A stretch of DNA of 64,000 nt, taken from IMG/VR virus record IMGVR_UViG_3300042370_000007, positions 3,188 to 67,187 of that record; one strand, 5' to 3'. This document shows, piece by piece, positions 1 through 64,000 of the stretch. Source of the DNA: a virus. The position numbers and the translations under genes are program-made. How positions within the stretch are numbered: position 1 is the first letter of the stretch; every line of letters starts with the position of its first letter. The notes below the pieces were generated by a model that did not search any database, had not been told where the DNA came from, and was given only the letters and a program-made list of their open reading frames with translations.

Positions 1-12
1 GACGACGGTCGG

Positions 13-735
13 TCATGTCCCTTCCTGGTAGCTGGCCGCGTCGGCCTCGTCCCGGGCCCAGGCGCGGGAGAAGTCCTTGTCGGCGAACAGTGCGGCGATG
101 CCGGTGATCTGCTTCAGGCGCAGCAGTTCGTCGGCGTCCATCCCGATATGCTTCATGATCCACGTGTCCGACATACCGGCCTGGACCAGCTCGCCGACGA
201 TCGATTTCATGAGGTCGATCGAGTGCGTCCCGCGCGCCCGGTTATGCCGGATCGTCGCCGCCATCCGATTCGATCGTCCGGCCTGGGACGGCAGGATCCC
301 GACGACCGGCAGATGGCCACGGACGCGCTCGCGTACCTTCCGGCTTTCGCGCGCCACCCGGGATCGGTGGAAGCCGTCGACGACCTCGGTCCTGCCCTCG
401 CCGAGATGGGTGACCACCGGCTGCGTATAGCCATCCTCGACGATCGATCGCTCGAGCAGTTTCATTTCCGGCGGCGCGACCTTGTTCGGGTTGTAGTCGT
501 TCGCGGTGACGCTCTCGACCGGCACCCACACGACCAGGTCGACCGGCTCGTTCCGGAATGGGCTTACCCGATGCAGTTCGATGCGCGCCGCGTTCAGCGC
601 AGCGACCTGCTGCTCGAAGGGCAGCCGGTCGATTTCGGCCGCCAGCGCCCGGGCGAGCTCGCGCACTTTGGCGACCGCCGCTTGCTGCAGCATGTCGCCG
701 CCCTCGAGCCGGCCGGTCCAGATGTCATCCTGCAT
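13..735 (-). CDS. ibrB: IbrB-like ParB/sulfiredoxin N-terminal domain protein
   Basis: Motifs ANDYNPNKVAPPEMKLLERSIVEDGYTQPVV, VVDGFHR and ATIRHNRARG. Start moved to MQDD (735), which overlaps the upstream ORF. Confidence 0.85.
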   Translation of the reverse strand: MQDDIWTGRLEGGDMLQQAAVAKVRELARALAAEIDRLPFEQQVAALNAARIELHRVSPFRNEPVDLVVWVPVESVTANDYNPNKVAPPEMKLLERSIVEDGYTQPVVTHLGEGRTEVVDGFHRSRVARESRKVRERVRGHLPVVGILPSQAGRSNRMAATIRHNRARGTHSIDLMKSIVGELVQAGMSDTWIMKHIGMDADELLRLKQITGIAALFADKDFSRAWARDEADAASYQEGT

Positions 736-1150
736 TTTTCGTCCCCAATTGCCGCTCCCACCGAACGAAACCGCCGCGGCGGGCGGTGCCCATCTTGAAA
801 CCCTGCCGCCGCCAGACGACAGCCTCGGGCCGATCGAACGTGTAGATTTCCTGTGCCTTGTCGCCGGCCCAGTCCAGCACCGCGCGCAGCAGTTCGGCGG
901 CCTCCCTGGACGATGCGAGGCTGGTGAGATAGCGGACATGCACGGTAGGCACCGTCCGGGCCAGCCGGCTGCAGGCAAATCCCGTCGCCACCTCGTGGTC
1001 GTCGAGCGCCAGGTGCCAGACGTCGCCGGCGGCGCTGGTGATCGGCGCGCCGAGCGCCTGATGCAGCGCCCGCGACGTCGTCATGCCGCCGAGGCTGCCG
1101 AAGATCCGGAGGTCGGCATCGCGCGTGCCCTGGATGAATGTGGCGATCAT
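725..1150 (-). CDS. Small putative GNAT-fold protein
   Basis: Tightly packed between ibrA and ibrB; beta-strand pattern and late 'WRRQGFK' resemble the GNAT C-terminal motif (inference). Confidence 0.45.
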   Translation of the reverse strand: MIATFIQGTRDADLRIFGSLGGMTTSRALHQALGAPITSAAGDVWHLALDDHEVATGFACSRLARTVPTVHVRYLTSLASSREAAELLRAVLDWAGDKAQEIYTFDRPEAVVWRRQGFKMGTARRGGFVRWERQLGTKNAG

Positions 1151-1159
1151 CGGCCCCTC

Positions 1160-2446
1160 CTACAGCGCCATGTATTTCTCGATCGCGGCCTGGCGCCGCG
1201 CCGCCTCTTCCTTCGTCGCCGAGAACCCCATCCCCTTGCAGAGATGGTCGTTTTTCAGGATGCAGATGCACATCCGCTTGTATGACGGGATCAGGCTGAA
1301 AGCATCGCTGTCGATCTCGTCGATGTATTCCATGCGCACCGGCAACTTGTCGGTCCGGTAGCTGCTTTCATCACCGATGTCGATTTCAGCACCGGCAGAC
1401 CGGAGATCGGCGACAGCCTCCTCGGACAAAACGCCCCCGCGCTCTCGCCAGAACCTGATACTGGTCGCCAACTTGGCCCGGTAGCTGGCAGCCGTGACCT
1501 CCGGCAATGTCGACAGCAAGAAGTCCATGTACTCCCGCCAGGTGAACCCGGCGGGCTTGGTGATATTTTTCCAGCCCATCGCCTTGGTCCCGCCGTAGAT
1601 GGAGGCGAAGTTGACGCCGTTGACCCGGCTGACCAGGCGGCCCCAGACATCCGGATCGATCGCCCGATAGAGCTTCAGGCTCTCCTGCCCGGCCAGCAGG
1701 AATGGCGACGCCACGCGCATGGCGCCGAGCGGCACGCCGGCGTGGTACATGAGGTTGTAAAGGTCGTTGTAGTCGAATCCGAACCGACCGTTGGCCGTCC
1801 ACACGTCCTCGGTCTGCCAGTCGTAGATCGGATAGGCGTTGTAGACATCGTCCCCCATCCTGGTCGTCCAGGGGATGCCCAGGTACTTGTTGACGTTGCG
1901 GTCCGAAACGATGGTCCGCCAGCGGTTCAGGCTCTCCTGCGCCCGGATGCCGACGAGACAGCAGGTCCGGCCGCCAGGCTGCCGGGCGTGATACCAGAGC
2001 GAAAACCGAGCCTGGAATTCATAGTCCCACATGTCCGGATGGAAGAAATCGAAATGCTCGGCGCCCCACCGAGAATCGGGCAACGGCCGCACCCACAGCG
2101 CACGGTCCTCTTCGGCCCATGGCCGCCAGTATGACTGGTGCATCGAGGTGCAGGTCGTCACCTTGAAGGGAACGCAGCATCGGTAGGGCTCGATCCGTTC
2201 AGCCAGATCACGATAGACCCGATCGACATAATCGGTGGTGGCCGTGTATTGCGCCTCGTAGTCAAGGTGGAAGACGCCGAGTTTTTTTGTGATCCCACGC
2301 TCGGCCATGTATTTCAGGCACAGGTTGAGCAGCAATCCGCTGTCCTTGCCGCCGCTGAACGAGACGTAGATGTTTTCGAACTCGGCGAAGATCGTGTCGA
2401 GCCGGCGCCACGTAGCCTCGAGCACCGAGATATCCATATGGATCAT
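1160..2446 (-). CDS. ibrA: IbrA-like PAPS-reductase/DUF3440 family PP-loop protein
   Basis: SFSGGKDSG PP-loop, LVGIRAQESLNRW, YPIYDWQTEDVW, MRVASPF, C-terminal SYKRMCICILKNDHLCK. Confidence 0.9.
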   Translation of the reverse strand: MIHMDISVLEATWRRLDTIFAEFENIYVSFSGGKDSGLLLNLCLKYMAERGITKKLGVFHLDYEAQYTATTDYVDRVYRDLAERIEPYRCCVPFKVTTCTSMHQSYWRPWAEEDRALWVRPLPDSRWGAEHFDFFHPDMWDYEFQARFSLWYHARQPGGRTCCLVGIRAQESLNRWRTIVSDRNVNKYLGIPWTTRMGDDVYNAYPIYDWQTEDVWTANGRFGFDYNDLYNLMYHAGVPLGAMRVASPFLLAGQESLKLYRAIDPDVWGRLVSRVNGVNFASIYGGTKAMGWKNITKPAGFTWREYMDFLLSTLPEVTAASYRAKLATSIRFWRERGGVLSEEAVADLRSAGAEIDIGDESSYRTDKLPVRMEYIDEIDSDAFSLIPSYKRMCICILKNDHLCKGMGFSATKEEAARRQAAIEKYMAL

Positions 2447-3900
2447 AGCATCATCACCATCTCGTGGAGCCGGTCGCGCAGGCCCTGGCTGCGGTAGCGG
2501 TCGACCATATGCTGAAACTCGGCCAGGGTACTGGCCTTCCTGACGCGTGAAGCGGCGATCCGATCGTCGATCGAGTTGCCGCAGCGCAGCGTAACGTAGA
2601 CCGGCCGCCTGGTCTGGCCGATACGGTGGTTCCGGTCCTCGGACTGGATCCTGTCCTCGTAGCGGAAACTGTCGGCGTAAAACACGCTGTAGGCTGCCTC
2701 GTTGAGCGTCAGGCCGCGCCCGCCGACACCCATGGTCGCGACGAGGTGCCGCGGGCCGCCCGGCTGCCGCCAGCGGGCGAGGTGTTGCTGGCGGGCCCGA
2801 TCGCCGAGGCTGCCGTCATAGCGCACGGCGCTGCCCTCCCCGTCCCGCTCGGCCAACATCCGGACGATCTCGTCGGTCGAATGATGGTACCGCGACCAGA
2901 TGATCACCTTGTCTTCGCGCGGGATCTCGTCCAGCACGCCGGCAAGCAGCGACAGCCGGTTATGCGGCACGGTGATCAGCTCACGGGTCCCATCCTCGCG
3001 CAGCCGGCGCCAGAAGCCGCAGGTGATCGTTTGCAGGACCGAAAACAGCCGCAGGATCTGCAGCCGCTCCCAGTCGTGCCGAGCGAGGTCGAGCAGCAGT
3101 TCGACCTTGGCGCGCTCGTACAGGTCGCGCTGCTGGCCTGTCATCGTGCAGAACCGGTCGGCATAGAGTTTTTCGGGCAGGTCCAGGCATTCGTCCTTCC
3201 GCACCTGGTAGACATAGGGCGCGATCTTGGCGGCCAGCCACTCGACATTGTGGCTGCGGATGATCCGGCCGGTGCGGACACGGCGCCCGAAACCGTCCCG
3301 CCGCACCTCGTATTCCAGGTGGTTGGCCGCGAACGACCAGAACGAGCGATAGCCGAGGATCTTTGGGCTCAGGAACCGCATTTGCGAATACAGGTCCACC
3401 GCGCCCTGGGTAAGCGGGGTTCCGTTCAGGACGGCGCGGTACCGGGCCCGCTCGCTCATCGCCGTGATCCGCTGCGTCCGCCGAGCCATCGGCCCCTTGA
3501 TGTAAGCAGATTCGTCGACGGCGACGAAGGTCTGATCGGTCACCATGCCCGCGAATGCCGTGACGGCACGATCGCTCGACGACATCGTCTCGATCCCGAT
3601 GATCTGGACGGGCTGGGTCGGTCGCCGGTCCGAGTGGACATGATCGTCCCAGACCGCGACCTGATCGGGCGGAATGTCGGTATGGATCGCGATCTGCTGG
3701 CGCACCGTCTCCTTCAGCGAGCAAGGCGCGAACCAGTAGAGCCGGTCCCATTTGTGGCCCCGGAGCCGGGCGAGCTCGAGCAGCACGCGGCTCTTTCCGG
3801 TGCCCATGTCCATGAACAATCCGCCGACCCGCGCCGGCAGCAGCTTGGCCACTGCCGGCGGCTGGTGGGGCAGCAGGTCAGTCGTGGTCGAGAAGATCAT
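2443..3900 (-). CDS. SNF2-family helicase/ATPase
   Basis: Walker A DMGTGKS, VDESAYIK, LNGTP, QSEDRNHRIGQ; ATGA coupling to ibrA. Confidence 0.9.
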   Translation of the reverse strand: MIFSTTTDLLPHQPPAVAKLLPARVGGLFMDMGTGKSRVLLELARLRGHKWDRLYWFAPCSLKETVRQQIAIHTDIPPDQVAVWDDHVHSDRRPTQPVQIIGIETMSSSDRAVTAFAGMVTDQTFVAVDESAYIKGPMARRTQRITAMSERARYRAVLNGTPLTQGAVDLYSQMRFLSPKILGYRSFWSFAANHLEYEVRRDGFGRRVRTGRIIRSHNVEWLAAKIAPYVYQVRKDECLDLPEKLYADRFCTMTGQQRDLYERAKVELLLDLARHDWERLQILRLFSVLQTITCGFWRRLREDGTRELITVPHNRLSLLAGVLDEIPREDKVIIWSRYHHSTDEIVRMLAERDGEGSAVRYDGSLGDRARQQHLARWRQPGGPRHLVATMGVGGRGLTLNEAAYSVFYADSFRYEDRIQSEDRNHRIGQTRRPVYVTLRCGNSIDDRIAASRVRKASTLAEFQHMVDRYRSQGLRDRLHEMVMML

Positions 3901-5152
3901 CGTCGACGCCGAACTGACCGGCCTTGAGATCTTCGCGCCCGCGCACCGCCACGACGGGCTCCGGCACCTTTGGATCCTCGATCACGACCCCGGCGGCTTG
4001 CAGCGACCGGAAATGCTCGATCGTGAGCCGCGCGCCATCGGACAGCGCGAAATCGTAGCGCGCAGCGAAATCCTCGATCTGATCGAACGACCGGGCCGGG
4101 ACCAACACGTTGGGTCTGCGATAGATTGCCCCGCGCAGGCGCCGCGCCGCCGAATAGAGGTCGTCGCCGCGCGACCAGGACAGGCTGAACCAGCCGGCGC
4201 GGTAGCCGGTCGTCACGCGCCTGACCCAGCGGCGGCGCTCCGGCGCGAAATTGCCGGCGATCGCCATCTGCCGCGCCGCAGGATCGTAGAGCGCCACCAT
4301 GAAGCCGATCGCGAGGATCCGATGGGCGATTTCCGCGAGCCGGTCGGATGACACGGTCGACGCAACCGGGCGCAGCCAAGCCTGATCGCCCTGGTACCAT
4401 TGGTAGCCCTGGTCGCGCAGCAACTGGCGCAAGACATCGTGCCTGCCTGGCGTGGCGATACGGATGTGGCCGACGATGTAGGAGATCTCGACCGGCACGG
4501 GGTTTGCGGGCGCGGCGGACGGCCGCAGCAACGCTTCCTCGCGCGCCTCGGCCTGCAGCTGGACGAGATCGTCATCGGGCGGCGCCTCAGCGGCGAGGAC
4601 TTCGGCCTGCAACTCGCCGGCGAGCGCGGCGAGGCCGTGCTCGCGCCGGTCGATCCACCAGGATGCATCCTCCCGGCGCCGCAACGCCGCGACGACGCCA
4701 TGCGCGCGGGCGGACGAGCCGACCTCGCGCAGCAGTTCCAGCGCGGCCGTGCGGGCCTGCCAGCGCTGAGCTTCCGGTATCGCCGCGAATACGGCGGCGA
4801 TCGCTTCTCGGCGGGCGGTGAGGTCGTTGCCATCGGCGTTCTCGATCGTCTGACGGTCGCCGATCTGGTCGATGGCGGGCATCACCATGTCGATGAGATC
4901 GAATACTGTCCGGCGGATCCGCTCCGCCCAGGCCGCCTGTTTCGGCGAGCCGTTGAGCGCCGGCAGGCCTTGCTCGGCGGATTTGGCTGTGGCTGCCGCG
5001 AGGGCATCGCGACGGCGAGCCTCGTAGCAGGCGGCACAAACTGCGCCCTCGTCCCGCCGCCTGATGGCCATCCTATCGGCCTCCCGGCGGTTGCGGCCGA
5101 TGACAATGACGGTGCCATCGCACTCGGCGCACTTGATCGGTGTTTTTGCCAC
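3878..5152 (-). CDS. Conserved phage/MGE hypothetical protein with N-terminal CxxC...CxxC
   Basis: GTG start with AGGAGG RBS at about 5162; KCAECDG...CAAC and LPALNGSPKQAAWAERIR motifs. Confidence 0.7.
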   Translation of the reverse strand: MAKTPIKCAECDGTVIVIGRNRREADRMAIRRRDEGAVCAACYEARRRDALAAATAKSAEQGLPALNGSPKQAAWAERIRRTVFDLIDMVMPAIDQIGDRQTIENADGNDLTARREAIAAVFAAIPEAQRWQARTAALELLREVGSSARAHGVVAALRRREDASWWIDRREHGLAALAGELQAEVLAAEAPPDDDLVQLQAEAREEALLRPSAAPANPVPVEISYIVGHIRIATPGRHDVLRQLLRDQGYQWYQGDQAWLRPVASTVSSDRLAEIAHRILAIGFMVALYDPAARQMAIAGNFAPERRRWVRRVTTGYRAGWFSLSWSRGDDLYSAARRLRGAIYRRPNVLVPARSFDQIEDFAARYDFALSDGARLTIEHFRSLQAAGVVIEDPKVPEPVVAVRGREDLKAGQFGVDDDLLDHD

Positions 5153-5247
5153 GGGGATAGACCCTCCTGTGTGCAAATTTATGATGCCCTATTTGTAGGG
5201 ACATGATAGAGTGATTGCAACAGAAAACAGCCTCGACGAGGTAGATA

Positions 5248-5688
5248 ATGTATCGCCGCAATGGGTTCCTGGTGACGCCGATGCCTATCGTTCGTTTCGC
5301 CGACTACGACGACGACCAGCGCGCCGGCGTGGCCGACGCTTTCGAGCGTGTCCGATCGGAATCGGAGATCGATGCTGCGGCGCGTTTCAAATTCTATAGA
5401 TGGACCTGGGCGCCGATCGAGGTCCGCGATGACGTCCCCTGGTTGATGACGCGCAAGCACGCATTCCGGTGCCTCGCCGAACGGCTGCAGCATGAGATCG
5501 AGGGGACCGACATCGACTACCTCCCGGTCCTCGATCAACAGGGCAACGGCGTCATGAAGGACGCATATGACGACAATTGCGAGAGCGGCGTGCTCCATAT
5601 CATGCGGGCGCGCCGCGCCAACGGCCGCGCCTACGTCAACCCCGCATGGATACCGACCTGGCTGGATCTGGGATGGAGGCCGGCATGA
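5248..5688 (+). CDS. Hypothetical protein
   Basis: Protein-like composition, GAGG RBS, divergent from the Ibr module across an AT-richer spacer. Confidence 0.6.
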   Translation: MYRRNGFLVTPMPIVRFADYDDDQRAGVADAFERVRSESEIDAAARFKFYRWTWAPIEVRDDVPWLMTRKHAFRCLAERLQHEIEGTDIDYLPVLDQQGNGVMKDAYDDNCESGVLHIMRARRANGRAYVNPAWIPTWLDLGWRPA

Positions 5689-5891
5689 CGCCCGCCCTCG
5701 CCCGCCCACCCGGCGACTATGTCGTCCAGGTCAGCCCCGAGCAGCCGCCCGAGGTGGCGCGCTACACCGACTGCGGGACGTGGTCGCTGATCGGCGAGGA
5801 CCTGGCGCGGGATGATGGCGAGATCTATCGGATCGGACCGATGATCGAGATCGACCGGGGCACGCTGTCGGCGTGGTCGTTGCCCGGATAA
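5685..5891 (+). CDS. Small hypothetical protein
   Basis: ATGA overlap with the previous ORF; starts MTPALARP. Confidence 0.5.
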   Translation: MTPALARPPGDYVVQVSPEQPPEVARYTDCGTWSLIGEDLARDDGEIYRIGPMIEIDRGTLSAWSLPG

Positions 5892-6015
5892 CTGGGCGTC
5901 GCGGAGGAGCGGCTGGCCGCGCGATTGGGGATCTCGCCGCCGCCCGAGGACGACGGATCTGCCCCTGACGCATAATGCGTGTCGAAACCCGGCAACCCGG
6001 CTGCTAGGCTCGGCC

Positions 6016-6909
6016 GTGGGAACTGGGGAGGCGATTTTGGCAACCAACAGAGTGCTGCTGCAGGCCGCGGCCTGGGCGATCGTGTCCGGCGCGGCGTTCG
6101 CGGCGTCATCGGCCGCGGCGAAGCTAGCCGGGGTGAGGCTGCCACCGGCCGAGGTCAGCCTGTTTCGTGCCCTGGCCGCCGCGATCGTCGTAGCGGCGGT
6201 GTTTCGCCTCGATGCGGTCGATTGGCGCCGCGCGCGCGACCCGGGCTGGCACGCGGTCCGCGTTGTGAGCGGCGTCCTGGCCCTGATTGCCTTCATGTTC
6301 GCCGTCACCGCGCTGCCGATCGCGGTCGCCCAGCTGCTGCTGCTGACCCGCGTGCTGCTGATGCCGGTCTGCGCCCGTATCCTGCTGGGCGAGCCGCTGT
6401 CGGGACGGTTGGCCACCGCGGCCGTCGTGGGGCTGGTCGGCGCCGCCGTGACCGTCTGGCCGGCCCTGACGGTCGGAGGGCAGCTGCTGGGCGTCCTGGC
6501 GGCACTGGGCGCGGCGATCAGCACCGCCCTGTCCCAGACCGCCGTCCGCCGCCTGTCCGTCTCCAACTCGCCCGCCCTAATCGTCTGCATCTATGGCATC
6601 GGCGCGGCGGTGCTGCTGGCGCCCGTCACGGCCGTGACGGGCTGGGTAACGCCGCCGGCCTCGAGCTGGGGCGCGCTGGTGGCGCTCGGCATCGCGGCCG
6701 CCCTGGCGCAGTACGCGGCAGTGGCCGCCTTCCGACTTGGGCCGGTCGCCTATATCGCCCCGCTGGACTTCACCGGCATCCCGATCGCGGCGGCCGTCGG
6801 CTACCTGCTGTTCGGCGACGTGCCCAGCCGATTCGATCTGGTCGGGGCCGCCCTGATCGTCGGCAGCGCCTGGTACGTCATCCGGACCGGGCCACCCGGG
6901 ACGCGCTGA
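6016..6909 (+). CDS. DMT/EamA family transporter (about 10 TM)
   Basis: Repeated hydrophobic helices; LPIAVAQLL and APLDFTGIPIAAAVGYLLFGDVP EamA signatures. True start may be TTG at 6037. Confidence 0.88.
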   Translation: MGTGEAILATNRVLLQAAAWAIVSGAAFAASSAAAKLAGVRLPPAEVSLFRALAAAIVVAAVFRLDAVDWRRARDPGWHAVRVVSGVLALIAFMFAVTALPIAVAQLLLLTRVLLMPVCARILLGEPLSGRLATAAVVGLVGAAVTVWPALTVGGQLLGVLAALGAAISTALSQTAVRRLSVSNSPALIVCIYGIGAAVLLAPVTAVTGWVTPPASSWGALVALGIAAALAQYAAVAAFRLGPVAYIAPLDFTGIPIAAAVGYLLFGDVPSRFDLVGAALIVGSAWYVIRTGPPGTR

Positions 6910-6933
6910 TGTAGATCGGCTCGGGCCGGGCAC

Positions 6934-6970
6934 AAAAAAAGGCCCCGCCACCCTCTCGGGCAGCGGGGCA
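6934..6970 (-). terminator. Intrinsic terminator downstream of dam (possibly bidirectional)
   Basis: Minus strand GCCCCGCTGCCC-GAGA-GGGTGGCGGGGC followed by CTTTTTTT. Confidence 0.8.
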
Positions 6971-7057
6971 GTGTGCAGGCCATGCCGTCGCCCTGCCGGC
7001 GCGGGGGCCTGATCCGGCAGCTACCAGCCAGAACGGCCGGCGGAGTGGTCGCGGTGA

Positions 7058-7876
7058 TCAGCAGCGCGGGCCGATGATCACCTCGCGGACGCGCCTGGCA
7101 GCAGCGCGCGCCGCCGACCAGGTGGTTTCGACGCTGTCGATCGCGAACGCGGCAAATACCTCGCGCACGCCGGGCGTGTCGTTGAGGCTCAGCATGAACC
7201 GGCCCTGCAGGGTCCCCAGCGCCGCCGCCATCGCCTCGTAGTCGCGCCGCTCGAAGGCATCGCGGCCGTAATAGTGCTCGCTGCCCCAATAGGGCGGGTC
7301 GAGGTAGAACAGAGTGCCCGGCGTATCGTAGCGGGCCAGGCAGTCCTGCCAGGGCAGGCGCTCGATGATCACCCCGGCCAGCCGCTCATGGATCTCCTCG
7401 AGGATCGCGCCGAGGCGGTTGAGGTTGAAGCGGCTGGGCAGCCCGGCCGAGACGCCGAAGGTGCGGCCGGTGACCTTGCCGCCGAAGGTCAGCCGCTGCA
7501 GGTAGAGGAAGCGCCCTGCCAGCTCCAGGTCGGTCAACGTAGCCGGATCGACCGCCAGCAGCCGCTCGAACTCCTGCCGGCTGGCCAGCGCGAATCGCAT
7601 GTGGTCCATGAATGCGCCGTAGTGCCGCTGGAGGATGCGGAATAGGGTGACGACGTCGCCCGACAGATCGTTGATGATCTCCGACCGCGGCGCCAGGCGC
7701 CGCTTCAGGAACACCCCGCCCATGCCGACGAACGGCTCGCAATAGCTTTCGTGCGGCACGGCTTCGATGCGGCGGACGATCTCGGCCGCCAAGTTGCGCT
7801 TGCCGCCGATATAGGCCGCCGGCGGCGTTACCGGCCGAACATCGCGGTAAGGGTAAGAAAGACTCGACTCTTGCAT
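7058..7876 (-). CDS. dam: DNA adenine methyltransferase (D12/Dam class)
   Basis: YIGGKR, EPFVGMGGVF, INDL and FYLDPPY motifs; start at MQESS (7876), not the 8443 ORF start. Confidence 0.92.
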   Translation of the reverse strand: MQESSLSYPYRDVRPVTPPAAYIGGKRNLAAEIVRRIEAVPHESYCEPFVGMGGVFLKRRLAPRSEIINDLSGDVVTLFRILQRHYGAFMDHMRFALASRQEFERLLAVDPATLTDLELAGRFLYLQRLTFGGKVTGRTFGVSAGLPSRFNLNRLGAILEEIHERLAGVIIERLPWQDCLARYDTPGTLFYLDPPYWGSEHYYGRDAFERRDYEAMAAALGTLQGRFMLSLNDTPGVREVFAAFAIDSVETTWSAARAAARRVREVIIGPRC

Positions 7877-8012
7877 GTTGAGTTGCTCAGGATGGCCCCG
7901 CCGTGTGCACGGTGCGGGGCGGCGAAAGCCGGGCGAGGTCCTGTCTCGCGGTTCCGGGTGTTGGTCCACCCCGAACCCCCGCCAAAGCGCGACGAGGGCA
8001 AACTGCAGCCGG

Positions 8013-8046
8013 AAAATCAAACGGCGCCGAGTTGCCCCGGCGCCGT
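8013..8046 (-). terminator. Intrinsic terminator after the 8065-8406 moron
   Basis: ACGGCGCCG-GGGCAACT-CGGCGCCGT followed by TTGATTTT on the minus strand. Confidence 0.65.
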
Positions 8047-8064
8047 GGATTGAGCGTGAACCGA

Positions 8065-8406
8065 TCAGGTGGCGATCGGAGGCCACAGCGCCGGTCGGCT
8101 GGTGCCGCCGACGATGGCCGGGGCCGAAGTCGCGTCGTTCGGCACGACCAGACGGGCGGCCGGCGGACTGGCACGCATCGGGCCGACGTCGCCCGACAGG
8201 ACCGTCATCGGCTCGATCGCGCGGACCACGACCAACTGATCGCCCGCCGGTAGCGGGGCGCCGAACAGATCGGGCGCCGAAGCGGTCGACGCCGCGACGA
8301 TCGGGTTGTCCGGCAGGGGCGCCGCCGACGCGGGGAACGCCGCCATCAGAAGCGCGATCGCGGCCGCCGCGACGACGGATGAGAGGCAGAAGGCATTCTT
8401 GACCAT
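8065..8406 (-). CDS. Small exported protein (signal peptide), moron-like
   Basis: N-terminal hydrophobic signal ending ASA-A; GAGGAG RBS; own promoter and terminator candidates. Confidence 0.6.
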   Translation of the reverse strand: MVKNAFCLSSVVAAAAIALLMAAFPASAAPLPDNPIVAASTASAPDLFGAPLPAGDQLVVVRAIEPMTVLSGDVGPMRASPPAARLVVPNDATSAPAIVGGTSRPALWPPIAT

Positions 8407-8464
8407 GACATCTCCTCGAATGCAGGGGAACCAGGATACTCACGAACTCTCAGGGAGCGGTCCG

Positions 8465-8494
8465 AGCCTAAGAGGCGGTTTCAATCTTGGTCAA
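8465..8494 (-). promoter_or_regulatory. Putative sigma70 promoter for the 8065-8406 gene
   Basis: TTGACC-N18-TAGGCT on the minus strand. Confidence 0.4.
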
Positions 8495-8541
8495 CGGAGG
8501 CCGGACAGAATTCCTGATGCGCGAGGCTTGGGCCCATGCGT

Positions 8542-8886
8542 TCAGGCGGTCAGGCCCTTGATCGTGAGCATCACCGACAGTTCGAGATGCTTCAGGCCGT
8601 CCGTGAAGTAACTCTCCTGCGGGTCCCGATCGAAGGGCGATGCGCTGATGCCCGCTACCGCCTGCATCTCGCCGTCGTCGCTGCCGGCGACGAACAGGGG
8701 AAGAGGCGGCATTGCCAGTTTGTATGCCTGTTCGAACAGCGCCTCGAGTTCGACCGCCTTTTCCTTGATCTGGTCGTGCAGCGCCTTGGCCTCGGCGGAC
8801 AGCGCTCGATATTGCGGACGGAAGCGCGAAGGCTTGATATCGCCAGCCTGGCGGGCGTCGGGCTGACCGGCAAATACATGAGACAT
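8542..8886 (-). CDS. Acb2/Tad1-like helical-hairpin nucleotide-signal sponge protein
   Basis: YRALSAEAKALHDQIKEKAVELE resembles the Acb2 N-helix as recalled (YRDLSQEEIDMMNRVKELG); C-helix DGLKHLELSVMLTIKGLT. Confidence 0.7.
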   Translation of the reverse strand: MSHVFAGQPDARQAGDIKPSRFRPQYRALSAEAKALHDQIKEKAVELEALFEQAYKLAMPPLPLFVAGSDDGEMQAVAGISASPFDRDPQESYFTDGLKHLELSVMLTIKGLTA

Positions 8887-8908
8887 GTCGGGTTTCCTCT
8901 CGGGGAAT

Positions 8909-8927
8909 TGCCGGGAAACCGCCCGGC
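8909..8927. repeat. 19-bp direct repeat copy 1 (hairpin), upstream of the Acb2-like gene
   Basis: TGCCGGGAAACCGCCCGGC, identical to 9332-9350; stem GCCGGG/CCCGGC. Confidence 0.9.
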
Positions 8928-8943
8928 ACGGTCGATCAGGCGG

Positions 8944-9312
8944 TCAGGCGGTGAGCGCGCTGCACAGCGCCTTGAATACGTGGTCCTTCACCCGCTGCTC
9001 GGGCGGCAACTGGTCGTAAGGGACCATGCAGGGGTGCGTCTTGGCCTCGGGGTCTTTGACTGATCCATAGACCCAGCCGGCAGCGGCCTTGTCGGCCATC
9101 CAAGCGTCGTGTTGGGCAGAAGGCGGCGCATCGGGGTTCTGAAGCGCGAAGACGGCGCCATTATAGGCGCTCTCGCGCTGCCACTGCTCGGCGTCTTCCC
9201 AGTTCTTCTGGCTGAAATCGCCGAAGGCCTCGCAAATGGCCTTGTTCGCCTGATGGCAAATGCGGGCAAGCTCGATCGCCGCCTCGGCGATGACTTGGGC
9301 GTTTCTCGACAT
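8944..9312 (-). CDS. Stand-alone RyR (ryanodine receptor repeat) domain protein
   Basis: HDAWMADKAAAGWVYGSVKDPEAKTHPCMVPYDQLPPEQRVKD matches the RyR-domain consensus (H..W...K...GW.YG..KD...KTHP.LVPY..L). Confidence 0.88.
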   Translation of the reverse strand: MSRNAQVIAEAAIELARICHQANKAICEAFGDFSQKNWEDAEQWQRESAYNGAVFALQNPDAPPSAQHDAWMADKAAAGWVYGSVKDPEAKTHPCMVPYDQLPPEQRVKDHVFKALCSALTA

Positions 9313-9331
9313 CGGTATCCCTTGTCGGTGA

Positions 9332-9350
9332 TGCCGGGAAACCGCCCGGC
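9332..9350. repeat. 19-bp direct repeat copy 2 (hairpin), upstream of the RyR gene
   Basis: TGCCGGGAAACCGCCCGGC. Confidence 0.9.
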
Positions 9351-9361
9351 GCGGATCCGCT

Positions 9362-9658
9362 TCAGGGATGATGACGGTCGTCGTCGCCCTGTACGAGGCG
9401 GCGCACCGCGGCGAGGCGGCGCCGGCAGTCGTCGCCGGCTGCTGCGAGGTCGACCAGGAACTCGGCGACGTCGGCCTGCGTGACCTCGCCAGCCGGTACC
9501 GGCGGCTCAGCGGCGCATTGCAGGATCGAGGCTGGGATCGCCGGCCGCTCGACCTGGATCCTGGTGATCACCGCCGGAGCCGGGGGGCCGCTGGCGCAGG
9601 CCGTCGAGAGCAGCGCGGAGAGCAGGAGCAACGGGCGGATCGGACGGGGTAGCGGCAC
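9362..9658 (-). CDS. Rz1-like outer-membrane spanin lipoprotein
   Basis: Lipobox LSTAC, Pro-rich, overlaps the 3' end of the Rz-like gene. Confidence 0.8.
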   Translation of the reverse strand: MPLPRPIRPLLLLSALLSTACASGPPAPAVITRIQVERPAIPASILQCAAEPPVPAGEVTQADVAEFLVDLAAAGDDCRRRLAAVRRLVQGDDDRHHP

Positions 9659-9962
9659 GGCGGATGCTCCGTTTCAGGTCGTTGTAGCGGGCGTCGGCGG
9701 CGCGCTGCGCGGCCTGGGCATCGGCGGCAGCGGCATCGGCCGCCGCCGACCAGGCGCGCAGCCGATCGACGGCCGCGAGGTTTTCGGCATTGGTTTCGAC
9801 CGCTGTGGCGAGGCTCTGGCGCAGCGCGCCGACCTCCTGGCGCGCCGCATCGCGCTCTACCGTCAGGCCGGCGATGCGCCACTTCGCCAGCCCGGCCGCG
9901 GCCAGGACCAGCGCGATCGCGCCGGCATAGAGCGCCAGGCGCAGATTGGAGAGCCCGAACAT
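9507..9962 (-). CDS. Rz-like inner-membrane spanin
   Basis: N-terminal TM (MFGLSNLRLALYAGAIALVLAAAGL) followed by an Ala-rich coiled coil; lysis cassette position. Confidence 0.8.
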   Translation of the reverse strand: MFGLSNLRLALYAGAIALVLAAAGLAKWRIAGLTVERDAARQEVGALRQSLATAVETNAENLAAVDRLRAWSAAADAAAADAQAAQRAADARYNDLKRSIRRAATPSDPPVAPALRAALDGLRQRPPGSGGDHQDPGRAAGDPSLDPAMRR

Positions 9963-9964
9963 GA

Positions 9965-10633
9965 TCAGTCCTTCGGTCGGCGGTGGGTAAACCAGTGCCG
10001 CGCGATCAGCCCGAGCCCGCCCAGCAGGCAACCGGCGACGAACAGCCAGGTGACGTGGTGCGGCGCCAGACCAGACATGTCGGCAAGGTTGCCGACCAGG
10101 CGCTTGCCATGGTCGCTGGCGTCGGCCGCCTGCCCGGCCAGGCCGAGGCCAGCACCGATGCCGACAGCCGTGATGCCGGCCGGCGAGAACCCCGCCGTTG
10201 CCGGGGCCGGTTCGGCCGAGAACGTGCCGGCGCCGGGCGGGAACGGCGTACCGAAGGTGCGTGCCGAACCCAGGCCGATGTGCATCAGGCCCTCAGCCGG
10301 ATAGCGCCCGATCTCGGTGAAGCCGGCGCCCCTGGCGGCAGCCTCGAACTGTGCGGGATCGTGGTTGAGCATGCCGACGCAGAAGGCCGAACCGGTCAGG
10401 TGGCCCGAGCCGGAGCCGCCCCCGGCCCGCCGGTTGTTGGCGGCCGACCTGTACCCTGAGATGACCATCACCGGCTTGCCGAGGTGATCGCGCAGCGCCT
10501 GCAGGCGATCGAGCGCCACCTCGTCGACCACGATCTCCCCGGTCAGCCGGTCAGCGATCTCCGCCGGCGGAAAATCGCGCCAGCGCCAGGCCTCGGCCGG
10601 GATGTCGCGCCAATGGGCGTAACGCTCGACCAT
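9965..10633 (-). CDS. Peptidase M15/YcbK-like lysin domain with C-terminal TM segments (active site altered)
   Basis: ISGYRS..NN...GG...S.H..G.AFC...NHDPAQFE...MHIG pattern plus a hydrophobic C-tail. Confidence 0.75.
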   Translation of the reverse strand: MVERYAHWRDIPAEAWRWRDFPPAEIADRLTGEIVVDEVALDRLQALRDHLGKPVMVISGYRSAANNRRAGGGSGSGHLTGSAFCVGMLNHDPAQFEAAARGAGFTEIGRYPAEGLMHIGLGSARTFGTPFPPGAGTFSAEPAPATAGFSPAGITAVGIGAGLGLAGQAADASDHGKRLVGNLADMSGLAPHHVTWLFVAGCLLGGLGLIARHWFTHRRPKD

Positions 10634-10635
10634 GG

Positions 10636-11247
10636 TCAGGCCCGAAGCGCCGCCTTGGCGCGCAGCCAGCGCGCCCGGCGATCATCCAGGCCGATCAGGC
10701 CGCCGTTGATCAGGCGGGTGACCTTCTCGACGTCCCCCGCCTCGGCCGGCGCGTTGCAGCCGCGGGTCCGCCAGTACCAGCCGGCGCAGCGCGCGCCGAT
10801 CGATGGCTGCAGCAGCAGGTCCGGCAGGCCGATCAGGTCAACCCCGAGCGCGGGCCCGGCCGCCGCATAGTTCGACCGGCCGGTGAGCATCGGGACGCCG
10901 CGGCCGCGGTACCGCCAGCCATCGCCCGAGGCCTCGTCTCCGTTGCCCATCCGGCCGGCATAGACGTAGTTGGCCAACCGCTCCGGCGCGCGCTCGTAGG
11001 GCCGGGCAGCATCGATCGTTGGGAAGCGCTTGGGCCAGGTCTTCATCAGCCCCTCGGCGCTGTAGGACAGGCCCTCGACGGTGCGGCTGTAGCCGGCGGT
11101 CTCATGACCGAACTGGGCGATGAACATCGCCTGGGCGGTCGGGGCCGAGATCCCGAACTCGACCATCGCGGCCGACATGGGACCGGCGAAGGATGCGGCG
11201 ATCGCGGCGGAACAGCCGGCAGCGGCGGCGAAGGTTTCGGGGGTCAT
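10636..11247 (-). CDS. Glycoside hydrolase family 19 endolysin
   Basis: AQFGHET, E-G-L-SYS, DGWRYRGRG..LTGRSNY and INGGLIGLDDR motifs; start MTPET (11247). Confidence 0.9.
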   Translation of the reverse strand: MTPETFAAAAGCSAAIAASFAGPMSAAMVEFGISAPTAQAMFIAQFGHETAGYSRTVEGLSYSAEGLMKTWPKRFPTIDAARPYERAPERLANYVYAGRMGNGDEASGDGWRYRGRGVPMLTGRSNYAAAGPALGVDLIGLPDLLLQPSIGARCAGWYWRTRGCNAPAEAGDVEKVTRLINGGLIGLDDRRARWLRAKAALRA

Positions 11248-11266
11248 CGGGTTATCTCCGGACATG

Positions 11267-11288
11267 AAAAAGGCCGCCATGGGCGGCC
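11267..11288 (-). terminator. Intrinsic terminator immediately upstream of the endolysin
   Basis: GGCCGCC-CAT-GGCGGCC followed by TTTTT on the minus strand. Confidence 0.6.
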
Positions 11289-11319
11289 GAATTTGCGAAG
11301 GCGCGAAGGTGCCGCGAGG

Positions 11320-11562
11320 TCAGGCCGGCTCGCGCCGCTGGATCTCTACCGGCCGCGAGCGACGGCGCAGCAATGCCAGGGAGAGGTCCACCATGTGGAC
11401 GTGGGCCACCCGATCATCGATCGCATAGACGTCGGGCCGGCCGCCATCTGCCCTGGGCTCAACCAGCTCGATCGGGCCTTCTGGCGGATCTCGGAAATAC
11501 GGCGGGGTCGACGACGGCCCGGCTGGCCGCGGCTCGCGGTGATCGATGTCGTCGCGGCTCAT
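11320..11562 (-). CDS. Small hypothetical protein
   Basis: ATGA coupling to the holin-like gene. Confidence 0.45.
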   Translation of the reverse strand: MSRDDIDHREPRPAGPSSTPPYFRDPPEGPIELVEPRADGGRPDVYAIDDRVAHVHMVDLSLALLRRRSRPVEIQRREPA

Positions 11563-11846
11563 TCCGCGGCACCGGTACGCTGCGCGATCAGCGCGCGATG
11601 GATTTCCTTCAGCGTGCCCTTGATCTCGCCGAGATCGTCGAGAAAACGGTTCTCGACCTCGCGGACATGCTGGAGCGATGCATACTCGCGGGCGACCAGA
11701 AGCCGAAAGGCAGCGAGTTCACGCTCGGCGAGCAGCTGGCGATCCTCGACGGCCTTCAGCCGGCTGTGGCCCTCGCGCCAGAGCCAGCCGACCAGCGGCA
11801 GCAAGAGCATGGTGAGCACGAGTTGCAGGTCGGCGGAAATCGGCAT
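11559..11846 (-). CDS. Putative holin/single-TM lysis-cassette protein
   Basis: N-terminal TM (LQLVLTMLLLPLVGWLW) plus coiled coil, at the head of the lysis cassette. Confidence 0.55.
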   Translation of the reverse strand: MPISADLQLVLTMLLLPLVGWLWREGHSRLKAVEDRQLLAERELAAFRLLVAREYASLQHVREVENRFLDDLGEIKGTLKEIHRALIAQRTGAAE

Positions 11847-11913
11847 GGCGCCCCCAGAATGAAAATGGGCGCCGCAGCGCCCCGCTGACATGTGTCGTTT
11901 AGGCCCCGGCCGA

Positions 11914-12459
11914 TCAGGGCCAGCCCGCCGCCGGGTCGACCGCGTCGAGCGCAGCGACGTCGGGGGCCGCCAGGGCCTCGTCCTTCAGGTTGCGCGCGTG
12001 CTGCACCACCGCGCCGTACCACGCGCCGACCGCGGCCGCGAGGGCGAGTCCATCGGCAGCGGTCGGCAGCGGCACGCGGTTGTTGTCGACCGCGATCCAC
12101 CCGAGCGCGTAGCTGTCAGGCCAAGCGATCGGCGCCGGCGTCGCCGCCGTGATCAGGACCGTGGTCGCATAGGCCGCCATGCCCGACAGGTCGGCCCGCG
12201 CGCCGTCATGCACGGCGATCCGGGCCGGGCCATAGGGAGCCCCGGCCGCCAGCACCAGATCGCGCTGCGCGTTGATCGCCTCGACCTTGGCCGCCCGAGC
12301 CTCGGCGAGCGTCGGCGCCGGCAACAGCGCCTCGTCGCCGCCTGCCGAGACATAGTCCAGATAGTCGCGGTACTCGCCGTTGCGATCGTCACGCGGGATG
12401 ACCGCGCCATCGGCCAGGCGCCGGATCATGCCGCCCGGGGTCAGCTCATATCGGGTCAT
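11914..12459 (-). CDS. Tail fibre assembly-like protein (DUF4376-type C-terminus)
   Basis: IPRDDRNGEYRDYLDY N-terminus and ARAAKVEAINAQRD...AAPDVAALDAVD; follows the fibre gene. Confidence 0.7.
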   Translation of the reverse strand: MTRYELTPGGMIRRLADGAVIPRDDRNGEYRDYLDYVSAGGDEALLPAPTLAEARAAKVEAINAQRDLVLAAGAPYGPARIAVHDGARADLSGMAAYATTVLITAATPAPIAWPDSYALGWIAVDNNRVPLPTAADGLALAAAVGAWYGAVVQHARNLKDEALAAPDVAALDAVDPAAGWP

Positions 12460-14165
12460 AGCTCGGCCCTCAAAATAATGCGGGAACTGGATGAAGATGA
12501 AACCAGCCGGCTGGCATAGCCCGGCGTCATGCCGCCCGATGCATTGGTCGCCGTTACGGCGACAGCGGCGCCGTCCGCATAGGTGGTGGTGATCCCGGTG
12601 CAAGTCCCGAGGCCGATACCTGCGGTGAATGTCGAAAAGTCGCCGACCGTGGGCGAGAAAGTTGCGGTAGGCCCGGCCATCATTGGCACGCGCAGCGGCA
12701 GCCCGTACACGGCCGTCGTCGCCGACTCGCACATGCCGAACAGATAGATGGTCGATGACTGCCCCTCGCCGTAGACCTGCAGGTGGCGCTGGCACAGCGC
12801 CAACTCTGCCGCATATGGCCGAGCCTCGAACACGGTGGCGCTGGTACCCCGCTCGATCTGCACGTTGCTGATCGACCAGGTCGCGCCGGCGGTCGCCATG
12901 AGGTTGACGCTGCCCGTTGCCCCGAAATAGTTGGCCGCTGCCCAGGTGCCCGCAGCGCCCAGTCCGTTCGACCCGGAACCGAGACAGAAGATCAGATCCA
13001 TACCGACCGCGCCGGGAGTGATTGACCAGGAACCTGACGCGTCGCCCGGTATCGTGACAGAGATCGTCGTGTTCGTGTTGGCCGCGGGGATGCTGTAGGT
13101 GAACGGGAACGACCTATTCGCCGCGCCGTTTCGCAAGCATCCCGAAAAGGTGCCGGTAACGCTCGACCGGGCGATAAACGACAGCGTGACCGACTGCGGG
13201 GTAGCCGCGCCGAACCCCAAATCCGCGACGTTCGGCCCCTCGATCCGCTGCAGAATCGCATAACTGTCGGACGCGCCCGGGCTGGCGGCGGCAGTGCCCA
13301 CGGTCGCAGTGAAAAAATAGGAATATCCACTTCCGCCCGCCCCGCGGGACAGCGTATAGGTGCCCGCGGACCCGACGCCGAACGCCTGCCAACGGTCAAT
13401 CGGGTAGACCCGGGTGGCACTGTTGACCGTCGTAGACCCGCTGATTTGCATGACGCGGAAATCGCCGTTGGCCAGGCGATTGCGGCCGGTGAGCGCGCCC
13501 GAAATCGCCGCCTGCACGAACTGGGTGGTGGCCAGCTGCGTCGTGTTGGTGCCGGCGTTCGCGGTCGGCGCGGTCGGCGTGCCGGTCAGGGCCGGCGATG
13601 CCAGCGGCGCGGCGCCGGAGACGTCGCCGACCGCGAGGGTGACGGCGCCGGTTCGGCCGGCGACCGAGGTAACGCCGCCAGTCGCCCCCGTTGCCCCGGT
13701 TGCGCCCGGCGGCGAGCTGATCTGCACGGTCCATGCGCTTTTCGAGCCGCTGCCGCCGACGGCCGAGGCGGTGGTGGGCACGACGATCGTGACCGAGGTC
13801 CCGCTCGGCGTGGTCTGGACCTGGCCGATCATGTAGTTGGTGGTTGGCGCCGCCTGATCGCTCAGCAGCAGCCACTGGCCGGCAAGCACCGGCAAGGCAG
13901 CGGCCATCGTCAACGTCTTGCTGCCGCTGCCGATCGTGAGCGGCGTCGCCGACGACGTCGGCGCGTAGGTCAGAGACGACGCGGCGGCAGCGGCGGCAGC
14001 GGTCTGCGCGGTCACCGTGCGGTTATAGGTGTCGACCTGTGCCGACATCGCCGGGACAAGGTTGACACGACTACCGCCGTTGGCCAGACCAAGCGGGTTG
14101 GTGACCGCGTCGTACAGGCCGTCGTTGACCACGGTCCCGTTCGGAAAAGTGACGGAGTTAGCCAC
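12456..14165 (-). CDS. Tail fibre/receptor-binding protein
   Basis: SVAGRTGAVTL, SPALTGTPTAPTA and RNRLANGDF...DRW motifs, collagen-like GATGATGATG, C-terminal YAAELALCQRH. Confidence 0.85.
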   Translation of the reverse strand: MANSVTFPNGTVVNDGLYDAVTNPLGLANGGSRVNLVPAMSAQVDTYNRTVTAQTAAAAAAASSLTYAPTSSATPLTIGSGSKTLTMAAALPVLAGQWLLLSDQAAPTTNYMIGQVQTTPSGTSVTIVVPTTASAVGGSGSKSAWTVQISSPPGATGATGATGGVTSVAGRTGAVTLAVGDVSGAAPLASPALTGTPTAPTANAGTNTTQLATTQFVQAAISGALTGRNRLANGDFRVMQISGSTTVNSATRVYPIDRWQAFGVGSAGTYTLSRGAGGSGYSYFFTATVGTAAASPGASDSYAILQRIEGPNVADLGFGAATPQSVTLSFIARSSVTGTFSGCLRNGAANRSFPFTYSIPAANTNTTISVTIPGDASGSWSITPGAVGMDLIFCLGSGSNGLGAAGTWAAANYFGATGSVNLMATAGATWSISNVQIERGTSATVFEARPYAAELALCQRHLQVYGEGQSSTIYLFGMCESATTAVYGLPLRVPMMAGPTATFSPTVGDFSTFTAGIGLGTCTGITTTYADGAAVAVTATNASGGMTPGYASRLVSSSSSSRIILRAEL

Positions 14166-15313
14166 TAAAGGACCTCCTCAAGGCTTAGCAAAATCGTGTT
14201 GCTCGCATAGCTGGTGTATCGGATCCCAGTGCTATCGAGCCTGTTCCGGACGGGGAACGACTTCCGAAGCCACTGCTGGGGTTCTGCCGGGTTCTCGACC
14301 CAGAGGAATGGAACGTCGACGTCGAGCTGACGCTGTAACTCGTAGATCAGCGCTAGGCTCTCACCATCTGGCAGGTTTTCGACCTGCGCCGTGAAACGGC
14401 GCGGCTTGTTCTTCCTCAGGAATGACTTCGTTCCCCCGAATGCCTCGACCTCGACCGAGCGAAAGCGAAAACCCAGTTCGGCACCATAGGAAAAGTTGAC
14501 AGACAGCTGCGTCCCTTGCGCAACCTCGACAACGCCCGCCTGTACGTAGCCAGCGGGGTTGTCCGGGTCTAGGAACTCGACGGTCATCGCGCGAGCCAGA
14601 TAGATCCGGTCGAGCAACACGGGCCTGTGCCAGGCGGTGTCGGCTAGCTGTTCCGTCGTGTACTTGCCATCCCACCAGTTGTTTTCTTCCCATTCCGGGC
14701 TGCCCGAGTACTCAGCGGCTGGGAACACTGGCGGCCAGACCTCGATAAAATCGCTGTCGTACAGGATCGGGCCGATGATGCGGTGCGTGCCGGTGCCAGT
14801 CGTTGAGAAGTCGATGGCGCCCGTGCCAGCCAGTGCACTGGCCTGCGTCGTGTAGAGTTTGAACGTCGACCCTGAGACTGACCCCACGTAATAAACCGTC
14901 CCGCGCACGATTTGCGGCGTGCTGGTGGGCAGCGCATCGCTGCCGCCATAGCCGGTGTAGACGATGCAGCTGTTGCCGTTGACCAGCGCGTGGCCGGTGG
15001 CGGTGATGACGTCCGTCGTGGTGTTGACCGTCCACGCGACCGGCGCACGCTCGTAGAGCCGGACGCGCATCATCGCCTGCAGGGTCAGGTTGTGGTTGCA
15101 GACGCCAACGAGCCGGACACCGCGGTCGCGATCGAACGAGCCGACTACCATCAGGGCATCGGCGCCGAGCCCTGTCGATCGCCAGACCTGCGACAGCGGA
15201 TAGACGGAAACGTTCGATGCAGGATACGACGCGACGCCGGGGCCGCTCCACGTAATCCGATCGGTCCATCGGGGAAATCCAACGACGCAATTGACCGAGT
15301 CCGCAAATCCCAT
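14165..15313 (-). CDS. Distal tail/baseplate-region structural protein with an inserted domain
   Basis: HNLT...RVRL, YDSDFIEVWP, DPDNPAGYV and NFSYGA motifs typical of this tail module. Confidence 0.65.
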   Translation of the reverse strand: MGFADSVNCVVGFPRWTDRITWSGPGVASYPASNVSVYPLSQVWRSTGLGADALMVVGSFDRDRGVRLVGVCNHNLTLQAMMRVRLYERAPVAWTVNTTTDVITATGHALVNGNSCIVYTGYGGSDALPTSTPQIVRGTVYYVGSVSGSTFKLYTTQASALAGTGAIDFSTTGTGTHRIIGPILYDSDFIEVWPPVFPAAEYSGSPEWEENNWWDGKYTTEQLADTAWHRPVLLDRIYLARAMTVEFLDPDNPAGYVQAGVVEVAQGTQLSVNFSYGAELGFRFRSVEVEAFGGTKSFLRKNKPRRFTAQVENLPDGESLALIYELQRQLDVDVPFLWVENPAEPQQWLRKSFPVRNRLDSTGIRYTSYASNTILLSLEEVL

Positions 15314-15314
15314 C

Positions 15315-16955
15315 TCAGCCCCACACGGTGAAAGTTGCTACGTTCGCTGCGGCGTCGTAGGCGATTCGGCAGGCGCGGAAGAGCCGGCCGGCGTCGAGCC
15401 CGTAACGAGGGAACACGATGCGAACCAAGGATAATTCCTGGATCAGCGGCACGGCTGGATGGTTCAGGGCGCAGGTCACGCGCAGCCAAGACCGCTTCGC
15501 GGCCCCTGTTTTCCCAAGCAACGCCTGAATGCTGGCAGCGAGGTTCGCTGCGGCCGTCGCGTCGTAGATCAGCGACTGGATCGTGATCTTGCGAGCATTG
15601 CCGTAGGTATCGGTTACGGCTGTGTCGACGGGGGTCGATGCAGTGCGCCATTCTTTTTCGAGAAACGCCATGCGCGCCAGATCCATCCCCGTGGCGCCAT
15701 AGACCTGGTCGCGGTTCTGCACAGTCCAGTTTTTAGCGTACTCGATTTTGACCTGCTGCGTCGGGGCGCCGCTATCGGCGTCCGGGGCGATGATTTCGAG
15801 GCTAACGATAGGAATATCCGTCGCCGTAGTGACTCCGCCGCCCCCGAAATCCCTAAACGTCGCGACGGGCGATCCGCTCGGGGCCGTAACCTGCCGAATG
15901 CGCCAGATGCCGGAGCTGCGCCAGGTAATCGCTGTGGCCGATGTCGTGATCTGGTCGACGGCGTCGCGGCGCTTGACCTCCTCGACGCCCAACCACAGGC
16001 CGGCCTCGGCCGGGAACGCGGCATCCAGGGCCGTGATGTCGGCCGACGAGATATCGCCCGACAAGACACCCCACGACACCAGCATCCGCTTCCAGATTTG
16101 GGCGGCGGTGCGAGCGGCGGAATTGGCTCCTTCGACGATATCCATCGTCACCGCGCCATCGTCGGCCTGGGCGAATGCGGGCCGCGCGAAGGCGCCCTCG
16201 GCGCCAATGTAGTAGTCCCAAGTGCCGGACGAGGCCGAGTTTGCCAGCAATGCGGCAAGAGATGCCCGGGCAACCCCGGGCGTCATCACCGCGCCCCTGA
16301 TCATCAGGCGGACGCGGGCGTCGGAGGTTGGAGGCAGAGCATCGGCGCTGTCGGCAAACTGGAAAACCGGCAGACTGGTGTTTACGCAGGGCACGGCGAC
16401 GTTCTGGACATAGCCGAACGGTCTTGGCTTCCACTTGTCCTTCAGGTCGGTCACACCTTCGACGCCGGAAGGCAGCGCGTTGTTTCCGAGGTACTGGGTC
16501 AGCTGCGCGGTTTTGTCGACAAGGGACGCAACAGCATCGCGCCAGCGAAAGGTAACGCGGGTGCCGTCGCCTGAAAACTCGAACGTTTCCAACGGACCGG
16601 CATAGATCACCGCAGCATCGGCATAGGCGCCGTCCTCGTCGACAACAAGCAGCCTGGCGTCGATCCCATAAACCGAACAGCCGTGCGCCTGCAGGACGTC
16701 ATAAGGCGGTGGGTCGCCCGGATTGAGCGGAAGAGCCGACAGGACGATGTCGCCCAACGACATTTTCCCGGTACCGAATGCTCGATCGTCGGACCATATC
16801 GTACGATCCAGATCCGCCGCCTGTATGACCGAAGGGGCGTAGAACATCGGCGCGTCCGGAGCGGCGAAACCGGTGCCGGTACACGCGTAGATCGGCTCTG
16901 CTGTAACCGTCACCGGATCGAGGTAGATGATCTCGACAAGGTAGATGCTGGCCAT
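15315..16955 (-). CDS. Tail tip/baseplate hub protein
   Basis: Position after the tape measure; YLGNNALPSGVEGV.DLKDKWKPRPFGYV.NV motif. Confidence 0.7.
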   Translation of the reverse strand: MASIYLVEIIYLDPVTVTAEPIYACTGTGFAAPDAPMFYAPSVIQAADLDRTIWSDDRAFGTGKMSLGDIVLSALPLNPGDPPPYDVLQAHGCSVYGIDARLLVVDEDGAYADAAVIYAGPLETFEFSGDGTRVTFRWRDAVASLVDKTAQLTQYLGNNALPSGVEGVTDLKDKWKPRPFGYVQNVAVPCVNTSLPVFQFADSADALPPTSDARVRLMIRGAVMTPGVARASLAALLANSASSGTWDYYIGAEGAFARPAFAQADDGAVTMDIVEGANSAARTAAQIWKRMLVSWGVLSGDISSADITALDAAFPAEAGLWLGVEEVKRRDAVDQITTSATAITWRSSGIWRIRQVTAPSGSPVATFRDFGGGGVTTATDIPIVSLEIIAPDADSGAPTQQVKIEYAKNWTVQNRDQVYGATGMDLARMAFLEKEWRTASTPVDTAVTDTYGNARKITIQSLIYDATAAANLAASIQALLGKTGAAKRSWLRVTCALNHPAVPLIQELSLVRIVFPRYGLDAGRLFRACRIAYDAAANVATFTVWG

Positions 16956-17048
16956 GCGCGCAACCCGTGTGTTAACAGCCTATAGTTGTAGAGCTTGACC
17001 GCCGTGCCATGTCGTGCTGGTCTGACGCCCCTCGAAATGGAGGCAGTT

Positions 17049-17423
17049 ATGCGGGCAATGATGGTGGCAGCGATTGCGGCGATCGTGGCGACCGGGGCTG
17101 CGGCCGAGGGTGTGCCGATCCCGCCCGATGTCGTGATGCAGGCGCCCTATACCGGACCGTCGCGCGAGGCGCGGGCGACCGGAGACGGCTGGGTGAGCTA
17201 CACTCCGGTCGGCTGCATCACGTATTACGATGACCTGATAAAGGAAACGGTAACGATGCTGTCGACAGCCGAGGGACGTTGGTTCGGCGCGACAAGGGCG
17301 GGATCGGTAGCCGCCTTCAACACGGCCTGCGCCACGTCCGCTAACATGATGTTTTACATGACGCCCGCGAATAATTCGTGGACCCAGTTCCTCATCCAAC
17401 CTGGTTCCAAGCTGTCGAGGTGA
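17049..17423 (+). CDS. Small exported protein, antisense moron within the tail operon
   Basis: GGAGG RBS at 17039, signal peptide MRAMMVAAIAAIVATGAAA-E, two Cys; converges on the tape measure stop. Confidence 0.65.
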   Translation: MRAMMVAAIAAIVATGAAAEGVPIPPDVVMQAPYTGPSREARATGDGWVSYTPVGCITYYDDLIKETVTMLSTAEGRWFGATRAGSVAAFNTACATSANMMFYMTPANNSWTQFLIQPGSKLSR

Positions 17424-17426
17424 ACG

Positions 17427-20400
17427 TCAGCGATAAACGCTCGCCCGCTTGACCGCGGTCGCCGTCTGCCGCTGCTCACGGGCCGTCACCGCAAGCCCCT
17501 CGATGTTAGCCTCGGCCGCGCCCACTGCGATCCGGTTGCCCGCCTCAGCCGCGCCCTTCAGCTCAGCCACCTCCTTCCTCAGCGCCTTAAGCTCGGCGAT
17601 GAGTTCGGCTGTCGCCTCGCGATCATTGGCGGCGGTTCGCGGCATCGCCGGCAGATCGAAGCGACCGCCCCCGGCAATGACACTTCGAACGTCGGACGTG
17701 GCCCAAGAAGGCATGCCGGCGTAATCCAGGCCGCCGGCGTTGGGAGCAAGCAGGGCGCGGGTCTCCGCCGCCGACCAGTAGCGCGCCGGCCCGGTAACCT
17801 CGAGCTCCGGTCCGCGCTCGCCGACGAGGCGGAGGCCGCCCCAATGGTAGCCACCCGTCTCGAAGGACGGGGTACCACCGAGTTGCAGCACCTTTACGCG
17901 GATAACATCGGCCACCCCGCCGACGACGTGATTGTAATAGCGCTCGCCGATCTGGTTCAGGATCTTCCAATCGGTGATCGCATTCAGGATCGCGTCCCGG
18001 GCGCCGCCGAATGCAGCCTCCGCATTTTCGCTGGCGAGCTTTGCCCCGACATTCGGCGTCTCCGTTGCCATGTAGGCAGAATACTGACCGGCCAACGTAT
18101 TGAACTGCCCGAGGAGGCCTGTGTTCATTCCTGCCTCGGCGGTGGTTTTACCCGTCTCCGCGGCGTCCTTCGCGGCCTGGGCTGCTACAAGCTTCGCCAT
18201 TGCTTCGTCAATCGAGGTGGCTTTGCCCGAGATTTCGCGCAACTTGTCCAGCTGGTTCTGCGCGATACGGGCCTGTTGCTGGGCCGCCGTCTCGGTGCTC
18301 GCGAGCGTTCCGGTCACCTCGTCGAATATTCGGGCGTACTCGACGTTCGGCCCGAAGTATGCCTTTGCCGCTTGAAGATACTGCTGACCGAGCTGGCCGA
18401 GTTTCTGAGCCTCCTCAGGGTCGGTGAGGGCATTGGCCTTGGATGTCTCGTAGAGCCCGCGCGCAACCTCCATCCGCTGGGCGAGGTCGCGCGGCGACAG
18501 GTCGCCGACCATGATCTGATCGCGCGCCGATTTCAGGCTATCCGCCGCCTGGGTCCAGCCCGACACCATTTTGTTGATGATCTCCGAGACGCCGTTCTGC
18601 GCGTCGGCCAAGTTTTCCTTGGCCTTGTCCAGGGCCTTCTCTGCGGCAGCGAACGGCGACTGGGCACGGGCGACGGCGACGGACGTCAGGGACGCGTTGA
18701 ACGCCCCCGCTGCCTGGGCTGCCTGCTGTGCGGCCTGCACCGCCTGCTGATAGGCCAGCGCCTCATCCTCAAGCTGCTGAGTGTGCAGCAGCATCTTGAT
18801 CGAGTCCTTGTCGCGCCCTTGGTGCTCGGCGTCCCATAGCTCCTGTCGGTGCCGGGCTTGCATGCTCGACCGCTGCGCGTCCGCCTCGCTGGCGCGGCCG
18901 AGCGTGACCAGGGCGGCGTTCTGGCGATCGGTCATGGATTCGGTGGCGCGGCGGGCCTGCTCAAGCTGCTGCTCGGCCAGGGCCGCGCGCTCGGTTGCCT
19001 GGGCAGTCTCCATACGGGCGATTTCAGCCGGGCTCTTGCCGGCCGCCTTCGCGTCGTACAGTTCCTGGCGCTGCTGCTCGGCCTGGGCGTCGATTGCAAG
19101 CTGGTCGGCCGTGTAGCCGCTCTTTGCGCCATACGCGATGATGGCGGCATTGCCCTGCCGCTGGTTGAGCGCGGCATTCGACCGACGATCGATCTCGTCC
19201 CAGCGAGCGTTGATCGCGGCTGATGTCGCCGCCATGCCGCGCTCGACCACCGTCGCCGCCTGCTCGGCCGTGAGGCCGGTCGCGATCAGGGCATCTTTGT
19301 ACTGCGCGATCTGGGCTTTGGCCTGGGCCAGGTCGGCATTGCGACCGGTCAGCATGTCGCTCGGCGCGTTGGGATCGATCGCATTGCCGGCCGGGTCCAG
19401 GTTCATCAGCGCGTAGATGTTCTGGCGCTGCGCGGTGGCGGCCTGATTGATCTCGGTGGAGCCCTCGCCATAGAGGCTGCGGGCGGCGTCGAGATAGTCT
19501 TTTACCTGCTGGGCCAGGGCGCGACCGGCGTCGCGCGCCGCAATATCCCATTCGAGGGTCTGGCGCTTCAGGGTGTTGAGGCCCGCCGCGGCGCGATCGG
19601 CAGCATCCTTGAAGCCGCCAGCGAGATCCAGGAACTTCTGGACGTCCTCGGCGCCGGTGACCTTGGCGTCACCGTTGGCCATCCGGTCCAGCGCCTTCTG
19701 GACATAGGCATCGTCGCTCTTGAACAACGATCCGGTGGCGCCACCGGTCGTCTGCGTGCTGCGCCATTTCTCGTAATCGCTGTTCCAGGCCTCCTGGGTG
19801 ACTTGGTTGCCCGCGGCATCGCGGAGGTCGCTGGTCCAGCCTGTGTCGCGGTCATAGGTAGAGTTGCGGGTATAGCCGGAGGCCCGCATCCAGTCGGCCT
19901 CGGTCGTCGTGCCTGCACCTGCCGCCTTGCCCTTCGGCGTAGTGAACCAGCGCATGAAGAGATCGGCAGCGTCCTTGGCGCCGCCGTACATGGTGCCGAT
20001 GGTCAGCAGGCCATTGGTTGCGCCGTTGGCGTTGATCGCATCCCGCCCGGTCGAAAAGTTCAGCCGGTAACGATCCATCGTCGCGTTCATGGTCTGGGCG
20101 AACTGGGCCATCTGCTGGCGATCGGCGGAATTGTCGTAACCGTCCAGGCCTGCCTGATGCACGCCGCTTGCCGAGAACCGATTGTTGCTGCCGATCTCGC
20201 CGCCGGCATAGCCGCGGGGCGTCTGCTTGTCCTTGCCGAACAGGCCGCCGATGACGCCGCCCGCGCCGCCTCCGAGAATGCCGCCGAGCAACGTGCCGAC
20301 ACCGGGGAACAAGAACGTTCCGGCAAGCGCGCCGCCGAGTGATCCGACGCCGGAGCCGATCATGCCGCCGACCTGCGAGCCGCCGAGCAGCCCGTTCAGC

Positions 20401-23400
20401 AGGCTCCCGACGCCAAAGCCGGCACCGACGCCCCCCAGGAGGCCGGAGAGCGTGGTGGATCCGAACACGCCGCCGACATTGGTCGCCGTGCCCATCATCG
20501 TCCCGGAGACGCCTCCAGGAATGCCGGCGACGCCGAGCGCCGCGCTGGCCGCCATCGGCGTGGCGTAGGTCGAAGCAAAACCAAGCGACGAGCCGATGCC
20601 GTTGATCCACGAGGAGACGCCGCTGAAGGTGTCCCCGACGAAGTTCTTGGCCATGCCGAGGATATCACTGATCGGAGACAGGACCGAGCCCAGGCCTCCG
20701 GCGGCGGCTGCGGTGGAACCACCACTGGAGATACCGAACAGTTGGGGAAGGGCTCCGACGAACTGCGTCATGATCGGCTGGATGATGGGCCGGAGCACCA
20801 TCTCCTTGGCCAACGTCTTGAGCGCGGCCCTGGTCCAGGTCACCAGACTTTCGGCGAAACCCTTGCCGCCCTTCTCCCCGGCCTGTTGGACCATGTTCGC
20901 GAGGTCGTCGAACAATTCGCGGCCCTTGGCCTGGATCTCCTGGACGCGCCTGGTTTCGGCCTGCGTCCTGATGATGGCCTCGGCCAGGCGCAGGCTGTTC
21001 TGGATTTCCTCCTCCGAGGCACCAACCAGCTGCTGGCGGATCTGCAATTCCGCCTGCTTCAGCGCCAGCGCCTGCTCCATCGCCGCGCGCCTCGTCGGGT
21101 CGACCTCGATCGCGATCTCGCGCTCGGCGAGCGCCACGCTCAGATCCTGCTGCTGCTGGCGCTGCATCGCCGCAGCCTGCCGGCTGGCCTGGAGGCGCGC
21201 ATTGCTGTCGATGAGCTTCTCGGTGGCCTTGATCTCCTGCTCCAGGGCGTCACGCACCTTGGGATCTGTGGCGGCATCCAGCTTGGCCCGGGCCTCCCGC
21301 GTCGCCAGTCGCTTGCGCTCGACGAGTTCGACCTCGGCAATGGCCTCGGCGCCGTGCTTCTCCGCGTCGACGAGCTTGGCCAGATAGGCGTTCTGTTCAG
21401 CCAGATCGGCATTGCGCTTCGCCAAGTCGGCCGCGGCAGCGGCCGCGTTGCTGTTGCGGATCTCGACGGCGAGGCGAGCCTCGTTCATGCCGGCCTTGCC
21501 GGCCGCCTGCGCGTGGGCCTGCATCCTGGCGGCGGCAACCTCGGCGGCACCCGCCCCCTGCGCCCAGGCGGCAACCAGGTCGAGATTGCCCTTGATCGCA
21601 TCGCGGGTGGCGAGCGATTGCTGATTGGCGGCATCGGCGGCCTGGCCCAGCAGCTTCGCCTCGATCTGGCTCTGGTATCCCGCCTGCTCGGCGCTGCTGA
21701 TCAGGCCCTTCCGGACCAGCGCCTCGGCCTCGATCGCAGCCTGGACCTTGTAGCGGGCCGCCGGCGCGGCCGCGAGCAGGCGCATTTCCTCGGCGAGGGA
21801 ACGATTGTAGTCGTCGAGATCCTTGCGACGCTGCGCGTCCGACAGCTTGCCGGCCTCTGCCCCGGCCTGTTCCGCGCCGGCAGTCAGCGCCACGGCGCGG
21901 CCGGGATCGGTGATCTGCAACGCGGCGAGCGCCGCCGGCGTGGTGATGCCGTTCTCCTTGAGATAGTCGAGCCGACCCTTCTCGGTTGCGGCGATCTTGC
22001 GCAGCGCATAGTCGGACAGGTTCAGCTGCTCGGCTTCCAGCCGGTACTGGCCTACGAGTTCGTCGAGGCTGCGGCCGATCAGCTGCATCGCGTCGAACTG
22101 GCGCTTGAAGGCATCCTGGCGGGCCTGCGCCGCCTCGGCCTGGATGCCCCGGAGGTCGGCCTCGCGCTGCATCTCCAGCGCGAAGATTTCCTCGTTCAGC
22201 TGCTTCAGCCGCTTGCGTTCTTCGACCTCCCCCCGGACGGTATCCGCATTCGAGAAGGTAGGCTGATACTTCGCGATATCCTCGGGGATGCCGGCGAGGT
22301 CGCCGCGCCGGTTGGCCTGGCGGGACAGCAGGTTGTCCCGCTCCTGCAGCAGCCTGCCCAGCCGGTCTGTATCTGCCGTCGGGGTGATCGCCTCCATGCC
22401 CTTGGCAAGGTTGTTGTAGACCCGCGCCAGCGCCTCCGAGGCCCCGAAGATCTTGTTCAGCCGGGCGAGCAGCACGTCCCAGGCGTTGCCCATGCGGGCC
22501 TGGGCGCGTTCGACGCTGTCGCCCAACTGGCCGAACATCTTGTCGGCCTGCGCCGACTGCGAGACGATCGCCTGAAACACCCGCTGCGAGGTCAGTTCGC
22601 CCGCCGCGCCCATGTCGCGGAGCCGGCCCACCGAGGTGTTGAGACCATCGGCCAGGGCGCGGGCGAGCAGCGGCATGTTCTCGAGGATCGACCGCAACTC
22701 GTCGCCCTGCAGCACGCCCGAGGCCAGGGCCTGGCCGAGCTGCTGGGCACCGGAGGCCGCCTCCTGGGCCGAGGAGCCGCCCGCGACTGCGAACTTCTGG
22801 ATGGTATCGGTGAGCTTGAGAACTTCGGAGCGCGTCGCGCCGAGGTCCTTGGCCGCGAGCGTCATGCGACCGAAGAGATCGATGCCGGCCTCGATCGGCA
22901 GGCCGATCTGCCGCGCCGACGCGTAGATCGCGTCGAACGCGACTGCCGCGCCCTGGGCCGACCCGGTGGCGATCCGCAGCTTGCCGTCCAACGCGTTGAT
23001 CTTTTCGCCGGCCGAGACCATCAGCCCGGCGGCCGCGCCGGCGGCGGCCAGGGTCGCACCGAGGGCAATGCCCAGCGGGCCCAGGCCCGACAGTGCGGTA
23101 CCGAGCGCGCCGAGCCGGCCGGTAAGCGATGCGGCGGCCCCCTCCATGCCGGCGATGGTGGTGCTGGCCTTGCGCATCGTCTCGGCATTGTCGTTCGCCG
23201 CGCCGCTGAGGGCGTCGGTCCGCATCCGCAGACGCTCGACCGCCGCGGCCGCGGCGTCGGCCTGGGCGCTGCCGAGCTTGCGGGCCTGGGCTGCCAATTG
23301 CTCGGCCCGCTCGACATCGCGCAACGAGCGCTCGTAGGGCGTCATGGTCTTGGTAATCAGACGGGTGATCGCGCCGTCGACCCCCTCGATCGTGCGCAGC

Positions 23401-23588
23401 TTGGTCCGGTCGGCAGCGCTGCTGCCTTCCATCGTGGCGGTCAGGTCCTTGACCCGCTGCACGAGCTTCTCGGCGGCGCCCGCCGTGTTGCCCATCGCCG
23501 CTTCGGTCTGCTTCAGCACGGCGGCGCCCGAGCGGGCGTCGACCTCGAGGACAACCGTGTAGATGTCGGTGACAGCGGATGTGGCCAT
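17427..23588 (-). CDS. Tape measure protein (2053 aa)
   Basis: QLGQALASGVLQGDELRSILEN tape-measure motif, long Ala-rich helices, C-terminal GGLRLVGERGPEL. Confidence 0.95.
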   Translation of the reverse strand: MATSAVTDIYTVVLEVDARSGAAVLKQTEAAMGNTAGAAEKLVQRVKDLTATMEGSSAADRTKLRTIEGVDGAITRLITKTMTPYERSLRDVERAEQLAAQARKLGSAQADAAAAAVERLRMRTDALSGAANDNAETMRKASTTIAGMEGAAASLTGRLGALGTALSGLGPLGIALGATLAAAGAAAGLMVSAGEKINALDGKLRIATGSAQGAAVAFDAIYASARQIGLPIEAGIDLFGRMTLAAKDLGATRSEVLKLTDTIQKFAVAGGSSAQEAASGAQQLGQALASGVLQGDELRSILENMPLLARALADGLNTSVGRLRDMGAAGELTSQRVFQAIVSQSAQADKMFGQLGDSVERAQARMGNAWDVLLARLNKIFGASEALARVYNNLAKGMEAITPTADTDRLGRLLQERDNLLSRQANRRGDLAGIPEDIAKYQPTFSNADTVRGEVEERKRLKQLNEEIFALEMQREADLRGIQAEAAQARQDAFKRQFDAMQLIGRSLDELVGQYRLEAEQLNLSDYALRKIAATEKGRLDYLKENGITTPAALAALQITDPGRAVALTAGAEQAGAEAGKLSDAQRRKDLDDYNRSLAEEMRLLAAAPAARYKVQAAIEAEALVRKGLISSAEQAGYQSQIEAKLLGQAADAANQQSLATRDAIKGNLDLVAAWAQGAGAAEVAAARMQAHAQAAGKAGMNEARLAVEIRNSNAAAAAADLAKRNADLAEQNAYLAKLVDAEKHGAEAIAEVELVERKRLATREARAKLDAATDPKVRDALEQEIKATEKLIDSNARLQASRQAAAMQRQQQQDLSVALAEREIAIEVDPTRRAAMEQALALKQAELQIRQQLVGASEEEIQNSLRLAEAIIRTQAETRRVQEIQAKGRELFDDLANMVQQAGEKGGKGFAESLVTWTRAALKTLAKEMVLRPIIQPIMTQFVGALPQLFGISSGGSTAAAAGGLGSVLSPISDILGMAKNFVGDTFSGVSSWINGIGSSLGFASTYATPMAASAALGVAGIPGGVSGTMMGTATNVGGVFGSTTLSGLLGGVGAGFGVGSLLNGLLGGSQVGGMIGSGVGSLGGALAGTFLFPGVGTLLGGILGGGAGGVIGGLFGKDKQTPRGYAGGEIGSNNRFSASGVHQAGLDGYDNSADRQQMAQFAQTMNATMDRYRLNFSTGRDAINANGATNGLLTIGTMYGGAKDAADLFMRWFTTPKGKAAGAGTTTEADWMRASGYTRNSTYDRDTGWTSDLRDAAGNQVTQEAWNSDYEKWRSTQTTGGATGSLFKSDDAYVQKALDRMANGDAKVTGAEDVQKFLDLAGGFKDAADRAAAGLNTLKRQTLEWDIAARDAGRALAQQVKDYLDAARSLYGEGSTEINQAATAQRQNIYALMNLDPAGNAIDPNAPSDMLTGRNADLAQAKAQIAQYKDALIATGLTAEQAATVVERGMAATSAAINARWDEIDRRSNAALNQRQGNAAIIAYGAKSGYTADQLAIDAQAEQQRQELYDAKAAGKSPAEIARMETAQATERAALAEQQLEQARRATESMTDRQNAALVTLGRASEADAQRSSMQARHRQELWDAEHQGRDKDSIKMLLHTQQLEDEALAYQQAVQAAQQAAQAAGAFNASLTSVAVARAQSPFAAAEKALDKAKENLADAQNGVSEIINKMVSGWTQAADSLKSARDQIMVGDLSPRDLAQRMEVARGLYETSKANALTDPEEAQKLGQLGQQYLQAAKAYFGPNVEYARIFDEVTGTLASTETAAQQQARIAQNQLDKLREISGKATSIDEAMAKLVAAQAAKDAAETGKTTAEAGMNTGLLGQFNTLAGQYSAYMATETPNVGAKLASENAEAAFGGARDAILNAITDWKILNQIGERYYNHVVGGVADVIRVKVLQLGGTPSFETGGYHWGGLRLVGERGPELEVTGPARYWSAAETRALLAPNAGGLDYAGMPSWATSDVRSVIAGGGRFDLPAMPRTAANDREATAELIAELKALRKEVAELKGAAEAGNRIAVGAAEANIEGLAVTAREQRQTATAVKRASVYR

Positions 23589-23629
23589 CGGTGCCTCCGG
23601 TCGGTTGTCAGGGGAGCGACGCCGGCCGA

Positions 23630-24009
23630 TCAGTCATCGGCCGGCGCCTGGGTGCAGGTGAGGTAGACGAGGTCCAACGCCTTGATCACGCCGATCTCCC
23701 AGGGCGCCGGGCGGCGTCCTGTGAGGCGGGACCAGGCGAGGATATCGGGGTAGGAAATCGGCGCGGGGCCGAGACCGCCGGCCCCGCGCGCATCACTCAA
23801 CTCGTTGAACCAGCCCCAGAGATAGAGGCCGGCAGGCGGCACGGCGGGACCGAGCAGCCTGGCCTCGAGTTCCTCGCGGCGGGCCTCGGTCTTGGCCCGA
23901 GCGAGCAACCCTTCGAGGTGCTGCCGCTCGGTGTGGCCATCCTTGTTTCTGCGCCCCAGCGCGAAGCGGTGCTCGGCCGCTACGATCAGTTCGTCGCGGA
24001 GCGCGCGGT
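23630..24009 (-). CDS. Tail assembly chaperone C-terminal part (gpT-like, -1 frameshift product)
   Basis: Open -1 frame starts just after a TGA near GGCTTTT (24010-24016) with no ATG; WGWFNELSDAR...PISYPDILAW motif. Confidence 0.7.
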
Positions 24010-24426
24010 AAAAGCCTCGTCACCGGCGAAATAGGTCGCCAGTTGGTTGAAGATCTTCGGCTTGCGGGGATCGGCGAGGATGGCGATGCAGTTCTCGGTC
24101 GAGAACGGATAGTCCGCGCCGTTGATGCGGCAGGGCGACCAGGCCACGACGCGCTCGGCGAAATAGGCGCAGTTGCGGCGGCGCTCTTCCTCCGGCTCGC
24201 GGCGCGGCTCGTGCCACTTCTTGCCGTTGACGCGCGCCTGCTCCTTCTGGCGCTCCTGGTCGAGCCGCTCGCGCGCGATGCGGTTCGACTGCTCGATCGT
24301 CTTCGGGTGGCCCGGGCCGGCGAGCGTCCAGACCCAGGTGGTCGGTTCGCCCGTCACGGGGTGGACCATGGTCAGTTCGGCGGTATCGGCGGTGTCGAAG
24401 ACATCGATATCGAAGGCGTTGGTCAT
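23986..24426 (-). CDS. Tail assembly chaperone (gpG-like)
   Basis: Between major tail and tape measure genes; GGAGG-like RBS; starts MTNAFD. Confidence 0.75.
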   Translation of the reverse strand: MTNAFDIDVFDTADTAELTMVHPVTGEPTTWVWTLAGPGHPKTIEQSNRIARERLDQERQKEQARVNGKKWHEPRREPEEERRRNCAYFAERVVAWSPCRINGADYPFSTENCIAILADPRKPKIFNQLATYFAGDEAFTARSATN

Positions 24427-24484
24427 GTCGTTCCTCGGGGGGTTGGCAGGGATCTTGATCGGAAGGCCTGGGCGACCGGGTTGG

Positions 24485-24727
24485 TCAGGTCGCCGAAGGG
24501 TCGGCCTCGGCAAGTTCGGCGACGCGGGCGGTCGCGCTCACGGCGATCCCGGCAATGCCGGCGATGCTGTGGGGCCATTCGACGGCGTAGCCTGCCGCGA
24601 TGCCGGCCGCGATCGCCGCGGCAAGCGCCCCGGCGGCATCACGGATGGCGGCGGGGTGGTCGACCGGGGCCGGCGACGCGGCCTCGGCCGCTGGACCGGT
24701 GTCGGTGGTCGTGTAGTTCTTGGGCAT
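24485..24727 (-). CDS. Small Ala-rich hypothetical protein
   Basis: GAGGTG RBS, MPKNYTT start; lies between the tube and chaperone genes. Confidence 0.5.
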   Translation of the reverse strand: MPKNYTTTDTGPAAEAASPAPVDHPAAIRDAAGALAAAIAAGIAAGYAVEWPHSIAGIAGIAVSATARVAELAEADPSAT

Positions 24728-24822
24728 GGTCACCTCGTCCGGGGCGGGGGAAGGTGGCCGGCGGCGCCCCCGATTACGCCGCCGGCCCGCCACGCGGCCC
24801 GCCAGGGCCGCAGGCACCGGGA

Positions 24823-26055
24823 TCAGGTCGCGTTGGAGACCTGGATCTTGAGCATCGTCGGGTCGTAGGCGCCGCCGCGAGTGTCGATGCCGACGAGGTC
24901 CTCGGGGATGGCCAGCTGCTGGGTGCGCGGGCCGCCCTGGCGGCTCAGCGCCGACTTGTCGACGCCACCGAAGGTGAAGTTCGGCAGGTAGAGCGAGACG
25001 AAACCGGTACCGGGCTCGTCGGTGCACAGCACATGCATCGACAGCTGGTCCTCGTTGAGGAACTGGGAGACCCGCGACATGTCGGAGCGCAGCGCGGTGA
25101 CATTGCCGCCGATCGACATCTGGCCGTCGAAGACGTCGGGCGAATACTTCGCCGCGGCGACGACCGGAGCATTGAGGCCGAGATTGACGGTGAGCTCGAA
25201 GGTGGTCATGTCGACCAGGTCGACCGTGCCCAGGCGCACGGTGGCGTCGGCGACGGCAAGCGGGGTACCGGTCGGATCGGTCGGGCTGGTGAAATGCGGC
25301 GCGCTGACGCCGGTCTTGCTCTCGAACTGGCCGGTGCCGGTCCAGCTCGGGTCGAACAGCACCTCGCCATCCGGCTGCATCGAGAACTTCATCATGCCGA
25401 ACACGGCATCGGTGAAGATTTCCGAGCCGTCGATATCGATCTCGTGTTCCTCGATCGTGAAGTAGCGGCGGATGATCGAACCCGGGGCGGGGTTGATCAG
25501 CACCCGGCCGGGCCGGGTGAAGCTCCAGGTCGCCACCGGGCCCGAGACCGTGGTCAGGGTTTCGGCGAAGGTGATCGTGGTCGCCGTCATCCCGGTGACG
25601 CGCAGGTTCTTCCCCTGGTCGGCAACATTCAGACCGACGCTGTTGCGCAGCACGTCGCCGACGCGGTAGCCGGCGGTGATGATCGAGCCGGCCGAGAAGG
25701 TGACGGTGCTGCCGCTGGCCGAAAGCGTCGCCGACGACATCGCGCTGGTCGAGTTGGTCACCGCCAGGTCGGCTGCGCTCCAGGTGCCGCGCATCACCGC
25801 CTGCATCACCTCGTCGAAGGCGCCGAGCATCAGCTCGCTCGAATAGGCGCCGGCCGTCTTCTGCGAGCCGTGCCGGCCGCGGGTACGCATGCCGTCGCGT
25901 CGGACCAGGTTGGAGGCGGTGACCGCCTTCGTCACCTTGCCCGGCGTGCCGCCGACCACCGGCAGGATCTTGGCGCCGCTGCCCGAGGCCTGGGAGCCCA
26001 GGGCCGACTGCGCCTTCGCGGCGATATAGCTGTTGCTCTGCGTCTGGTAACCCAT
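24823..26055 (-). CDS. Major tail tube protein
   Basis: SNLVRRDGMRTRGRHG, FTIEEHEIDID and LYLPNFTFGG motifs; position after the tail terminator. Confidence 0.85.
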   Translation of the reverse strand: MGYQTQSNSYIAAKAQSALGSQASGSGAKILPVVGGTPGKVTKAVTASNLVRRDGMRTRGRHGSQKTAGAYSSELMLGAFDEVMQAVMRGTWSAADLAVTNSTSAMSSATLSASGSTVTFSAGSIITAGYRVGDVLRNSVGLNVADQGKNLRVTGMTATTITFAETLTTVSGPVATWSFTRPGRVLINPAPGSIIRRYFTIEEHEIDIDGSEIFTDAVFGMMKFSMQPDGEVLFDPSWTGTGQFESKTGVSAPHFTSPTDPTGTPLAVADATVRLGTVDLVDMTTFELTVNLGLNAPVVAAAKYSPDVFDGQMSIGGNVTALRSDMSRVSQFLNEDQLSMHVLCTDEPGTGFVSLYLPNFTFGGVDKSALSRQGGPRTQQLAIPEDLVGIDTRGGAYDPTMLKIQVSNAT

Positions 26056-26138
26056 GACGACGTTCTCCACGGTCTGGTTGGGGATCGGGCCCGGTCACGG
26101 GCGCGGGTGCCGGCGTCAGGCCGGCGGGACATCCACCG

Positions 26139-26594
26139 TCAGCGGTGGAAATAGGTGAAGGTCGCCTGGACCAGGACGACGTCGAAGCTGTCGGCCGCCG
26201 GACCGGCGATGCGCAGAAGGTCGCGCCCGGTGACGATGGCCGAGTTGCCGAACTGCACGTAGCGGCCCGCCTCGCCCGCCTCGACCGCGGCGTTGTCGAT
26301 CATCGCGTCCAGGTGGTCGGCGTAGGGCATGCCGGCATCGGCCCCCATCGACCGCGGCGTCAGCACGTAGGCGCGCAACAGGCCCACCTTGCGGCGCAGG
26401 CGCTGACCGCGCCGGCCGGGCGAGGTGACCCCGGAGCCGAACGGCATTTCCGCCAGCACCCAGGGCGCCGGCTGGCGGCTGGGCCCGAGCGTCGGAAAAC
26501 CGGCCTGCGGACGTTCCCACAGGACCGGCAGTTCGGTATAACTCGGCGCCGCCAGCCATGCCTGCACCGCCGCGATCGCCGCTGCCGCGCTCAC
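26139..26594 (-). CDS. Tail terminator protein
   Basis: GTG start overlapping the previous stop; PWVLAEM...G.LRAYVLTP..MG pattern. Confidence 0.6.
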   Translation of the reverse strand: MSAAAAIAAVQAWLAAPSYTELPVLWERPQAGFPTLGPSRQPAPWVLAEMPFGSGVTSPGRRGQRLRRKVGLLRAYVLTPRSMGADAGMPYADHLDAMIDNAAVEAGEAGRYVQFGNSAIVTGRDLLRIAGPAADSFDVVLVQATFTYFHR

Positions 26595-27196
26595 AGGAAT
26601 GCCCGCCCGCGGAACAGGATGACCGGGTACCGGCCACGCGGCTCGTCGCGCTCGTCGTCGGCCAGCCCCTCGATCGGCCGGTAGCCGAATTCGACCAGCA
26701 CCGAGCGGCGCCAACGCGGTTGCAGCAGCGCCGCGACGACTTCCATCACGCCGGCCGGCGCCTGCAGCGACCAACCCTTCTCCAGACGCCGGCTGTAGCC
26801 GAAGCGCCGGTTGACCAGGATGATCTCCGACCCTGGCTTCGCTGCGTCGAGCGTGGCCTCGGCGCCGTCGACGAGGAACAGGAACGACTTGGCGAAGACG
26901 CGGTTGTCGGCGTCGGACGAGCGGTCGACCGGCGACAGGCCTTCGGCGACCAGCATGGCTTCCTCGGCCGCGCGCGGTGCAGCGTCGAAGCGGTAGACGA
27001 TGTTGCCGAAGGCCTTGACCGAGGCCTCGGCGGCGCCGCGGCGGCCGTCGACGATCACCTCGGTCGGCATCCGGCCCTGCCGCGCTTCTACCCCTGCCCT
27101 GGCCCGCTGGGCGATCTGGGCATGCTGCTGGCGCAGCCGCTCGCGGACATGCTCCGAGATCCCGGCCGCGGCGCGGGCGGAGAACGCCGTCGTCAT
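26591..27196 (-). CDS. Neck/tail-completion protein (HK97 gp10-like position)
   Basis: SPVD...YSRRLEKGWSLQAPAGV motif. Confidence 0.65.
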   Translation of the reverse strand: MTTAFSARAAAGISEHVRERLRQQHAQIAQRARAGVEARQGRMPTEVIVDGRRGAAEASVKAFGNIVYRFDAAPRAAEEAMLVAEGLSPVDRSSDADNRVFAKSFLFLVDGAEATLDAAKPGSEIILVNRRFGYSRRLEKGWSLQAPAGVMEVVAALLQPRWRRSVLVEFGYRPIEGLADDERDEPRGRYPVILFRGRAFL

Positions 27197-28038
27197 CGCA
27201 GCTGCAGGTCCCAAGCGACATGCTCGGCGCCGGTGCCGATCGCTGTCGCGCTCACTACGGTCAACCAGGTGCCGAGATGCTGGACCTGGACTTTGGTAGA
27301 CGGCGCCTCGAAATAGCCGGCCGCCTCGAGCGCGGCGCGCAGCACGATCAGGCGGCGGTCGCCGGCCTGTACCCCGCCGACGATCTCGTGCGCCGCATAC
27401 TCGACCTCGGCGCCGATCACCTGGAAGTCGCGGGCGAAGCGGGGTTCGACGACCACGCCATCGGCGATCGGGGCCGGAGCACCCGACGCAAGCGGGACGG
27501 CGGCAAAGCCATTGCCGGCGGCCGATACCGATGCCGCCACCACGAGGTCGGTACCGCCAATGCGCAGCACGTCGCCCGCACGCAGCTGGCCCGACGCGAA
27601 GCCGGCGCGCAAGGCGATCGACGTCGCAGCGCCGGCCACGGTTCCGTCGACGACCAAGCCGTCGACGATCGGCGGATTGGCCGTCGCCCCCTGCCCGTCC
27701 GTCGCGCGCAGCACGATCGGCTTGCCCCATTCGGCACGCACCTGCCACTTGAGCTCGAGCGGATCATCGGCCGATGGCTCGACGACATCGATCGTCCAGG
27801 TCCTGGACCCGATGGTGAGCGTGCCGCCAGGCGCAGGCGCAGCGCCAAACTCGGCGCGCCGCAGGTGCCAGGCCGATTGACCCAGCATCAGCTTCACCCC
27901 GCCGATATCGACCTGGCGGGCGAGACCTTGCGGGATGGCGCGGCAGGGCACCGGGGCGCCGGCGGGGGGCTGATAGGTGGCGGCCTGTCCGAAGGTGCCG
28001 AACACCGTGCCTAGCATGGATCCGGGATCGAAGGTCAA
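27193..28038 (-). CDS. Head-tail joining/head-closure protein, extended two-domain form
   Basis: N-half resembles lambda gpFII-like adapters; C-half has GDRRLIV and an inserted beta domain. Confidence 0.65.
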   Translation of the reverse strand: MTFDPGSMLGTVFGTFGQAATYQPPAGAPVPCRAIPQGLARQVDIGGVKLMLGQSAWHLRRAEFGAAPAPGGTLTIGSRTWTIDVVEPSADDPLELKWQVRAEWGKPIVLRATDGQGATANPPIVDGLVVDGTVAGAATSIALRAGFASGQLRAGDVLRIGGTDLVVAASVSAAGNGFAAVPLASGAPAPIADGVVVEPRFARDFQVIGAEVEYAAHEIVGGVQAGDRRLIVLRAALEAAGYFEAPSTKVQVQHLGTWLTVVSATAIGTGAEHVAWDLQLR

Positions 28039-28056
28039 GGCGCGCCACCCGATCGG

Positions 28057-28425
28057 TCAGGACAAATTGCGCGGCTTGTTCCGGCCAGCATTGCCGGTCT
28101 GTTCCGCCAGCGGCTTCGGCTCATCGTTCGCCGCGGCGCGGCCGGCAGCCAGACCGGTCTCGTAACCCTCCGCGCGCCCCTCCTCACGGCCGGCAGTCAG
28201 ACCTGCCTCGTAGCCTTCGGCGCGCGCGGTCTGGACTGCGGCCTCGTGGTCGGCAAGGGCTACGCCCTCGACCAGTTCGGCTTCGTCATCACCGAAGGGT
28301 GCCGGCGCCTGCACAGGTTCCGTGAAGAGCCGGTGAAGGGACGGGTTGAAGGAGTGTTTCTCGATCACGAGATAGTCGCCGTCGCGATCGGGATCGACGA
28401 TCTTGACGGTTTCGATCTTGGACAT
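28057..28425 (-). CDS. Hypothetical head-region protein with GxxxG repeats
   Basis: GGAGAG RBS; located after the capsid gene. Confidence 0.6.
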   Translation of the reverse strand: MSKIETVKIVDPDRDGDYLVIEKHSFNPSLHRLFTEPVQAPAPFGDDEAELVEGVALADHEAAVQTARAEGYEAGLTAGREEGRAEGYETGLAAGRAAANDEPKPLAEQTGNAGRNKPRNLS

Positions 28426-28502
28426 GCTGGGCTCTCCAGAGGTCAGTTCGGCGTCACGGGCGCCGCAAACGCGGCGCCCGCAGGGCTTTCAGGTACCGGT
28501 GA

Positions 28503-29642
28503 TCAGTTCCGGGCGCGCACCGCCAGGTTCGGATCGAGCGTCTTGACGCCCCAAAGGGCGTCGATACGCACATTGATCGAGGACGAGCCGCCCTCCCACC
28601 AGATCGAGGAGCGCAGCGACAGGTTGGTGATCGGATCGGACACGGTCGCGACCCGCGCACCCAGATCGGCAGCCCGATCCGACAGCGGCGCCATCGCCAG
28701 GGCGAAGGCATTGCTGTGGAAAGCCATCGCCTCGCTGTGGTCGTCGAGCGACACAGTGACGACAGCATTGTTCGGATAGTCCTGCACCAGCGGCGGGAAG
28801 ATCTGCACCGCCGAGAAGATGTTGCCCGCGGCGGTCGAGGTTGCGGTGACCACGTAGCGCTGGGTGTTGCCGGCGATGACGAAGCTGTCGCCCTTGACCA
28901 GCGTGCCGGTCACGGAACCCGCGTCAACGCCGATGATCGTGGCGCCCTTGGTGAAGTCCGCCGTGAGAGCCATGGTGCCGGTCGACGCGGTTCCCTTGGT
29001 GTGGGACTGCACGTTCTGGTTGGCGAAGAGCCAGAACCCGAAGCGCCGGCCGATCACCGCGTCCTGCTGGGCGGCCACCGCATCGGCACCGCCGCCGTTG
29101 AACTGGGTGAACGCAGGCTGGCCGAGCAGGTCCGCCTCCATGTCGCCGTCGAGCATGAAATGGAGCTTGGCGGCATCGGTCAGCGGCACCTTGTTGTCGA
29201 ACATGATCTTGCGGGCCGCGGTCAGATCGGCGATGCCCGCGGTCGCGCCGACGTCGATGTACCAGGGGATATCATCGGCCAGCTTGCAGAGATCCTGGTC
29301 GATGGCGTCCGCGATGGCGACCGCAGCCGGACGGATGTGGTCGTTGATGATGGCGTCGCCGGTGGCCGCGAGGTCCTTGTCGGTCAGGGCGAAACGCACG
29401 CCCTTCCACTGATCGACAACGATGTCGATCAGGTCGGGCTTGAGGTCCTGCGTATCGTTCGTCCCGACGTTCTGAGCCACGAAGGTGCCCGGGCGGCGGA
29501 TCTTGATGGTCGAGCCAAGCTGCGTCGGCTCCTTGTCGTAGCCGCGGTGCACGCGCGAGGCCATGCCGAGCACCTTCTCGAGCTGGATCAGCGACTCCTG
29601 CGCATACCAGAGCGGATCATAGGCATTGATGACGTTGGTCAT
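28503..29642 (-). CDS. Major capsid protein, P22 coat-protein family
   Basis: VHRGYD...GSTIKIRRP, IRPAAVAIADAID and RIDALWGVKTL motifs. Confidence 0.88.
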   Translation of the reverse strand: MTNVINAYDPLWYAQESLIQLEKVLGMASRVHRGYDKEPTQLGSTIKIRRPGTFVAQNVGTNDTQDLKPDLIDIVVDQWKGVRFALTDKDLAATGDAIINDHIRPAAVAIADAIDQDLCKLADDIPWYIDVGATAGIADLTAARKIMFDNKVPLTDAAKLHFMLDGDMEADLLGQPAFTQFNGGGADAVAAQQDAVIGRRFGFWLFANQNVQSHTKGTASTGTMALTADFTKGATIIGVDAGSVTGTLVKGDSFVIAGNTQRYVVTATSTAAGNIFSAVQIFPPLVQDYPNNAVVTVSLDDHSEAMAFHSNAFALAMAPLSDRAADLGARVATVSDPITNLSLRSSIWWEGGSSSINVRIDALWGVKTLDPNLAVRARN

Positions 29643-29660
29643 AGTTGAGGATCTCCCCGA

Positions 29661-31136
29661 TTAGTCGATGATGGTGACGGACTGGCCGGCCGCGGCGGCG
29701 GCTTCCCGGGCCTTCCGATAGGCCTGCGGGTCACGCGCCGCCTCACGCGTGATGGTGTAGCCCATGCCACCACCGTTGCTGGTCGCAACCTCGGTAGCGG
29801 CCGCCGCGGCGACGGCTGCGGCATTGGTGGTGATCCGCAGGGTCTCCATCGTCATACCCTGCGTGATCGCGGCCGTCGCCAGCTCGGGCATCTTGGCGAC
29901 CTGGCAGTGGGCGGTGACTTCCGCCGCCCAATCCTTGGTTTCCTTGACACCGGCCGCATGGCCTTCCTTCCGGCCCGCCTCGAAGCCTTCCTTGCGCCCG
30001 ACCTCGAGCCCTTCGAGCTTGCCGGCCGCATGGGCCTCGGCCCGCGCCGCTTCGATCGCCGCAGCGTGAACCTCGGCCGTGACGCCGGCATCGATCGACG
30101 CACCCGACTGGCCGGCGGTCGGCGCAGCCGGGTTGATGCCCGTGGCTTCGGTGTTGGTATCGGTCGCGGCAGCGCTGTTGTCCGCCGCAATCTCGTTCGC
30201 CATGTCGACCTCCAGGTTCGTGGCGTTGGTGGGAACCGCGGCGGACCGGCCGCGGGCAGTACTCGCGCGGCGCGGCATGGCGGCGGCGAGATCTCGAATA
30301 GCGTCGTCGATGGTGCCGATCTGGTCGGCAAGGCCGGCGGTGACCGCAGCCGCGCCCTGGTAGCAGGCAGCCTCGGTCGCGCGTGCGACAGCAGCGGTCA
30401 TGCGCTTCCCGCGGCCGAGGCCGACCGAATTGCAGAACAGCTCGTAGAGCCCGTCGATCGAGGACTGCTCGGCGGCGCGCGCCTCGTCGGACAGCGGTGC
30501 GTGCCCCCAATAGTCGATCTTGCGGGCACCGGCGTAGATTGGGGTGTACTGGACGCCGGCCTGGGCATCGGCACCGGACATATCCATGTGGATCCAGAGC
30601 ACGCCGATCGATCCCATGCCGGCGCTGGGAGGCAGATAGACCCGATCGGCAGAGGTGGCGATGGCGCAGCCGGCGGAATAGGCGTGCTCGTTGACGATGG
30701 CCCAGACCGGCTTATCTGCGCGGGTTGCGCGAATTTCCTCGCACAGGCTGAAGCAGCCGGCCGCCTCGCCGCCGAAGGAGTCGACGTCAAGCAGAATGGC
30801 GCCGACCGTTGCGTCGGCACGCGCTTCGCGCAGGGCAGCCGTGATCTCCTCATAGGAGATGAGGCCCGACATCGCATCCATATACGACGACCGGTGCACG
30901 GTAGAGCCGTGGATCGAAATGACCGCGATCGCAGGGTCTACTGCGGCAGGCTTCGCGCGCCTGCTCACGCCCTGGTCGTATTCGCCGACGTCGAGCGTAA
31001 CCGGTGGCATGCCCATTCGTTCGGCGACAAAATTGCCGATCACCTGGGCTTTGAGCGGGTGGATCAGCAGCGGCACATTGAACATGCGCTCGGCGACCCG
31101 GAAATAGGGGAACTGTTGGCGTGGCGCAGTCGACAT
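29661..31136 (-). CDS. S49 family prohead protease with fused scaffold (lambda gpC-like)
   Basis: LLDVDSFGGE, AYSAG..IA, GSIGV and AGARK motifs; long charged C-terminal scaffold. Confidence 0.9.
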   Translation of the reverse strand: MSTAPRQQFPYFRVAERMFNVPLLIHPLKAQVIGNFVAERMGMPPVTLDVGEYDQGVSRRAKPAAVDPAIAVISIHGSTVHRSSYMDAMSGLISYEEITAALREARADATVGAILLDVDSFGGEAAGCFSLCEEIRATRADKPVWAIVNEHAYSAGCAIATSADRVYLPPSAGMGSIGVLWIHMDMSGADAQAGVQYTPIYAGARKIDYWGHAPLSDEARAAEQSSIDGLYELFCNSVGLGRGKRMTAAVARATEAACYQGAAAVTAGLADQIGTIDDAIRDLAAAMPRRASTARGRSAAVPTNATNLEVDMANEIAADNSAAATDTNTEATGINPAAPTAGQSGASIDAGVTAEVHAAAIEAARAEAHAAGKLEGLEVGRKEGFEAGRKEGHAAGVKETKDWAAEVTAHCQVAKMPELATAAITQGMTMETLRITTNAAAVAAAAATEVATSNGGGMGYTITREAARDPQAYRKAREAAAAAGQSVTIID

Positions 31137-31164
31137 GCGCGGCCCTCCTGATGTTCTCGTGGGT

Positions 31165-32706
31165 TCAGCCGCCGAGGGCGGCGCTCTCGGCCTTCTGGAC
31201 GGCGCCGCTCTTCGCGGTGCGGCTGGCATCGCTGTCGAGGATCAGGTCGTAGGTATCGAAGGCCAGCTTGAAGTCCTCCGAGAGCTGGCGAAGCGTGTCC
31301 GCGGTCGTTTCGCCTTCCTGCTCGATCACGTCGGAAAGCGATTTCATGCCGGCGCGAACGGCCAAGATCTCGGCCATGCGATCCTTGATCGGATCAACCC
31401 AAGGCCATGGATCCGGCAGCCAGCGTGCCTTGCGGACCGCACGCTGGTCGTTGACGTAGCGGCTCGCACTCAGTGTCGGCAGGGCGCCCGCCAGTACGGC
31501 CGCCTCGAGCCAGCGCCAGTAGATCGGTCGGCACAGTTGGAAGATCAGCACGTGGTGCTGCAACTGCTCGATGCGGCGCCGGATCTCGAGGACGGCAGCG
31601 CGCATGCTGGTATAGGTCACGCCGGCATAGTCGCCGGTCAGATGCTCGTACAGGACGTCCAGCGCAGAGGCGATCGCGCGAAGGTTGACCTTCATGAAGG
31701 CCTCGAACTGCGCACCGATATCGGGCGGCGTGGCGAACTTCACATCCGCGCCCGGCGGCAACTCGGGGAATGTGCCGGGCTCGACGGTGGTGAACCCGAC
31801 CGTACTGTCCGCCGGCGCGCCGTCGGGTTTTGCAGCGCCGAGCGGAGGACCGTTGTCGCCGGACGCCGTCCAGGTAAAGAAGCCGGTGAAGCCGGCGCCG
31901 ATCGTCTGCTTCACCAGCACGTTGTCCGTGAACTTGTCGAGTTCCCACAGTGTCAGCAGCGACGTAGCGAGCTTGGGAATGCCGCGAATCTGGCCGGGAC
32001 GCAGAGGGTCGAAGATATGCAGGACTTCGGTCGCGGGGACGCGCACCAGATCGCCGAGCGCCTGGCCGGTACCGTAGTCGCCGGGGTGATTGCGGAACAT
32101 CCAGTAGGCGACACGCCGGCTCTGGATCACCCGGTCGAACTCGATCCCCATCCGCACGATATTGCCGTTGGGCAACACCTCGTTCTTCTCGAGCGGCACC
32201 TGTTCCGACTCGATCAACTGCAGTTGCAGCGGAACGGAAAGGCCGTCGCCGAGCCGGCGCGGCCGGAACCTGACGAAGATCTCTCCGGCCTCGAATAGCG
32301 CAGACGCGACGGTGCGCTGCATGCCATAGAGGTCCGACACGCCCTCTGCATCGGCCTCGTCGGTCCATTCCTCCCACAGCGCCTTGATCGCCTGCTGCAG
32401 CCCGGTGTCGCCCTCGACCATCGACGACAGGCTGATGCCGGTGCCGACGACGTTGCCGACCCAGCTCTGCTTCGCGGCGGAGGCGTAGAGCGACTTGCGG
32501 ACCGCATCGCGGCTGCGATCGCGCAAATCGCGCAAATCGGAGCGCACGATGCTGGCCATCGACGTGCCTCGCGGCGGTTGCCAGGTCGACAGGCGGCGAC
32601 CCGAGCCGGCGGCGTCGAAGGCGACCATCGAGGGCCCGCGCGGCGTTGGCACGAACTGTTTCAGCACCTCGCTGTTCGGCCCGTACAGGGTCCGGACGCG
32701 CGGCAT
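31165..32706 (-). CDS. Portal protein, lambda family
   Basis: LRDRSRDAVR, GIEFD...RRVAYW, GQIRGIP and YTSMRAA motifs; TGATG coupling to gpW. Confidence 0.93.
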   Translation of the reverse strand: MPRVRTLYGPNSEVLKQFVPTPRGPSMVAFDAAGSGRRLSTWQPPRGTSMASIVRSDLRDLRDRSRDAVRKSLYASAAKQSWVGNVVGTGISLSSMVEGDTGLQQAIKALWEEWTDEADAEGVSDLYGMQRTVASALFEAGEIFVRFRPRRLGDGLSVPLQLQLIESEQVPLEKNEVLPNGNIVRMGIEFDRVIQSRRVAYWMFRNHPGDYGTGQALGDLVRVPATEVLHIFDPLRPGQIRGIPKLATSLLTLWELDKFTDNVLVKQTIGAGFTGFFTWTASGDNGPPLGAAKPDGAPADSTVGFTTVEPGTFPELPPGADVKFATPPDIGAQFEAFMKVNLRAIASALDVLYEHLTGDYAGVTYTSMRAAVLEIRRRIEQLQHHVLIFQLCRPIYWRWLEAAVLAGALPTLSASRYVNDQRAVRKARWLPDPWPWVDPIKDRMAEILAVRAGMKSLSDVIEQEGETTADTLRQLSEDFKLAFDTYDLILDSDASRTAKSGAVQKAESAALGG

Positions 32707-32924
32707 CACCAAATGCCCTTGCACGTCGTGACGATGATGCGACGGATCGGCGCCGACGGGGCCGTCGCCTTGACGTCGGCCTCCATCATGGCCAACAGAT
32801 CGCGCGCCTGCGCCGGCGTCATGCGCTTCACGCGGCTGCCGTCCGCGTACTCGACCTCCTGGTCAATGCCTGCGGCCGCGATCGCGTCCTTCAGGGCGTC
32901 AACCTGAGCTTGGGTGAATGCCAT
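32706..32924 (-). CDS. gpW-like head-to-tail joining protein
   Basis: MAFTQAQVDALKDAIAA...VEYADG; lies between terL and portal. Confidence 0.8.
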   Translation of the reverse strand: MAFTQAQVDALKDAIAAAGIDQEVEYADGSRVKRMTPAQARDLLAMMEADVKATAPSAPIRRIIVTTCKGIW

Positions 32925-32926
32925 GG

Positions 32927-34912
32927 TCAGAGGCCTTTCGGTGCAGCGACACGGACAATCCGGCGGGCCGGCGACGGCGGCGCGGACGAGGGGGCCGGTG
33001 GCTCGTCGGTCGCGGCCGGTTCCGCAGGCGGACGCAAGGTCTGGACCTGCAGGAGGTTCGCGGCGGCGACCTGCATCATCTCGCAGTCGAGGTAGTGGTT
33101 CGGTCCGTGCCGCTTCCAATGCCCCCTGCCCGATGGCAGGGCGATGCGGCTCTCCGCAACGATCTGCTGGCAGTACTCCTCGGGCACATCTTCCGGCACA
33201 TGCCAGCCCCCCGGTTGATCGGCGGGCCAGCGCAGCCGGGCGTGAACCCAGGACTTGAAAACATCGGTATCAAGCTCGTGGCCGCGGATGCCGAAGATCT
33301 TCTTCTTGCCGTCGGTCCGGACCTCTGTCTGGAACGTGCCGATCGGCGACCCCTTCAGGTGGCTCTTGCCGCGGATCGGCCTGGCGCGCAGGAAGCCGAC
33401 GCGCCGACAGAAATCCGTAACAGCGTGGGTTGGCCGCACTTCCTTGTCGCCAGGCCTGTAACCGTAGTCGATCAGGCACAGGCTGATGCCGAGGCTGCCA
33501 TACTGGTCATCCAGGATCCGGGCCAGATCAGTCCAGACGCCATCCTGGTCGGTTTCGCCAAAAAGCTCGCCAGCCTTGACCAGCCAACTCTCCCACCGGG
33601 CGCCCCAGGCGCGGATGACGTAGATCAGCGAGCGCTTCTGCACGTCGACCGTCAACGCAAGGCGCTGCCCACCGAGAGGTACTTCACCCATCCGATAGGG
33701 ACGGCGGCGCGCTTGCACCGCGGTCGGTTTCGGCGCTTCACCGGCGATGCGGTAGAGTTCGCCGAAACCGGTGTTGATCACGCCCTGGATCTTGGCCGGC
33801 TTGCCGGAGCGGACGGCCCGGACGAACTTCGATGCGCGCTCGCCCCAACTGACGAAAGGCGACGCCAGGCCGGAGACCCAGAACGATGCAACGTCCGTAT
33901 CCGGCTCGCTGCCTTCAACCTCGCCCTTCTCGTTGACCCACTGTCCCGGCGCGAGGAACCGGCCGCGCGCATTCATCGCCGGCTTGTCGCTGTCCTCGAT
34001 CGTCAACCCGGCCGTATGGCAGTCGCAATCGGGGTTCGTGCAGACCATGTAGGCCGATCGGCGCGCTTGAGCCGGCGTCACCTTCGAGCCATCCGCGGGC
34101 TTCGACCAGCGCAACAGCGAATGTCTGGGCACGAAGTATGTGCCGCAGTGCGGGCACGGCCAGGCCCATTCGTAGCGGGTGCCTTCCTGCCACAAGGCCC
34201 AGGTCGGGCTGGTGACCTCCTCCGGCTCGGCCAGTTTCCAGTGGATCATCCCGGTAACGGGATGGGCCTCGGTTTCGACATTGCCTTCGAGCGGCGTCGA
34301 GATGGTGCCCAACTTTCCGTTGGCATAGCTGTTGAGGCGGGCGTCGCCCAGCGTGCCGGGGTCGCCCTCGCCCTGCAGGTCGCCCATCCGGTCGCGTTCG
34401 TCGAGCAGGACGAGCCCGGCAGGCTGGCCGGCCAGCTGCGAGGCCGAGCCGGCCCAGGCGAGGCGCAGCACCGCGCCGTTGATGATCTTGCGGACCTTCT
34501 TTTGCGCTTTGCCCCACAATGTCTTGCGGCGCAGCGACTTGCTCGACCTCAGCAGGCCCATGAACTGGGGCTCGAAGGTGTCCTCGACGAAGTTCCGGTC
34601 GGGACCGACGTACATGATCGGGACAGGATCGTCGTCGAGGCGGCGGCCGATCACCAGGCAGAACGTCAGCGTCTTGCCCATCTGCGAGCCCATGACGACG
34701 ACGATCTGCTTCCAGCGCGGATCGTCGAAGGCCCGCATGATCGGGATGTTGTATGGCGTGCGGCTCGGGTCGTACTCGCCCGGCTCCGAGGATGTGTCCG
34801 GCAGTTCTACCGACTTCGCCGCCCACTCATCGGTGGTGCGCTTCGGCGGTGGCCGGAGAATGCCCGACCACTGCCGCAGCAGCTCAATCGCCTTCGGGCT
34901 GATCGCTGTCAT
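32927..34912 (-). CDS. terL: Terminase large subunit (GpA family)
   Basis: Walker A GSQMGKT, LLDERD, STP, WPCPHCG, TVDVQ and NHYLDCE motifs. Confidence 0.95.
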   Translation of the reverse strand: MTAISPKAIELLRQWSGILRPPPKRTTDEWAAKSVELPDTSSEPGEYDPSRTPYNIPIMRAFDDPRWKQIVVVMGSQMGKTLTFCLVIGRRLDDDPVPIMYVGPDRNFVEDTFEPQFMGLLRSSKSLRRKTLWGKAQKKVRKIINGAVLRLAWAGSASQLAGQPAGLVLLDERDRMGDLQGEGDPGTLGDARLNSYANGKLGTISTPLEGNVETEAHPVTGMIHWKLAEPEEVTSPTWALWQEGTRYEWAWPCPHCGTYFVPRHSLLRWSKPADGSKVTPAQARRSAYMVCTNPDCDCHTAGLTIEDSDKPAMNARGRFLAPGQWVNEKGEVEGSEPDTDVASFWVSGLASPFVSWGERASKFVRAVRSGKPAKIQGVINTGFGELYRIAGEAPKPTAVQARRRPYRMGEVPLGGQRLALTVDVQKRSLIYVIRAWGARWESWLVKAGELFGETDQDGVWTDLARILDDQYGSLGISLCLIDYGYRPGDKEVRPTHAVTDFCRRVGFLRARPIRGKSHLKGSPIGTFQTEVRTDGKKKIFGIRGHELDTDVFKSWVHARLRWPADQPGGWHVPEDVPEEYCQQIVAESRIALPSGRGHWKRHGPNHYLDCEMMQVAAANLLQVQTLRPPAEPAATDEPPAPSSAPPSPARRIVRVAAPKGL

Positions 34913-35627
34913 CGTCGGGGGACGGTTCCTCACCCGCCTCCTGAATATCCCCCGCCACGGCAGCCGACAGCTTCTCGGCGAGCTTTTCCAGTGCCCGCCG
35001 CAATGTTTCCCGAATGATCAGCTCGCGCTCGGCGAGGTTCTTGCCTTCGAGCCGGCCGGCCAAGCGCCGACCTAGGCCGAGCAGGCCGTTCTTGAACATC
35101 AGAACCGCGGCGTTGGTCGCCGCGTCGACGTCGGCGCGCGGATAGTGCTCCTTATCGTGGAGCATCACCTCGCGGCGCTTCAGTTCGCCTGCCCAGAACT
35201 TGTCGATCCGGGTCGCCGTCGTCAGATCGGCGATCTGTAGCAGGTCCATCTTCGAGCCATCGGGGAAATGGACGATGACCCCGGAGGTCTGGAACCCGTC
35301 GGGCGACCAACCGGGCTCTTCGTTGCCCGGCGGCGGCCCGTCCGGTTGCTTGGGCGGCGGTGCCGGCTGCTTCGGGGGAGCGGGGTTGTCCGCCGAAGCA
35401 GCCTTCGCCTTGCCAACCTGCCGGTCGGTGACCTTCGACTTGGGCTTCGTGGGATCGAGGTTCTGCTGGCGCCACCAGTCGGCCTCGTCCGGATCGATCA
35501 TGCCGCCGTGTGACGGCATGCCTTTCGCCACGTAACGGGTGATCTGGGACCGATTGACCCCGATCTTCGCCGCATACTCGGCTTTGGAGATGAGTTTGGG
35601 CTTTTTGGAGCCGTTGCGCGGAGCCAT
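34884..35627 (-). CDS. terS: Terminase small subunit (Nu1-like, N-terminal winged HTH)
   Basis: SKAEYAAKIGVNRSQITRYV HTH; directly upstream of terL. Confidence 0.85.
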   Translation of the reverse strand: MAPRNGSKKPKLISKAEYAAKIGVNRSQITRYVAKGMPSHGGMIDPDEADWWRQQNLDPTKPKSKVTDRQVGKAKAASADNPAPPKQPAPPPKQPDGPPPGNEEPGWSPDGFQTSGVIVHFPDGSKMDLLQIADLTTATRIDKFWAGELKRREVMLHDKEHYPRADVDAATNAAVLMFKNGLLGLGRRLAGRLEGKNLAERELIIRETLRRALEKLAEKLSAAVAGDIQEAGEEPSPDDDSDQPEGD

Positions 35628-35629
35628 GT

Positions 35630-35875
35630 TGCGTTGCTCGCCTCCGACCTCCGCGCAACACCGAACAGGCGTCGCAACGCGCAATTTTTGCGAAAATTCA
35701 GAGACTTGACCGACAAACCTCGCGTGCCGCGAGCCGGACGCAACAAGGTGTTGCGTTGCACCGAAACCCGAAAAACGCGCGAAATCGAGGGCTGGGGCCA
35801 CCCGCGGGCGATGCCCCCTCGGGAGGACCCGCGACCCCGCCCCAGGCCCGGCCAGGCCCGGCCAGGCCCGCGCCG
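35630..35875 (-). other. Putative cos/packaging region
   Basis: GGGTCCTCCC...GGGGG...CGCGGGT signature upstream of terS, repeated GCAAC/GTTGC elements and 3x CCAGGCCCG(G) tandem repeat (35841-35870). Confidence 0.5.
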
Positions 35876-36102
35876 GGCGCTACGTGGCAGCAGGCGCGGT
35901 CGACGGCAGGCCACGGGGCGCGGGCGCCCTGGCAGACGGTGCCTGCAGGCGGCCCGCCTAAGCGGACTGGAAAGGAATAGAGATGGACCTGATCGAGCCG
36001 GGCCGGCTCGGAGCGCCGAGCTGGCGCAGACCTTGGTGCCTCTGAAAGAACTGCGCCCGGCGACCATCTCTGGCTGCCGGGCACACTTCTAAACCCACAA
36101 TG

Positions 36103-36131
36103 TTTATGCCAAACCCCCGCGCGGGTGTCAA
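36103..36131 (-). promoter_or_regulatory. pR'-like late promoter
   Basis: TTGACA-N17-CATAAA; the -35 overlaps the TGA of the Q-position gene; GC hairpin at 36055-36082 follows. Confidence 0.6.
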
Positions 36132-37111
36132 CCGGCTGATTTCGCGACGGACAGGACTTTCCGCCCATCGCGCCCCGCATGGGGGACCATCAAGAACTGC
36201 GGCTCAAGCGGACTGGCCGGCTTAGCAGTTGGCGCATCAACATCTGGACCCGATGAGATCCGTGCGGCGCGATCGATCGCGGGCTCAGGCGCCGCGACCA
36301 AACCGTAGTAGACGGCAAGGTTAAACAGGCCTGCCTTCAGTAGAGCCATCCCCTCGGTTTCCGCCTGCCGCCCTTTTCGCCCATTTTGCTCCGACCAGCT
36401 TTTGGCAGTTTGACCAAGGCAGACGACGTGAACCACCACGCCAGATAAGGCGGGGCCAACGGCCGACATTGCTCCAGCCAAGCTGGTGCGCGCAGCGACC
36501 ACTTCGAGGGCAGCATCACCATCTCCGGGGCCTGTTGGCTCAGCGTAGCTTGCGGTAACGCCGCGCACCATCTCGGCGCGGAAATAGTCAGCGCGCAGCA
36601 TGTCGCCCGCCCGCCACTGTGTCTCGTCGATGATCCCGCAAGCAAGGTAGTGATCGATTGCCGCTTGCGAGCGATAGCCGGTGAAGTTTTCTCGGACCTT
36701 GGTCGGCTCGGTCTCGTCCACGATATGGTGCTTCCCTTGATAGACATCGCCCTTGGCAAGCCGCTCCGGTGTTGGAGCGTTCGGGTCAAGGGGCGTATCT
36801 AAAGCCCCCGTCACCGAAGTTCCTGCCGCCAATCGCCTGTCAATCTCAGCGATTTGCCCGCTGATCCTGTCCCGCTCGTCCATCGCCTTCCTCAACTGGT
36901 GGCGAGCATTGCGTAGTCCTCGAACCTTCTCGCCCCTCTCGGCTCGATCGGTAAGGACCTTCACCTTTGCCCCGAGCTCGTTCGCCAGAGCGTTCAATTC
37001 CTCCCTGCGGGTGATCAGTTGGGCACCGATGACGGTAGACGCTGCTGTCGGCAGGTCGGCTACGACCTGTTTGCGCGAACCGCCGACCCTCTTGCTTGCT
37101 CTACTTCCCAT
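36128..37111 (-). CDS. DUF6456-like late transcription regulator (Q position)
   Basis: QWRAGDMLRADY...VVHVVCLG...LKAGLFNLAVYYGL motif; last gene before the cos region. Confidence 0.7.
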   Translation of the reverse strand: MGSRASKRVGGSRKQVVADLPTAASTVIGAQLITRREELNALANELGAKVKVLTDRAERGEKVRGLRNARHQLRKAMDERDRISGQIAEIDRRLAAGTSVTGALDTPLDPNAPTPERLAKGDVYQGKHHIVDETEPTKVRENFTGYRSQAAIDHYLACGIIDETQWRAGDMLRADYFRAEMVRGVTASYAEPTGPGDGDAALEVVAARTSLAGAMSAVGPALSGVVVHVVCLGQTAKSWSEQNGRKGRQAETEGMALLKAGLFNLAVYYGLVAAPEPAIDRAARISSGPDVDAPTAKPASPLEPQFLMVPHAGRDGRKVLSVAKSAG

Positions 37112-37346
37112 CGTCGGCCTGCACGATCACATAGCCGCGCCGGGCCAGCCCGGTGATCAGCGCCGACGCATCGCGACGCAGACCTTCCTCAAGCCCAGAC
37201 ATGCGCTCGAGGTCGACCTCCTCCCTGACGATTGCGAGCAGATCTGTCATGCCGTCGACCTCGGCCAGTGCTTCCACCACGACCGGAAGAGCCGGGTCCG
37301 TCTTCGGGGTCGATGCCATCTTCGTCGCCACCATCATCATGATCAC
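37101..37346 (-). CDS. Hypothetical protein
   Basis: Coupled ORF with protein-like composition. Confidence 0.5.
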   Translation of the reverse strand: MIMMMVATKMASTPKTDPALPVVVEALAEVDGMTDLLAIVREEVDLERMSGLEEGLRRDASALITGLARRGYVIVQADDGK

Positions 37347-37512
37347 CAGTCCCGGAACGGCTGGCCGTCTGTGGCAGCCGGATAGGCTTTGTCTTCCGCG
37401 CCGTCGCGGCGCGTTGCGACCTGCCGCTGCTCAGCGCCCGGCCTGCCTGTGGCAGGGCGATCAGCCTCATATTGATCCGAGGCGGCACTCACATCGGGAA
37501 CGGCCTTGACCA

Positions 37513-37950
37513 TCACGCAGCCCTCGCCGTCTTCGCCACCCGGAACGGCTTGCAGGGGATCGTGACGACGATCTTCAGGGCGCGTGGACTGCCGCGGCGC
37601 CGGGCATTGATCCACTGGCCGGGATAGTCGTAGGCCAGAGAGATCACCGCGCGGCCGGCATCGTGACCAGCCCGGCGGAGTGCATCCCGTGCCATGTCGA
37701 CGTGCCGCATGCCGATGGCGGGCGGAACGAACGGGAACAGACCAGTCATCCTCGAGGCGACGACGCAGCGCCCCATGCCGGGGACGCGACCGAAAACGGG
37801 CGCCGGCTCGTCGAAGGTGATCCTGGCCGGCAGCGAGAACGTGTCCGGCAACTTGAACAGCGCGGCGGCATGGGCGGAAGTCGGGGCGGTCATGGGCATC
37901 CTCCTGACTGGAGCGGGCGCCGCTGAGGCGCGGGTGATGGGGATCGTCAA
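37513..37950 (-). CDS. Hypothetical protein
   Basis: Coupled to the replication gene; protein-like sequence. Confidence 0.5.
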   Translation of the reverse strand: MTIPITRASAAPAPVRRMPMTAPTSAHAAALFKLPDTFSLPARITFDEPAPVFGRVPGMGRCVVASRMTGLFPFVPPAIGMRHVDMARDALRRAGHDAGRAVISLAYDYPGQWINARRRGSPRALKIVVTIPCKPFRVAKTARAA

Positions 37951-39263
37951 GCGGCCGCCGTGGAGGCGGGAAACAGGCTCGGGAAATGCGGGCGGAAGTC
38001 GGCCTCAGCCAGGATCTCGGCCGGCACGCGATGGCCGAGCATCGGGGGGGCAGGCCCATCGATGTCACGGCGCCACCTGTTCACGTCCCAACCATCGGCC
38101 GAGATGCAGTCGCGCAGCCGGCGGCGCCAGTATTCGGCCCGCTGGGCCGGGTCAACCGTGACGGTGGGCTTGATGTCGTGCTGCGCCGGGCCGGCGACGC
38201 TGTCGCGCAGGGGCGCCGTGAAATAGGCCAGCGAGCCGATGCGCTTGCCGGCCTTGCGGGCCTGGATGACCTTGGCCTGCACGACCTGCAGGATCGCCGT
38301 CTTCCCGACACCGTGCCGCAGCCAGCCTTGGACGACGTCGAATTCCGTCTCGACATGGCCTTCGTCGAGCCCGGCGGCGCGCACCGCGGCCCTGGCGACT
38401 TCATAGACCAATTCATCCTGGGCGCAGCGCAGCCCGTCACTCTCACGCTGTCCGGTGATTAGCTGCGCTGCTGGATTATTTTCGGTAGTAACCCCTGTCC
38501 CTTGACCTTCAACTGTCTCTTTCCCTTGGGGCGTGACGGGGGCGTTACGCGTCACGATGGTCGTAACGGCCGAAGCGTTACGCGTAACGGTCAGAGCGTT
38601 ACGCGTAACGTCACCATCGCGCGTTACGGGAGCGTCATCGACCGTGACGACAGCGTCACCATGCGCGTTACCATCCCCGTCCCCGGTCACGGCCGGCGAG
38701 ACGTCACCCAGGGCGTCACGCATCATCTCGTCGAGTTCGGCGAGCGTGGCGCCCTTCGGCGCGGCGATGCCCAACGTGGCGAGTTCGCGGCGCCGGCCGG
38801 CCACCTTGGCGCGGTGCCGTGCCTGGCGGCTGGCATCGCTCGACTTCGGCAGCGCACTGGCCGCGGTGCGGCCGGACCAGGATCGCAGGGCGATGCCGGC
38901 GAGGATCGGGTGGTACAGCCGCCCGTCGGTCGCCAGCTGCCATTTCCACAGCGCCTCGCCCTTCACCCGAGACCAGGCCTTCCGCCCGTCCGGGCCGGCG
39001 CCGTAGCCCGCATAGGAGGCGAGCAGGCGGTCGTCGTTGGGCAGACTGGCGGCCGGAACCTCGTGGGTGAAGGCATGGCACCACAGCTGGATCATCGCCT
39101 TCGCACCGTCGCCGCTGGCGAGGATCCATCCCCGCGACTTGATCAGGAGGTCGCCATAGAGCGGCATGTACAGCAGGCCGCGTAGGTCGACTTCCGGCGG
39201 GACGAGCGGCTCGATCGGCGGCGCGCTGGTCAGGTCGATGGCGGGGAACCCGTCGTCGCTCAT
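37947..39263 (-). CDS. DUF1376/YdaU-family phage replication initiator (O-like)
   Basis: DLRGLLYMPL...LWCHAF..EVPAASLPNDDRLLA motif; central iteron-encoded VTRN repeats. Confidence 0.85.
   Translation of the reverse strand: MSDDGFPAIDLTSAPPIEPLVPPEVDLRGLLYMPLYGDLLIKSRGWILASGDGAKAMIQLWCHAFTHEVPAASLPNDDRLLASYAGYGAGPDGRKAWSRVKGEALWKWQLATDGRLYHPILAGIALRSWSGRTAASALPKSSDASRQARHRAKVAGRRRELATLGIAAPKGATLAELDEMMRDALGDVSPAVTGDGDGNAHGDAVVTVDDAPVTRDGDVTRNALTVTRNASAVTTIVTRNAPVTPQGKETVEGQGTGVTTENNPAAQLITGQRESDGLRCAQDELVYEVARAAVRAAGLDEGHVETEFDVVQGWLRHGVGKTAILQVVQAKVIQARKAGKRIGSLAYFTAPLRDSVAGPAQHDIKPTVTVDPAQRAEYWRRRLRDCISADGWDVNRWRRDIDGPAPPMLGHRVPAEILAEADFRPHFPSLFPASTAAA
38470..38675. repeat. Replication origin candidate: iterons inside the initiator gene
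   Basis: GCGTTACGCGT(A/C)ACG at 38542, 38575 and 38596, partial copies at 38621 and about 38664, next to an AT-richer tract at 38470-38525. Confidence 0.75.
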
Positions 39264-39288
39264 GAGGTACTCCGGACATTGGCGAAAA

Positions 39289-39783
39289 TCATGGCCGCAC
39301 CAAGCGGGTGGAGCGCCGGGCATGCCGGGTGATGGCCCTGCCGGCCCAGGCCGGCGGGAAACGATCGGGCGGCAATTGCAGGATCTCAGCGCCGTCCTCG
39401 GCGATGCCGACGCGCGCGAAGCCGGCATGAACCAGCGCGGCCACCGCCGGGGGCGGCCAGGTCAGATAGTCGAACCGCTGCTGGCCGACGAAGGCGACGA
39501 TGCCGCTGGCGGGCGGGTCGCCGAGATGGCGGCGCGTGCGGCGCAGGGCCTCGATCGCTAGCGCGTCGACGGCGGCTTGCACCGCGAAGGTGCTGACCTT
39601 GAACATCAGCAGCAGCCAGCAATCCGGCCATTGCGGCAGCGGTTCGGCCGGCCGCAGCGCGACCCAGGTCGGCCCGGCGGCCGAGAGAACGCAGCATGTC
39701 CCGAGCTGCGCCCAATCGCGCCGGGCGCCATACCGCCCGACCGCGCTGTCGTCGAGATCCGCGTACTGCCAGGACCAGTTCAC
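39289..39783 (-). CDS. Diverged Mom-like GNAT paralog
   Basis: GTGA coupling to the upstream Mom-like gene; co-linear similarity to it (GxCxVL..WVxL, PP.SGIVAFV, AGF.RVG). Confidence 0.6.
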   Translation of the reverse strand: MNWSWQYADLDDSAVGRYGARRDWAQLGTCCVLSAAGPTWVALRPAEPLPQWPDCWLLLMFKVSTFAVQAAVDALAIEALRRTRRHLGDPPASGIVAFVGQQRFDYLTWPPPAVAALVHAGFARVGIAEDGAEILQLPPDRFPPAWAGRAITRHARRSTRLVRP

Positions 39784-40268
39784 GCCGCACCACCGAATGT
39801 GAACTGCTGGCCCAATGGCGCGATCGGCGCCGGCACCTGGAGCGCAGGCATCTGCAGAACGATCAGCCCCTTGCGCGTCGCGCCGACGACCCGGAAGCCA
39901 GCCCGCAAAAAGCACAGGCCAGGATCACGCTTGCGGCGGACCATATCTGGATCAACGAAGGTGATGACGCCCGCCGGCGGAGGATTGCCCCCGATCGACC
40001 TGGTTGCCGCCAGTGCCTGGGCAATCAGGTCGCTGGCCAGCCCTGCTCCCTCGTTGCGAAACAACGCGCATGCCCATGCCCCCGGCCAAGCGTGCTTGAC
40101 GATGCGCTGGCGCAGTGACACCCACAGGGCGCGGCCGCAGACCGAGAGCAGGACGATGCAGCCGCCCGGGGCGACAAACTGGCGGGTGCCTGGCTTCTGG
40201 CGGCTATAGTGCCGGTCGGCCAGCATGAGGGCGTGCGGATCGGCCCGGTTCGACAGGCGCCAGATCAT
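39780..40268 (-). CDS. Mom-family (GNAT-like) DNA modification protein
   Basis: ADRHYSRQKPG..QFV.PG, CALFRNEG, GVITFVDP..V..KRDPG.CF..AGF pattern recalled for phage Mom-like proteins. Confidence 0.7.
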   Translation of the reverse strand: MIWRLSNRADPHALMLADRHYSRQKPGTRQFVAPGGCIVLLSVCGRALWVSLRQRIVKHAWPGAWACALFRNEGAGLASDLIAQALAATRSIGGNPPPAGVITFVDPDMVRRKRDPGLCFLRAGFRVVGATRKGLIVLQMPALQVPAPIAPLGQQFTFGGAA

Positions 40269-40669
40269 GCCATGACCCCGGCAGCATCAGCTTCGGGCTC
40301 GAGGTCACGTCGGCCCTGCGATGTCCAGCGACTGTCGCCCCGGCGCGGTTGATGGATGTTCTTCAGGCGATCTTTCGGCCAATCGAATTCATCCAGTGCG
40401 CCGAGCCGGCGGAAGGCGTCGTAGTCATAGCCGGCGCGGATCATCGCGCCGCACCGTCGGCATGGGCAGGTAGCGCGGCGATCCGTTATCGTGAAGTGAC
40501 TGCACGCAAGCCGGACAATCTTCGTCGGCTTTCCCAGCGAGCCGTTCACGACGTTGTGCCCGAGCGCCGTCGGACAGTCCCGAATGATCGCCTCGACGGG
40601 ATCCGCGATGTCCGCAAGCGCGGCGGCCAGCACCTCGTCCACGATAGGCGCGCCATCTCGCGACATCAT
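40265..40669 (-). CDS. Cys-rich hypothetical protein (possible Zn binder)
   Basis: C..(H)...CSH...CPCRRC; ATGA coupling on both sides. Confidence 0.6.
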   Translation of the reverse strand: MMSRDGAPIVDEVLAAALADIADPVEAIIRDCPTALGHNVVNGSLGKPTKIVRLACSHFTITDRRATCPCRRCGAMIRAGYDYDAFRRLGALDEFDWPKDRLKNIHQPRRGDSRWTSQGRRDLEPEADAAGVMA

Positions 40670-41571
40670 GCCGCAGCACCCTCGAAAAGATCGTCGTGGC
40701 CTTGAGCGCGAGCCGCTGCACCAGAACGCTGGTAGTCGGCGAAGTCGGTGTATTTCCAGTAGCGGCGGTTTGCCCACCGTGCGACATCGGTTAGCAGCCC
40801 TGGCGTCCAGTCGTGTCGCACGTTCGGCTTCTTGTGGAGCGCATTAAGCTTGATAAATGGCTGGCAGTGCGGCTCACCGCCCCAATCGATGACGCGCCTT
40901 ATGCGATCCATGCACGCGGCGAACGGTTCGGCGCCGATCATCACGTAGACCCGAATGCGATGTGGCCGCATGTCGCGGGCCCGCAGCATCTGCATGACCC
41001 GCTGGACCTGAGCGCCTTCGGTGGTTTCGTCATAACCGAAGCGCCAAGGGCCACGGTTGATCGGTGCCCAGCGCTCATAGACCTCGTCATCGAACGTTGC
41101 CGGCTCGAACCCGCTGTTGGCATCGAGCAGCGGAACGCCGGCCGCGCGGTAGCGCTGGACGATATGGCTCTGATAATCGGCCGGTAGCGCCGAGAGGTTG
41201 TTGTCGCACAATACCGGCCGTGGCTCGAATTCCGGCAACAGGGTGAAGTCGCGCCCCTCCATCTTGGGCACGATGCAGAACCAGCACCCAACCGGGCAGC
41301 CACGGCTGGCGAACGTGGCCATCGGGTTGTGGCGGGCGATCGCGTCGGGGATTTCCCCACCGATTTCAGCGACATCGGCCAAGTAGTGCTTGCGCGTGAA
41401 GATGCCCGGGCCGCCAGCCCTGACGCGATACCCCTGCGCCCGGTACCAAAGCGCGCGCATGTAAGCGTCGTCCAGCCGCCAGGTGAACGCCACCGATAGG
41501 AATGCGGTGTCGCCCTGGGTCCATTCAGCCAATCCGTTGGACCAGCGGCCGGTTGTGTAGCCGCTTTTCAT
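40666..41571 (-). CDS. Radical SAM protein with degenerate B12-binding-like N-terminus
   Basis: SRGCPVGCWFC (CxxxCxxC), DNN, LDANSGF; N-terminal LSVAFTW...RAGGP. Confidence 0.88.
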   Translation of the reverse strand: MKSGYTTGRWSNGLAEWTQGDTAFLSVAFTWRLDDAYMRALWYRAQGYRVRAGGPGIFTRKHYLADVAEIGGEIPDAIARHNPMATFASRGCPVGCWFCIVPKMEGRDFTLLPEFEPRPVLCDNNLSALPADYQSHIVQRYRAAGVPLLDANSGFEPATFDDEVYERWAPINRGPWRFGYDETTEGAQVQRVMQMLRARDMRPHRIRVYVMIGAEPFAACMDRIRRVIDWGGEPHCQPFIKLNALHKKPNVRHDWTPGLLTDVARWANRRYWKYTDFADYQRSGAAARAQGHDDLFEGAAA

Positions 41572-43232
41572 GCCGCCACCTCGACCTGGACATCGCCGGG
41601 TCGCAGATAGCGCTGTACCAGCGCCCGCATGCGGCTTTCGTCAGCCGGCGTCGCGACGGCTTGGCCCAACGGGTCGGTGATCGCGGCCGCCTGCGACGAC
41701 TTGATCCCCAAGACCTCGACCATCGGCGGGTCCGAACCGTCCTGCGCGATCAGAAAGAAAGCGTCGACCGGCTCGGTCTGACCCTCGCGATCCAGTCGGC
41801 CGATCAGCTGGTTGTGGACGCCCGGCTGCCAGTCCAGTTCGCCTGCAACGACCGTCGAGCAGACGTGCTGCAGCCCGTCGATGCCAGCGCCGGCCCGTAG
41901 CGAGATGATCAGGACCTGCGCCTCGCCAGACACGAAGGCCTCGATCGCATCAGCCTTCTGCTTGGGCGATTCGCTTCCGGTGTACATGGCCGGCTTGAGC
42001 GCGGCTAACTCCTTGAGCCAGATGTCGTAGACGTCGCGGTGCCAGCCGGCGAGCAGCACCTTGCGGCCCGCATCGCAGAGCAGGCGGACGAACAGCGCCA
42101 CCGCGCGCGCCTTGGCCACGCCGGTGGCGCGACGCACCATCAGGTCGAGATCCCGCGCAGCCTGGCCGCGCTCCATGAAACTGCCGTTCACCGCCTTGAT
42201 CGCCAACTGGCGGGCCAGGTCCTCGACCCGCTCCAGCGTCTTGGCATCCCAGTCGATCGTCTCGACGATCCGGTTCACCGGCGGCAGCTGCTGGCCGACG
42301 TCGGCCTTGGTGCGGCGCAGGTAGACGCCCTGGTCGCGCAGGTATGAGCCGAGGCCGCGCGCCTTCTCGTCATCGAGCGGCAGCCACTCTCTGTGGAATT
42401 CCTCGAACGGCCCCAGAACCTCGTCGTTGATGAACGACATCACCGGATGGATTTCCGTGCCGTAGCCCTGCACGGGCGTCGCGGTCAGCCCGAGGCGCCA
42501 GCCAGCATTCTCCGCCAACTGTTTGGCCGCCCGGCCCTTGTCAGAGGCAAGGCCGGTCCGGAGCTCATGCGCTTCCTCGAAGATGACCGACCGGAAGAAC
42601 CCGCTTCCGAACACATCGAACCAGCCGCGCAGCTGGCTGTAGCGGAACAGGTAGACGTCGGCCGGCGGCAGATCGTAGGGCCGCATCTTCTTGACGACGT
42701 GGACCCGCAAAGTCGTGACGGCCCGGACCACCTTGAGCCACTGGCTCTGGAGATGGACCGGCGTCACCACCGCGCAGGGCAGCGTGCCCGGCTGGACCAT
42801 AAGCCCACAGCCGACGAAGGTCTTGCCCAACCCGAGGTCGTCGCCCAGCAGCAGCCCGCGGCGAGCCATGCACAACTGCACCGCCTGCGCCTGGTAGGGC
42901 CGCAATGCCTGGCCCTCACGGAAGCCGATCAGCGGTGGCGGCTCCCACCCAGGCGCCAGGATCGCCGCGGCGGCTTCGAAGGCGCGCTGCTGCGTCTCCC
43001 GGCCGGCGACCATCTCGGCCTGGTCGTTGGCGGCGATCTCCAGCGGGTAGCGCGCCATGAACCATTCGAGGTCGGCGCTCGACGCCGGCGACACCTTGAA
43101 CTTGAAGGGCAGTCGGGCGGTGCGGCCGGTCCTGGGGAACACGTCCTTGAACCGCATGCAGGCATGGGGCGGCAGGTTGTCGAGCACCCAATAGCCGTCC
43201 TCGATACGGGCAGTACCGTAGGTCAGAGCCAT
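41568..43232 (-). CDS. SNF2-family helicase/ATPase
   Basis: DDLGLGKT, FEEAHELR, LTATP and QLIGRLDREGQ motifs. Confidence 0.9.
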   Translation of the reverse strand: MALTYGTARIEDGYWVLDNLPPHACMRFKDVFPRTGRTARLPFKFKVSPASSADLEWFMARYPLEIAANDQAEMVAGRETQQRAFEAAAAILAPGWEPPPLIGFREGQALRPYQAQAVQLCMARRGLLLGDDLGLGKTFVGCGLMVQPGTLPCAVVTPVHLQSQWLKVVRAVTTLRVHVVKKMRPYDLPPADVYLFRYSQLRGWFDVFGSGFFRSVIFEEAHELRTGLASDKGRAAKQLAENAGWRLGLTATPVQGYGTEIHPVMSFINDEVLGPFEEFHREWLPLDDEKARGLGSYLRDQGVYLRRTKADVGQQLPPVNRIVETIDWDAKTLERVEDLARQLAIKAVNGSFMERGQAARDLDLMVRRATGVAKARAVALFVRLLCDAGRKVLLAGWHRDVYDIWLKELAALKPAMYTGSESPKQKADAIEAFVSGEAQVLIISLRAGAGIDGLQHVCSTVVAGELDWQPGVHNQLIGRLDREGQTEPVDAFFLIAQDGSDPPMVEVLGIKSSQAAAITDPLGQAVATPADESRMRALVQRYLRPGDVQVEVAA

Positions 43233-45112
43233 GATGCCCCCACGCTGAGGTAATAGGCCGGCTTGCCTTCGATCTCTGGCGGCAGCCCCATGGCGGTGCC
43301 GGTGATCAGCAGGATCGCCCTGACGTCGGGATGCCGGGCGTATCGCTCCAGCTGGCGGTAGATCGCCGCCTTCGAGTTGGCGCGCAACTTGACCTCGATG
43401 ACCAGGCCGTCGAGCCAGAAGTCAAGGCGATCGGCGGGCGTCAGGCGGTGTTCGCGCTGGAAGTCGATCCCGGCGGCGGCGAGCGCTCGCGCAATGTCGA
43501 GCTGGGTATCGTCTTCCCTGCCGGTGGCCAGCCGCGCCCGCTTCAGCGTGCCGATCACGCGGGCCACCAGGGCGTTGACATCGTCCCGGCTCATGCCGAC
43601 CACCCGATCCGGCGGATCTCGATCGGCCTCGGTGTAGATCAGGTCGATACGAACGCCGCGGGTCTGCAGGAAGCGCAGCAGGCGATGGATCGACTGGATG
43701 AAATCGTGAAACTTGTGGCCGATGCCGAGATAAACGGCCCAGGCGCAATGGCGCTGAAAATTGCAGCCGGCGCCGGCGATCATCGGCTTGGTCGCCAGTT
43801 CCTGAAACCGGCCGTTCGAGAAAGCGACGATCGCTTCCTCGCGCTGTTCCAGCGCCTGGGAGCCATAGACGCTGGTGATGCCCGGGATCGCCGCCTCGAT
43901 CGCCAGCCGCTCGGCCTCAAGGTCGTGCCAGATGATCCGGTGCGCCCCGGGGTCGATCTCCCGGATCTCCATCATCTTGGCGATCCGGGCCGACAGGCTG
44001 TGGCGCTTCTCGCGCGAGGCCTGGACCACGCCCACCGCGTCCTCGCGCAGCAGCCGGTACTGGCCGCCGCGCTCGGAACCGGCGTCGCGATGGTCGGTCG
44101 CGATCTCGTGCCAGTGGACATCGAGCGGCGGCAGGTCGTAGCCGGCGTCACTGAACTCGGCCCCGAGGTCGCTCGGCTTGGTGATGAACAAGGCCCAGGA
44201 CGCGACCCACAACCAGAACTCCCGTTCTTTGTGCGGATGCAGGGTCAGCTTGTCGGCCTGCTCGCTGTTCCGCTTGAAGAACCGCGTCTTGGCCTGGCCG
44301 ATGTCCATCACCTCGAGGAAAGCTGAATAGACCAGCATCTCGATGTATTCGTTCGGGCTCGGGCAGGCGGTCGCCACCCACTTCCAGCGCATGCCGTCGA
44401 AAAGCCGCATGAACTCGCGGAACGTCTTCGAGCCCCCGAAACCGCGCAGGATCGCCGCTTCGTCGAGCGAGGCGGCGGCGAAGCGCATGACGTCGAGCTT
44501 GCCCTCACGCACCGTCTCGTAGTTCGTCATATAGACGCCCGGACCAGAGGCCTCGGCATCCGATCGAATGAATGTCAGCGTCATCACCCGATCGGGCCGG
44601 CCAGCCTGCCAGGCGGCCAGTTCGGCGCGCTGCTCGGCCGAGATGGCGGGATGCTCGCCGGTGGCCAGCGCGCGAACGTCGCCCATGAATTCCTGCCGGA
44701 CGCCGAGCGGTGCGACCAGCAGCGCGCGGGCTGCGGCCGGCGGATCGGCCAGCACGTTCGGGGCGATGCCGGCCGGCCCGAGCCGGCCCGACAGATGCGC
44801 CACGACCAGCCGCAGGATTTCCAGCTGCATGAAGGTCTTGCCGAGGCCGAACGAGGCGAAGATCGCCCGCCGGCCACCCCGCAGCGCCCACAGCACGATG
44901 GCGCGCTGATGCGGCTTCAGGATCGGGTTGACCTCGGCGGGGTCAACCTCGATCCCAAAATTCGCGGCCAGCCGGATCTTGCCTTCGAGAAAACGCTGAT
45001 AGTCGTCGGCCGCGACCACCGCGTCGACGCTGTGGGGGCGCTGGCCGTCCGGCCAGATCTCTCCAGCGGTCAGGTCGGGGCCACGAATATCCCGGTGGCG
45101 CGCCTGGGCCAT
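43223..45112 (-). CDS. SNF2-like helicase fused to a C-terminal PD-(D/E)XK nuclease
   Basis: FGLGKT, LDEAA, ATACPSPN and QSIHRLLRF motifs, then REHRL...RLDF..DGLVIEVK...QLERYA. Confidence 0.8.
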   Translation of the reverse strand: MAQARHRDIRGPDLTAGEIWPDGQRPHSVDAVVAADDYQRFLEGKIRLAANFGIEVDPAEVNPILKPHQRAIVLWALRGGRRAIFASFGLGKTFMQLEILRLVVAHLSGRLGPAGIAPNVLADPPAAARALLVAPLGVRQEFMGDVRALATGEHPAISAEQRAELAAWQAGRPDRVMTLTFIRSDAEASGPGVYMTNYETVREGKLDVMRFAAASLDEAAILRGFGGSKTFREFMRLFDGMRWKWVATACPSPNEYIEMLVYSAFLEVMDIGQAKTRFFKRNSEQADKLTLHPHKEREFWLWVASWALFITKPSDLGAEFSDAGYDLPPLDVHWHEIATDHRDAGSERGGQYRLLREDAVGVVQASREKRHSLSARIAKMMEIREIDPGAHRIIWHDLEAERLAIEAAIPGITSVYGSQALEQREEAIVAFSNGRFQELATKPMIAGAGCNFQRHCAWAVYLGIGHKFHDFIQSIHRLLRFLQTRGVRIDLIYTEADRDPPDRVVGMSRDDVNALVARVIGTLKRARLATGREDDTQLDIARALAAAGIDFQREHRLTPADRLDFWLDGLVIEVKLRANSKAAIYRQLERYARHPDVRAILLITGTAMGLPPEIEGKPAYYLSVGASWL

Positions 45113-45813
45113 CAGGCGGCGCTCGACTGCGCGCCGACATACTGCCGGCTGATCGCCACGTAGCGGGGCGCGATCAGGAGCGACAGGGCCGCCTGCCGAG
45201 GATCGTCGACATAGGCCTTCTCGGGCGCCCGGCCGCAGGCCTGTGCCGCGGCCGCGAGGCGCGCGCCGAACACTGCGCGCCGCGCCGCCCGCGAAGCTTC
45301 GATCAGGCCGATCTTGTGCGCGATGTGCTCGACGGCCGAGGTCTGCATGCCCAGGGCCGCGGCAATCAACCTGAGGTCACCGTCGTGTTCCTCGTACAGC
45401 GCCCGGATGCGATCGTTGCGCGACTGCCGTTCCTGGGGCGAGGTCGACGTATGCGCCCGAACCCAGCCGATCTGGCGCCGGACCCGCTGGATCGTGTCGT
45501 CGCTGCAACCGAGATGGGCGGCCATCTCGTCGTCGCTGGCATTGCGCTCGCGCGCCTCGGCGATATAGGCCATCAGCTCGTTGCTGCCGACGATCCGCGA
45601 GAAGTTCGTGACCGGCGCCGCGGTAAGTCCGGCCGCGCGCAGTCCGGAGGCTTCCAGCACCCGCTGGACGTAGGACCGCGACAGGCCGACAGCGCGGGAG
45701 ATATCGTGAATGCTCGGGGTCGGCTGCTGGTCGCGGCGCATCCGGCAGATCCGCTCGTCGACGCGCTTCTTGACGGCGGGGTTCGCGATGTTGGGGCGGC
45801 GCATGGGGCGCAT
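45112..45813 (-). CDS. Multi-HTH DNA-binding protein
   Basis: Three HTH-like repeats (SIHDISRAVGLSRSYV; DDEMAAHLGCSDDTI; RLIAAALGMQTSAV). Confidence 0.7.
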   Translation of the reverse strand: MRPMRRPNIANPAVKKRVDERICRMRRDQQPTPSIHDISRAVGLSRSYVQRVLEASGLRAAGLTAAPVTNFSRIVGSNELMAYIAEARERNASDDEMAAHLGCSDDTIQRVRRQIGWVRAHTSTSPQERQSRNDRIRALYEEHDGDLRLIAAALGMQTSAVEHIAHKIGLIEASRAARRAVFGARLAAAAQACGRAPEKAYVDDPRQAALSLLIAPRYVAISRQYVGAQSSAA

Positions 45814-45830
45814 GTGATGCTCCTGAATGC

Positions 45831-46430
45831 TCAAGCCAGGCTCGACCGGAAACCGGGCGGGAAGCGCCGGAACCAGCGGCACCGGTAGTCCGGGATGGGT
45901 TCGTGCAGGGCGTTACGCGCCGCGGCGGCCGGGTGGTCCTCGAAACGCCCGCCCGATGCCAGCAACGCCGCTTCGAGCGCCTCGCAGGTTTCCCGCACCG
46001 GCGGCCGCGTCTCGATCAGGTCGAGCCGGTCACGCGCGTCGGAGACGAACCGCACGGTGACGCCGAGGGCGTCGGCGATCTGCGGATCGCTCTTGCCCTC
46101 GCAGACGGCGGCCTCGATCTTCGCCTCGAGCGCAAGGATCTCGTCCCGGCTGAAGCGACGCCGCGCCGGACGAACCAGCAGGCCCAGCCGTTGGCGGATC
46201 CCGGCCACGGCACTTTCCGACATGTCGAGGGCCGCAGCGATCTGCGCGTCGGTGTGATCGGCACGGTAGAGGCTCGCCACCGCGGCCTCGCGGATCCTGG
46301 CCGCCTCGCGCAAAGCGTCGAGCGCGGCGAACGCCGAGGCCCGCGGGCGCGGTTCGGGGGACGCTGGCTTACCGGCGGGCTGCGTAGCCGGCCGGCGGTC
46401 GCGCTGGGTACCGCGCATCGGGGCGATCAC
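45831..46430 (-). CDS. Double-HTH DNA-binding protein
   Basis: TDAQIAAALDMSESAV and SDPQIADALGVTVRFV. Confidence 0.7.
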   Translation of the reverse strand: MIAPMRGTQRDRRPATQPAGKPASPEPRPRASAFAALDALREAARIREAAVASLYRADHTDAQIAAALDMSESAVAGIRQRLGLLVRPARRRFSRDEILALEAKIEAAVCEGKSDPQIADALGVTVRFVSDARDRLDLIETRPPVRETCEALEAALLASGGRFEDHPAAAARNALHEPIPDYRCRWFRRFPPGFRSSLA

Positions 46431-46777
46431 GACGCCGTCCCCGGCACGAACAGGCAGCGCACCTCGCCCGCCTGGTTGCCGTACTCGGCGACGTCATAGG
46501 TGTAGCGGCACCACCAGAAATCGGCATCGATCGACCAGAACAGCCCATGGCCGAACCGCGCGTAGGGCACGATCTGGCCGGTACCGACGATCAGCCATCC
46601 CTCGTCGGTCGCGCGGACGGCATCGGCCGGGGCGCGCTCGCAATCGTGCTCGCCGCAGCAATGGATGTTGCGCTGGTCGACATAGCGGGGATCGTGCTGG
46701 ATCCAGGCGGCATCGCCATGGGCGAGCGCCAGCGCGGGCAGCAGGACGGCAGCGGCGGCAATCAGCAATCGCTTCAC
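46427..46777 (-). CDS. Exported Cys-rich small protein
   Basis: Signal peptide ending ALA-H; CC....C...C...CLFVP pattern. Confidence 0.7.
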   Translation of the reverse strand: MKRLLIAAAAVLLPALALAHGDAAWIQHDPRYVDQRNIHCCGEHDCERAPADAVRATDEGWLIVGTGQIVPYARFGHGLFWSIDADFWWCRYTYDVAEYGNQAGEVRCLFVPGTAS

Positions 46778-47037
46778 TTCACCCTCCAATGGCTGGGGTC
46801 GAACAGGTCGCCTTGGGCCGGCCTTGCGGTGTCGGCCCGTCGGCGGATCTCGGCGAGGAGGCGCTGCGCCTCGGCGATCGCGGCGGCGACAACGTGGTCG
46901 CGCCGTTCGAGGCGAAGCTTGCGGGCCACGAGGCTGACCAGTTCCGCCTCCCGCAGGCGGCGCTTGCCGCGCACGGCCCCGGCGAGGCGGGCGACGGCCC
47001 GCTGGTGCTGGGTTGCGAATTCATCGGGCGTCATCAC
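46774..47037 (-). CDS. Hypothetical protein
   Basis: Coupled ORF ending QGDLFD. Confidence 0.55.
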   Translation of the reverse strand: MMTPDEFATQHQRAVARLAGAVRGKRRLREAELVSLVARKLRLERRDHVVAAAIAEAQRLLAEIRRRADTARPAQGDLFDPSHWRVK

Positions 47038-47587
47038 CCGGCTGGCCGATCAGGGCGGGATCGACCAGGTCTTCCTGGCGGAACGGGCGGACCAGCATGC
47101 GCACGCCGCGACCGGTATCGGCCCAGGCGACGTGCCAGGCATCGACGAGGCTGTCGTCGCGGATAATGCCGGCAGTCTTCAGGATGTCGCCCAGCGCCTT
47201 CAGCCTGTTGTCGGCGTCGGCGCGCGGCCGGCGGCGCATCGCCACCACCACCGTGACCTTGCCGGAAACCCGCCCGACCCTGGCCCTGCCGATCGTGTCC
47301 AGCGCCTCGGCGATCCAGAGCCGGTAGACCTTCGTCTTGACCCGGCCGACACCCGGCACATTGGTGAAGCAGCGCGACAGCGCCGGAGGCATCTTCAGGT
47401 CGAGCCGGACATGCTCCCGCTCCCGTCCCTGTTCGGACGGCAGGTCCCAGGCCAGCGCGGCCATGCTGCCCTTCGCGCTGCGCCGCTCGCGCGGCCGCGC
47501 CTTCAGCGGCGACACCGACACGATCTTGGCGGCGCTCCGATGCAGCATCTTCTGCAAGGCAGCGAGGTTGCGCGGGCGGCTCGACAT
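47021..47587 (-). CDS. rusA: RusA-family Holliday junction resolvase
   Basis: DADNRLKALGD...IIRDDSLV catalytic pattern. Confidence 0.85.
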   Translation of the reverse strand: MSSRPRNLAALQKMLHRSAAKIVSVSPLKARPRERRSAKGSMAALAWDLPSEQGREREHVRLDLKMPPALSRCFTNVPGVGRVKTKVYRLWIAEALDTIGRARVGRVSGKVTVVVAMRRRPRADADNRLKALGDILKTAGIIRDDSLVDAWHVAWADTGRGVRMLVRPFRQEDLVDPALIGQPGDDAR

Positions 47588-48546
47588 CAGCGCGGCCCCG
47601 GAAATCGAGCGACCTTCGGATCAGTCTCGGGTTCGCTCGCGGTTTCCGCCGGCAGGTCAACGGCGAGAGCCAGCGGCCAGCTCATCGCCCGGATGGCGAC
47701 GTCTTCGACCTTGTGGGTCCAGAGGCGCGGCTTTCCGAGATCCGGGTGCGGGCTAACCGCCGCAATCGCCCGCGCGAACACGGCCTCGCGCTGCATCGGC
47801 CAGCTCAGCTTGTGGCCGAGCACGAGATTGCGCTTGACGTTCTCGCACAGCCCGCGGATCAGGGCAGGCGATGCTGTTTCCAGCGCCTCGGCGAATAGCT
47901 CCACCTGACGCGACGGCATGCCGTAGGGCGCAAGGTAGCGCTTGATGATTTCCTGTCGTTCGGTCTGCCCCGGCAAGGCCAGTTCGATATGGATGTCGAA
48001 GCGCCGCCAGACGGCCGGATCAACCCGGTCCGCGTGGTTCGTCGCCGCGATGACGAAACCGTTGTGCCGGTCCATCGCCTGCAGCAGCGCGTTGATCGCG
48101 GAATTGCGATCGTCATCAGCGGCCTGCTGGGCGGCGCGGCGCTCGCCGGCCACCGAGTCGAACTCATCCAGAAACAGGATCACCGGATCGGCCTGGGCCG
48201 TTGCCACAGCGAAGAGTTCGCCGATGTTGCGGGCGTGCTCGCCGACATACTTGCTCGACAGACGCTCGGGTTGCACCGCGAGCATCCGGAGCCGCAGGCG
48301 CGCCGCCAGGTGATGGGCAAGGGTCGTCTTGCCGACGCCCGGCGGCCCCGAGAACATGGCGCGGCGGCGGGGCGTCAACCCGACCGCCTGCAACTCGTGG
48401 TCGGCCCAGATCTCCTCAAGCCATTCCAGCAACGCCGACTTGATGTCCGGCGCCAGGATCGGCTCGGATGCCGCGTCCGGCATCAGCACGTCGCCGAACT
48501 GCAGCAGGTGACGCTGATGATCGTCGAACGCCCTCGACCGTGCCAT
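47587..48546 (-). CDS. AAA+ ATPase
   Basis: GPPGVGKT, LFLDEFD, AATN...DPAVWRRFD. Confidence 0.9.
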   Translation of the reverse strand: MARSRAFDDHQRHLLQFGDVLMPDAASEPILAPDIKSALLEWLEEIWADHELQAVGLTPRRRAMFSGPPGVGKTTLAHHLAARLRLRMLAVQPERLSSKYVGEHARNIGELFAVATAQADPVILFLDEFDSVAGERRAAQQAADDDRNSAINALLQAMDRHNGFVIAATNHADRVDPAVWRRFDIHIELALPGQTERQEIIKRYLAPYGMPSRQVELFAEALETASPALIRGLCENVKRNLVLGHKLSWPMQREAVFARAIAAVSPHPDLGKPRLWTHKVEDVAIRAMSWPLALAVDLPAETASEPETDPKVARFPGPR

Positions 48547-49268
48547 CAGGTCTTAGGCCCCATGCCGTCCGAGCCGGACTCGGCGCGCCATCCCTTGTCG
48601 AACCGCGGCTGTCGCGGGTCGCGGAAGGGGAACGGATTGTCGAGCACGGGGCGGCCATCCCGCGCATATTGGCGGCCAAGTTCCTCCGCCCCGGCTTCAT
48701 CGACATCGGGCAGGTCGAGCGACTTCTGCTTTGCCGGTTCGCTGGCCTTGGAGGGCTTTGCCCCATCCCCGCCCCCGCAGTCAGCGTCCGCCTCCTTGTT
48801 GTCAGCGCCGCTCGCGCCGCCTCGCGCTGCATCGCTGGGCTTGCCGGCGGACCGGGGCGTAACCAGTTCGGCGACGATCTTGCCGCCGCGGTCCCGGGTG
48901 ATGCGAATGCCTCCGTGGGAGGTATTGATCAGGATCTGGCCCGACTTCGGCACCATCCCCGCCAGCGCGCCCAGCAGGATCGCGGCTTCGTTGTCTTGGG
49001 CGACCTCGTGCCCCGAGGTTTCGACGGGCATCTCGACCGCTTCGCGATAGAGCTGCATCATCTCGTCCATCTCGCGCAGCGCGGCGCGGTCGAGCTTGCG
49101 CAGCTTGATCACGTTGCGGATGATCTTGACGTCGAAGCCGTTCGACTTGGCTTCGGCGTAGACCTCCTTGATGTCGTCGGCGATGCCCTTCTTCTCTTCC
49201 TCAAGGCGTTCGACGCGAGAGACGATCTGTTGCAGTTGCTCGGCGGCGATACCCACGACATTGGCCAT
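48546..49268 (-). CDS. GapR/DUF2312 (UPF0335) domain protein with long C-terminal extension
   Basis: QLQQIVSRVERLEEEKKGIADDIKEVYAEAKSNGFDVKIIRNVIKLRK. Confidence 0.9.
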   Translation of the reverse strand: MANVVGIAAEQLQQIVSRVERLEEEKKGIADDIKEVYAEAKSNGFDVKIIRNVIKLRKLDRAALREMDEMMQLYREAVEMPVETSGHEVAQDNEAAILLGALAGMVPKSGQILINTSHGGIRITRDRGGKIVAELVTPRSAGKPSDAARGGASGADNKEADADCGGGDGAKPSKASEPAKQKSLDLPDVDEAGAEELGRQYARDGRPVLDNPFPFRDPRQPRFDKGWRAESGSDGMGPKT

Positions 49269-49270
49269 GG

Positions 49271-49594
49271 TCAGTTCTCCCGGATGGTTGCCGCGGGCGC
49301 GGCGGTGCCTCCCGAAAGGACCGGCGCCACGGCGGAGGTAGTGGCGCCGGCCAAGTCGTGGGAGGAAACAGCCGGACGCACTCCGGCGGGCGACGCCGGC
49401 AGGGCCGGCATTTCGTCGGCCGCTTCGGCGGCCGAATGGATGAGACGGGTGACGAAATGATGGGACTTGCCCATCGCGCCGCCCCTGGCGATACCCGGTC
49501 GAGTTCCGCCCGCCGCCACGACATAGGCGGCGGCGGCAATCGGGCCGCTCAAGGCACTTGTCGTCATGAGCTGCCGCCGGGTCGCCGAGGTCAT
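49271..49594 (-). CDS. Hypothetical protein
   Basis: Coupled ORF starting MTSATRR. Confidence 0.4.
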   Translation of the reverse strand: MTSATRRQLMTTSALSGPIAAAAYVVAAGGTRPGIARGGAMGKSHHFVTRLIHSAAEAADEMPALPASPAGVRPAVSSHDLAGATTSAVAPVLSGGTAAPAATIREN

Positions 49595-50016
49595 GCGGCA
49601 CCTGCCGGCTGCTGAAGCAGGCTGGCGCGCGCGTCGAAGGCGCGATATCGGAAGATCGCGATCAGCAGCGCGACCGTCTCCGCCGGGCTGGCGCCGATGA
49701 AGCTCCGCCCGTGCCGCAGGCTGGCAACGGTCGCCGAGGCCTCGCCCGCCACGTAGGCCATGCAATAGCTGATCGGCTGCGGCAGCAGTGCCCGGGCCGC
49801 CACAAAGTCGACCACCGGATGCGGGCGGTGATCCTGGACGCCGTACTGCCGCGGCTCGCCTTGCCGCCGCCAGACCACGCGCCCATAGACGCCCGGATGG
49901 TCCTCGGTGAACCATCCGTCGGCGCGCAGCACCTGGTCGGACAGCGCGCGGTCGAGAACGGGGTCGTGGCTGCGCCACGCCTCGAGCTGCTGGATCAGGC
50001 CCTCGTGATCGAACAT
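49591..50016 (-). CDS. Hypothetical protein
   Basis: Starts MFDHEG, coupled to the methylase stop. Confidence 0.6.
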   Translation of the reverse strand: MFDHEGLIQQLEAWRSHDPVLDRALSDQVLRADGWFTEDHPGVYGRVVWRRQGEPRQYGVQDHRPHPVVDFVAARALLPQPISYCMAYVAGEASATVASLRHGRSFIGASPAETVALLIAIFRYRAFDARASLLQQPAGAA

Positions 50017-52190
50017 CAGGCAGCCATCCTTTCGAGCGATGGATCGAAGGCATCGGGCGCATTCGCCTCGACCAGCAGGCGGGCCATGCGCGGCGGGACG
50101 CTGTTGCCCACCAGGCGCATGGCCTGGGTCTTGTTCAGCGGCTGGCGCAGCATGACGACCTTGCCGTCGTCGCCGATCACCGGCTGGCCCTTCAGGGGGC
50201 CGCGGGTGTGGCGCTTCGGGAGCTCGATGGTCTCGGGAAGGCGCAGTTCGTGCGCGGCCGCGGCCTCGTGGGGCCGCAACATACGCATTCCGATATCGGC
50301 GATGATGTAGGGGCCGACCGTCACGAACTCGCCTGGGCCATCCCATGCGCCGTACTTCCTCAGGAAGGCCGCGACCTGCCGGGCCCGCGCCAGCTGCGCA
50401 TCGGTCAGCGGCGGCGCCTGCATCTCGGCCATGGCCGGGGCGAAGCGATCCCGCGTCGGCTGGGTGTTCAGCCCGTCGCGCATATCCTGGTGCTGGCCGC
50501 CGGTGCCGTAGTATTCGGCGATGAACGCCGCGCCGACCCCGACATGATCGCCGCCCTTGCCGCCGCCGGTGGCCAGGGTGCGCATGGCGTCCTCGACCGA
50601 GGTCGGAACGCCGGTACCGCGCTGGTGGACCAGGAGGGCCGCCGCCACCTGCTGCTGGTTGGGCACCGTGGTGATGACACCGAGGCCTTCGCCGAGGTCG
50701 CGCCCGACATTGCCGGTGTTGTGCTGGGCGAGCCACGCGGCCCCGACCGCTACCGGACCTTCGCGGGTGACCAGCGCTGGCACCGGATCGAGGGGCGAAT
50801 GCCCGACCATGCCGGTGTTGTTCTGGACCAGCCAGGTGCCGGCCAGCGCGTGGTGCTCGACCGCCGTCTGAGCACCGAGGGCCCGGTCGATCGGCTGACC
50901 GACCGAGTTGCCGCGATGCTCGGCCACGAAGGTCGACATCACCGCGAACTCTCCGCCCTTGACCCCGGCGGTAAACGTCGGCGCGGCATCGGCACCATCA
51001 TGGGCGGCGCGGCGCTTGCCCTTGGTCCGATGCGTGGTCGAGACCAGCGTCGGCACGGCGAGGCCGATCTCGCCGCGATGTGCCCCGGTGATCGTCGTCA
51101 TCGCGTCGGCCAGATCGAGCGGCGGGCGCTGGCCCTGGTGGGTCAGTCGCACCAGGAAGGGCTGCGCGGCCTGCAGCACGAAGCGCTTGACGCCATCGGC
51201 CAGCCGCTGTTCGGTCGCGCGGACGAGGGCCTTCTCGCGGTCGAAGATCGAGTTGATCGGCAGCGACCAGTCGATGATCTGCGCGGCCGGCACGTGCGGC
51301 AACAGCCGGCCGGAACGGACCGTTTCCTCATGCCGGTAATCGTGGGTCTGTTCGGGCCACGCGATCGCGCCACCATCGTAGCGGGCGACGCCGAACAGGC
51401 GCTTGCGGGTGGTCGGCACGCCGTAATGGCCGATCACGAGGTCGCGATCCTGGTACACGCCGCCGAAGCCGAGCATGTGCTTGACCCAGCGCCGGTACCG
51501 GCGGCCGGCCTTGCGCTTGTTGGTGTCGCGCGTCAGTGCCTGCAGCTTGCGCGGCACGACCTCGCCCGGTGCCGCGACGGTCCCGTCGACCTTGATCACG
51601 CGGCCGGTGAGCTTGCAGCGCTTGGCGATCAGCCGCGACCAGGACCGGATCTCGCGGACGTTCTCGAGGAAAACCATGTCCGGACCCAGACCGCGCTTGC
51701 GATGCGTGCCGGTCCAACGGCACAGCTGCCAGGGCATCGACCGGACGCGGTTCGATAGCAGCGCGCCGCCCACCGCGACCGAATGGTGGGTGCAATCCGG
51801 GCTGCCCCAAAGGATCCTGATCCGCCGGCCGCGTGTCGCCTTCAACGGGTCGACCTCGAAGATATCGGCCTGGATGTGCTCGGTATGGGGGTGCAACGCC
51901 CGATGCGCGGCAATTGCGACTTCGTCGTGGTTCAGCGCGATGTGGACCGGGTAGCCGGCATCCTCGATACCCTGGCAGGCCCCGCCGACACCCGCGAACA
52001 GCACCACGTTGATACCGTCGCCCAACTTCCAGGCACGGCGCCGCTCGTCCGCCAGCCTGCGGCGATCGGTGCGGCTGGTCGCCCGGCGCTCGCCGCGCAT
52101 CGGACCCGGCCGCCGGCCACGCGGCAGGCTGGGCGCCTCGTGGTCGAACAGATCGCCAGCCGTGGCAATGGCCTTCGCGTGTTGCGCCAT
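50016..52190 (-). CDS. dcm: DNA (cytosine-5)-methyltransferase with long repetitive variable region
   Basis: LFAGVGG, SPDC, FLENVRE, PTTRKRLF and GNSVPP motifs. Confidence 0.93.
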   Translation of the reverse strand: MAQHAKAIATAGDLFDHEAPSLPRGRRPGPMRGERRATSRTDRRRLADERRRAWKLGDGINVVLFAGVGGACQGIEDAGYPVHIALNHDEVAIAAHRALHPHTEHIQADIFEVDPLKATRGRRIRILWGSPDCTHHSVAVGGALLSNRVRSMPWQLCRWTGTHRKRGLGPDMVFLENVREIRSWSRLIAKRCKLTGRVIKVDGTVAAPGEVVPRKLQALTRDTNKRKAGRRYRRWVKHMLGFGGVYQDRDLVIGHYGVPTTRKRLFGVARYDGGAIAWPEQTHDYRHEETVRSGRLLPHVPAAQIIDWSLPINSIFDREKALVRATEQRLADGVKRFVLQAAQPFLVRLTHQGQRPPLDLADAMTTITGAHRGEIGLAVPTLVSTTHRTKGKRRAAHDGADAAPTFTAGVKGGEFAVMSTFVAEHRGNSVGQPIDRALGAQTAVEHHALAGTWLVQNNTGMVGHSPLDPVPALVTREGPVAVGAAWLAQHNTGNVGRDLGEGLGVITTVPNQQQVAAALLVHQRGTGVPTSVEDAMRTLATGGGKGGDHVGVGAAFIAEYYGTGGQHQDMRDGLNTQPTRDRFAPAMAEMQAPPLTDAQLARARQVAAFLRKYGAWDGPGEFVTVGPYIIADIGMRMLRPHEAAAAHELRLPETIELPKRHTRGPLKGQPVIGDDGKVVMLRQPLNKTQAMRLVGNSVPPRMARLLVEANAPDAFDPSLERMAA

Positions 52191-52269
52191 CAGCACACCC
52201 TCGCTGCTGATCCCGTCAAGGCTGATGCCGCCGCGGCTGAACGCGTGAACAGCGCTTGATCTGGCCGCG

Positions 52270-53103
52270 TCATGCCGTGCCCTCCATGGCCATGCCGGCG
52301 AGGGCATGACGCGTCGCGGCCGCCCGCTGCACGTCGGCCGGTGCGGGCTGGCCGAGGTCGGCCCCCGGATCGGCGAAGGCCGGCAGGCGCAGGTTTTCCA
52401 GGAACCGCATGCGGCTGGCGTGGATCAGCACCGTCTCGATCGGCACGCCATCGACAGTGACGATCACCCCGGCCTCGACCCCGTCGGCCCCATAGACCGG
52501 GAATGCGCGCCGCATCAGCGGCGGGTGGCTGACCGAGATGCACCATGACCAGCGATAGTTCGCGGTGGCGATCAGTGTCAGCAGGCGGACCAGCAGGCGG
52601 TTGACGCGGCTGTCGGCCGTGGTGTGCTGGCGCGACACCCACAGCCCGCCGGCGACGGCCACGTCGCAGGAGCGGATTTCGGTGGCCTTGGCGGCGCGGC
52701 AGATCACCGCCTCGCCGTCCGGCGCCTGGCGCGGATCGGCGTAGAGCAGCGTCCGGCTTTCCAGCGCCTCGCGCAGCGTGCCGTCGATCCAGCGGATGCG
52801 GACCGAGCCTGACGCTACCGGGCGGCCCCCATCGGTGAGAACCACGATCGCGGTGTCGTGCCGGCCGGCCTCGGGATGCAGGGCGGCCCGCGAAAGCTGG
52901 TAGAAGCTGGCGCGGTCCGGATCCTCTGCCTTGATCGCGGCCAGTGTGCCGAGGTCATGGCTGACCCAGGGGACGAGGCCGGCCTCGCAGGCCGCGTTGA
53001 CCAGCCTCGGGGCGGTATCGAGCCCTACCGCCTGCCGGTCGGCGCGGCCGAGCGCGTCGCCGGTGAGGGCGTCGAGATAGGGAACGGCGCCGGGCACGAT
53101 CAT
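52270..53103 (-). CDS. Putative GNAT/autoinducer-synthase-fold protein
   Basis: PVASGSVR strand and AGGLWVSRQH motif-A-like segment (inference); coupled to the HTH-PAS gene. Confidence 0.4.
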   Translation of the reverse strand: MIVPGAVPYLDALTGDALGRADRQAVGLDTAPRLVNAACEAGLVPWVSHDLGTLAAIKAEDPDRASFYQLSRAALHPEAGRHDTAIVVLTDGGRPVASGSVRIRWIDGTLREALESRTLLYADPRQAPDGEAVICRAAKATEIRSCDVAVAGGLWVSRQHTTADSRVNRLLVRLLTLIATANYRWSWCISVSHPPLMRRAFPVYGADGVEAGVIVTVDGVPIETVLIHASRMRFLENLRLPAFADPGADLGQPAPADVQRAAATRHALAGMAMEGTA

Positions 53104-54212
53104 CAGCCGATCGCCCCGCCGGCCCGCGGGGCCTGATAGATGTCGGCCAGGGACAGTACGAAAGGCAGGCCGCCCGGCCCGGCCAACGGCAGGGCCAGCC
53201 GGCGATAGGCGCCACCGTCGAACCGGGTTCGGATGGCGAGATCGTGCAGGGCCGGCTGGCCCTCGGCCATTACCGCGTCCAGCTGGGCCGCGACCATGTC
53301 GCCGTAGACCTGGTCGCGCATGTCGGCGAGGCGGCGGCCATCGAGATCGCGGCGCAGGCAGGTGCCCGGCCCGGCCGAGACCACGGTCCACCCGTCATCG
53401 TCGCGCCGCAGCAGCGAGGCACGCTCGTGCCCGGGCAGCGTGCGCAGTTCGGCCAGCATGCTGTCGAGCGGCGCGGCACGGCCGCACCATGCCCGGCGCA
53501 ATGCGACCTGGGCCGGGTCGGCCATCGTGTCGGGGTTCAGCCGTGCCGCCCGGATGCTGGTGGAAATCTGGTCGGCCAGATCGACATTCGCGGCAGCGGC
53601 CTCGAGCGCGGCGACGGCGGCGCGCAGCGTATCGTACCGGCGGGCGGCCCAGGCCTCGCCCTGCAGCGTTCTGATCTCGATATCGAGCCAGGCTCTGCCC
53701 TGCTCGGCCAGCCATGCCGCCGCCCGCCGCGCCGCCTCGGGGCTGACCCCGACCGCCTTGCGGATGATCAGGCGCCCGTCGGTGCGGGCCGTAAGCTCGA
53801 CCCAGCCGAGCATGCGCAGCGCATAGACCGGCGCGTCGACCTGGGCCGCGGGATGCAGCCGCAGCACCTCGCGCACATGCTGGGCCGGGCCATGGGGCGC
53901 GGTGACCATGTGGCCATCGTCGCTGATCACGAAGGCCCGATCGCCTGCAGGCACGGCGGCGGGCCGGCGCGCGGCCATCTCGGGGAACACCTCGGCCAGC
54001 AGGTCGAAATCGCCGCGGGCGGCGAAGAACCGGTCCAGCTCGGCGATGCCGTCGACCGGCGCGGCCACCTCGTCGCGCATCCAGCGGCCGATCGTATCGG
54101 CGCTGCGGCCGACGCCCGCCGCCGCGACCTTCTGGGAGACGGATTTGCCCGGACCGATGCGACGGTCGAGGGCGGCGGCGAGGCGCTGGCGCGCCGACGC
54201 GCTGGCGATCAT
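53103..54212 (-). CDS. CII-position HTH protein with C-terminal PAS-like domain
   Basis: N-terminal QKVAAAGVGRSADTIGRW HTH; C-terminal VSAGPG...DGRRLAD...YRRLALPL PAS-like pattern. Confidence 0.6.
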   Translation of the reverse strand: MIASASARQRLAAALDRRIGPGKSVSQKVAAAGVGRSADTIGRWMRDEVAAPVDGIAELDRFFAARGDFDLLAEVFPEMAARRPAAVPAGDRAFVISDDGHMVTAPHGPAQHVREVLRLHPAAQVDAPVYALRMLGWVELTARTDGRLIIRKAVGVSPEAARRAAAWLAEQGRAWLDIEIRTLQGEAWAARRYDTLRAAVAALEAAAANVDLADQISTSIRAARLNPDTMADPAQVALRRAWCGRAAPLDSMLAELRTLPGHERASLLRRDDDGWTVVSAGPGTCLRRDLDGRRLADMRDQVYGDMVAAQLDAVMAEGQPALHDLAIRTRFDGGAYRRLALPLAGPGGLPFVLSLADIYQAPRAGGAIG

Positions 54213-54637
54213 GCGGTTTCCCCGTTGTGCTGTTGGGTCTGAAGGGGCTGGCCGGCCGTGGCGGCGGCATGCAGATCTGCCTGACCGCGGGTGCAGACAT
54301 GCGCGGTGGCCTGGTACATCCTGGCGCCATGGAGATCGATGTCGCTCAGACCGGATGCACGAAAGACGAGGCCCAGATCGGCCGGGTGCATGCGCGTCGG
54401 CCGGAAGGGGCCATAGGCCGACATCCTCGGCCGGTTCGCGCCGCCTCGCTCCCGGATCGGGACGCCGTAGCGATGCAGGATCCCGTGGATCGCGCTGCGG
54501 CTCAGGCTCGTCTGCCGGGCGATATCCGGCATCGACAGACGATCGACCGTGTAGAGGCGGCAAACCCGGAAATCGCGCGCTTCGAGCTTCTGCCGGAAGC
54601 CGGGCGCGACGTCGCCCATGTCGTCCGCATCCGTCAT
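54209..54637 (-). CDS. HTH DNA-binding protein
   Basis: RLYTVDRLSMPDIARQTSLSRSAIHGIL. Confidence 0.7.
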   Translation of the reverse strand: MTDADDMGDVAPGFRQKLEARDFRVCRLYTVDRLSMPDIARQTSLSRSAIHGILHRYGVPIRERGGANRPRMSAYGPFRPTRMHPADLGLVFRASGLSDIDLHGARMYQATAHVCTRGQADLHAAATAGQPLQTQQHNGETA

Positions 54638-54694
54638 GCGCGGCCACCCGCCCGGACCGGGGCGACGATGGCGAAGGCCCGTGCGATCGCCATC

Positions 54695-54892
54695 TCAGCG
54701 CCTCACCATCAGCCGGCCGGCACCCAGCGCCAGGCCGATGGCAAACAGGATGAACAGCGCCGCCAGCACCTCGCGCCCGGCGGCGATGAAGCCGATGGCC
54801 GCGGCGATGCAACCGAGGAACAGCACGGCGGCGAACAGCAGGATGAGTATCCGGCCGACCTGGTCGCAGGCGTCGGAGAAGAACCAGTTCAT
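54695..54892 (-). CDS. Small two-TM membrane protein
   Basis: Two hydrophobic helices. Confidence 0.55.
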   Translation of the reverse strand: MNWFFSDACDQVGRILILLFAAVLFLGCIAAAIGFIAAGREVLAALFILFAIGLALGAGRLMVRR

Positions 54893-55087
54893 CTAGCCGC
54901 TCTCCCCGTTGCGGGAGCGCACCCAGTCGAGCCCGTCCTCGCCCTCGGCGAGGTCGGCCGGCTCGGGATGGGTGTAGGCGCGCCAGAGGCGCCATGCGCC
55001 GTAGACGATCAGCCCGATCGTGCCGCCGCTGAGGGCGGCCCAGACCAGGACCAGGGCGATCTGCCGGAGGTCGAGCAGGTCGGTCAT
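54893..55087 (-). CDS. Small single-TM membrane protein
   Basis: Hydrophobic N-half; coupled ORF. Confidence 0.55.
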   Translation of the reverse strand: MTDLLDLRQIALVLVWAALSGGTIGLIVYGAWRLWRAYTHPEPADLAEGEDGLDWVRSRNGESG

Positions 55088-55293
55088 GGGCGCACCGCAG
55101 GGCTCGGATCGGTTTCGGCCGCAAGCGCGGCGATCAGTTCATCCGTCGTCAGCAGGCGACGGATCGGGGGGCGCGGCTGATGGATATCGGTGAGCGGTTG
55201 CGCCATCGCCCGAGGCGGCCGATGCGCATGCAGCACGAAGGCGGCCAGCGCCTGCCCGCGGCCATCGGAGGCGAGCATCGCGGCCGGCGCCAT
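55084..55293 (-). CDS. Small hypothetical protein
   Basis: TGATG coupling with cro. Confidence 0.45.
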   Translation of the reverse strand: MAPAAMLASDGRGQALAAFVLHAHRPPRAMAQPLTDIHQPRPPIRRLLTTDELIAALAAETDPSPAVRP

Positions 55294-55511
55294 CAGGCGG
55301 CCTCACCGGTTCGGGTAGCCTCGACCGGCGCGTGCTTGGCGATAAGTCGCTGCGCTTTTTCAACCAATTCAAGGTTGGCCCGGCGCCCACGCCGCAGATC
55401 GAAGACAAAATTCGGATCGCTGACAGCCTCCTTGCCGAAAGCAGTCGCCGTCATGCCCGATGCTTTCAGGAACGCCTCGATCTCGGCCAGGAACGTTTCG
55501 CGCGTCAACAT
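55293..55511 (-). CDS. cro: Cro-like repressor
   Basis: 72-aa HTH (FLKASGMTATAFGKEAVSDPNFVFDLRRGR), divergent from cI. Confidence 0.85.
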   Translation of the reverse strand: MLTRETFLAEIEAFLKASGMTATAFGKEAVSDPNFVFDLRRGRRANLELVEKAQRLIAKHAPVEATRTGEAA

Positions 55512-55607
55512 AGGCCTATTGTGTAGGCCTATTCCTATTTGTCAAGCGGCATCGATAGGCATGTTCCTAGTGGGCGGCAACAGGAACCCGAAATAGGATG
55601 CTTCCTA
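55512..55607. promoter_or_regulatory. OR region: PR plus three TAGG-N6-CCTA operators
   Basis: Operators at 55524-37, 55556-69 and 55594-607; minus-strand TTGACA at 55540-45. Confidence 0.8.
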
Positions 55608-56068
55608 TGTCCGAACATGTGCGCCAGCTGGTTCTGAACCGCATCAAAGAACTGAGCCTCAACATGCGAGAGGTCTCGATTTCGCTGGGCAAAAATCACG
55701 CATACATTCAGCAGTTCATCGAACGCGGCGTACCGGCCTCTCTAAAAGAGGACGTCCGAGATGAACTTGCGAAAATCCTACAAGTTTCAGCCGATGATCT
55801 TCGCAGTCAGCCGAGAGTTGTTCTAAAGCCAGATACTCGACCGAACTTGTCCGAACGCGATACAAGCTTGCCGGTAAAACCTGGGCAGAGCTTCAATTTG
55901 ATAAACTATGACCTGTTGCGGCGATCTATTGCGGCCGCCTGTAGTATCTACGAGGGAAAGCCAACCGACCCCGGGAAACTCGCGAGGAAGGCAATTCAGA
56001 TTTATCGGAACGAGGAGCCCGATGAAGCAACCGCCCGCGAAGATGAACTTCAAGGGCCTGGACAGTAA
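55598..56068 (+). CDS. cI: CI-like repressor lacking the S24 autopeptidase domain
   Basis: MREVSISLGKNHAYIQQFIERGVP HTH typical of alphaproteobacterial phage repressors; only 156 aa with no Ser-Lys peptidase motif. Confidence 0.75.
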   Translation: MLPMSEHVRQLVLNRIKELSLNMREVSISLGKNHAYIQQFIERGVPASLKEDVRDELAKILQVSADDLRSQPRVVLKPDTRPNLSERDTSLPVKPGQSFNLINYDLLRRSIAAACSIYEGKPTDPGKLARKAIQIYRNEEPDEATAREDELQGPGQ

Positions 56069-56204
56069 GGCTGTAGAATGACGCGCAACCACGGACCGCG
56101 GCCGCCTCGGCATCTTCAGCACTGAACCCTTCCGCCACCAGCTCGGCGAAGAAGCGCTCAAACGTCGCTTCGATCCTGCTCCCGGTCATCGTCACCCCGA
56201 AACG

Positions 56205-56224
56205 GCGGGGGCTTTCGCCCCCGC
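56205..56224 (-). terminator. Hairpin/terminator between converging cI and the 56250 ORF
   Basis: GCGGGGGC-GAAA-GCCCCCGC on the minus strand followed by CGTTT. Confidence 0.5.
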
Positions 56225-56249
56225 ACAATGAACGCTCAGCCTATGCGCA

Positions 56250-56669
56250 TCAATGCACTGGCGCAGGAACGAAAATCAGGCAGAAGGCTGCCGCTCGCCC
56301 GTCGGAACGCGCTACTCCCGCTTCCGGGGCGAGAGTGATGCCAGCCTCGGCGAAAGCGGCGCGCGTGTTGCGCCAAGCCTCGGCGAACTCCGGCGTGCCC
56401 CAGGCATCGGTATCGTGGACCAGGCGAGATCCGGCGCCCCAGACGTCGGCCACGAACGTGCCGAGCGCGTCGGTATCCAGCACCTCGTGCAGCACGCGGT
56501 CAGCCAGGTCGGTCATCGCAAATTTCTGCACCCCGGCATGGCCGCATGCTTCGAGGATGATCCGGAGATCTTGATAGCCCTGCCCAACCTGGTCAGCGGT
56601 CATCCCCGTCGCAATGAGGGATTTCCCGTAAGTCGACGCAACAAAGTCCTGGGTGATCGTCTCAACCAT
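56250..56669 (-). CDS. Hypothetical protein cotranscribed with the PAS-LuxR regulator
   Basis: AGGAGG RBS, overlap with the LuxR stop. Confidence 0.7.
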   Translation of the reverse strand: MVETITQDFVASTYGKSLIATGMTADQVGQGYQDLRIILEACGHAGVQKFAMTDLADRVLHEVLDTDALGTFVADVWGAGSRLVHDTDAWGTPEFAEAWRNTRAAFAEAGITLAPEAGVARSDGRAAAFCLIFVPAPVH

Positions 56670-57732
56670 CTTGCCCTCCTGTTCGCCCCTCCGATGGGGC
56701 CCTCGTGATCGTCGACATCTGAAGGGCCAGTGCCAGCAGCCCCGGTCCGTCGACGGAAAGACCTCGATCGCGCAGGGCCGTTCGCGCCCGACTGATCGCC
56801 GCGTTGATTGTTCCCGGCGTCACATCGAGCTGAGACGCGATCGCCGAGGTAGGCATGCCTTGCATCATCGCCCCAAGCACTTCGACCTCTGACGCTCGAA
56901 GCCCGAGTTCGCGGAGCCAGTCGGCCGCCGGCGAGGAAAGTCGTTGACGCGGCACGGCAGCCAGCACAATGACAGTATTCTCGTGCTCACCGGGCAGCAG
57001 ATTGACGGCGAGCGCCGTTGTCCCGCCTCTACGCCGCAGCAAGGCGAGGCCGCGGCCGCCAGCGACCGCGGCGCGCAGCGCGTCTTGCCAGTGTTGCTCA
57101 TCGTCCGGATGCGCGGCAGCTACACGCCCTCCCGCCGCCGACACGAGCCCGTTGGCCTTGCGCACGAGGTCGTCGAACGCATCGTTGGCGTACAAGCGTG
57201 CGCCGCTCCCGGTCAGGATTGCCGTGCCAACCTCAGTCCGGTTTAGGGCGCGGCGCAATGCTGCAACGTCACGGGTGGCGCGCACGGCCGTTAGCAGGAC
57301 GGCTTCAGGATCAACGTCGGCCAGTTCACCCACCGGATGGCGCAGTTGTATCGACCAGCCGTTGTCGAGGCGGCGATTTGACATCGCCACCCGGCCGGTA
57401 GGATAGGCGTAAATCGTTTGGGTGAAGGTTTGGGTAGTGCGAACAATCTGGGAAACCTCCAGCCACGCTGAAGGGTTTGCCCTCGCAGCAGGATTGCCCA
57501 GCAGACCAGCGCGCTGCAGCAGCCAGAAAAGTTCGGTGTAGGTGAGGCCCACATATTCGGGCACAGGCATCAGCTGGCGCTGTCGCTCGTTTGCGAGGGC
57601 GACCCGGTCGTTAGGGTCAAGAAGGAGAATTGCGCCGCCGACACTGGCCGCGTTGGCTATCAGCGCCGTCGCGGTGTCGCCCAAGTCCGCAGGCAAATCC
57701 TGCAACCCAATGGTGTCGCCCCCGATCCCCAT
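56662..57732 (-). CDS. PAS-PAS-LuxR(HTH) transcription factor
   Basis: ILLLDPNDRVALAN..., AILTGSGARLYANDAFDDLV and LRASEVEVLGAMMQGMPTSAIASQLDVTPGTI motifs. Confidence 0.82.
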   Translation of the reverse strand: MGIGGDTIGLQDLPADLGDTATALIANAASVGGAILLLDPNDRVALANERQRQLMPVPEYVGLTYTELFWLLQRAGLLGNPAARANPSAWLEVSQIVRTTQTFTQTIYAYPTGRVAMSNRRLDNGWSIQLRHPVGELADVDPEAVLLTAVRATRDVAALRRALNRTEVGTAILTGSGARLYANDAFDDLVRKANGLVSAAGGRVAAAHPDDEQHWQDALRAAVAGGRGLALLRRRGGTTALAVNLLPGEHENTVIVLAAVPRQRLSSPAADWLRELGLRASEVEVLGAMMQGMPTSAIASQLDVTPGTINAAISRARTALRDRGLSVDGPGLLALALQMSTITRAPSEGRTGGQDG

Positions 57733-57994
57733 ACGTAAACCGTAACACAACCCAATGGGGCCGCAACCTAGAATCCTAGGGCACCACAAAAACAATCGGA
57801 GATCGCGTAACTCGCTACCAGCCTTAGAAATTGTGCCGCGAATTTTTTGCAATGGCACACGCGGAACGGGCGAGCGATTGGGCACAGATCCTCGGCGCAG
57901 AATGTACTCCCCGGCCGAGCCTAGGCGATGATCACCGAATTACCGACCGATCGTCCAGGTTTTTCGAGCGGGCGCGCCGTGATCGATTGCGGGC

Positions 57995-58261
57995 ATGCGG
58001 CTGCGCACCATCCTCGAACAGAACCTGCGGCTGCTCTGCCACGAGCGCGGCCTGTCGGTCGAGCGCCTGGCCGAGTTGTCGGGCATCTCCGATAGCTATT
58101 GCTGGCGAATATTGCGTAAGCGCGCAGGCATCGGCCTCGATCGGCTGGAGAGGCTGGCAGCCGGGCTCGGCGTACCCGCGTCCCGGCTCCTCGAGGAGAT
58201 CCCGGCCGACACGGTGATGCCGCCGCCGCTGAAGCGCGGCAGAAAGAAAAAGCAGGCGTAA
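57995..58261 (+). CDS. XRE-family HTH regulator
   Basis: NLRLLCHERGLSVERLAELSGIS...LERLAAGLGV. Confidence 0.88.
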   Translation: MRLRTILEQNLRLLCHERGLSVERLAELSGISDSYCWRILRKRAGIGLDRLERLAAGLGVPASRLLEEIPADTVMPPPLKRGRKKKQA

Positions 58262-58326
58262 GCACCCACCGGCCGCTCTCGTGTCGACGAACGGCTTACG
58301 CACCGGTCCGCGCCCGCACTATTTTT

Positions 58327-58376
58327 TGTATATACATTTATGTTGCGGCGGCCCGAATTATTGTATATACAATAAT
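58327..58376. promoter_or_regulatory. BrnTA autoregulatory palindromes
   Basis: Perfect 20-bp palindrome ATTATTGTATATACAATAAT (58357-76) ending just before the ATG; second TGTATATACA at 58327. Confidence 0.7.
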
Positions 58377-58378
58377 CC

Positions 58379-58645
58379 ATGATCACCTGGGACGAACCGA
58401 AGCGCCTCGCCAACCTCGCCCGCCACGGCATCGACCTGGCGCACGCCGAGCGGTTCGGTTGGGAAGATGCGCTGATCGCCCCGACCCACCAGGGCAACAG
58501 CGATCGCCCGCGGTTCAAGGCCATCGGCCTGCTGGGCGACCGGGTGATCGTGGTGGTTTTCTCCCCGCTCGGCACCGAGGCCATCAGCGTGATCTCGATG
58601 CGGCCGGCGAACAGGAAGGAGCGCGAGGGCTATGACCAGTCGTAA
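58379..58645 (+). CDS. brnT: BrnT family toxin
   Basis: ITWDEPKRLANLARHGIDL...VISMRPANRKER. Confidence 0.92.
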   Translation: MITWDEPKRLANLARHGIDLAHAERFGWEDALIAPTHQGNSDRPRFKAIGLLGDRVIVVVFSPLGTEAISVISMRPANRKEREGYDQS

Positions 58646-58919
58646 GGGGTACACGGCGGAGGACGAGGCTGCGGTGATGGACAGCCCGGAATGGACCGAA
58701 GAGGACTTCGCGCAGGCCAAGCGCGGGCGAGATGTTCTGCCCGCCGGCTTTCTGGCCAAGCGGCGCGGCAGGCCTCCGGCGGACGAGACCAAGGAGGCGA
58801 TCAGCATCCGCCTGGACCGGGACGTGATCGCCGCGTTCAAGGCCTCAGGCGATGGCTGGCAAGGCAGGATGAACGATGCGCTGAGGCAGGCGGCAAAGCT
58901 GCCGGCGAAGGAGCGCTGA
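58632..58919 (+). CDS. brnA: BrnA family antitoxin
   Basis: RGRPP...KEAISIRLDRDVIAAFKASGDGWQGRMNDALR. Confidence 0.92.
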   Translation: MTSRKGYTAEDEAAVMDSPEWTEEDFAQAKRGRDVLPAGFLAKRRGRPPADETKEAISIRLDRDVIAAFKASGDGWQGRMNDALRQAAKLPAKER

Positions 58920-59107
58920 ACTAGCGATCCAGGTCGAAACATCGCCCTGGATTGCGCCCAGGCGGCGACCATCTGCGCCATAGCAATCGAGATCCCCGAC
59001 AACGTGTAGCGGCCGCCTGGGCGCCATCTCCTTTGACGCCAGACCAAGGCGGCTTGACTCTCCCTTTGACAACCGATGAGATCATCAGGTGCTTGGGGGA
59101 GCAAACG

Positions 59108-59677
59108 ATGGGCGATCTGATCTATCGCGACAGCAGAATTGAAATCACCGAGGAATTAGTCCGCATAGGGGCGACCTCCTACGCGGTACCGACGATAAAT
59201 TCCGTCACTTCCGGGAAGCCGCCGATCGGCATCGGGAGGATTCTCCTGGCTGGGTTCGGCATGCTCCTGATCCTGTTCAGTCCGGCGTTCTTCCAAACAG
59301 GCTCTCCGCTGGGCGGCCTGATTTGTCTGGCTATCGCCGCCGCCACGATCTGGCCTGCGATCAACAGGTTCTTGAGCCACGCGCTGGAGATATCGACATC
59401 GTCGGGAGCCGTGACAGCACTGATGAGCCGTGATGGCACGTACATCGGCAGGATCCGGCAAGAGATTTTGAAGGCGATGAGCGCGGCCCGCGCGGTAAAA
59501 CCCTCCGCCGACTATCAACCGCCTCCGCGACTTAGGCCGATCGACCAGCCTGCCAGAGTTCAGGCCCCGCCGCCGGGCGACACGATGACCTGTCCCGACT
59601 GCGCAGAGACGATAAAGGCGGCGGCAAAAGTCTGCAGGTTCTGCGGGTACCGAGTGGTGCCCGGTGGCACGGAGTAA
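59108..59677 (+). CDS. DUF6232-like membrane protein with C-terminal zinc ribbon
   Basis: IEITEELVRIGATSYAV, two TM helices, CPDCAETIKAAAKVCRFCG. Confidence 0.7.
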   Translation: MGDLIYRDSRIEITEELVRIGATSYAVPTINSVTSGKPPIGIGRILLAGFGMLLILFSPAFFQTGSPLGGLICLAIAAATIWPAINRFLSHALEISTSSGAVTALMSRDGTYIGRIRQEILKAMSAARAVKPSADYQPPPRLRPIDQPARVQAPPPGDTMTCPDCAETIKAAAKVCRFCGYRVVPGGTE

Positions 59678-60009
59678 TGGCACGCGTCGGAACCGCCGTG
59701 CTCGCCATGGCGCTTAGCGTCGCACCAGCTGCCAGCTGGGCCAAAGACCCGGCATACGCGGCCTATCGCGCTGAAGTCCGGAAGCATACCGAGAAATCCT
59801 ACACGGCCAACAAGGCGCTGATCGACCCGTCCGGTGAGCGCGGCAAAGCGTCCGGCAAGGACCTCGACCATATCAAGCCGGTGAAGCAGTGCTTTCTAAC
59901 AGGACAGTCTGCCTCGAGCTGTGGCGCGGCATCGAACCTGAGGGTGATTGATGCCGGCAAGAACCGCTCGGAAGGGTGTCGAGCGGCCGGCTGTCGCACC
60001 CTAAACTGA
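59677..60009 (+). CDS. Exported HNH-like protein
   Basis: Signal peptide ending SWA-K; DLDHIKP...NLRVIDAGKNRSEG. Confidence 0.6.
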   Translation: MARVGTAVLAMALSVAPAASWAKDPAYAAYRAEVRKHTEKSYTANKALIDPSGERGKASGKDLDHIKPVKQCFLTGQSASSCGAASNLRVIDAGKNRSEGCRAAGCRTLN

Positions 60010-60038
60010 ACCCCGCTTTGGAGAGGCATTCGTCTTTG

Positions 60039-60782
60039 ATGCTCATTGCCAAGCTTCAGATTAAGCGCATGCTCCCGAAGAGCCTCGTGAACGGCGCGGA
60101 TTTCCTTGGCATCGCCGCGTGCGACGATGGCATGGAATACGTGATCAAGGATCGGAGCAGCCATCTCACGACGCCGCACAATGAGTGGTTTTGCAGTTGC
60201 TTGGCCGCAAGCGTCGGAATAGCCGTTCCGCCGTTTGCTCAGGTTGAGCTACCCACCGGAGAATATGCATTCGGATCGCGATGGGAGGGCGGCGTGGCAG
60301 CCGAGGACTGGCGCGTTTTATTGGCAAACAATAAATTAAAAATCGACGAATTCGCTTCTACGCTTTCTAAAATATGGGCCTTTGACCATTTTGTATTTAA
60401 TCCGGACAGACATTTTAGTAACTATATAGTTCGAAACTTAACAAATACCTATGGAATGCTTGCAATAGATTTCTCCCGAGCATGGCTTGACAGTGGATTT
60501 CCACCCGGCGACCTCCCTTTCAAAGACAAAGACAATACCATGATGTGTGCGCGAATGATCACGTCTGTATTTGGCAAGTATCTCATGCAGAATGAAATAG
60601 ATAAAACTTTGAACAGCATTTCAAAAGTGCATGAAGCGAGAGTATCAGACATCATCAATAGTCACCCAAAAAACTGGGTGACAGACACTCAAAGGGATGC
60701 TATACTTTCTTGGTGGAATTCAAGTAGAGACCAACGTCTAGATTTGATACGACAAGGATTTAATGATGGATCGTATCTATGA
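60039..60782 (+). CDS. HipA-like (HipA_2-type) kinase
   Basis: YVIKD, NEWFCSCLA..VGIAVP, FDHFVFNPDRHFSNY and IDFS motifs. Confidence 0.85.
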   Translation: MLIAKLQIKRMLPKSLVNGADFLGIAACDDGMEYVIKDRSSHLTTPHNEWFCSCLAASVGIAVPPFAQVELPTGEYAFGSRWEGGVAAEDWRVLLANNKLKIDEFASTLSKIWAFDHFVFNPDRHFSNYIVRNLTNTYGMLAIDFSRAWLDSGFPPGDLPFKDKDNTMMCARMITSVFGKYLMQNEIDKTLNSISKVHEARVSDIINSHPKNWVTDTQRDAILSWWNSSRDQRLDLIRQGFNDGSYL

Positions 60783-61596
60783 ATACTCAATCTTAGTCGC
60801 AACGCCTGACGACCGCCGGGGCGAAAAAGTCAACATTGGAATCGTGGTTTTCACGAACGAAGGCGTTGACTGCCGCTTTCGCCATGCAGACGCGAAATTG
60901 CGTGCGCTCACTGGCAGAACCTGGGAAGATGCGATTTCCGGTGCAGCAAATTTGCTGAGCAATCTCCGGAGGGCGGGCATACCGCCCACGGACATAGTGG
61001 GCGAACAATCCCTGCTTTCCGGGCTTATTAGGTCATCGTCTCTCGGCTGGTTCAAGGCGTCCGGCGAAGATGACTATCAAGAACAAGTGTCCAGCCTTCT
61101 GGCGGCTCTAGTGGATATACCAGCAAAGGCGAAGGCACAGCGCCAGCCCAGGATCATCACCGAAATGGCGGCGGCCTTTCGCAAGATTAAGCTTCTCGCC
61201 GCGCCCGACGAAGCGATCAAGAAAGGACGGATTGTTCGGAACTATGCTATCGCCGGCAACGAGGGCTTGACCGCCGACTTCGCAATGAAAAATGGTGTAT
61301 TACATGTCGCCAGCGCTTTAGATTTAAGAAAGCAGTCGGCAAATATTGATGAAGCAGCTTACAAATCTATCGTGCTTGATAAGGCAAGGAAGAAGTACAA
61401 GAAGACGCGAACGATCGGTGTGTATGCAGTCGACCCTTCACTAAAAAAACAATTCTCTGAGAACATTACCTTGCTTTCTGATTATTCTCATGACTCCTAC
61501 AACTGGTTGGAGGCAGCTGATCGTGAGAGGTTAATAAAGAGCCTCGCCGATGCCAGCCATGTTCGAGGCACATTACCCTTCAAGCAACTGACGTAG
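60763..61596 (+). CDS. DUF3037 domain protein
   Basis: YEYSILVATPDDRRGEKVNIGIVV N-terminus; overlaps the kinase stop. Confidence 0.8.
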   Translation: MMDRIYEYSILVATPDDRRGEKVNIGIVVFTNEGVDCRFRHADAKLRALTGRTWEDAISGAANLLSNLRRAGIPPTDIVGEQSLLSGLIRSSSLGWFKASGEDDYQEQVSSLLAALVDIPAKAKAQRQPRIITEMAAAFRKIKLLAAPDEAIKKGRIVRNYAIAGNEGLTADFAMKNGVLHVASALDLRKQSANIDEAAYKSIVLDKARKKYKKTRTIGVYAVDPSLKKQFSENITLLSDYSHDSYNWLEAADRERLIKSLADASHVRGTLPFKQLT

Positions 61597-61940
61597 GCCG
61601 TACCAGGGTGCTTTTTTAGGGCCCAATTGAACCCAGACCGATTTCCGTCGGACGGCACCGGCGGAAATTCTCGCTCCCGGCAGTCTGCGAACCCAGCCCG
61701 GGCGACCGGTTTTGTGGCGGCCGTCGAACGGGTCGCCTACGATCAGGGGCTTCCACCCACGCAGACGCGACAGATCCCCCTCGACGATCGCCCAACCTGT
61801 TTCCTTGGCATTTGGCCAGCCTCAGCCGCCGGGACGATTCGATGCGAGCGCAAGGTGACGTCGCTATGGCGGGTGCCCCTGTCCGATCCCCGTTGGAATG
61901 AGCCGAAAAAGCGCGCCGAGTTGCCTCATCGGCAACTTCA

Positions 61941-61990
61941 AATAGGTTTTTGCCTATTGACGTCGCCACCATTATAGGCCTATACCTATT
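61941..61990 (+). promoter_or_regulatory. OL/PL region: two operators and promoter
   Basis: TAGG-N6-CCTA at 61943-56 and 61975-88; TTGACG (61957)-N16-CCTATACC. Confidence 0.8.
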
Positions 61991-62112
61991 TGCACCAGCC
62001 CGCATGGGCCGGTGCAGCCGGAGGCCCTCCGGCGACTGTCCGCCGCCGGCTCCGGTCGGTTTCCTCCCTCCCGAACCTCTGCGTCGGGCCGGCGGCGGAT
62101 AAGGAGGCGGCA

Positions 62113-62706
62113 ATGTCGATACTGGCCCTTCCCTTCGCGCCTCATCTCGCCGGCATTCCGGCACACCTGCTGGCCCAGCGCCTTCGCCTCTGGGTCGATG
62201 ACGGCGAAACCCACGGCGTCGAGATGACGGCCGAAGCTTTCTTCGCTCCCCAAGATCCCGATGTCGTCGATATCGACGACATCGTCGCCACCCTGCTGGC
62301 CGGGCGCACCTATCGCGCCGGCGGCGGCGCGGAGGTCGAGTGGACGGTGCGGATGGCAACGCCCATCAGGTGGGATGCTGCCCAGGGCTGGATACCCGAT
62401 CGCGAAGGCGCCTGCCGGGTGGATATCGCCCACGGGCTGTTCACCACGCTCGCCGAGGCCCGCGCCGCCTTCCTCTACGTGCCGCCCGGCGACGTCGCCG
62501 GCATCGTCGAGACGATCCGCCGTCAGTTGGCAAGCTGCCTGCCCGCCGACGAGGTCTACGTCGAGCGCCGGACCAAGCTGCTGGTCGACATTCTCGACAC
62601 CGCCGACCTGCTGAACGAGGCCGAGCGCATGGCCGATTGGGTTCCGGCCGGCATGCTGCAGGCCGCCGCGCGCGCCGCGGTGGCCGATCTGCGGGGGCGG
62701 CTGTGA
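62113..62706 (+). CDS. First PL-operon hypothetical protein
   Basis: AAGGAGG RBS; starts MSILALP. Confidence 0.7.
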   Translation: MSILALPFAPHLAGIPAHLLAQRLRLWVDDGETHGVEMTAEAFFAPQDPDVVDIDDIVATLLAGRTYRAGGGAEVEWTVRMATPIRWDAAQGWIPDREGACRVDIAHGLFTTLAEARAAFLYVPPGDVAGIVETIRRQLASCLPADEVYVERRTKLLVDILDTADLLNEAERMADWVPAGMLQAAARAAVADLRGRL

Positions 62707-63500
62707 TGGACGGCCCAATCGGTCCCCTCCAAGCCGAAGCGCGCCTCATCGCCTCGACGCTGGAAGAAGCGCATGTCGGCCTGAAGGACGCATTGGCCGG
62801 CCGCGGCGACCAGAGGGACCGGAACCCGATGCGGCTGCGGCCAGCGGTCGACCGATGCATGCAGGGCGTCACATCCATTGCCGCGAATCTGGGCGTCCGG
62901 TTGCCCCGTGATGGCGCACTGACCGAGTGCGCAGGAACCGAGAACGACGTTCTGGCCGCCGCCACCGTGATGGCCCGCGCGGTAAACCGGCTGGCCCGCG
63001 AGCTGGGCGCCGATCGGCAGGATCACGGGCGATTGCTGGCGGACGCCTGGCTCGGCCTGACCTTCTTTGCGCGGCACCACCTCAAGCTCGGCCCGGTCGA
63101 GTTCGGAGGCGGGGCTATCGGTACCGTCGGCGTCAGCTGCCCGGAATGCCGCGCACCGATCAAGATCCGCCTCATGGCCGACGGGATGCGCGACCAGCTG
63201 GTCAGCTACGTCATGAAGCCGGCCGAGGGCGGCATGTTCCCCGCCCGGTCGCTCGCCGCGCACCTTGCCGCGCTGGCCGAGGCCCTGGAGACGACGGGCG
63301 CGGCCGATGCCGGAGTGCCGGTGACCGCGCTGGTCCAGCGGGTCGAGAGCCGGCCGGACGGCGCCTTCGCGATCGACATCCTTTGCGTCCGGCGGCGCAT
63401 CCAGCCGCCGGACCCGCCCAGGGCCGCACCCGGTGCCCCGCCCGTCTATCCCGCCGTCGACGACCCCGAGATCGTCGCCCAAGCCCGGAGGTATTTCTGA
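62706..63500 (+). CDS. Hypothetical protein with CxxC
   Basis: TGATG coupling on both sides; SCPEC. Confidence 0.65.
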   Translation: MDGPIGPLQAEARLIASTLEEAHVGLKDALAGRGDQRDRNPMRLRPAVDRCMQGVTSIAANLGVRLPRDGALTECAGTENDVLAAATVMARAVNRLARELGADRQDHGRLLADAWLGLTFFARHHLKLGPVEFGGGAIGTVGVSCPECRAPIKIRLMADGMRDQLVSYVMKPAEGGMFPARSLAAHLAALAEALETTGAADAGVPVTALVQRVESRPDGAFAIDILCVRRRIQPPDPPRAAPGAPPVYPAVDDPEIVAQARRYF

Positions 63501-64000
63501 TGTCCGACGCGGTCGACCTGATCCCCGTCCTCCTTACGGCCCCGGCGCCCGGCGCCTGCGAAGACCGTATCGCCGCTCCGCCCGCCGCGCCCGCCGAGGA
63601 TCGCCCTCTGACCGGAAGCGAACGCCGCGCCATCGTGACAAAGGATAGGCTGGCGCTGGCGGCGGCATTCCCGGCCGCGTTCTCCAAGGCCGGCGGGATC
63701 AGCCCGAAACGGCCGCTGAAGATCGGGATCGACCGCGACGTCATCGCGCGCGGCGTCATCGGCCTGGATGGGGAGCCGCTCACCAGAAAGCGCATTCGCA
63801 GGGCCATTCACGACTACACGGTTGGGCCACGCTACGCCCGCGGCCTACTGGGTTTCGATGAGCGGATCGACCTGGAGGGCGAGCCGGCGGGTCTGGTCAG
63901 CGCCGCGGCGCGGCAGCGGGCCGAGGCCCGGTTGCAGATGCACGCGCGGGCCGAGCGCCGAAGCCGCGAACTGCGGCAGCTTCGCGCCCAGCGCCGCGCG
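63500..64000 (+). CDS. ProQ/FinO-family RNA chaperone (runs off the window; absent from the ORF track)
   Basis: Manual translation: AFPAAF...PLKIGIDRD...RRAIHDYT..PRY...RIDLEGEPAG.V. Confidence 0.85.
   Translation, partial: MSDAVDLIPVLLTAPAPGACEDRIAAPPAAPAEDRPLTGSERRAIVTKDRLALAAAFPAAFSKAGGISPKRPLKIGIDRDVIARGVIGLDGEPLTRKRIRRAIHDYTVGPRYARGLLGFDERIDLEGEPAGLVSAAARQRAEARLQMHARAERRSRELRQLRAQRRA

Follow-up and report, generated by a model that had tools for sequence, protein, structure and literature searches.

A prophage was found to carry a bacterial cassette of three genes that encode a transporter, a regulator with two PAS domains and a LuxR-type helix-turn-helix (HTH), and a small partner protein; this makes the prophage, in which the cassette lies beside a repressor unable to cleave itself, a good candidate for a virus that would sense a host chemical cue. 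The explanation that we tentatively prefer is that of a sensory cassette captured from the host, which would probably feed the lysis-lysogeny decision. The window, i.e. the whole stretch of 64,000 nucleotides that was analysed, belongs to an 83-kb provirus record and its features are listed in Table 1.

Table 1. Location of the features discussed in the text (positions within the window)
Feature	Position	Strand	Remarks
13-mer CTAGGCTCGGCCG, copy upstream of EamA	6004..6016	+	identical to the site in the XRE88-LuxR spacer
EamA/DMT transporter, displaced third part of the cassette	6016..6909	+	two EamA repeats; probable start TTG at 6037, after GGGGAGG
277-aa early protein	52270..53103	-	33% identical homologue after a 362-aa gene in phage L006
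369-aa early protein	53103..54212	-	N-terminal HTH and PAS-like C-domain; PAS support moderate
142-aa HTH protein, early operon	54209..54637	-	weak Pfam/NCBIfam matches: HTH_58, YlxM, GcrA
Cro-position gene, 72 aa	55293..55511	-	first in leftward early operon; divergent from CI
OR-like cluster of predicted operators	55510..55608		two copies of TAGGCCTAT; ATAGG-N6-CCTAT sites at 55523, 55555 and 55593
CI-type repressor	55598..56068	+	434-like HTH; conserved C-domain short and helical, without S24
GC hairpin, 8 bp, tetraloop	56205..56224		between convergent CI and 139-aa genes; terminator-like, weak U tract
139-aa obligate partner of the LuxR protein	56250..56669	-	AF2; follows LuxR in every context examined
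PAS-PAS-LuxR(GerE) regulator, 356 aa	56662..57732	-	AF2, Foldseek, Pfam
Perfect palindrome CCTAG-N4-CTAGG	57767..57780		34 nt upstream of the LuxR ATG
13-mer CTAGGCTCGGCCG, second copy	57912..57924	-	within the XRE88-LuxR spacer
XRE (HTH_31) protein, 88 aa (XRE88)	57995..58261	+	divergent from the LuxR operon; conserved in related phages
OL-like predicted operator pair ATAGGTTTTTGCCTAT, ATAGGCCTATACCTAT	61942..61989		covers a rightward promoter

The region around the repressor gene is best read as belonging to a lambda-like prophage from an alphaproteobacterium, of which it would comprise the immunity region and the beginning of the early operon. Genes were checked by third-position GC and by independent gene calls on Logan contigs, and the maps agree. 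Positions 55510-61989 are bracketed, in lambda style, by two clusters of a single operator motif, which has seven matches in the window for 0.36 expected and clusters at OR and OL. A putative sigma-70-like promoter (TTGACA-16-CACAAT, 55545-55518) is overlapped by predicted operator sites, and the OL-like pair lies upstream of an operon encoding a 197-aa protein, a 264-aa protein and ProQ (ATG at 62113). The same two-cluster layout occurs in phage L006 with a different motif. The integrase is found at the far right end of the provirus record.

Among the early products, the 369-aa protein was initially described as an HTH-PAS protein in the CII position. The N-terminal HTH stands (the L006 homologue matches HTH_31, E 2e-5; Atlas HTH_3 cluster, 0.91) and the C-terminal 150 aa, compared with PAS-fold models (TM 0.74 by target, 0.37 by query), are probably PAS-like; the "CII position" is loose, because the gene comes after Cro, three small ORFs and the 142-aa HTH protein. 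As for the 277-aa protein, searches of Pfam, NCBIfam, PHROGs, PADLOC and PDB sequences with E limits of 0.1-10 gave no match, GNAT and Autoind_synth included. The GNAT/synthase label that it had been given is thus unsupported and so is signal-making by this gene.

The CI protein is predicted to be an XRE/434-type repressor with an N-terminal Cro/C1-type HTH. It falls below Pfam detection as a single sequence and, in a profile search including two relatives, matches the 434 repressor DNA-binding domain (E 1e-4) and 9sf2_A (E 7e-6). The protein is 153-156 aa long with a C-domain of about 45 aa, which is 50% identical between the window and L002, while the HTH domains of the two do not align. No match to Pfam Peptidase_S24 was found anywhere in the 83-kb record, as had been noticed for CI itself at first reading, and a lambda/LexA-type cleavable repressor is ruled out by the absence of this C-terminal domain. 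The record also lacks M78/ImmA (Peptidase_M78, COG2856), ANT and Bro-N domains; a switch of the ImmR/ImmA or DdrO/IrrE type was rejected because its partner M78 metalloprotease is missing. No LexA box occurs in the immunity region, the motif searched being alphaproteobacterial and perhaps not that of the host. Taken as a need for an input other than cleavage, these absences were counted in favour of the explanation that we prefer, though a lack of known parts does not prove the SOS independence proposed at first reading.

The regulator is confirmed, in its AF2 model (pLDDT 86.7), as the tandem-PAS protein with a GerE-type HTH that the first-pass annotation had recognised. PAS-like domains at about 19-133 and 165-259 are followed by a four-helix HTH at 267-322, and Foldseek matches comprise DosP, FixL PAS-PAS, LOV-PAS and PpsR (E 3e-10 to 1e-6). 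In Pfam, GerE is detected in the window protein (24.7 bits vs a cut-off of 23.5) and in 14/32 relatives (best E 7e-12). PAS domains escape Pfam detection in the window protein itself; PAS_8 is found in 14 and PAS_4 in 10 of the 32 family members, with PAS_7 matches also occurring among the relatives. Two classes were tried and rejected. For an AHL-type LuxR receptor, Autoind_bind is absent (Pfam) from the protein and its 32 relatives, and the N-terminal 260 residues correspond to two PAS folds. For the VqmA family, a phmmer search of the complete set of PDB sequences (E up to 1) listed 10 chains, none of which is VqmA, and VqmA is absent among the Foldseek matches listed. The palindrome preceding the LuxR gene is the sole perfect copy in the window and similar palindromes occur just upstream of chromosomal LuxR genes (L007, L008); as a putative regulatory site it is a lead only.

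The pair formed by the LuxR and 139-aa genes was examined in nine contexts: four types of related prophage, two further mobile elements and three loci on chromosomes. The partner gene follows the LuxR gene in 9/9, either overlapping it or lying 5-28 nt downstream where coordinates were read. In the chromosomal loci, an EamA gene is located upstream of, or near, the pair, and the neighbours are mraZ/ftsI or lon/hupB/nuo. The mobile elements L011 and L012 have no recognisable cI beside the pair, a point against the explanation that we prefer. The EamA gene adjoins the pair in L006 and L021 and is displaced in the window, where its two repeats score 42.7 and 39 bits, both above the Pfam cut-off; its product is 54% identical to the L006 phage EamA that precedes LuxR and 53% identical to the EamA of the L008 chromosomal cassette. 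Retention of the transporter also fits a cassette serving the lysogen as it does in chromosomes and was counted against the explanation that we prefer. In the tree, the phage LuxR copies group in a single clade (96/92), which is nested among the copies from chromosomes and from other mobile elements, and the phage regulator is 35-41% identical to the chromosomal one. One MAG carries both a chromosomal and a prophage copy, a binning error being possible in a MAG. Since the four phage contexts represent one lineage, the position next to cI may be inherited and not selected.

The product of the divergent XRE gene matches Pfam HTH_31 (E 1.9e-10), resembles PADLOC capH (E 9e-10) and is 39% identical to XRE103 of L006; an 88-aa HTH_31 gene occupies the equivalent place in the P0007 phage. 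The two copies of the 13-mer are the only exact ones in the window, and a match of at least 13 nt between the EamA-upstream and XRE88-LuxR spacer regions arose in 4 of 2000 shuffles. This 13-mer may be left over from an ancestral spacer between XRE and EamA, or it may serve both regions as a regulatory site.

In the explanation that we prefer, the genes for EamA, PAS-PAS-LuxR and the ~140-aa partner were captured once from alphaproteobacterial chromosomes. The constant core of this region in the phage lineage consists of the repressor and the cassette, to which the phages have added the divergent XRE protein. The phage regulator would recognise the small ligand that its chromosomal relatives bind; the EamA transporter would set the level of this ligand, and the partner would act either on it or on the regulator. 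The transcriptional output of the regulator would then serve as a lysis-lysogeny input independent of repressor self-cleavage, the candidate targets being its own promoter (palindrome 57767-57780), the promoter of the divergent XRE88 gene or, through antisense read-through, cI.

A moron expressed in the lysogen is a serious rival to such an input, although we regard it as rather unlikely. The cassette would then act in the lysogen as it does in chromosomes, e.g. in metabolite-responsive export, and benefit the host with no input into the switch. Consistent with lysogenic conversion, the cassette is intact in chromosomes devoid of phage genes, the phage has kept the EamA transporter, and the cassette sits in a lysogen-expressed region beside evident morons (BrnTA, HipA-like/DUF3037). 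The searches also gave no sign of regulation linking the cassette with OR or OL: the LuxR promoter has no CI operator, and OR and OL contain no LuxR-type site, which likewise weighs against the explanation that we prefer. The genes for XRE, LuxR and the partner, however, persist in phages that share no more than 33% identity in their early proteins (the 369- and 277-aa proteins, window vs L006; 41% for LuxR and 40% for the partner), whereas adjacent morons turn over: the window has BrnTA, DUF6232 and HipA-like/DUF3037, and L006 and the P0007 phage lack them. This retention is best read as that of a core rather than of a moron. The dedicated divergent XRE gene added by the phages, and the occurrence of the LuxR-partner pair on two other mobile-element types (L011, L012) with no EamA gene in the sequence examined, also argue against a moron.

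The 139-aa gene lies on the same strand as the LuxR gene and overlaps it by 8 nt, the two being convergent on CI and real genes by both checks, as first annotated. Its product is predicted to be globular and well-folding (AF2 pLDDT 90.2, pTM 0.85). It has no solved-structure relative (Foldseek best E 4.4, VIA best Z 3.8); a resemblance is seen only among predicted structures, to a UCP032817-like/GRDP-like cluster (PF27765, PF07173; TM 0.69 over 126 residues). None of 18 family members (0/18) matches Pfam, in a copy that may lack PF27765. Chromosomal orthologues, encoded after the LuxR gene at loci that have no phage repressor, are 45% identical to the window protein, which is nearer to them than to some other phage copies. 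Because the pairing with LuxR is obligate in all nine contexts, chromosomes included, the 139-aa protein is, by its distribution, the ancestral partner of the regulator and not a phage-invented Qtip-like peptide.

This bears directly on the model of the first-pass annotation, in which a signal sensed by the PAS-LuxR protein would raise the level of the 139-aa protein, which in turn would bind and inactivate CI as Qtip or smORF antirepressors do. Several observations would suit this model, which we consider improbable: CI lacks a cleavage domain and there is no other recognisable antirepressor or protease, the 139-aa gene adjoins cI, conservation in CI extends to the C-domain and not to the HTH, which would fit a shared binding partner, and there are precedents in VP882 and Aeromonas phages (PMC8284805, PMC10432266). 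The chromosomal orthologues, however, have no CI to bind, which argues against a dedicated repressor-inactivating role. The protein is also no short peptide, with invariant D34, D57, H61, H85, T92 and W99 and a near-invariant C130. Given the 8-nt overlap, it would be made together with the regulator and not in response to it; a counter-oriented gene of the TF-smORF/Qtip type, behind a TF-activated promoter, was rejected on the same arrangement, the gene not being placed behind a divergent promoter under LuxR control. In the explanation that we prefer, the 139-aa protein would work within the sensor and not as an antirepressor invented by the phage.

Quite improbable, in our view, is a self-contained communication system, in which the partner would make or mature a small signal, EamA export it and PAS-LuxR sense it, following an arbitrium-like logic with small-molecule chemistry. 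A candidate maker, exporter and receptor are indeed kept together in chromosomes and phages, the conserved residues of the partner look enzyme-like, and the order of a receptor gene then a small gene resembles aimR-aimP. Against this, no catalytic fold or similarity to a known synthase was found for the partner, EamA proteins are general metabolite carriers, and no output gene was identified. It is likewise a long shot that the cassette represents a small-molecule signalling system of alphaproteobacteria not described before, with a maker or modifier, an exporter and a receptor, which a lineage of temperate phages captured whole, with the prophage emitting and reading a signal that times induction or lysogeny; if true, arbitrium would have a Gram-negative counterpart based on a small molecule. 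Finally, it is highly improbable that the prophage expresses the cassette as a module for defence or superinfection exclusion: the cassette occupies the position of lambda rexAB among toxin-antitoxin or candidate defence genes, but neither LuxR nor the partner matches PADLOC, no effector-like domain is present and the chromosomal copies lie in housekeeping neighbourhoods.

Compared with known systems, the layout recalls the lambda immunity region (PL-rexBA-cI-PR), in which two operator clusters surround cI and accessory genes expressed in the lysogen, and int ends the PL arm. Bracketing operators, diverging early operons and int at the arm end are shared; unlike in lambda, the window repressor has no S24 domain and the accessory genes include a sensory cassette and toxin-antitoxin pairs. 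Arbitrium of Bacillus phages likewise has a receptor gene followed by a small gene adjoining the lysogeny switch of a temperate phage, but there the receptor AimR is a TPR protein and the small product AimP is secreted as a peptide, as opposed to a PAS-PAS-LuxR regulator and a 139-aa protein that shows no sign of secretion or processing. The Photorhabdus PAS4-LuxR "solos" PluR and PauR share with the window regulator a LuxR-type HTH and a PAS sensor, which binds small molecules other than AHL; they have a single PAS domain instead of two, are gammaproteobacterial, and are not known to be phage-borne or to have an obligate small partner or an EamA neighbour.

The nearest parallels are found in phages. 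In VP882, VqmA(Phage), which acts with Qtip, is a phage copy (about 40-43% identity) of a cytoplasmic PAS-HTH receptor of the host, situated in the lysis-lysogeny control region, and VqmA structures are available (6IDE, 6KJU, 7DWM) (PMC8284805). The parallel drawn at first with VP882 holds for a PAS/LuxR regulator that is a diverged host copy, placed in the window beside a non-self-cleaving repressor, and fails for the 139-aa ORF, a co-transcribed host-derived partner where VP882 has a divergent phage-specific antirepressor. The window regulator further differs by its two PAS domains and by having no detectable sequence relation to VqmA, and the phage by keeping a transporter, by its alphaproteobacterial host and by being an integrated lambdoid instead of a linear plasmid phage. 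In the Aeromonas phages ARM81ld and Apop, XRE and LuxR modules beside cI drive SOS-independent induction (PMC10432266). There, the LuxR proteins have acyl-homoserine-lactone domains instead of PAS, xre and luxR share an operon and it is the smORF, of 52 codons, that is counter-oriented, whereas XRE is itself the counter-oriented gene in the window, and cI is autoproteolytic, unlike the window CI. The system of the window is a variant of the type known from VP882 VqmA and Aeromonas phage LuxR.

In the 87-bp spacer between the repressor gene cI and the Cro-position gene, TAGGCCTAT occurs twice and ATAGG-N6-CCTAT three times, together with a TTGACA-16-CACAAT promoter directed at the Cro-position gene. 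The CI operator motif occurs twice more (61942-61957 and 61974-61989) over a rightward TTGACG promoter that is equivalent to OL/PL, this pair being separated by 120 bp from a downstream gene, part of the 197-aa/264-aa/ProQ operon, whose ribosome-binding site is strong. Overall, seven hits were found for the motif when 0.36 were expected. The two operator clusters are an OR/OL pair and 55510-61989 is therefore a lambda-style immunity region. In the distant relative L006, another palindrome, TGCATATGCA, is found in the CI-Cro spacer and in the spacer beside an XRE gene (L006:8090-8200 and L006:4320-4590). This prophage repeats the two-operator layout with another immunity specificity, in keeping with its unalignable CI HTH.

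The gene map (see table) was based on third-position GC and on independent gene calls in three Logan contigs carrying the same phage. The window belongs to an 83,269-bp IMG/VR provirus record, whose sole integrase match is located at the right end, outside the window. The long minus-strand operon runs on leftwards via an AAA ATPase and a helicase to further large genes. Two adjacent early genes (54695-55087) encode strongly hydrophobic products of 64 and 65 aa that, judging the translation by eye, may span the membrane; their size and order are conserved in the related P0007 phage. At 60039-61596, the HipA_2-like and DUF3037 genes form a low-GC pair with weak PADLOC matches to PDC-M66A/B, a candidate system (E 1.6e-6 and 1.5e-4), and this pair is missing from L006 and P0007. 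Finally, a 100-aa ORF on the strand opposite the 3' end of cI (55926-56228, minus strand) begins just below the terminator-like hairpin at 56205-56224; it has poor codon bias and was not called by the gene callers, and read-through from the LuxR operon would transcribe its strand.

Features of the immunity region and its flanks, the displaced EamA gene and the promoter-like elements
Feature	Coordinates	Strand
EamA transporter gene	6016-6909	+
Methylase	ends near 52190	-
277-aa protein	52270-53103	-
369-aa protein	53103-54212	-
142-aa HTH protein	54209-54637	-
Small ORFs of 65, 64 and 69 aa	between the 142-aa HTH gene and the 72-aa Cro-position gene	
72-aa Cro-position gene	55293-55511	-
CI repressor	55598-56068	+
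139-aa partner gene	56250-56669	-
LuxR-like regulator, 356 aa	56662-57732	-
TTGTG(C/T)TA(G/C)(C/G)GT element, extended -10-like (TGnTAnnnT)	57733-57750	
Same element, prophage L002	L002:3330-3353	
Same element, prophage L006	L006:5975-6000	
XRE88 (88-aa HTH_31 protein)	57995-58261	+
BrnT/BrnA	58379-58919	+
DUF6232, 110-aa, HipA_2-like and DUF3037 genes	right of BrnT/BrnA	
197-aa/264-aa/ProQ operon	starts at 62113	+

CI was rightly described in the first-pass annotation as having no S24 domain: no match to Peptidase_S24, nor to Peptidase_M78, ANT or Bro-N, was found in the whole provirus record. CI alone matched nothing in Pfam, PHROGs, NCBIfam or PADLOC. A profile built from CI and its counterparts in L002 and L006 matches the DNA-binding domain of the 434 repressor (E 1e-4) and, over the full length, 9sf2_A, a 129-aa "transcriptional regulator" (E 7e-6). 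Residues 102-147 share 50% identity with the C-terminus of the L002 repressor, and the two N-terminal HTH domains cannot be aligned. Two matches to the LexA box GTTC-N7-GTTC were found in the window, as many as expected by chance and both far from the immunity region, whose spacers hold no persuasive LexA site of the alpha, gamma or MC-1 type. CI is devoid of a cleavage domain and none of the known antirepressors is present, which makes the induction route of the prophage a testable question; that route may be SOS-independent.

The regulator converging on cI gave only a borderline GerE HTH match in Pfam and, in a phmmer search against the PDB, a match to the PAS region of PAL (6hmj, E 3e-4). 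A word-based homologue search recovered a single relative of it, and none of the 139-aa protein, so that HMMER searches and alignment queries were needed. An exhaustive HMMER search then gave ca. 30 full-length relatives of 320-400 aa, and among the 32 aligned members matches occurred to GerE (14/32), PAS_8 (14/32), PAS_4 (10/32) and PAS_7 (3/32). With this alignment, AlphaFold (pLDDT 86.7) placed PAS-like domains at ca. 19-133 and 165-259 and a four-helix HTH at 267-322, and Foldseek related the model to the tandem-PAS sensors DosP, FixL, LOV-PAS, PpsR and NifL (E 3e-10 to 1e-6). The ESM Atlas model agrees, and the PAS-PAS-LuxR architecture first read from the sequence is thus confirmed. The protein lacks an AHL-binding domain and is unrelated to VqmA in sequence. 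Neither alignment scans of IMG/VR and GTDB nor blastn and tblastn searches of INPHARED phages detected relatives. A search for a LuxR box found a CCTAG-N4-CTAGG palindrome unique to the region upstream of this gene and not enriched elsewhere; the search thus gave no connection with OR or OL. The gene start has no Shine-Dalgarno and, in three phages, is instead preceded by a conserved element (see table) ending 6 nt before the ATG, which suggests a leaderless transcript like that of lambda cI from PRM, in which case the palindrome centre would lie near -41.5.

In 9/9 contexts the LuxR gene is followed by the partner gene; where coordinates were read, the two overlap or are 5-28 nt apart. Four prophage types (the window, L002, L006/L021 and P0007), all phage contexts being a single lineage, share one layout in which XRE, with or without EamA, is followed by the LuxR-partner pair, which converges on CI, and Cro comes next. 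Two other mobile elements also carry the pair, one with ParB and Toprim genes (L011) and one with DUF932 and VRR_NUC genes (L012). The chromosomal loci (L007, L008/L009 and L010) adjoin mraZ-ftsI or lon-hupB-nuo, contain no phage genes and have EamA directly upstream of the pair or nearby. A maximum-likelihood tree groups the LuxR proteins of the phages in a single clade (96/92), which is nested among copies from chromosomes and other mobile elements, and the window partner is 45% identical to that of chromosomal L008 versus 40% to that of phage L006. One 7.9-Mb MAG contains a chromosomal-type copy together with an L006-type prophage copy. That at least three kinds of mobile element have each captured the pair suggests that the cassette reports something that matters to them.

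The EamA product of the window is 54% identical to that of the L006 phage and 53% to the chromosomal one; its gene lies ca. 50 kb away from LuxR, having been displaced towards the window's left end. Upstream of this gene, an exact 13-mer (6004-6016) is present that recurs only in the XRE88-LuxR spacer (57912-57924), a shared match of at least 13 nt occurring in 4/2000 shuffles, and this is consistent with displacement from an ancestral XRE-EamA-LuxR arrangement. XRE88, the conserved divergent neighbour of the LuxR operon among related phages, shows similarity to CapH (PADLOC E 9e-10), which is the HTH repressor in CBASS operons, and to restriction-modification control proteins.

We tentatively favour, at somewhat less than an even chance, a reading in which the captured sensory cassette is a chemical input to the switch of a phage with a non-cleavable repressor; the regulator would bind a ligand and, its partner contributing, might affect CI. 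The main rival, a plain lysogenic-conversion cassette, is somewhat less likely; it would fit the chromosomal occurrence of the same genes. Between window and L006, conservation of LuxR (41% identity) and of the partner (40%) equals or exceeds that of the 369/362-aa and 277/264-aa early proteins (33%). L006 and P0007 lack the toxin-antitoxin genes and the candidate defence genes of the window's immunity region, but they keep the cassette and XRE, so that the latter are a constant core and not turnover cargo.

The small protein had been likened to Qtip of phage VP882, a model that is improbable here: it is the regulator's ancestral partner, co-produced with it. Alone, it matched nothing in Pfam, PHROGs, NCBIfam or PADLOC. 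Its AF2 model (pLDDT 90.2, pTM 0.85) packs helices about a three-stranded sheet, the Cys-containing C-terminal segment forming the last strand. No solved-structure relative was found in the PDB (Foldseek best E 4.4; VIA-align best Z 3.8), and the sole likeness is to predicted bacterial UCP032817-like/GRDP-like models (TM 0.69), the DUF1399/GRDP literature dealing with plants only. Among 18 relatives D34, D57, H61, H85, G91, T92 and W99 are invariant and C130 nearly so. Chromosomal members (L007:2523-2963, L008:7001-7462 and L009:7001-7498) end in 2-3 tandem copies of a ca. 15-aa unit, DGR[HQE]AE.CF[LM][ST]VGR, of which phage and other mobile-element partners have one, more diverged copy. Such copy-number variation in a strand-forming Cys unit is unusual and might extend the sheet, serve in strand exchange or mark a multi-core precursor. 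A RiPP/multi-core precursor was rejected as leading reading since the single phage unit is a confident central-sheet strand in AF2, and could apply to chromosomal partners with 2-3 copies.

In the early operon, the 277-aa and 369-aa genes are core early genes because they are conserved as a pair in L006 (277/264 and 369/362 aa, 33% identity) and P0007. Neither product alone matched Pfam, PHROGs, NCBIfam or PADLOC, and an alignment scan of IMG/VR with the 369-aa protein gave no relatives. Its annotation as HTH-PAS holds for the N-terminal HTH, the PAS-fold likeness of the C-terminal domain being moderate only. For the 277-aa protein, which matched no PDB sequence either, the GNAT/synthase assignment and the claim that it makes the molecule are unsupported. 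As readings of the cassette, a make-export-sense signalling system is improbable and a defence role very improbable.

Copies of host receptors that trigger induction free of DNA damage are known from a few plasmid-like phages of vibrios and Aeromonas. If true, the chemical-input reading would extend them to integrated lambdoid prophages of Alphaproteobacteria, to another receptor family, one of tandem PAS domains and a LuxR HTH, and to a phage that also keeps the receptor's partner protein and transporter. The analysis also flags a conserved, uncharacterised three-gene chromosomal cassette. A literature search on EamA, LuxR and PAS in prophages returned nothing relevant. The receptor half of the VP882 analogy stands, since the phage carries its own version of a host PAS/HTH regulator: phage LuxR proteins are ca. 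35-41% identical to chromosomal versions, the figure for VqmA of VP882 being ca. 43% (PMC8284805). The nearest functional parallel is with the Aeromonas phage modules in which XRE and LuxR proteins act jointly beside cI (PMC10432266), and a two-factor control via the conserved divergent XRE88 is plausible.
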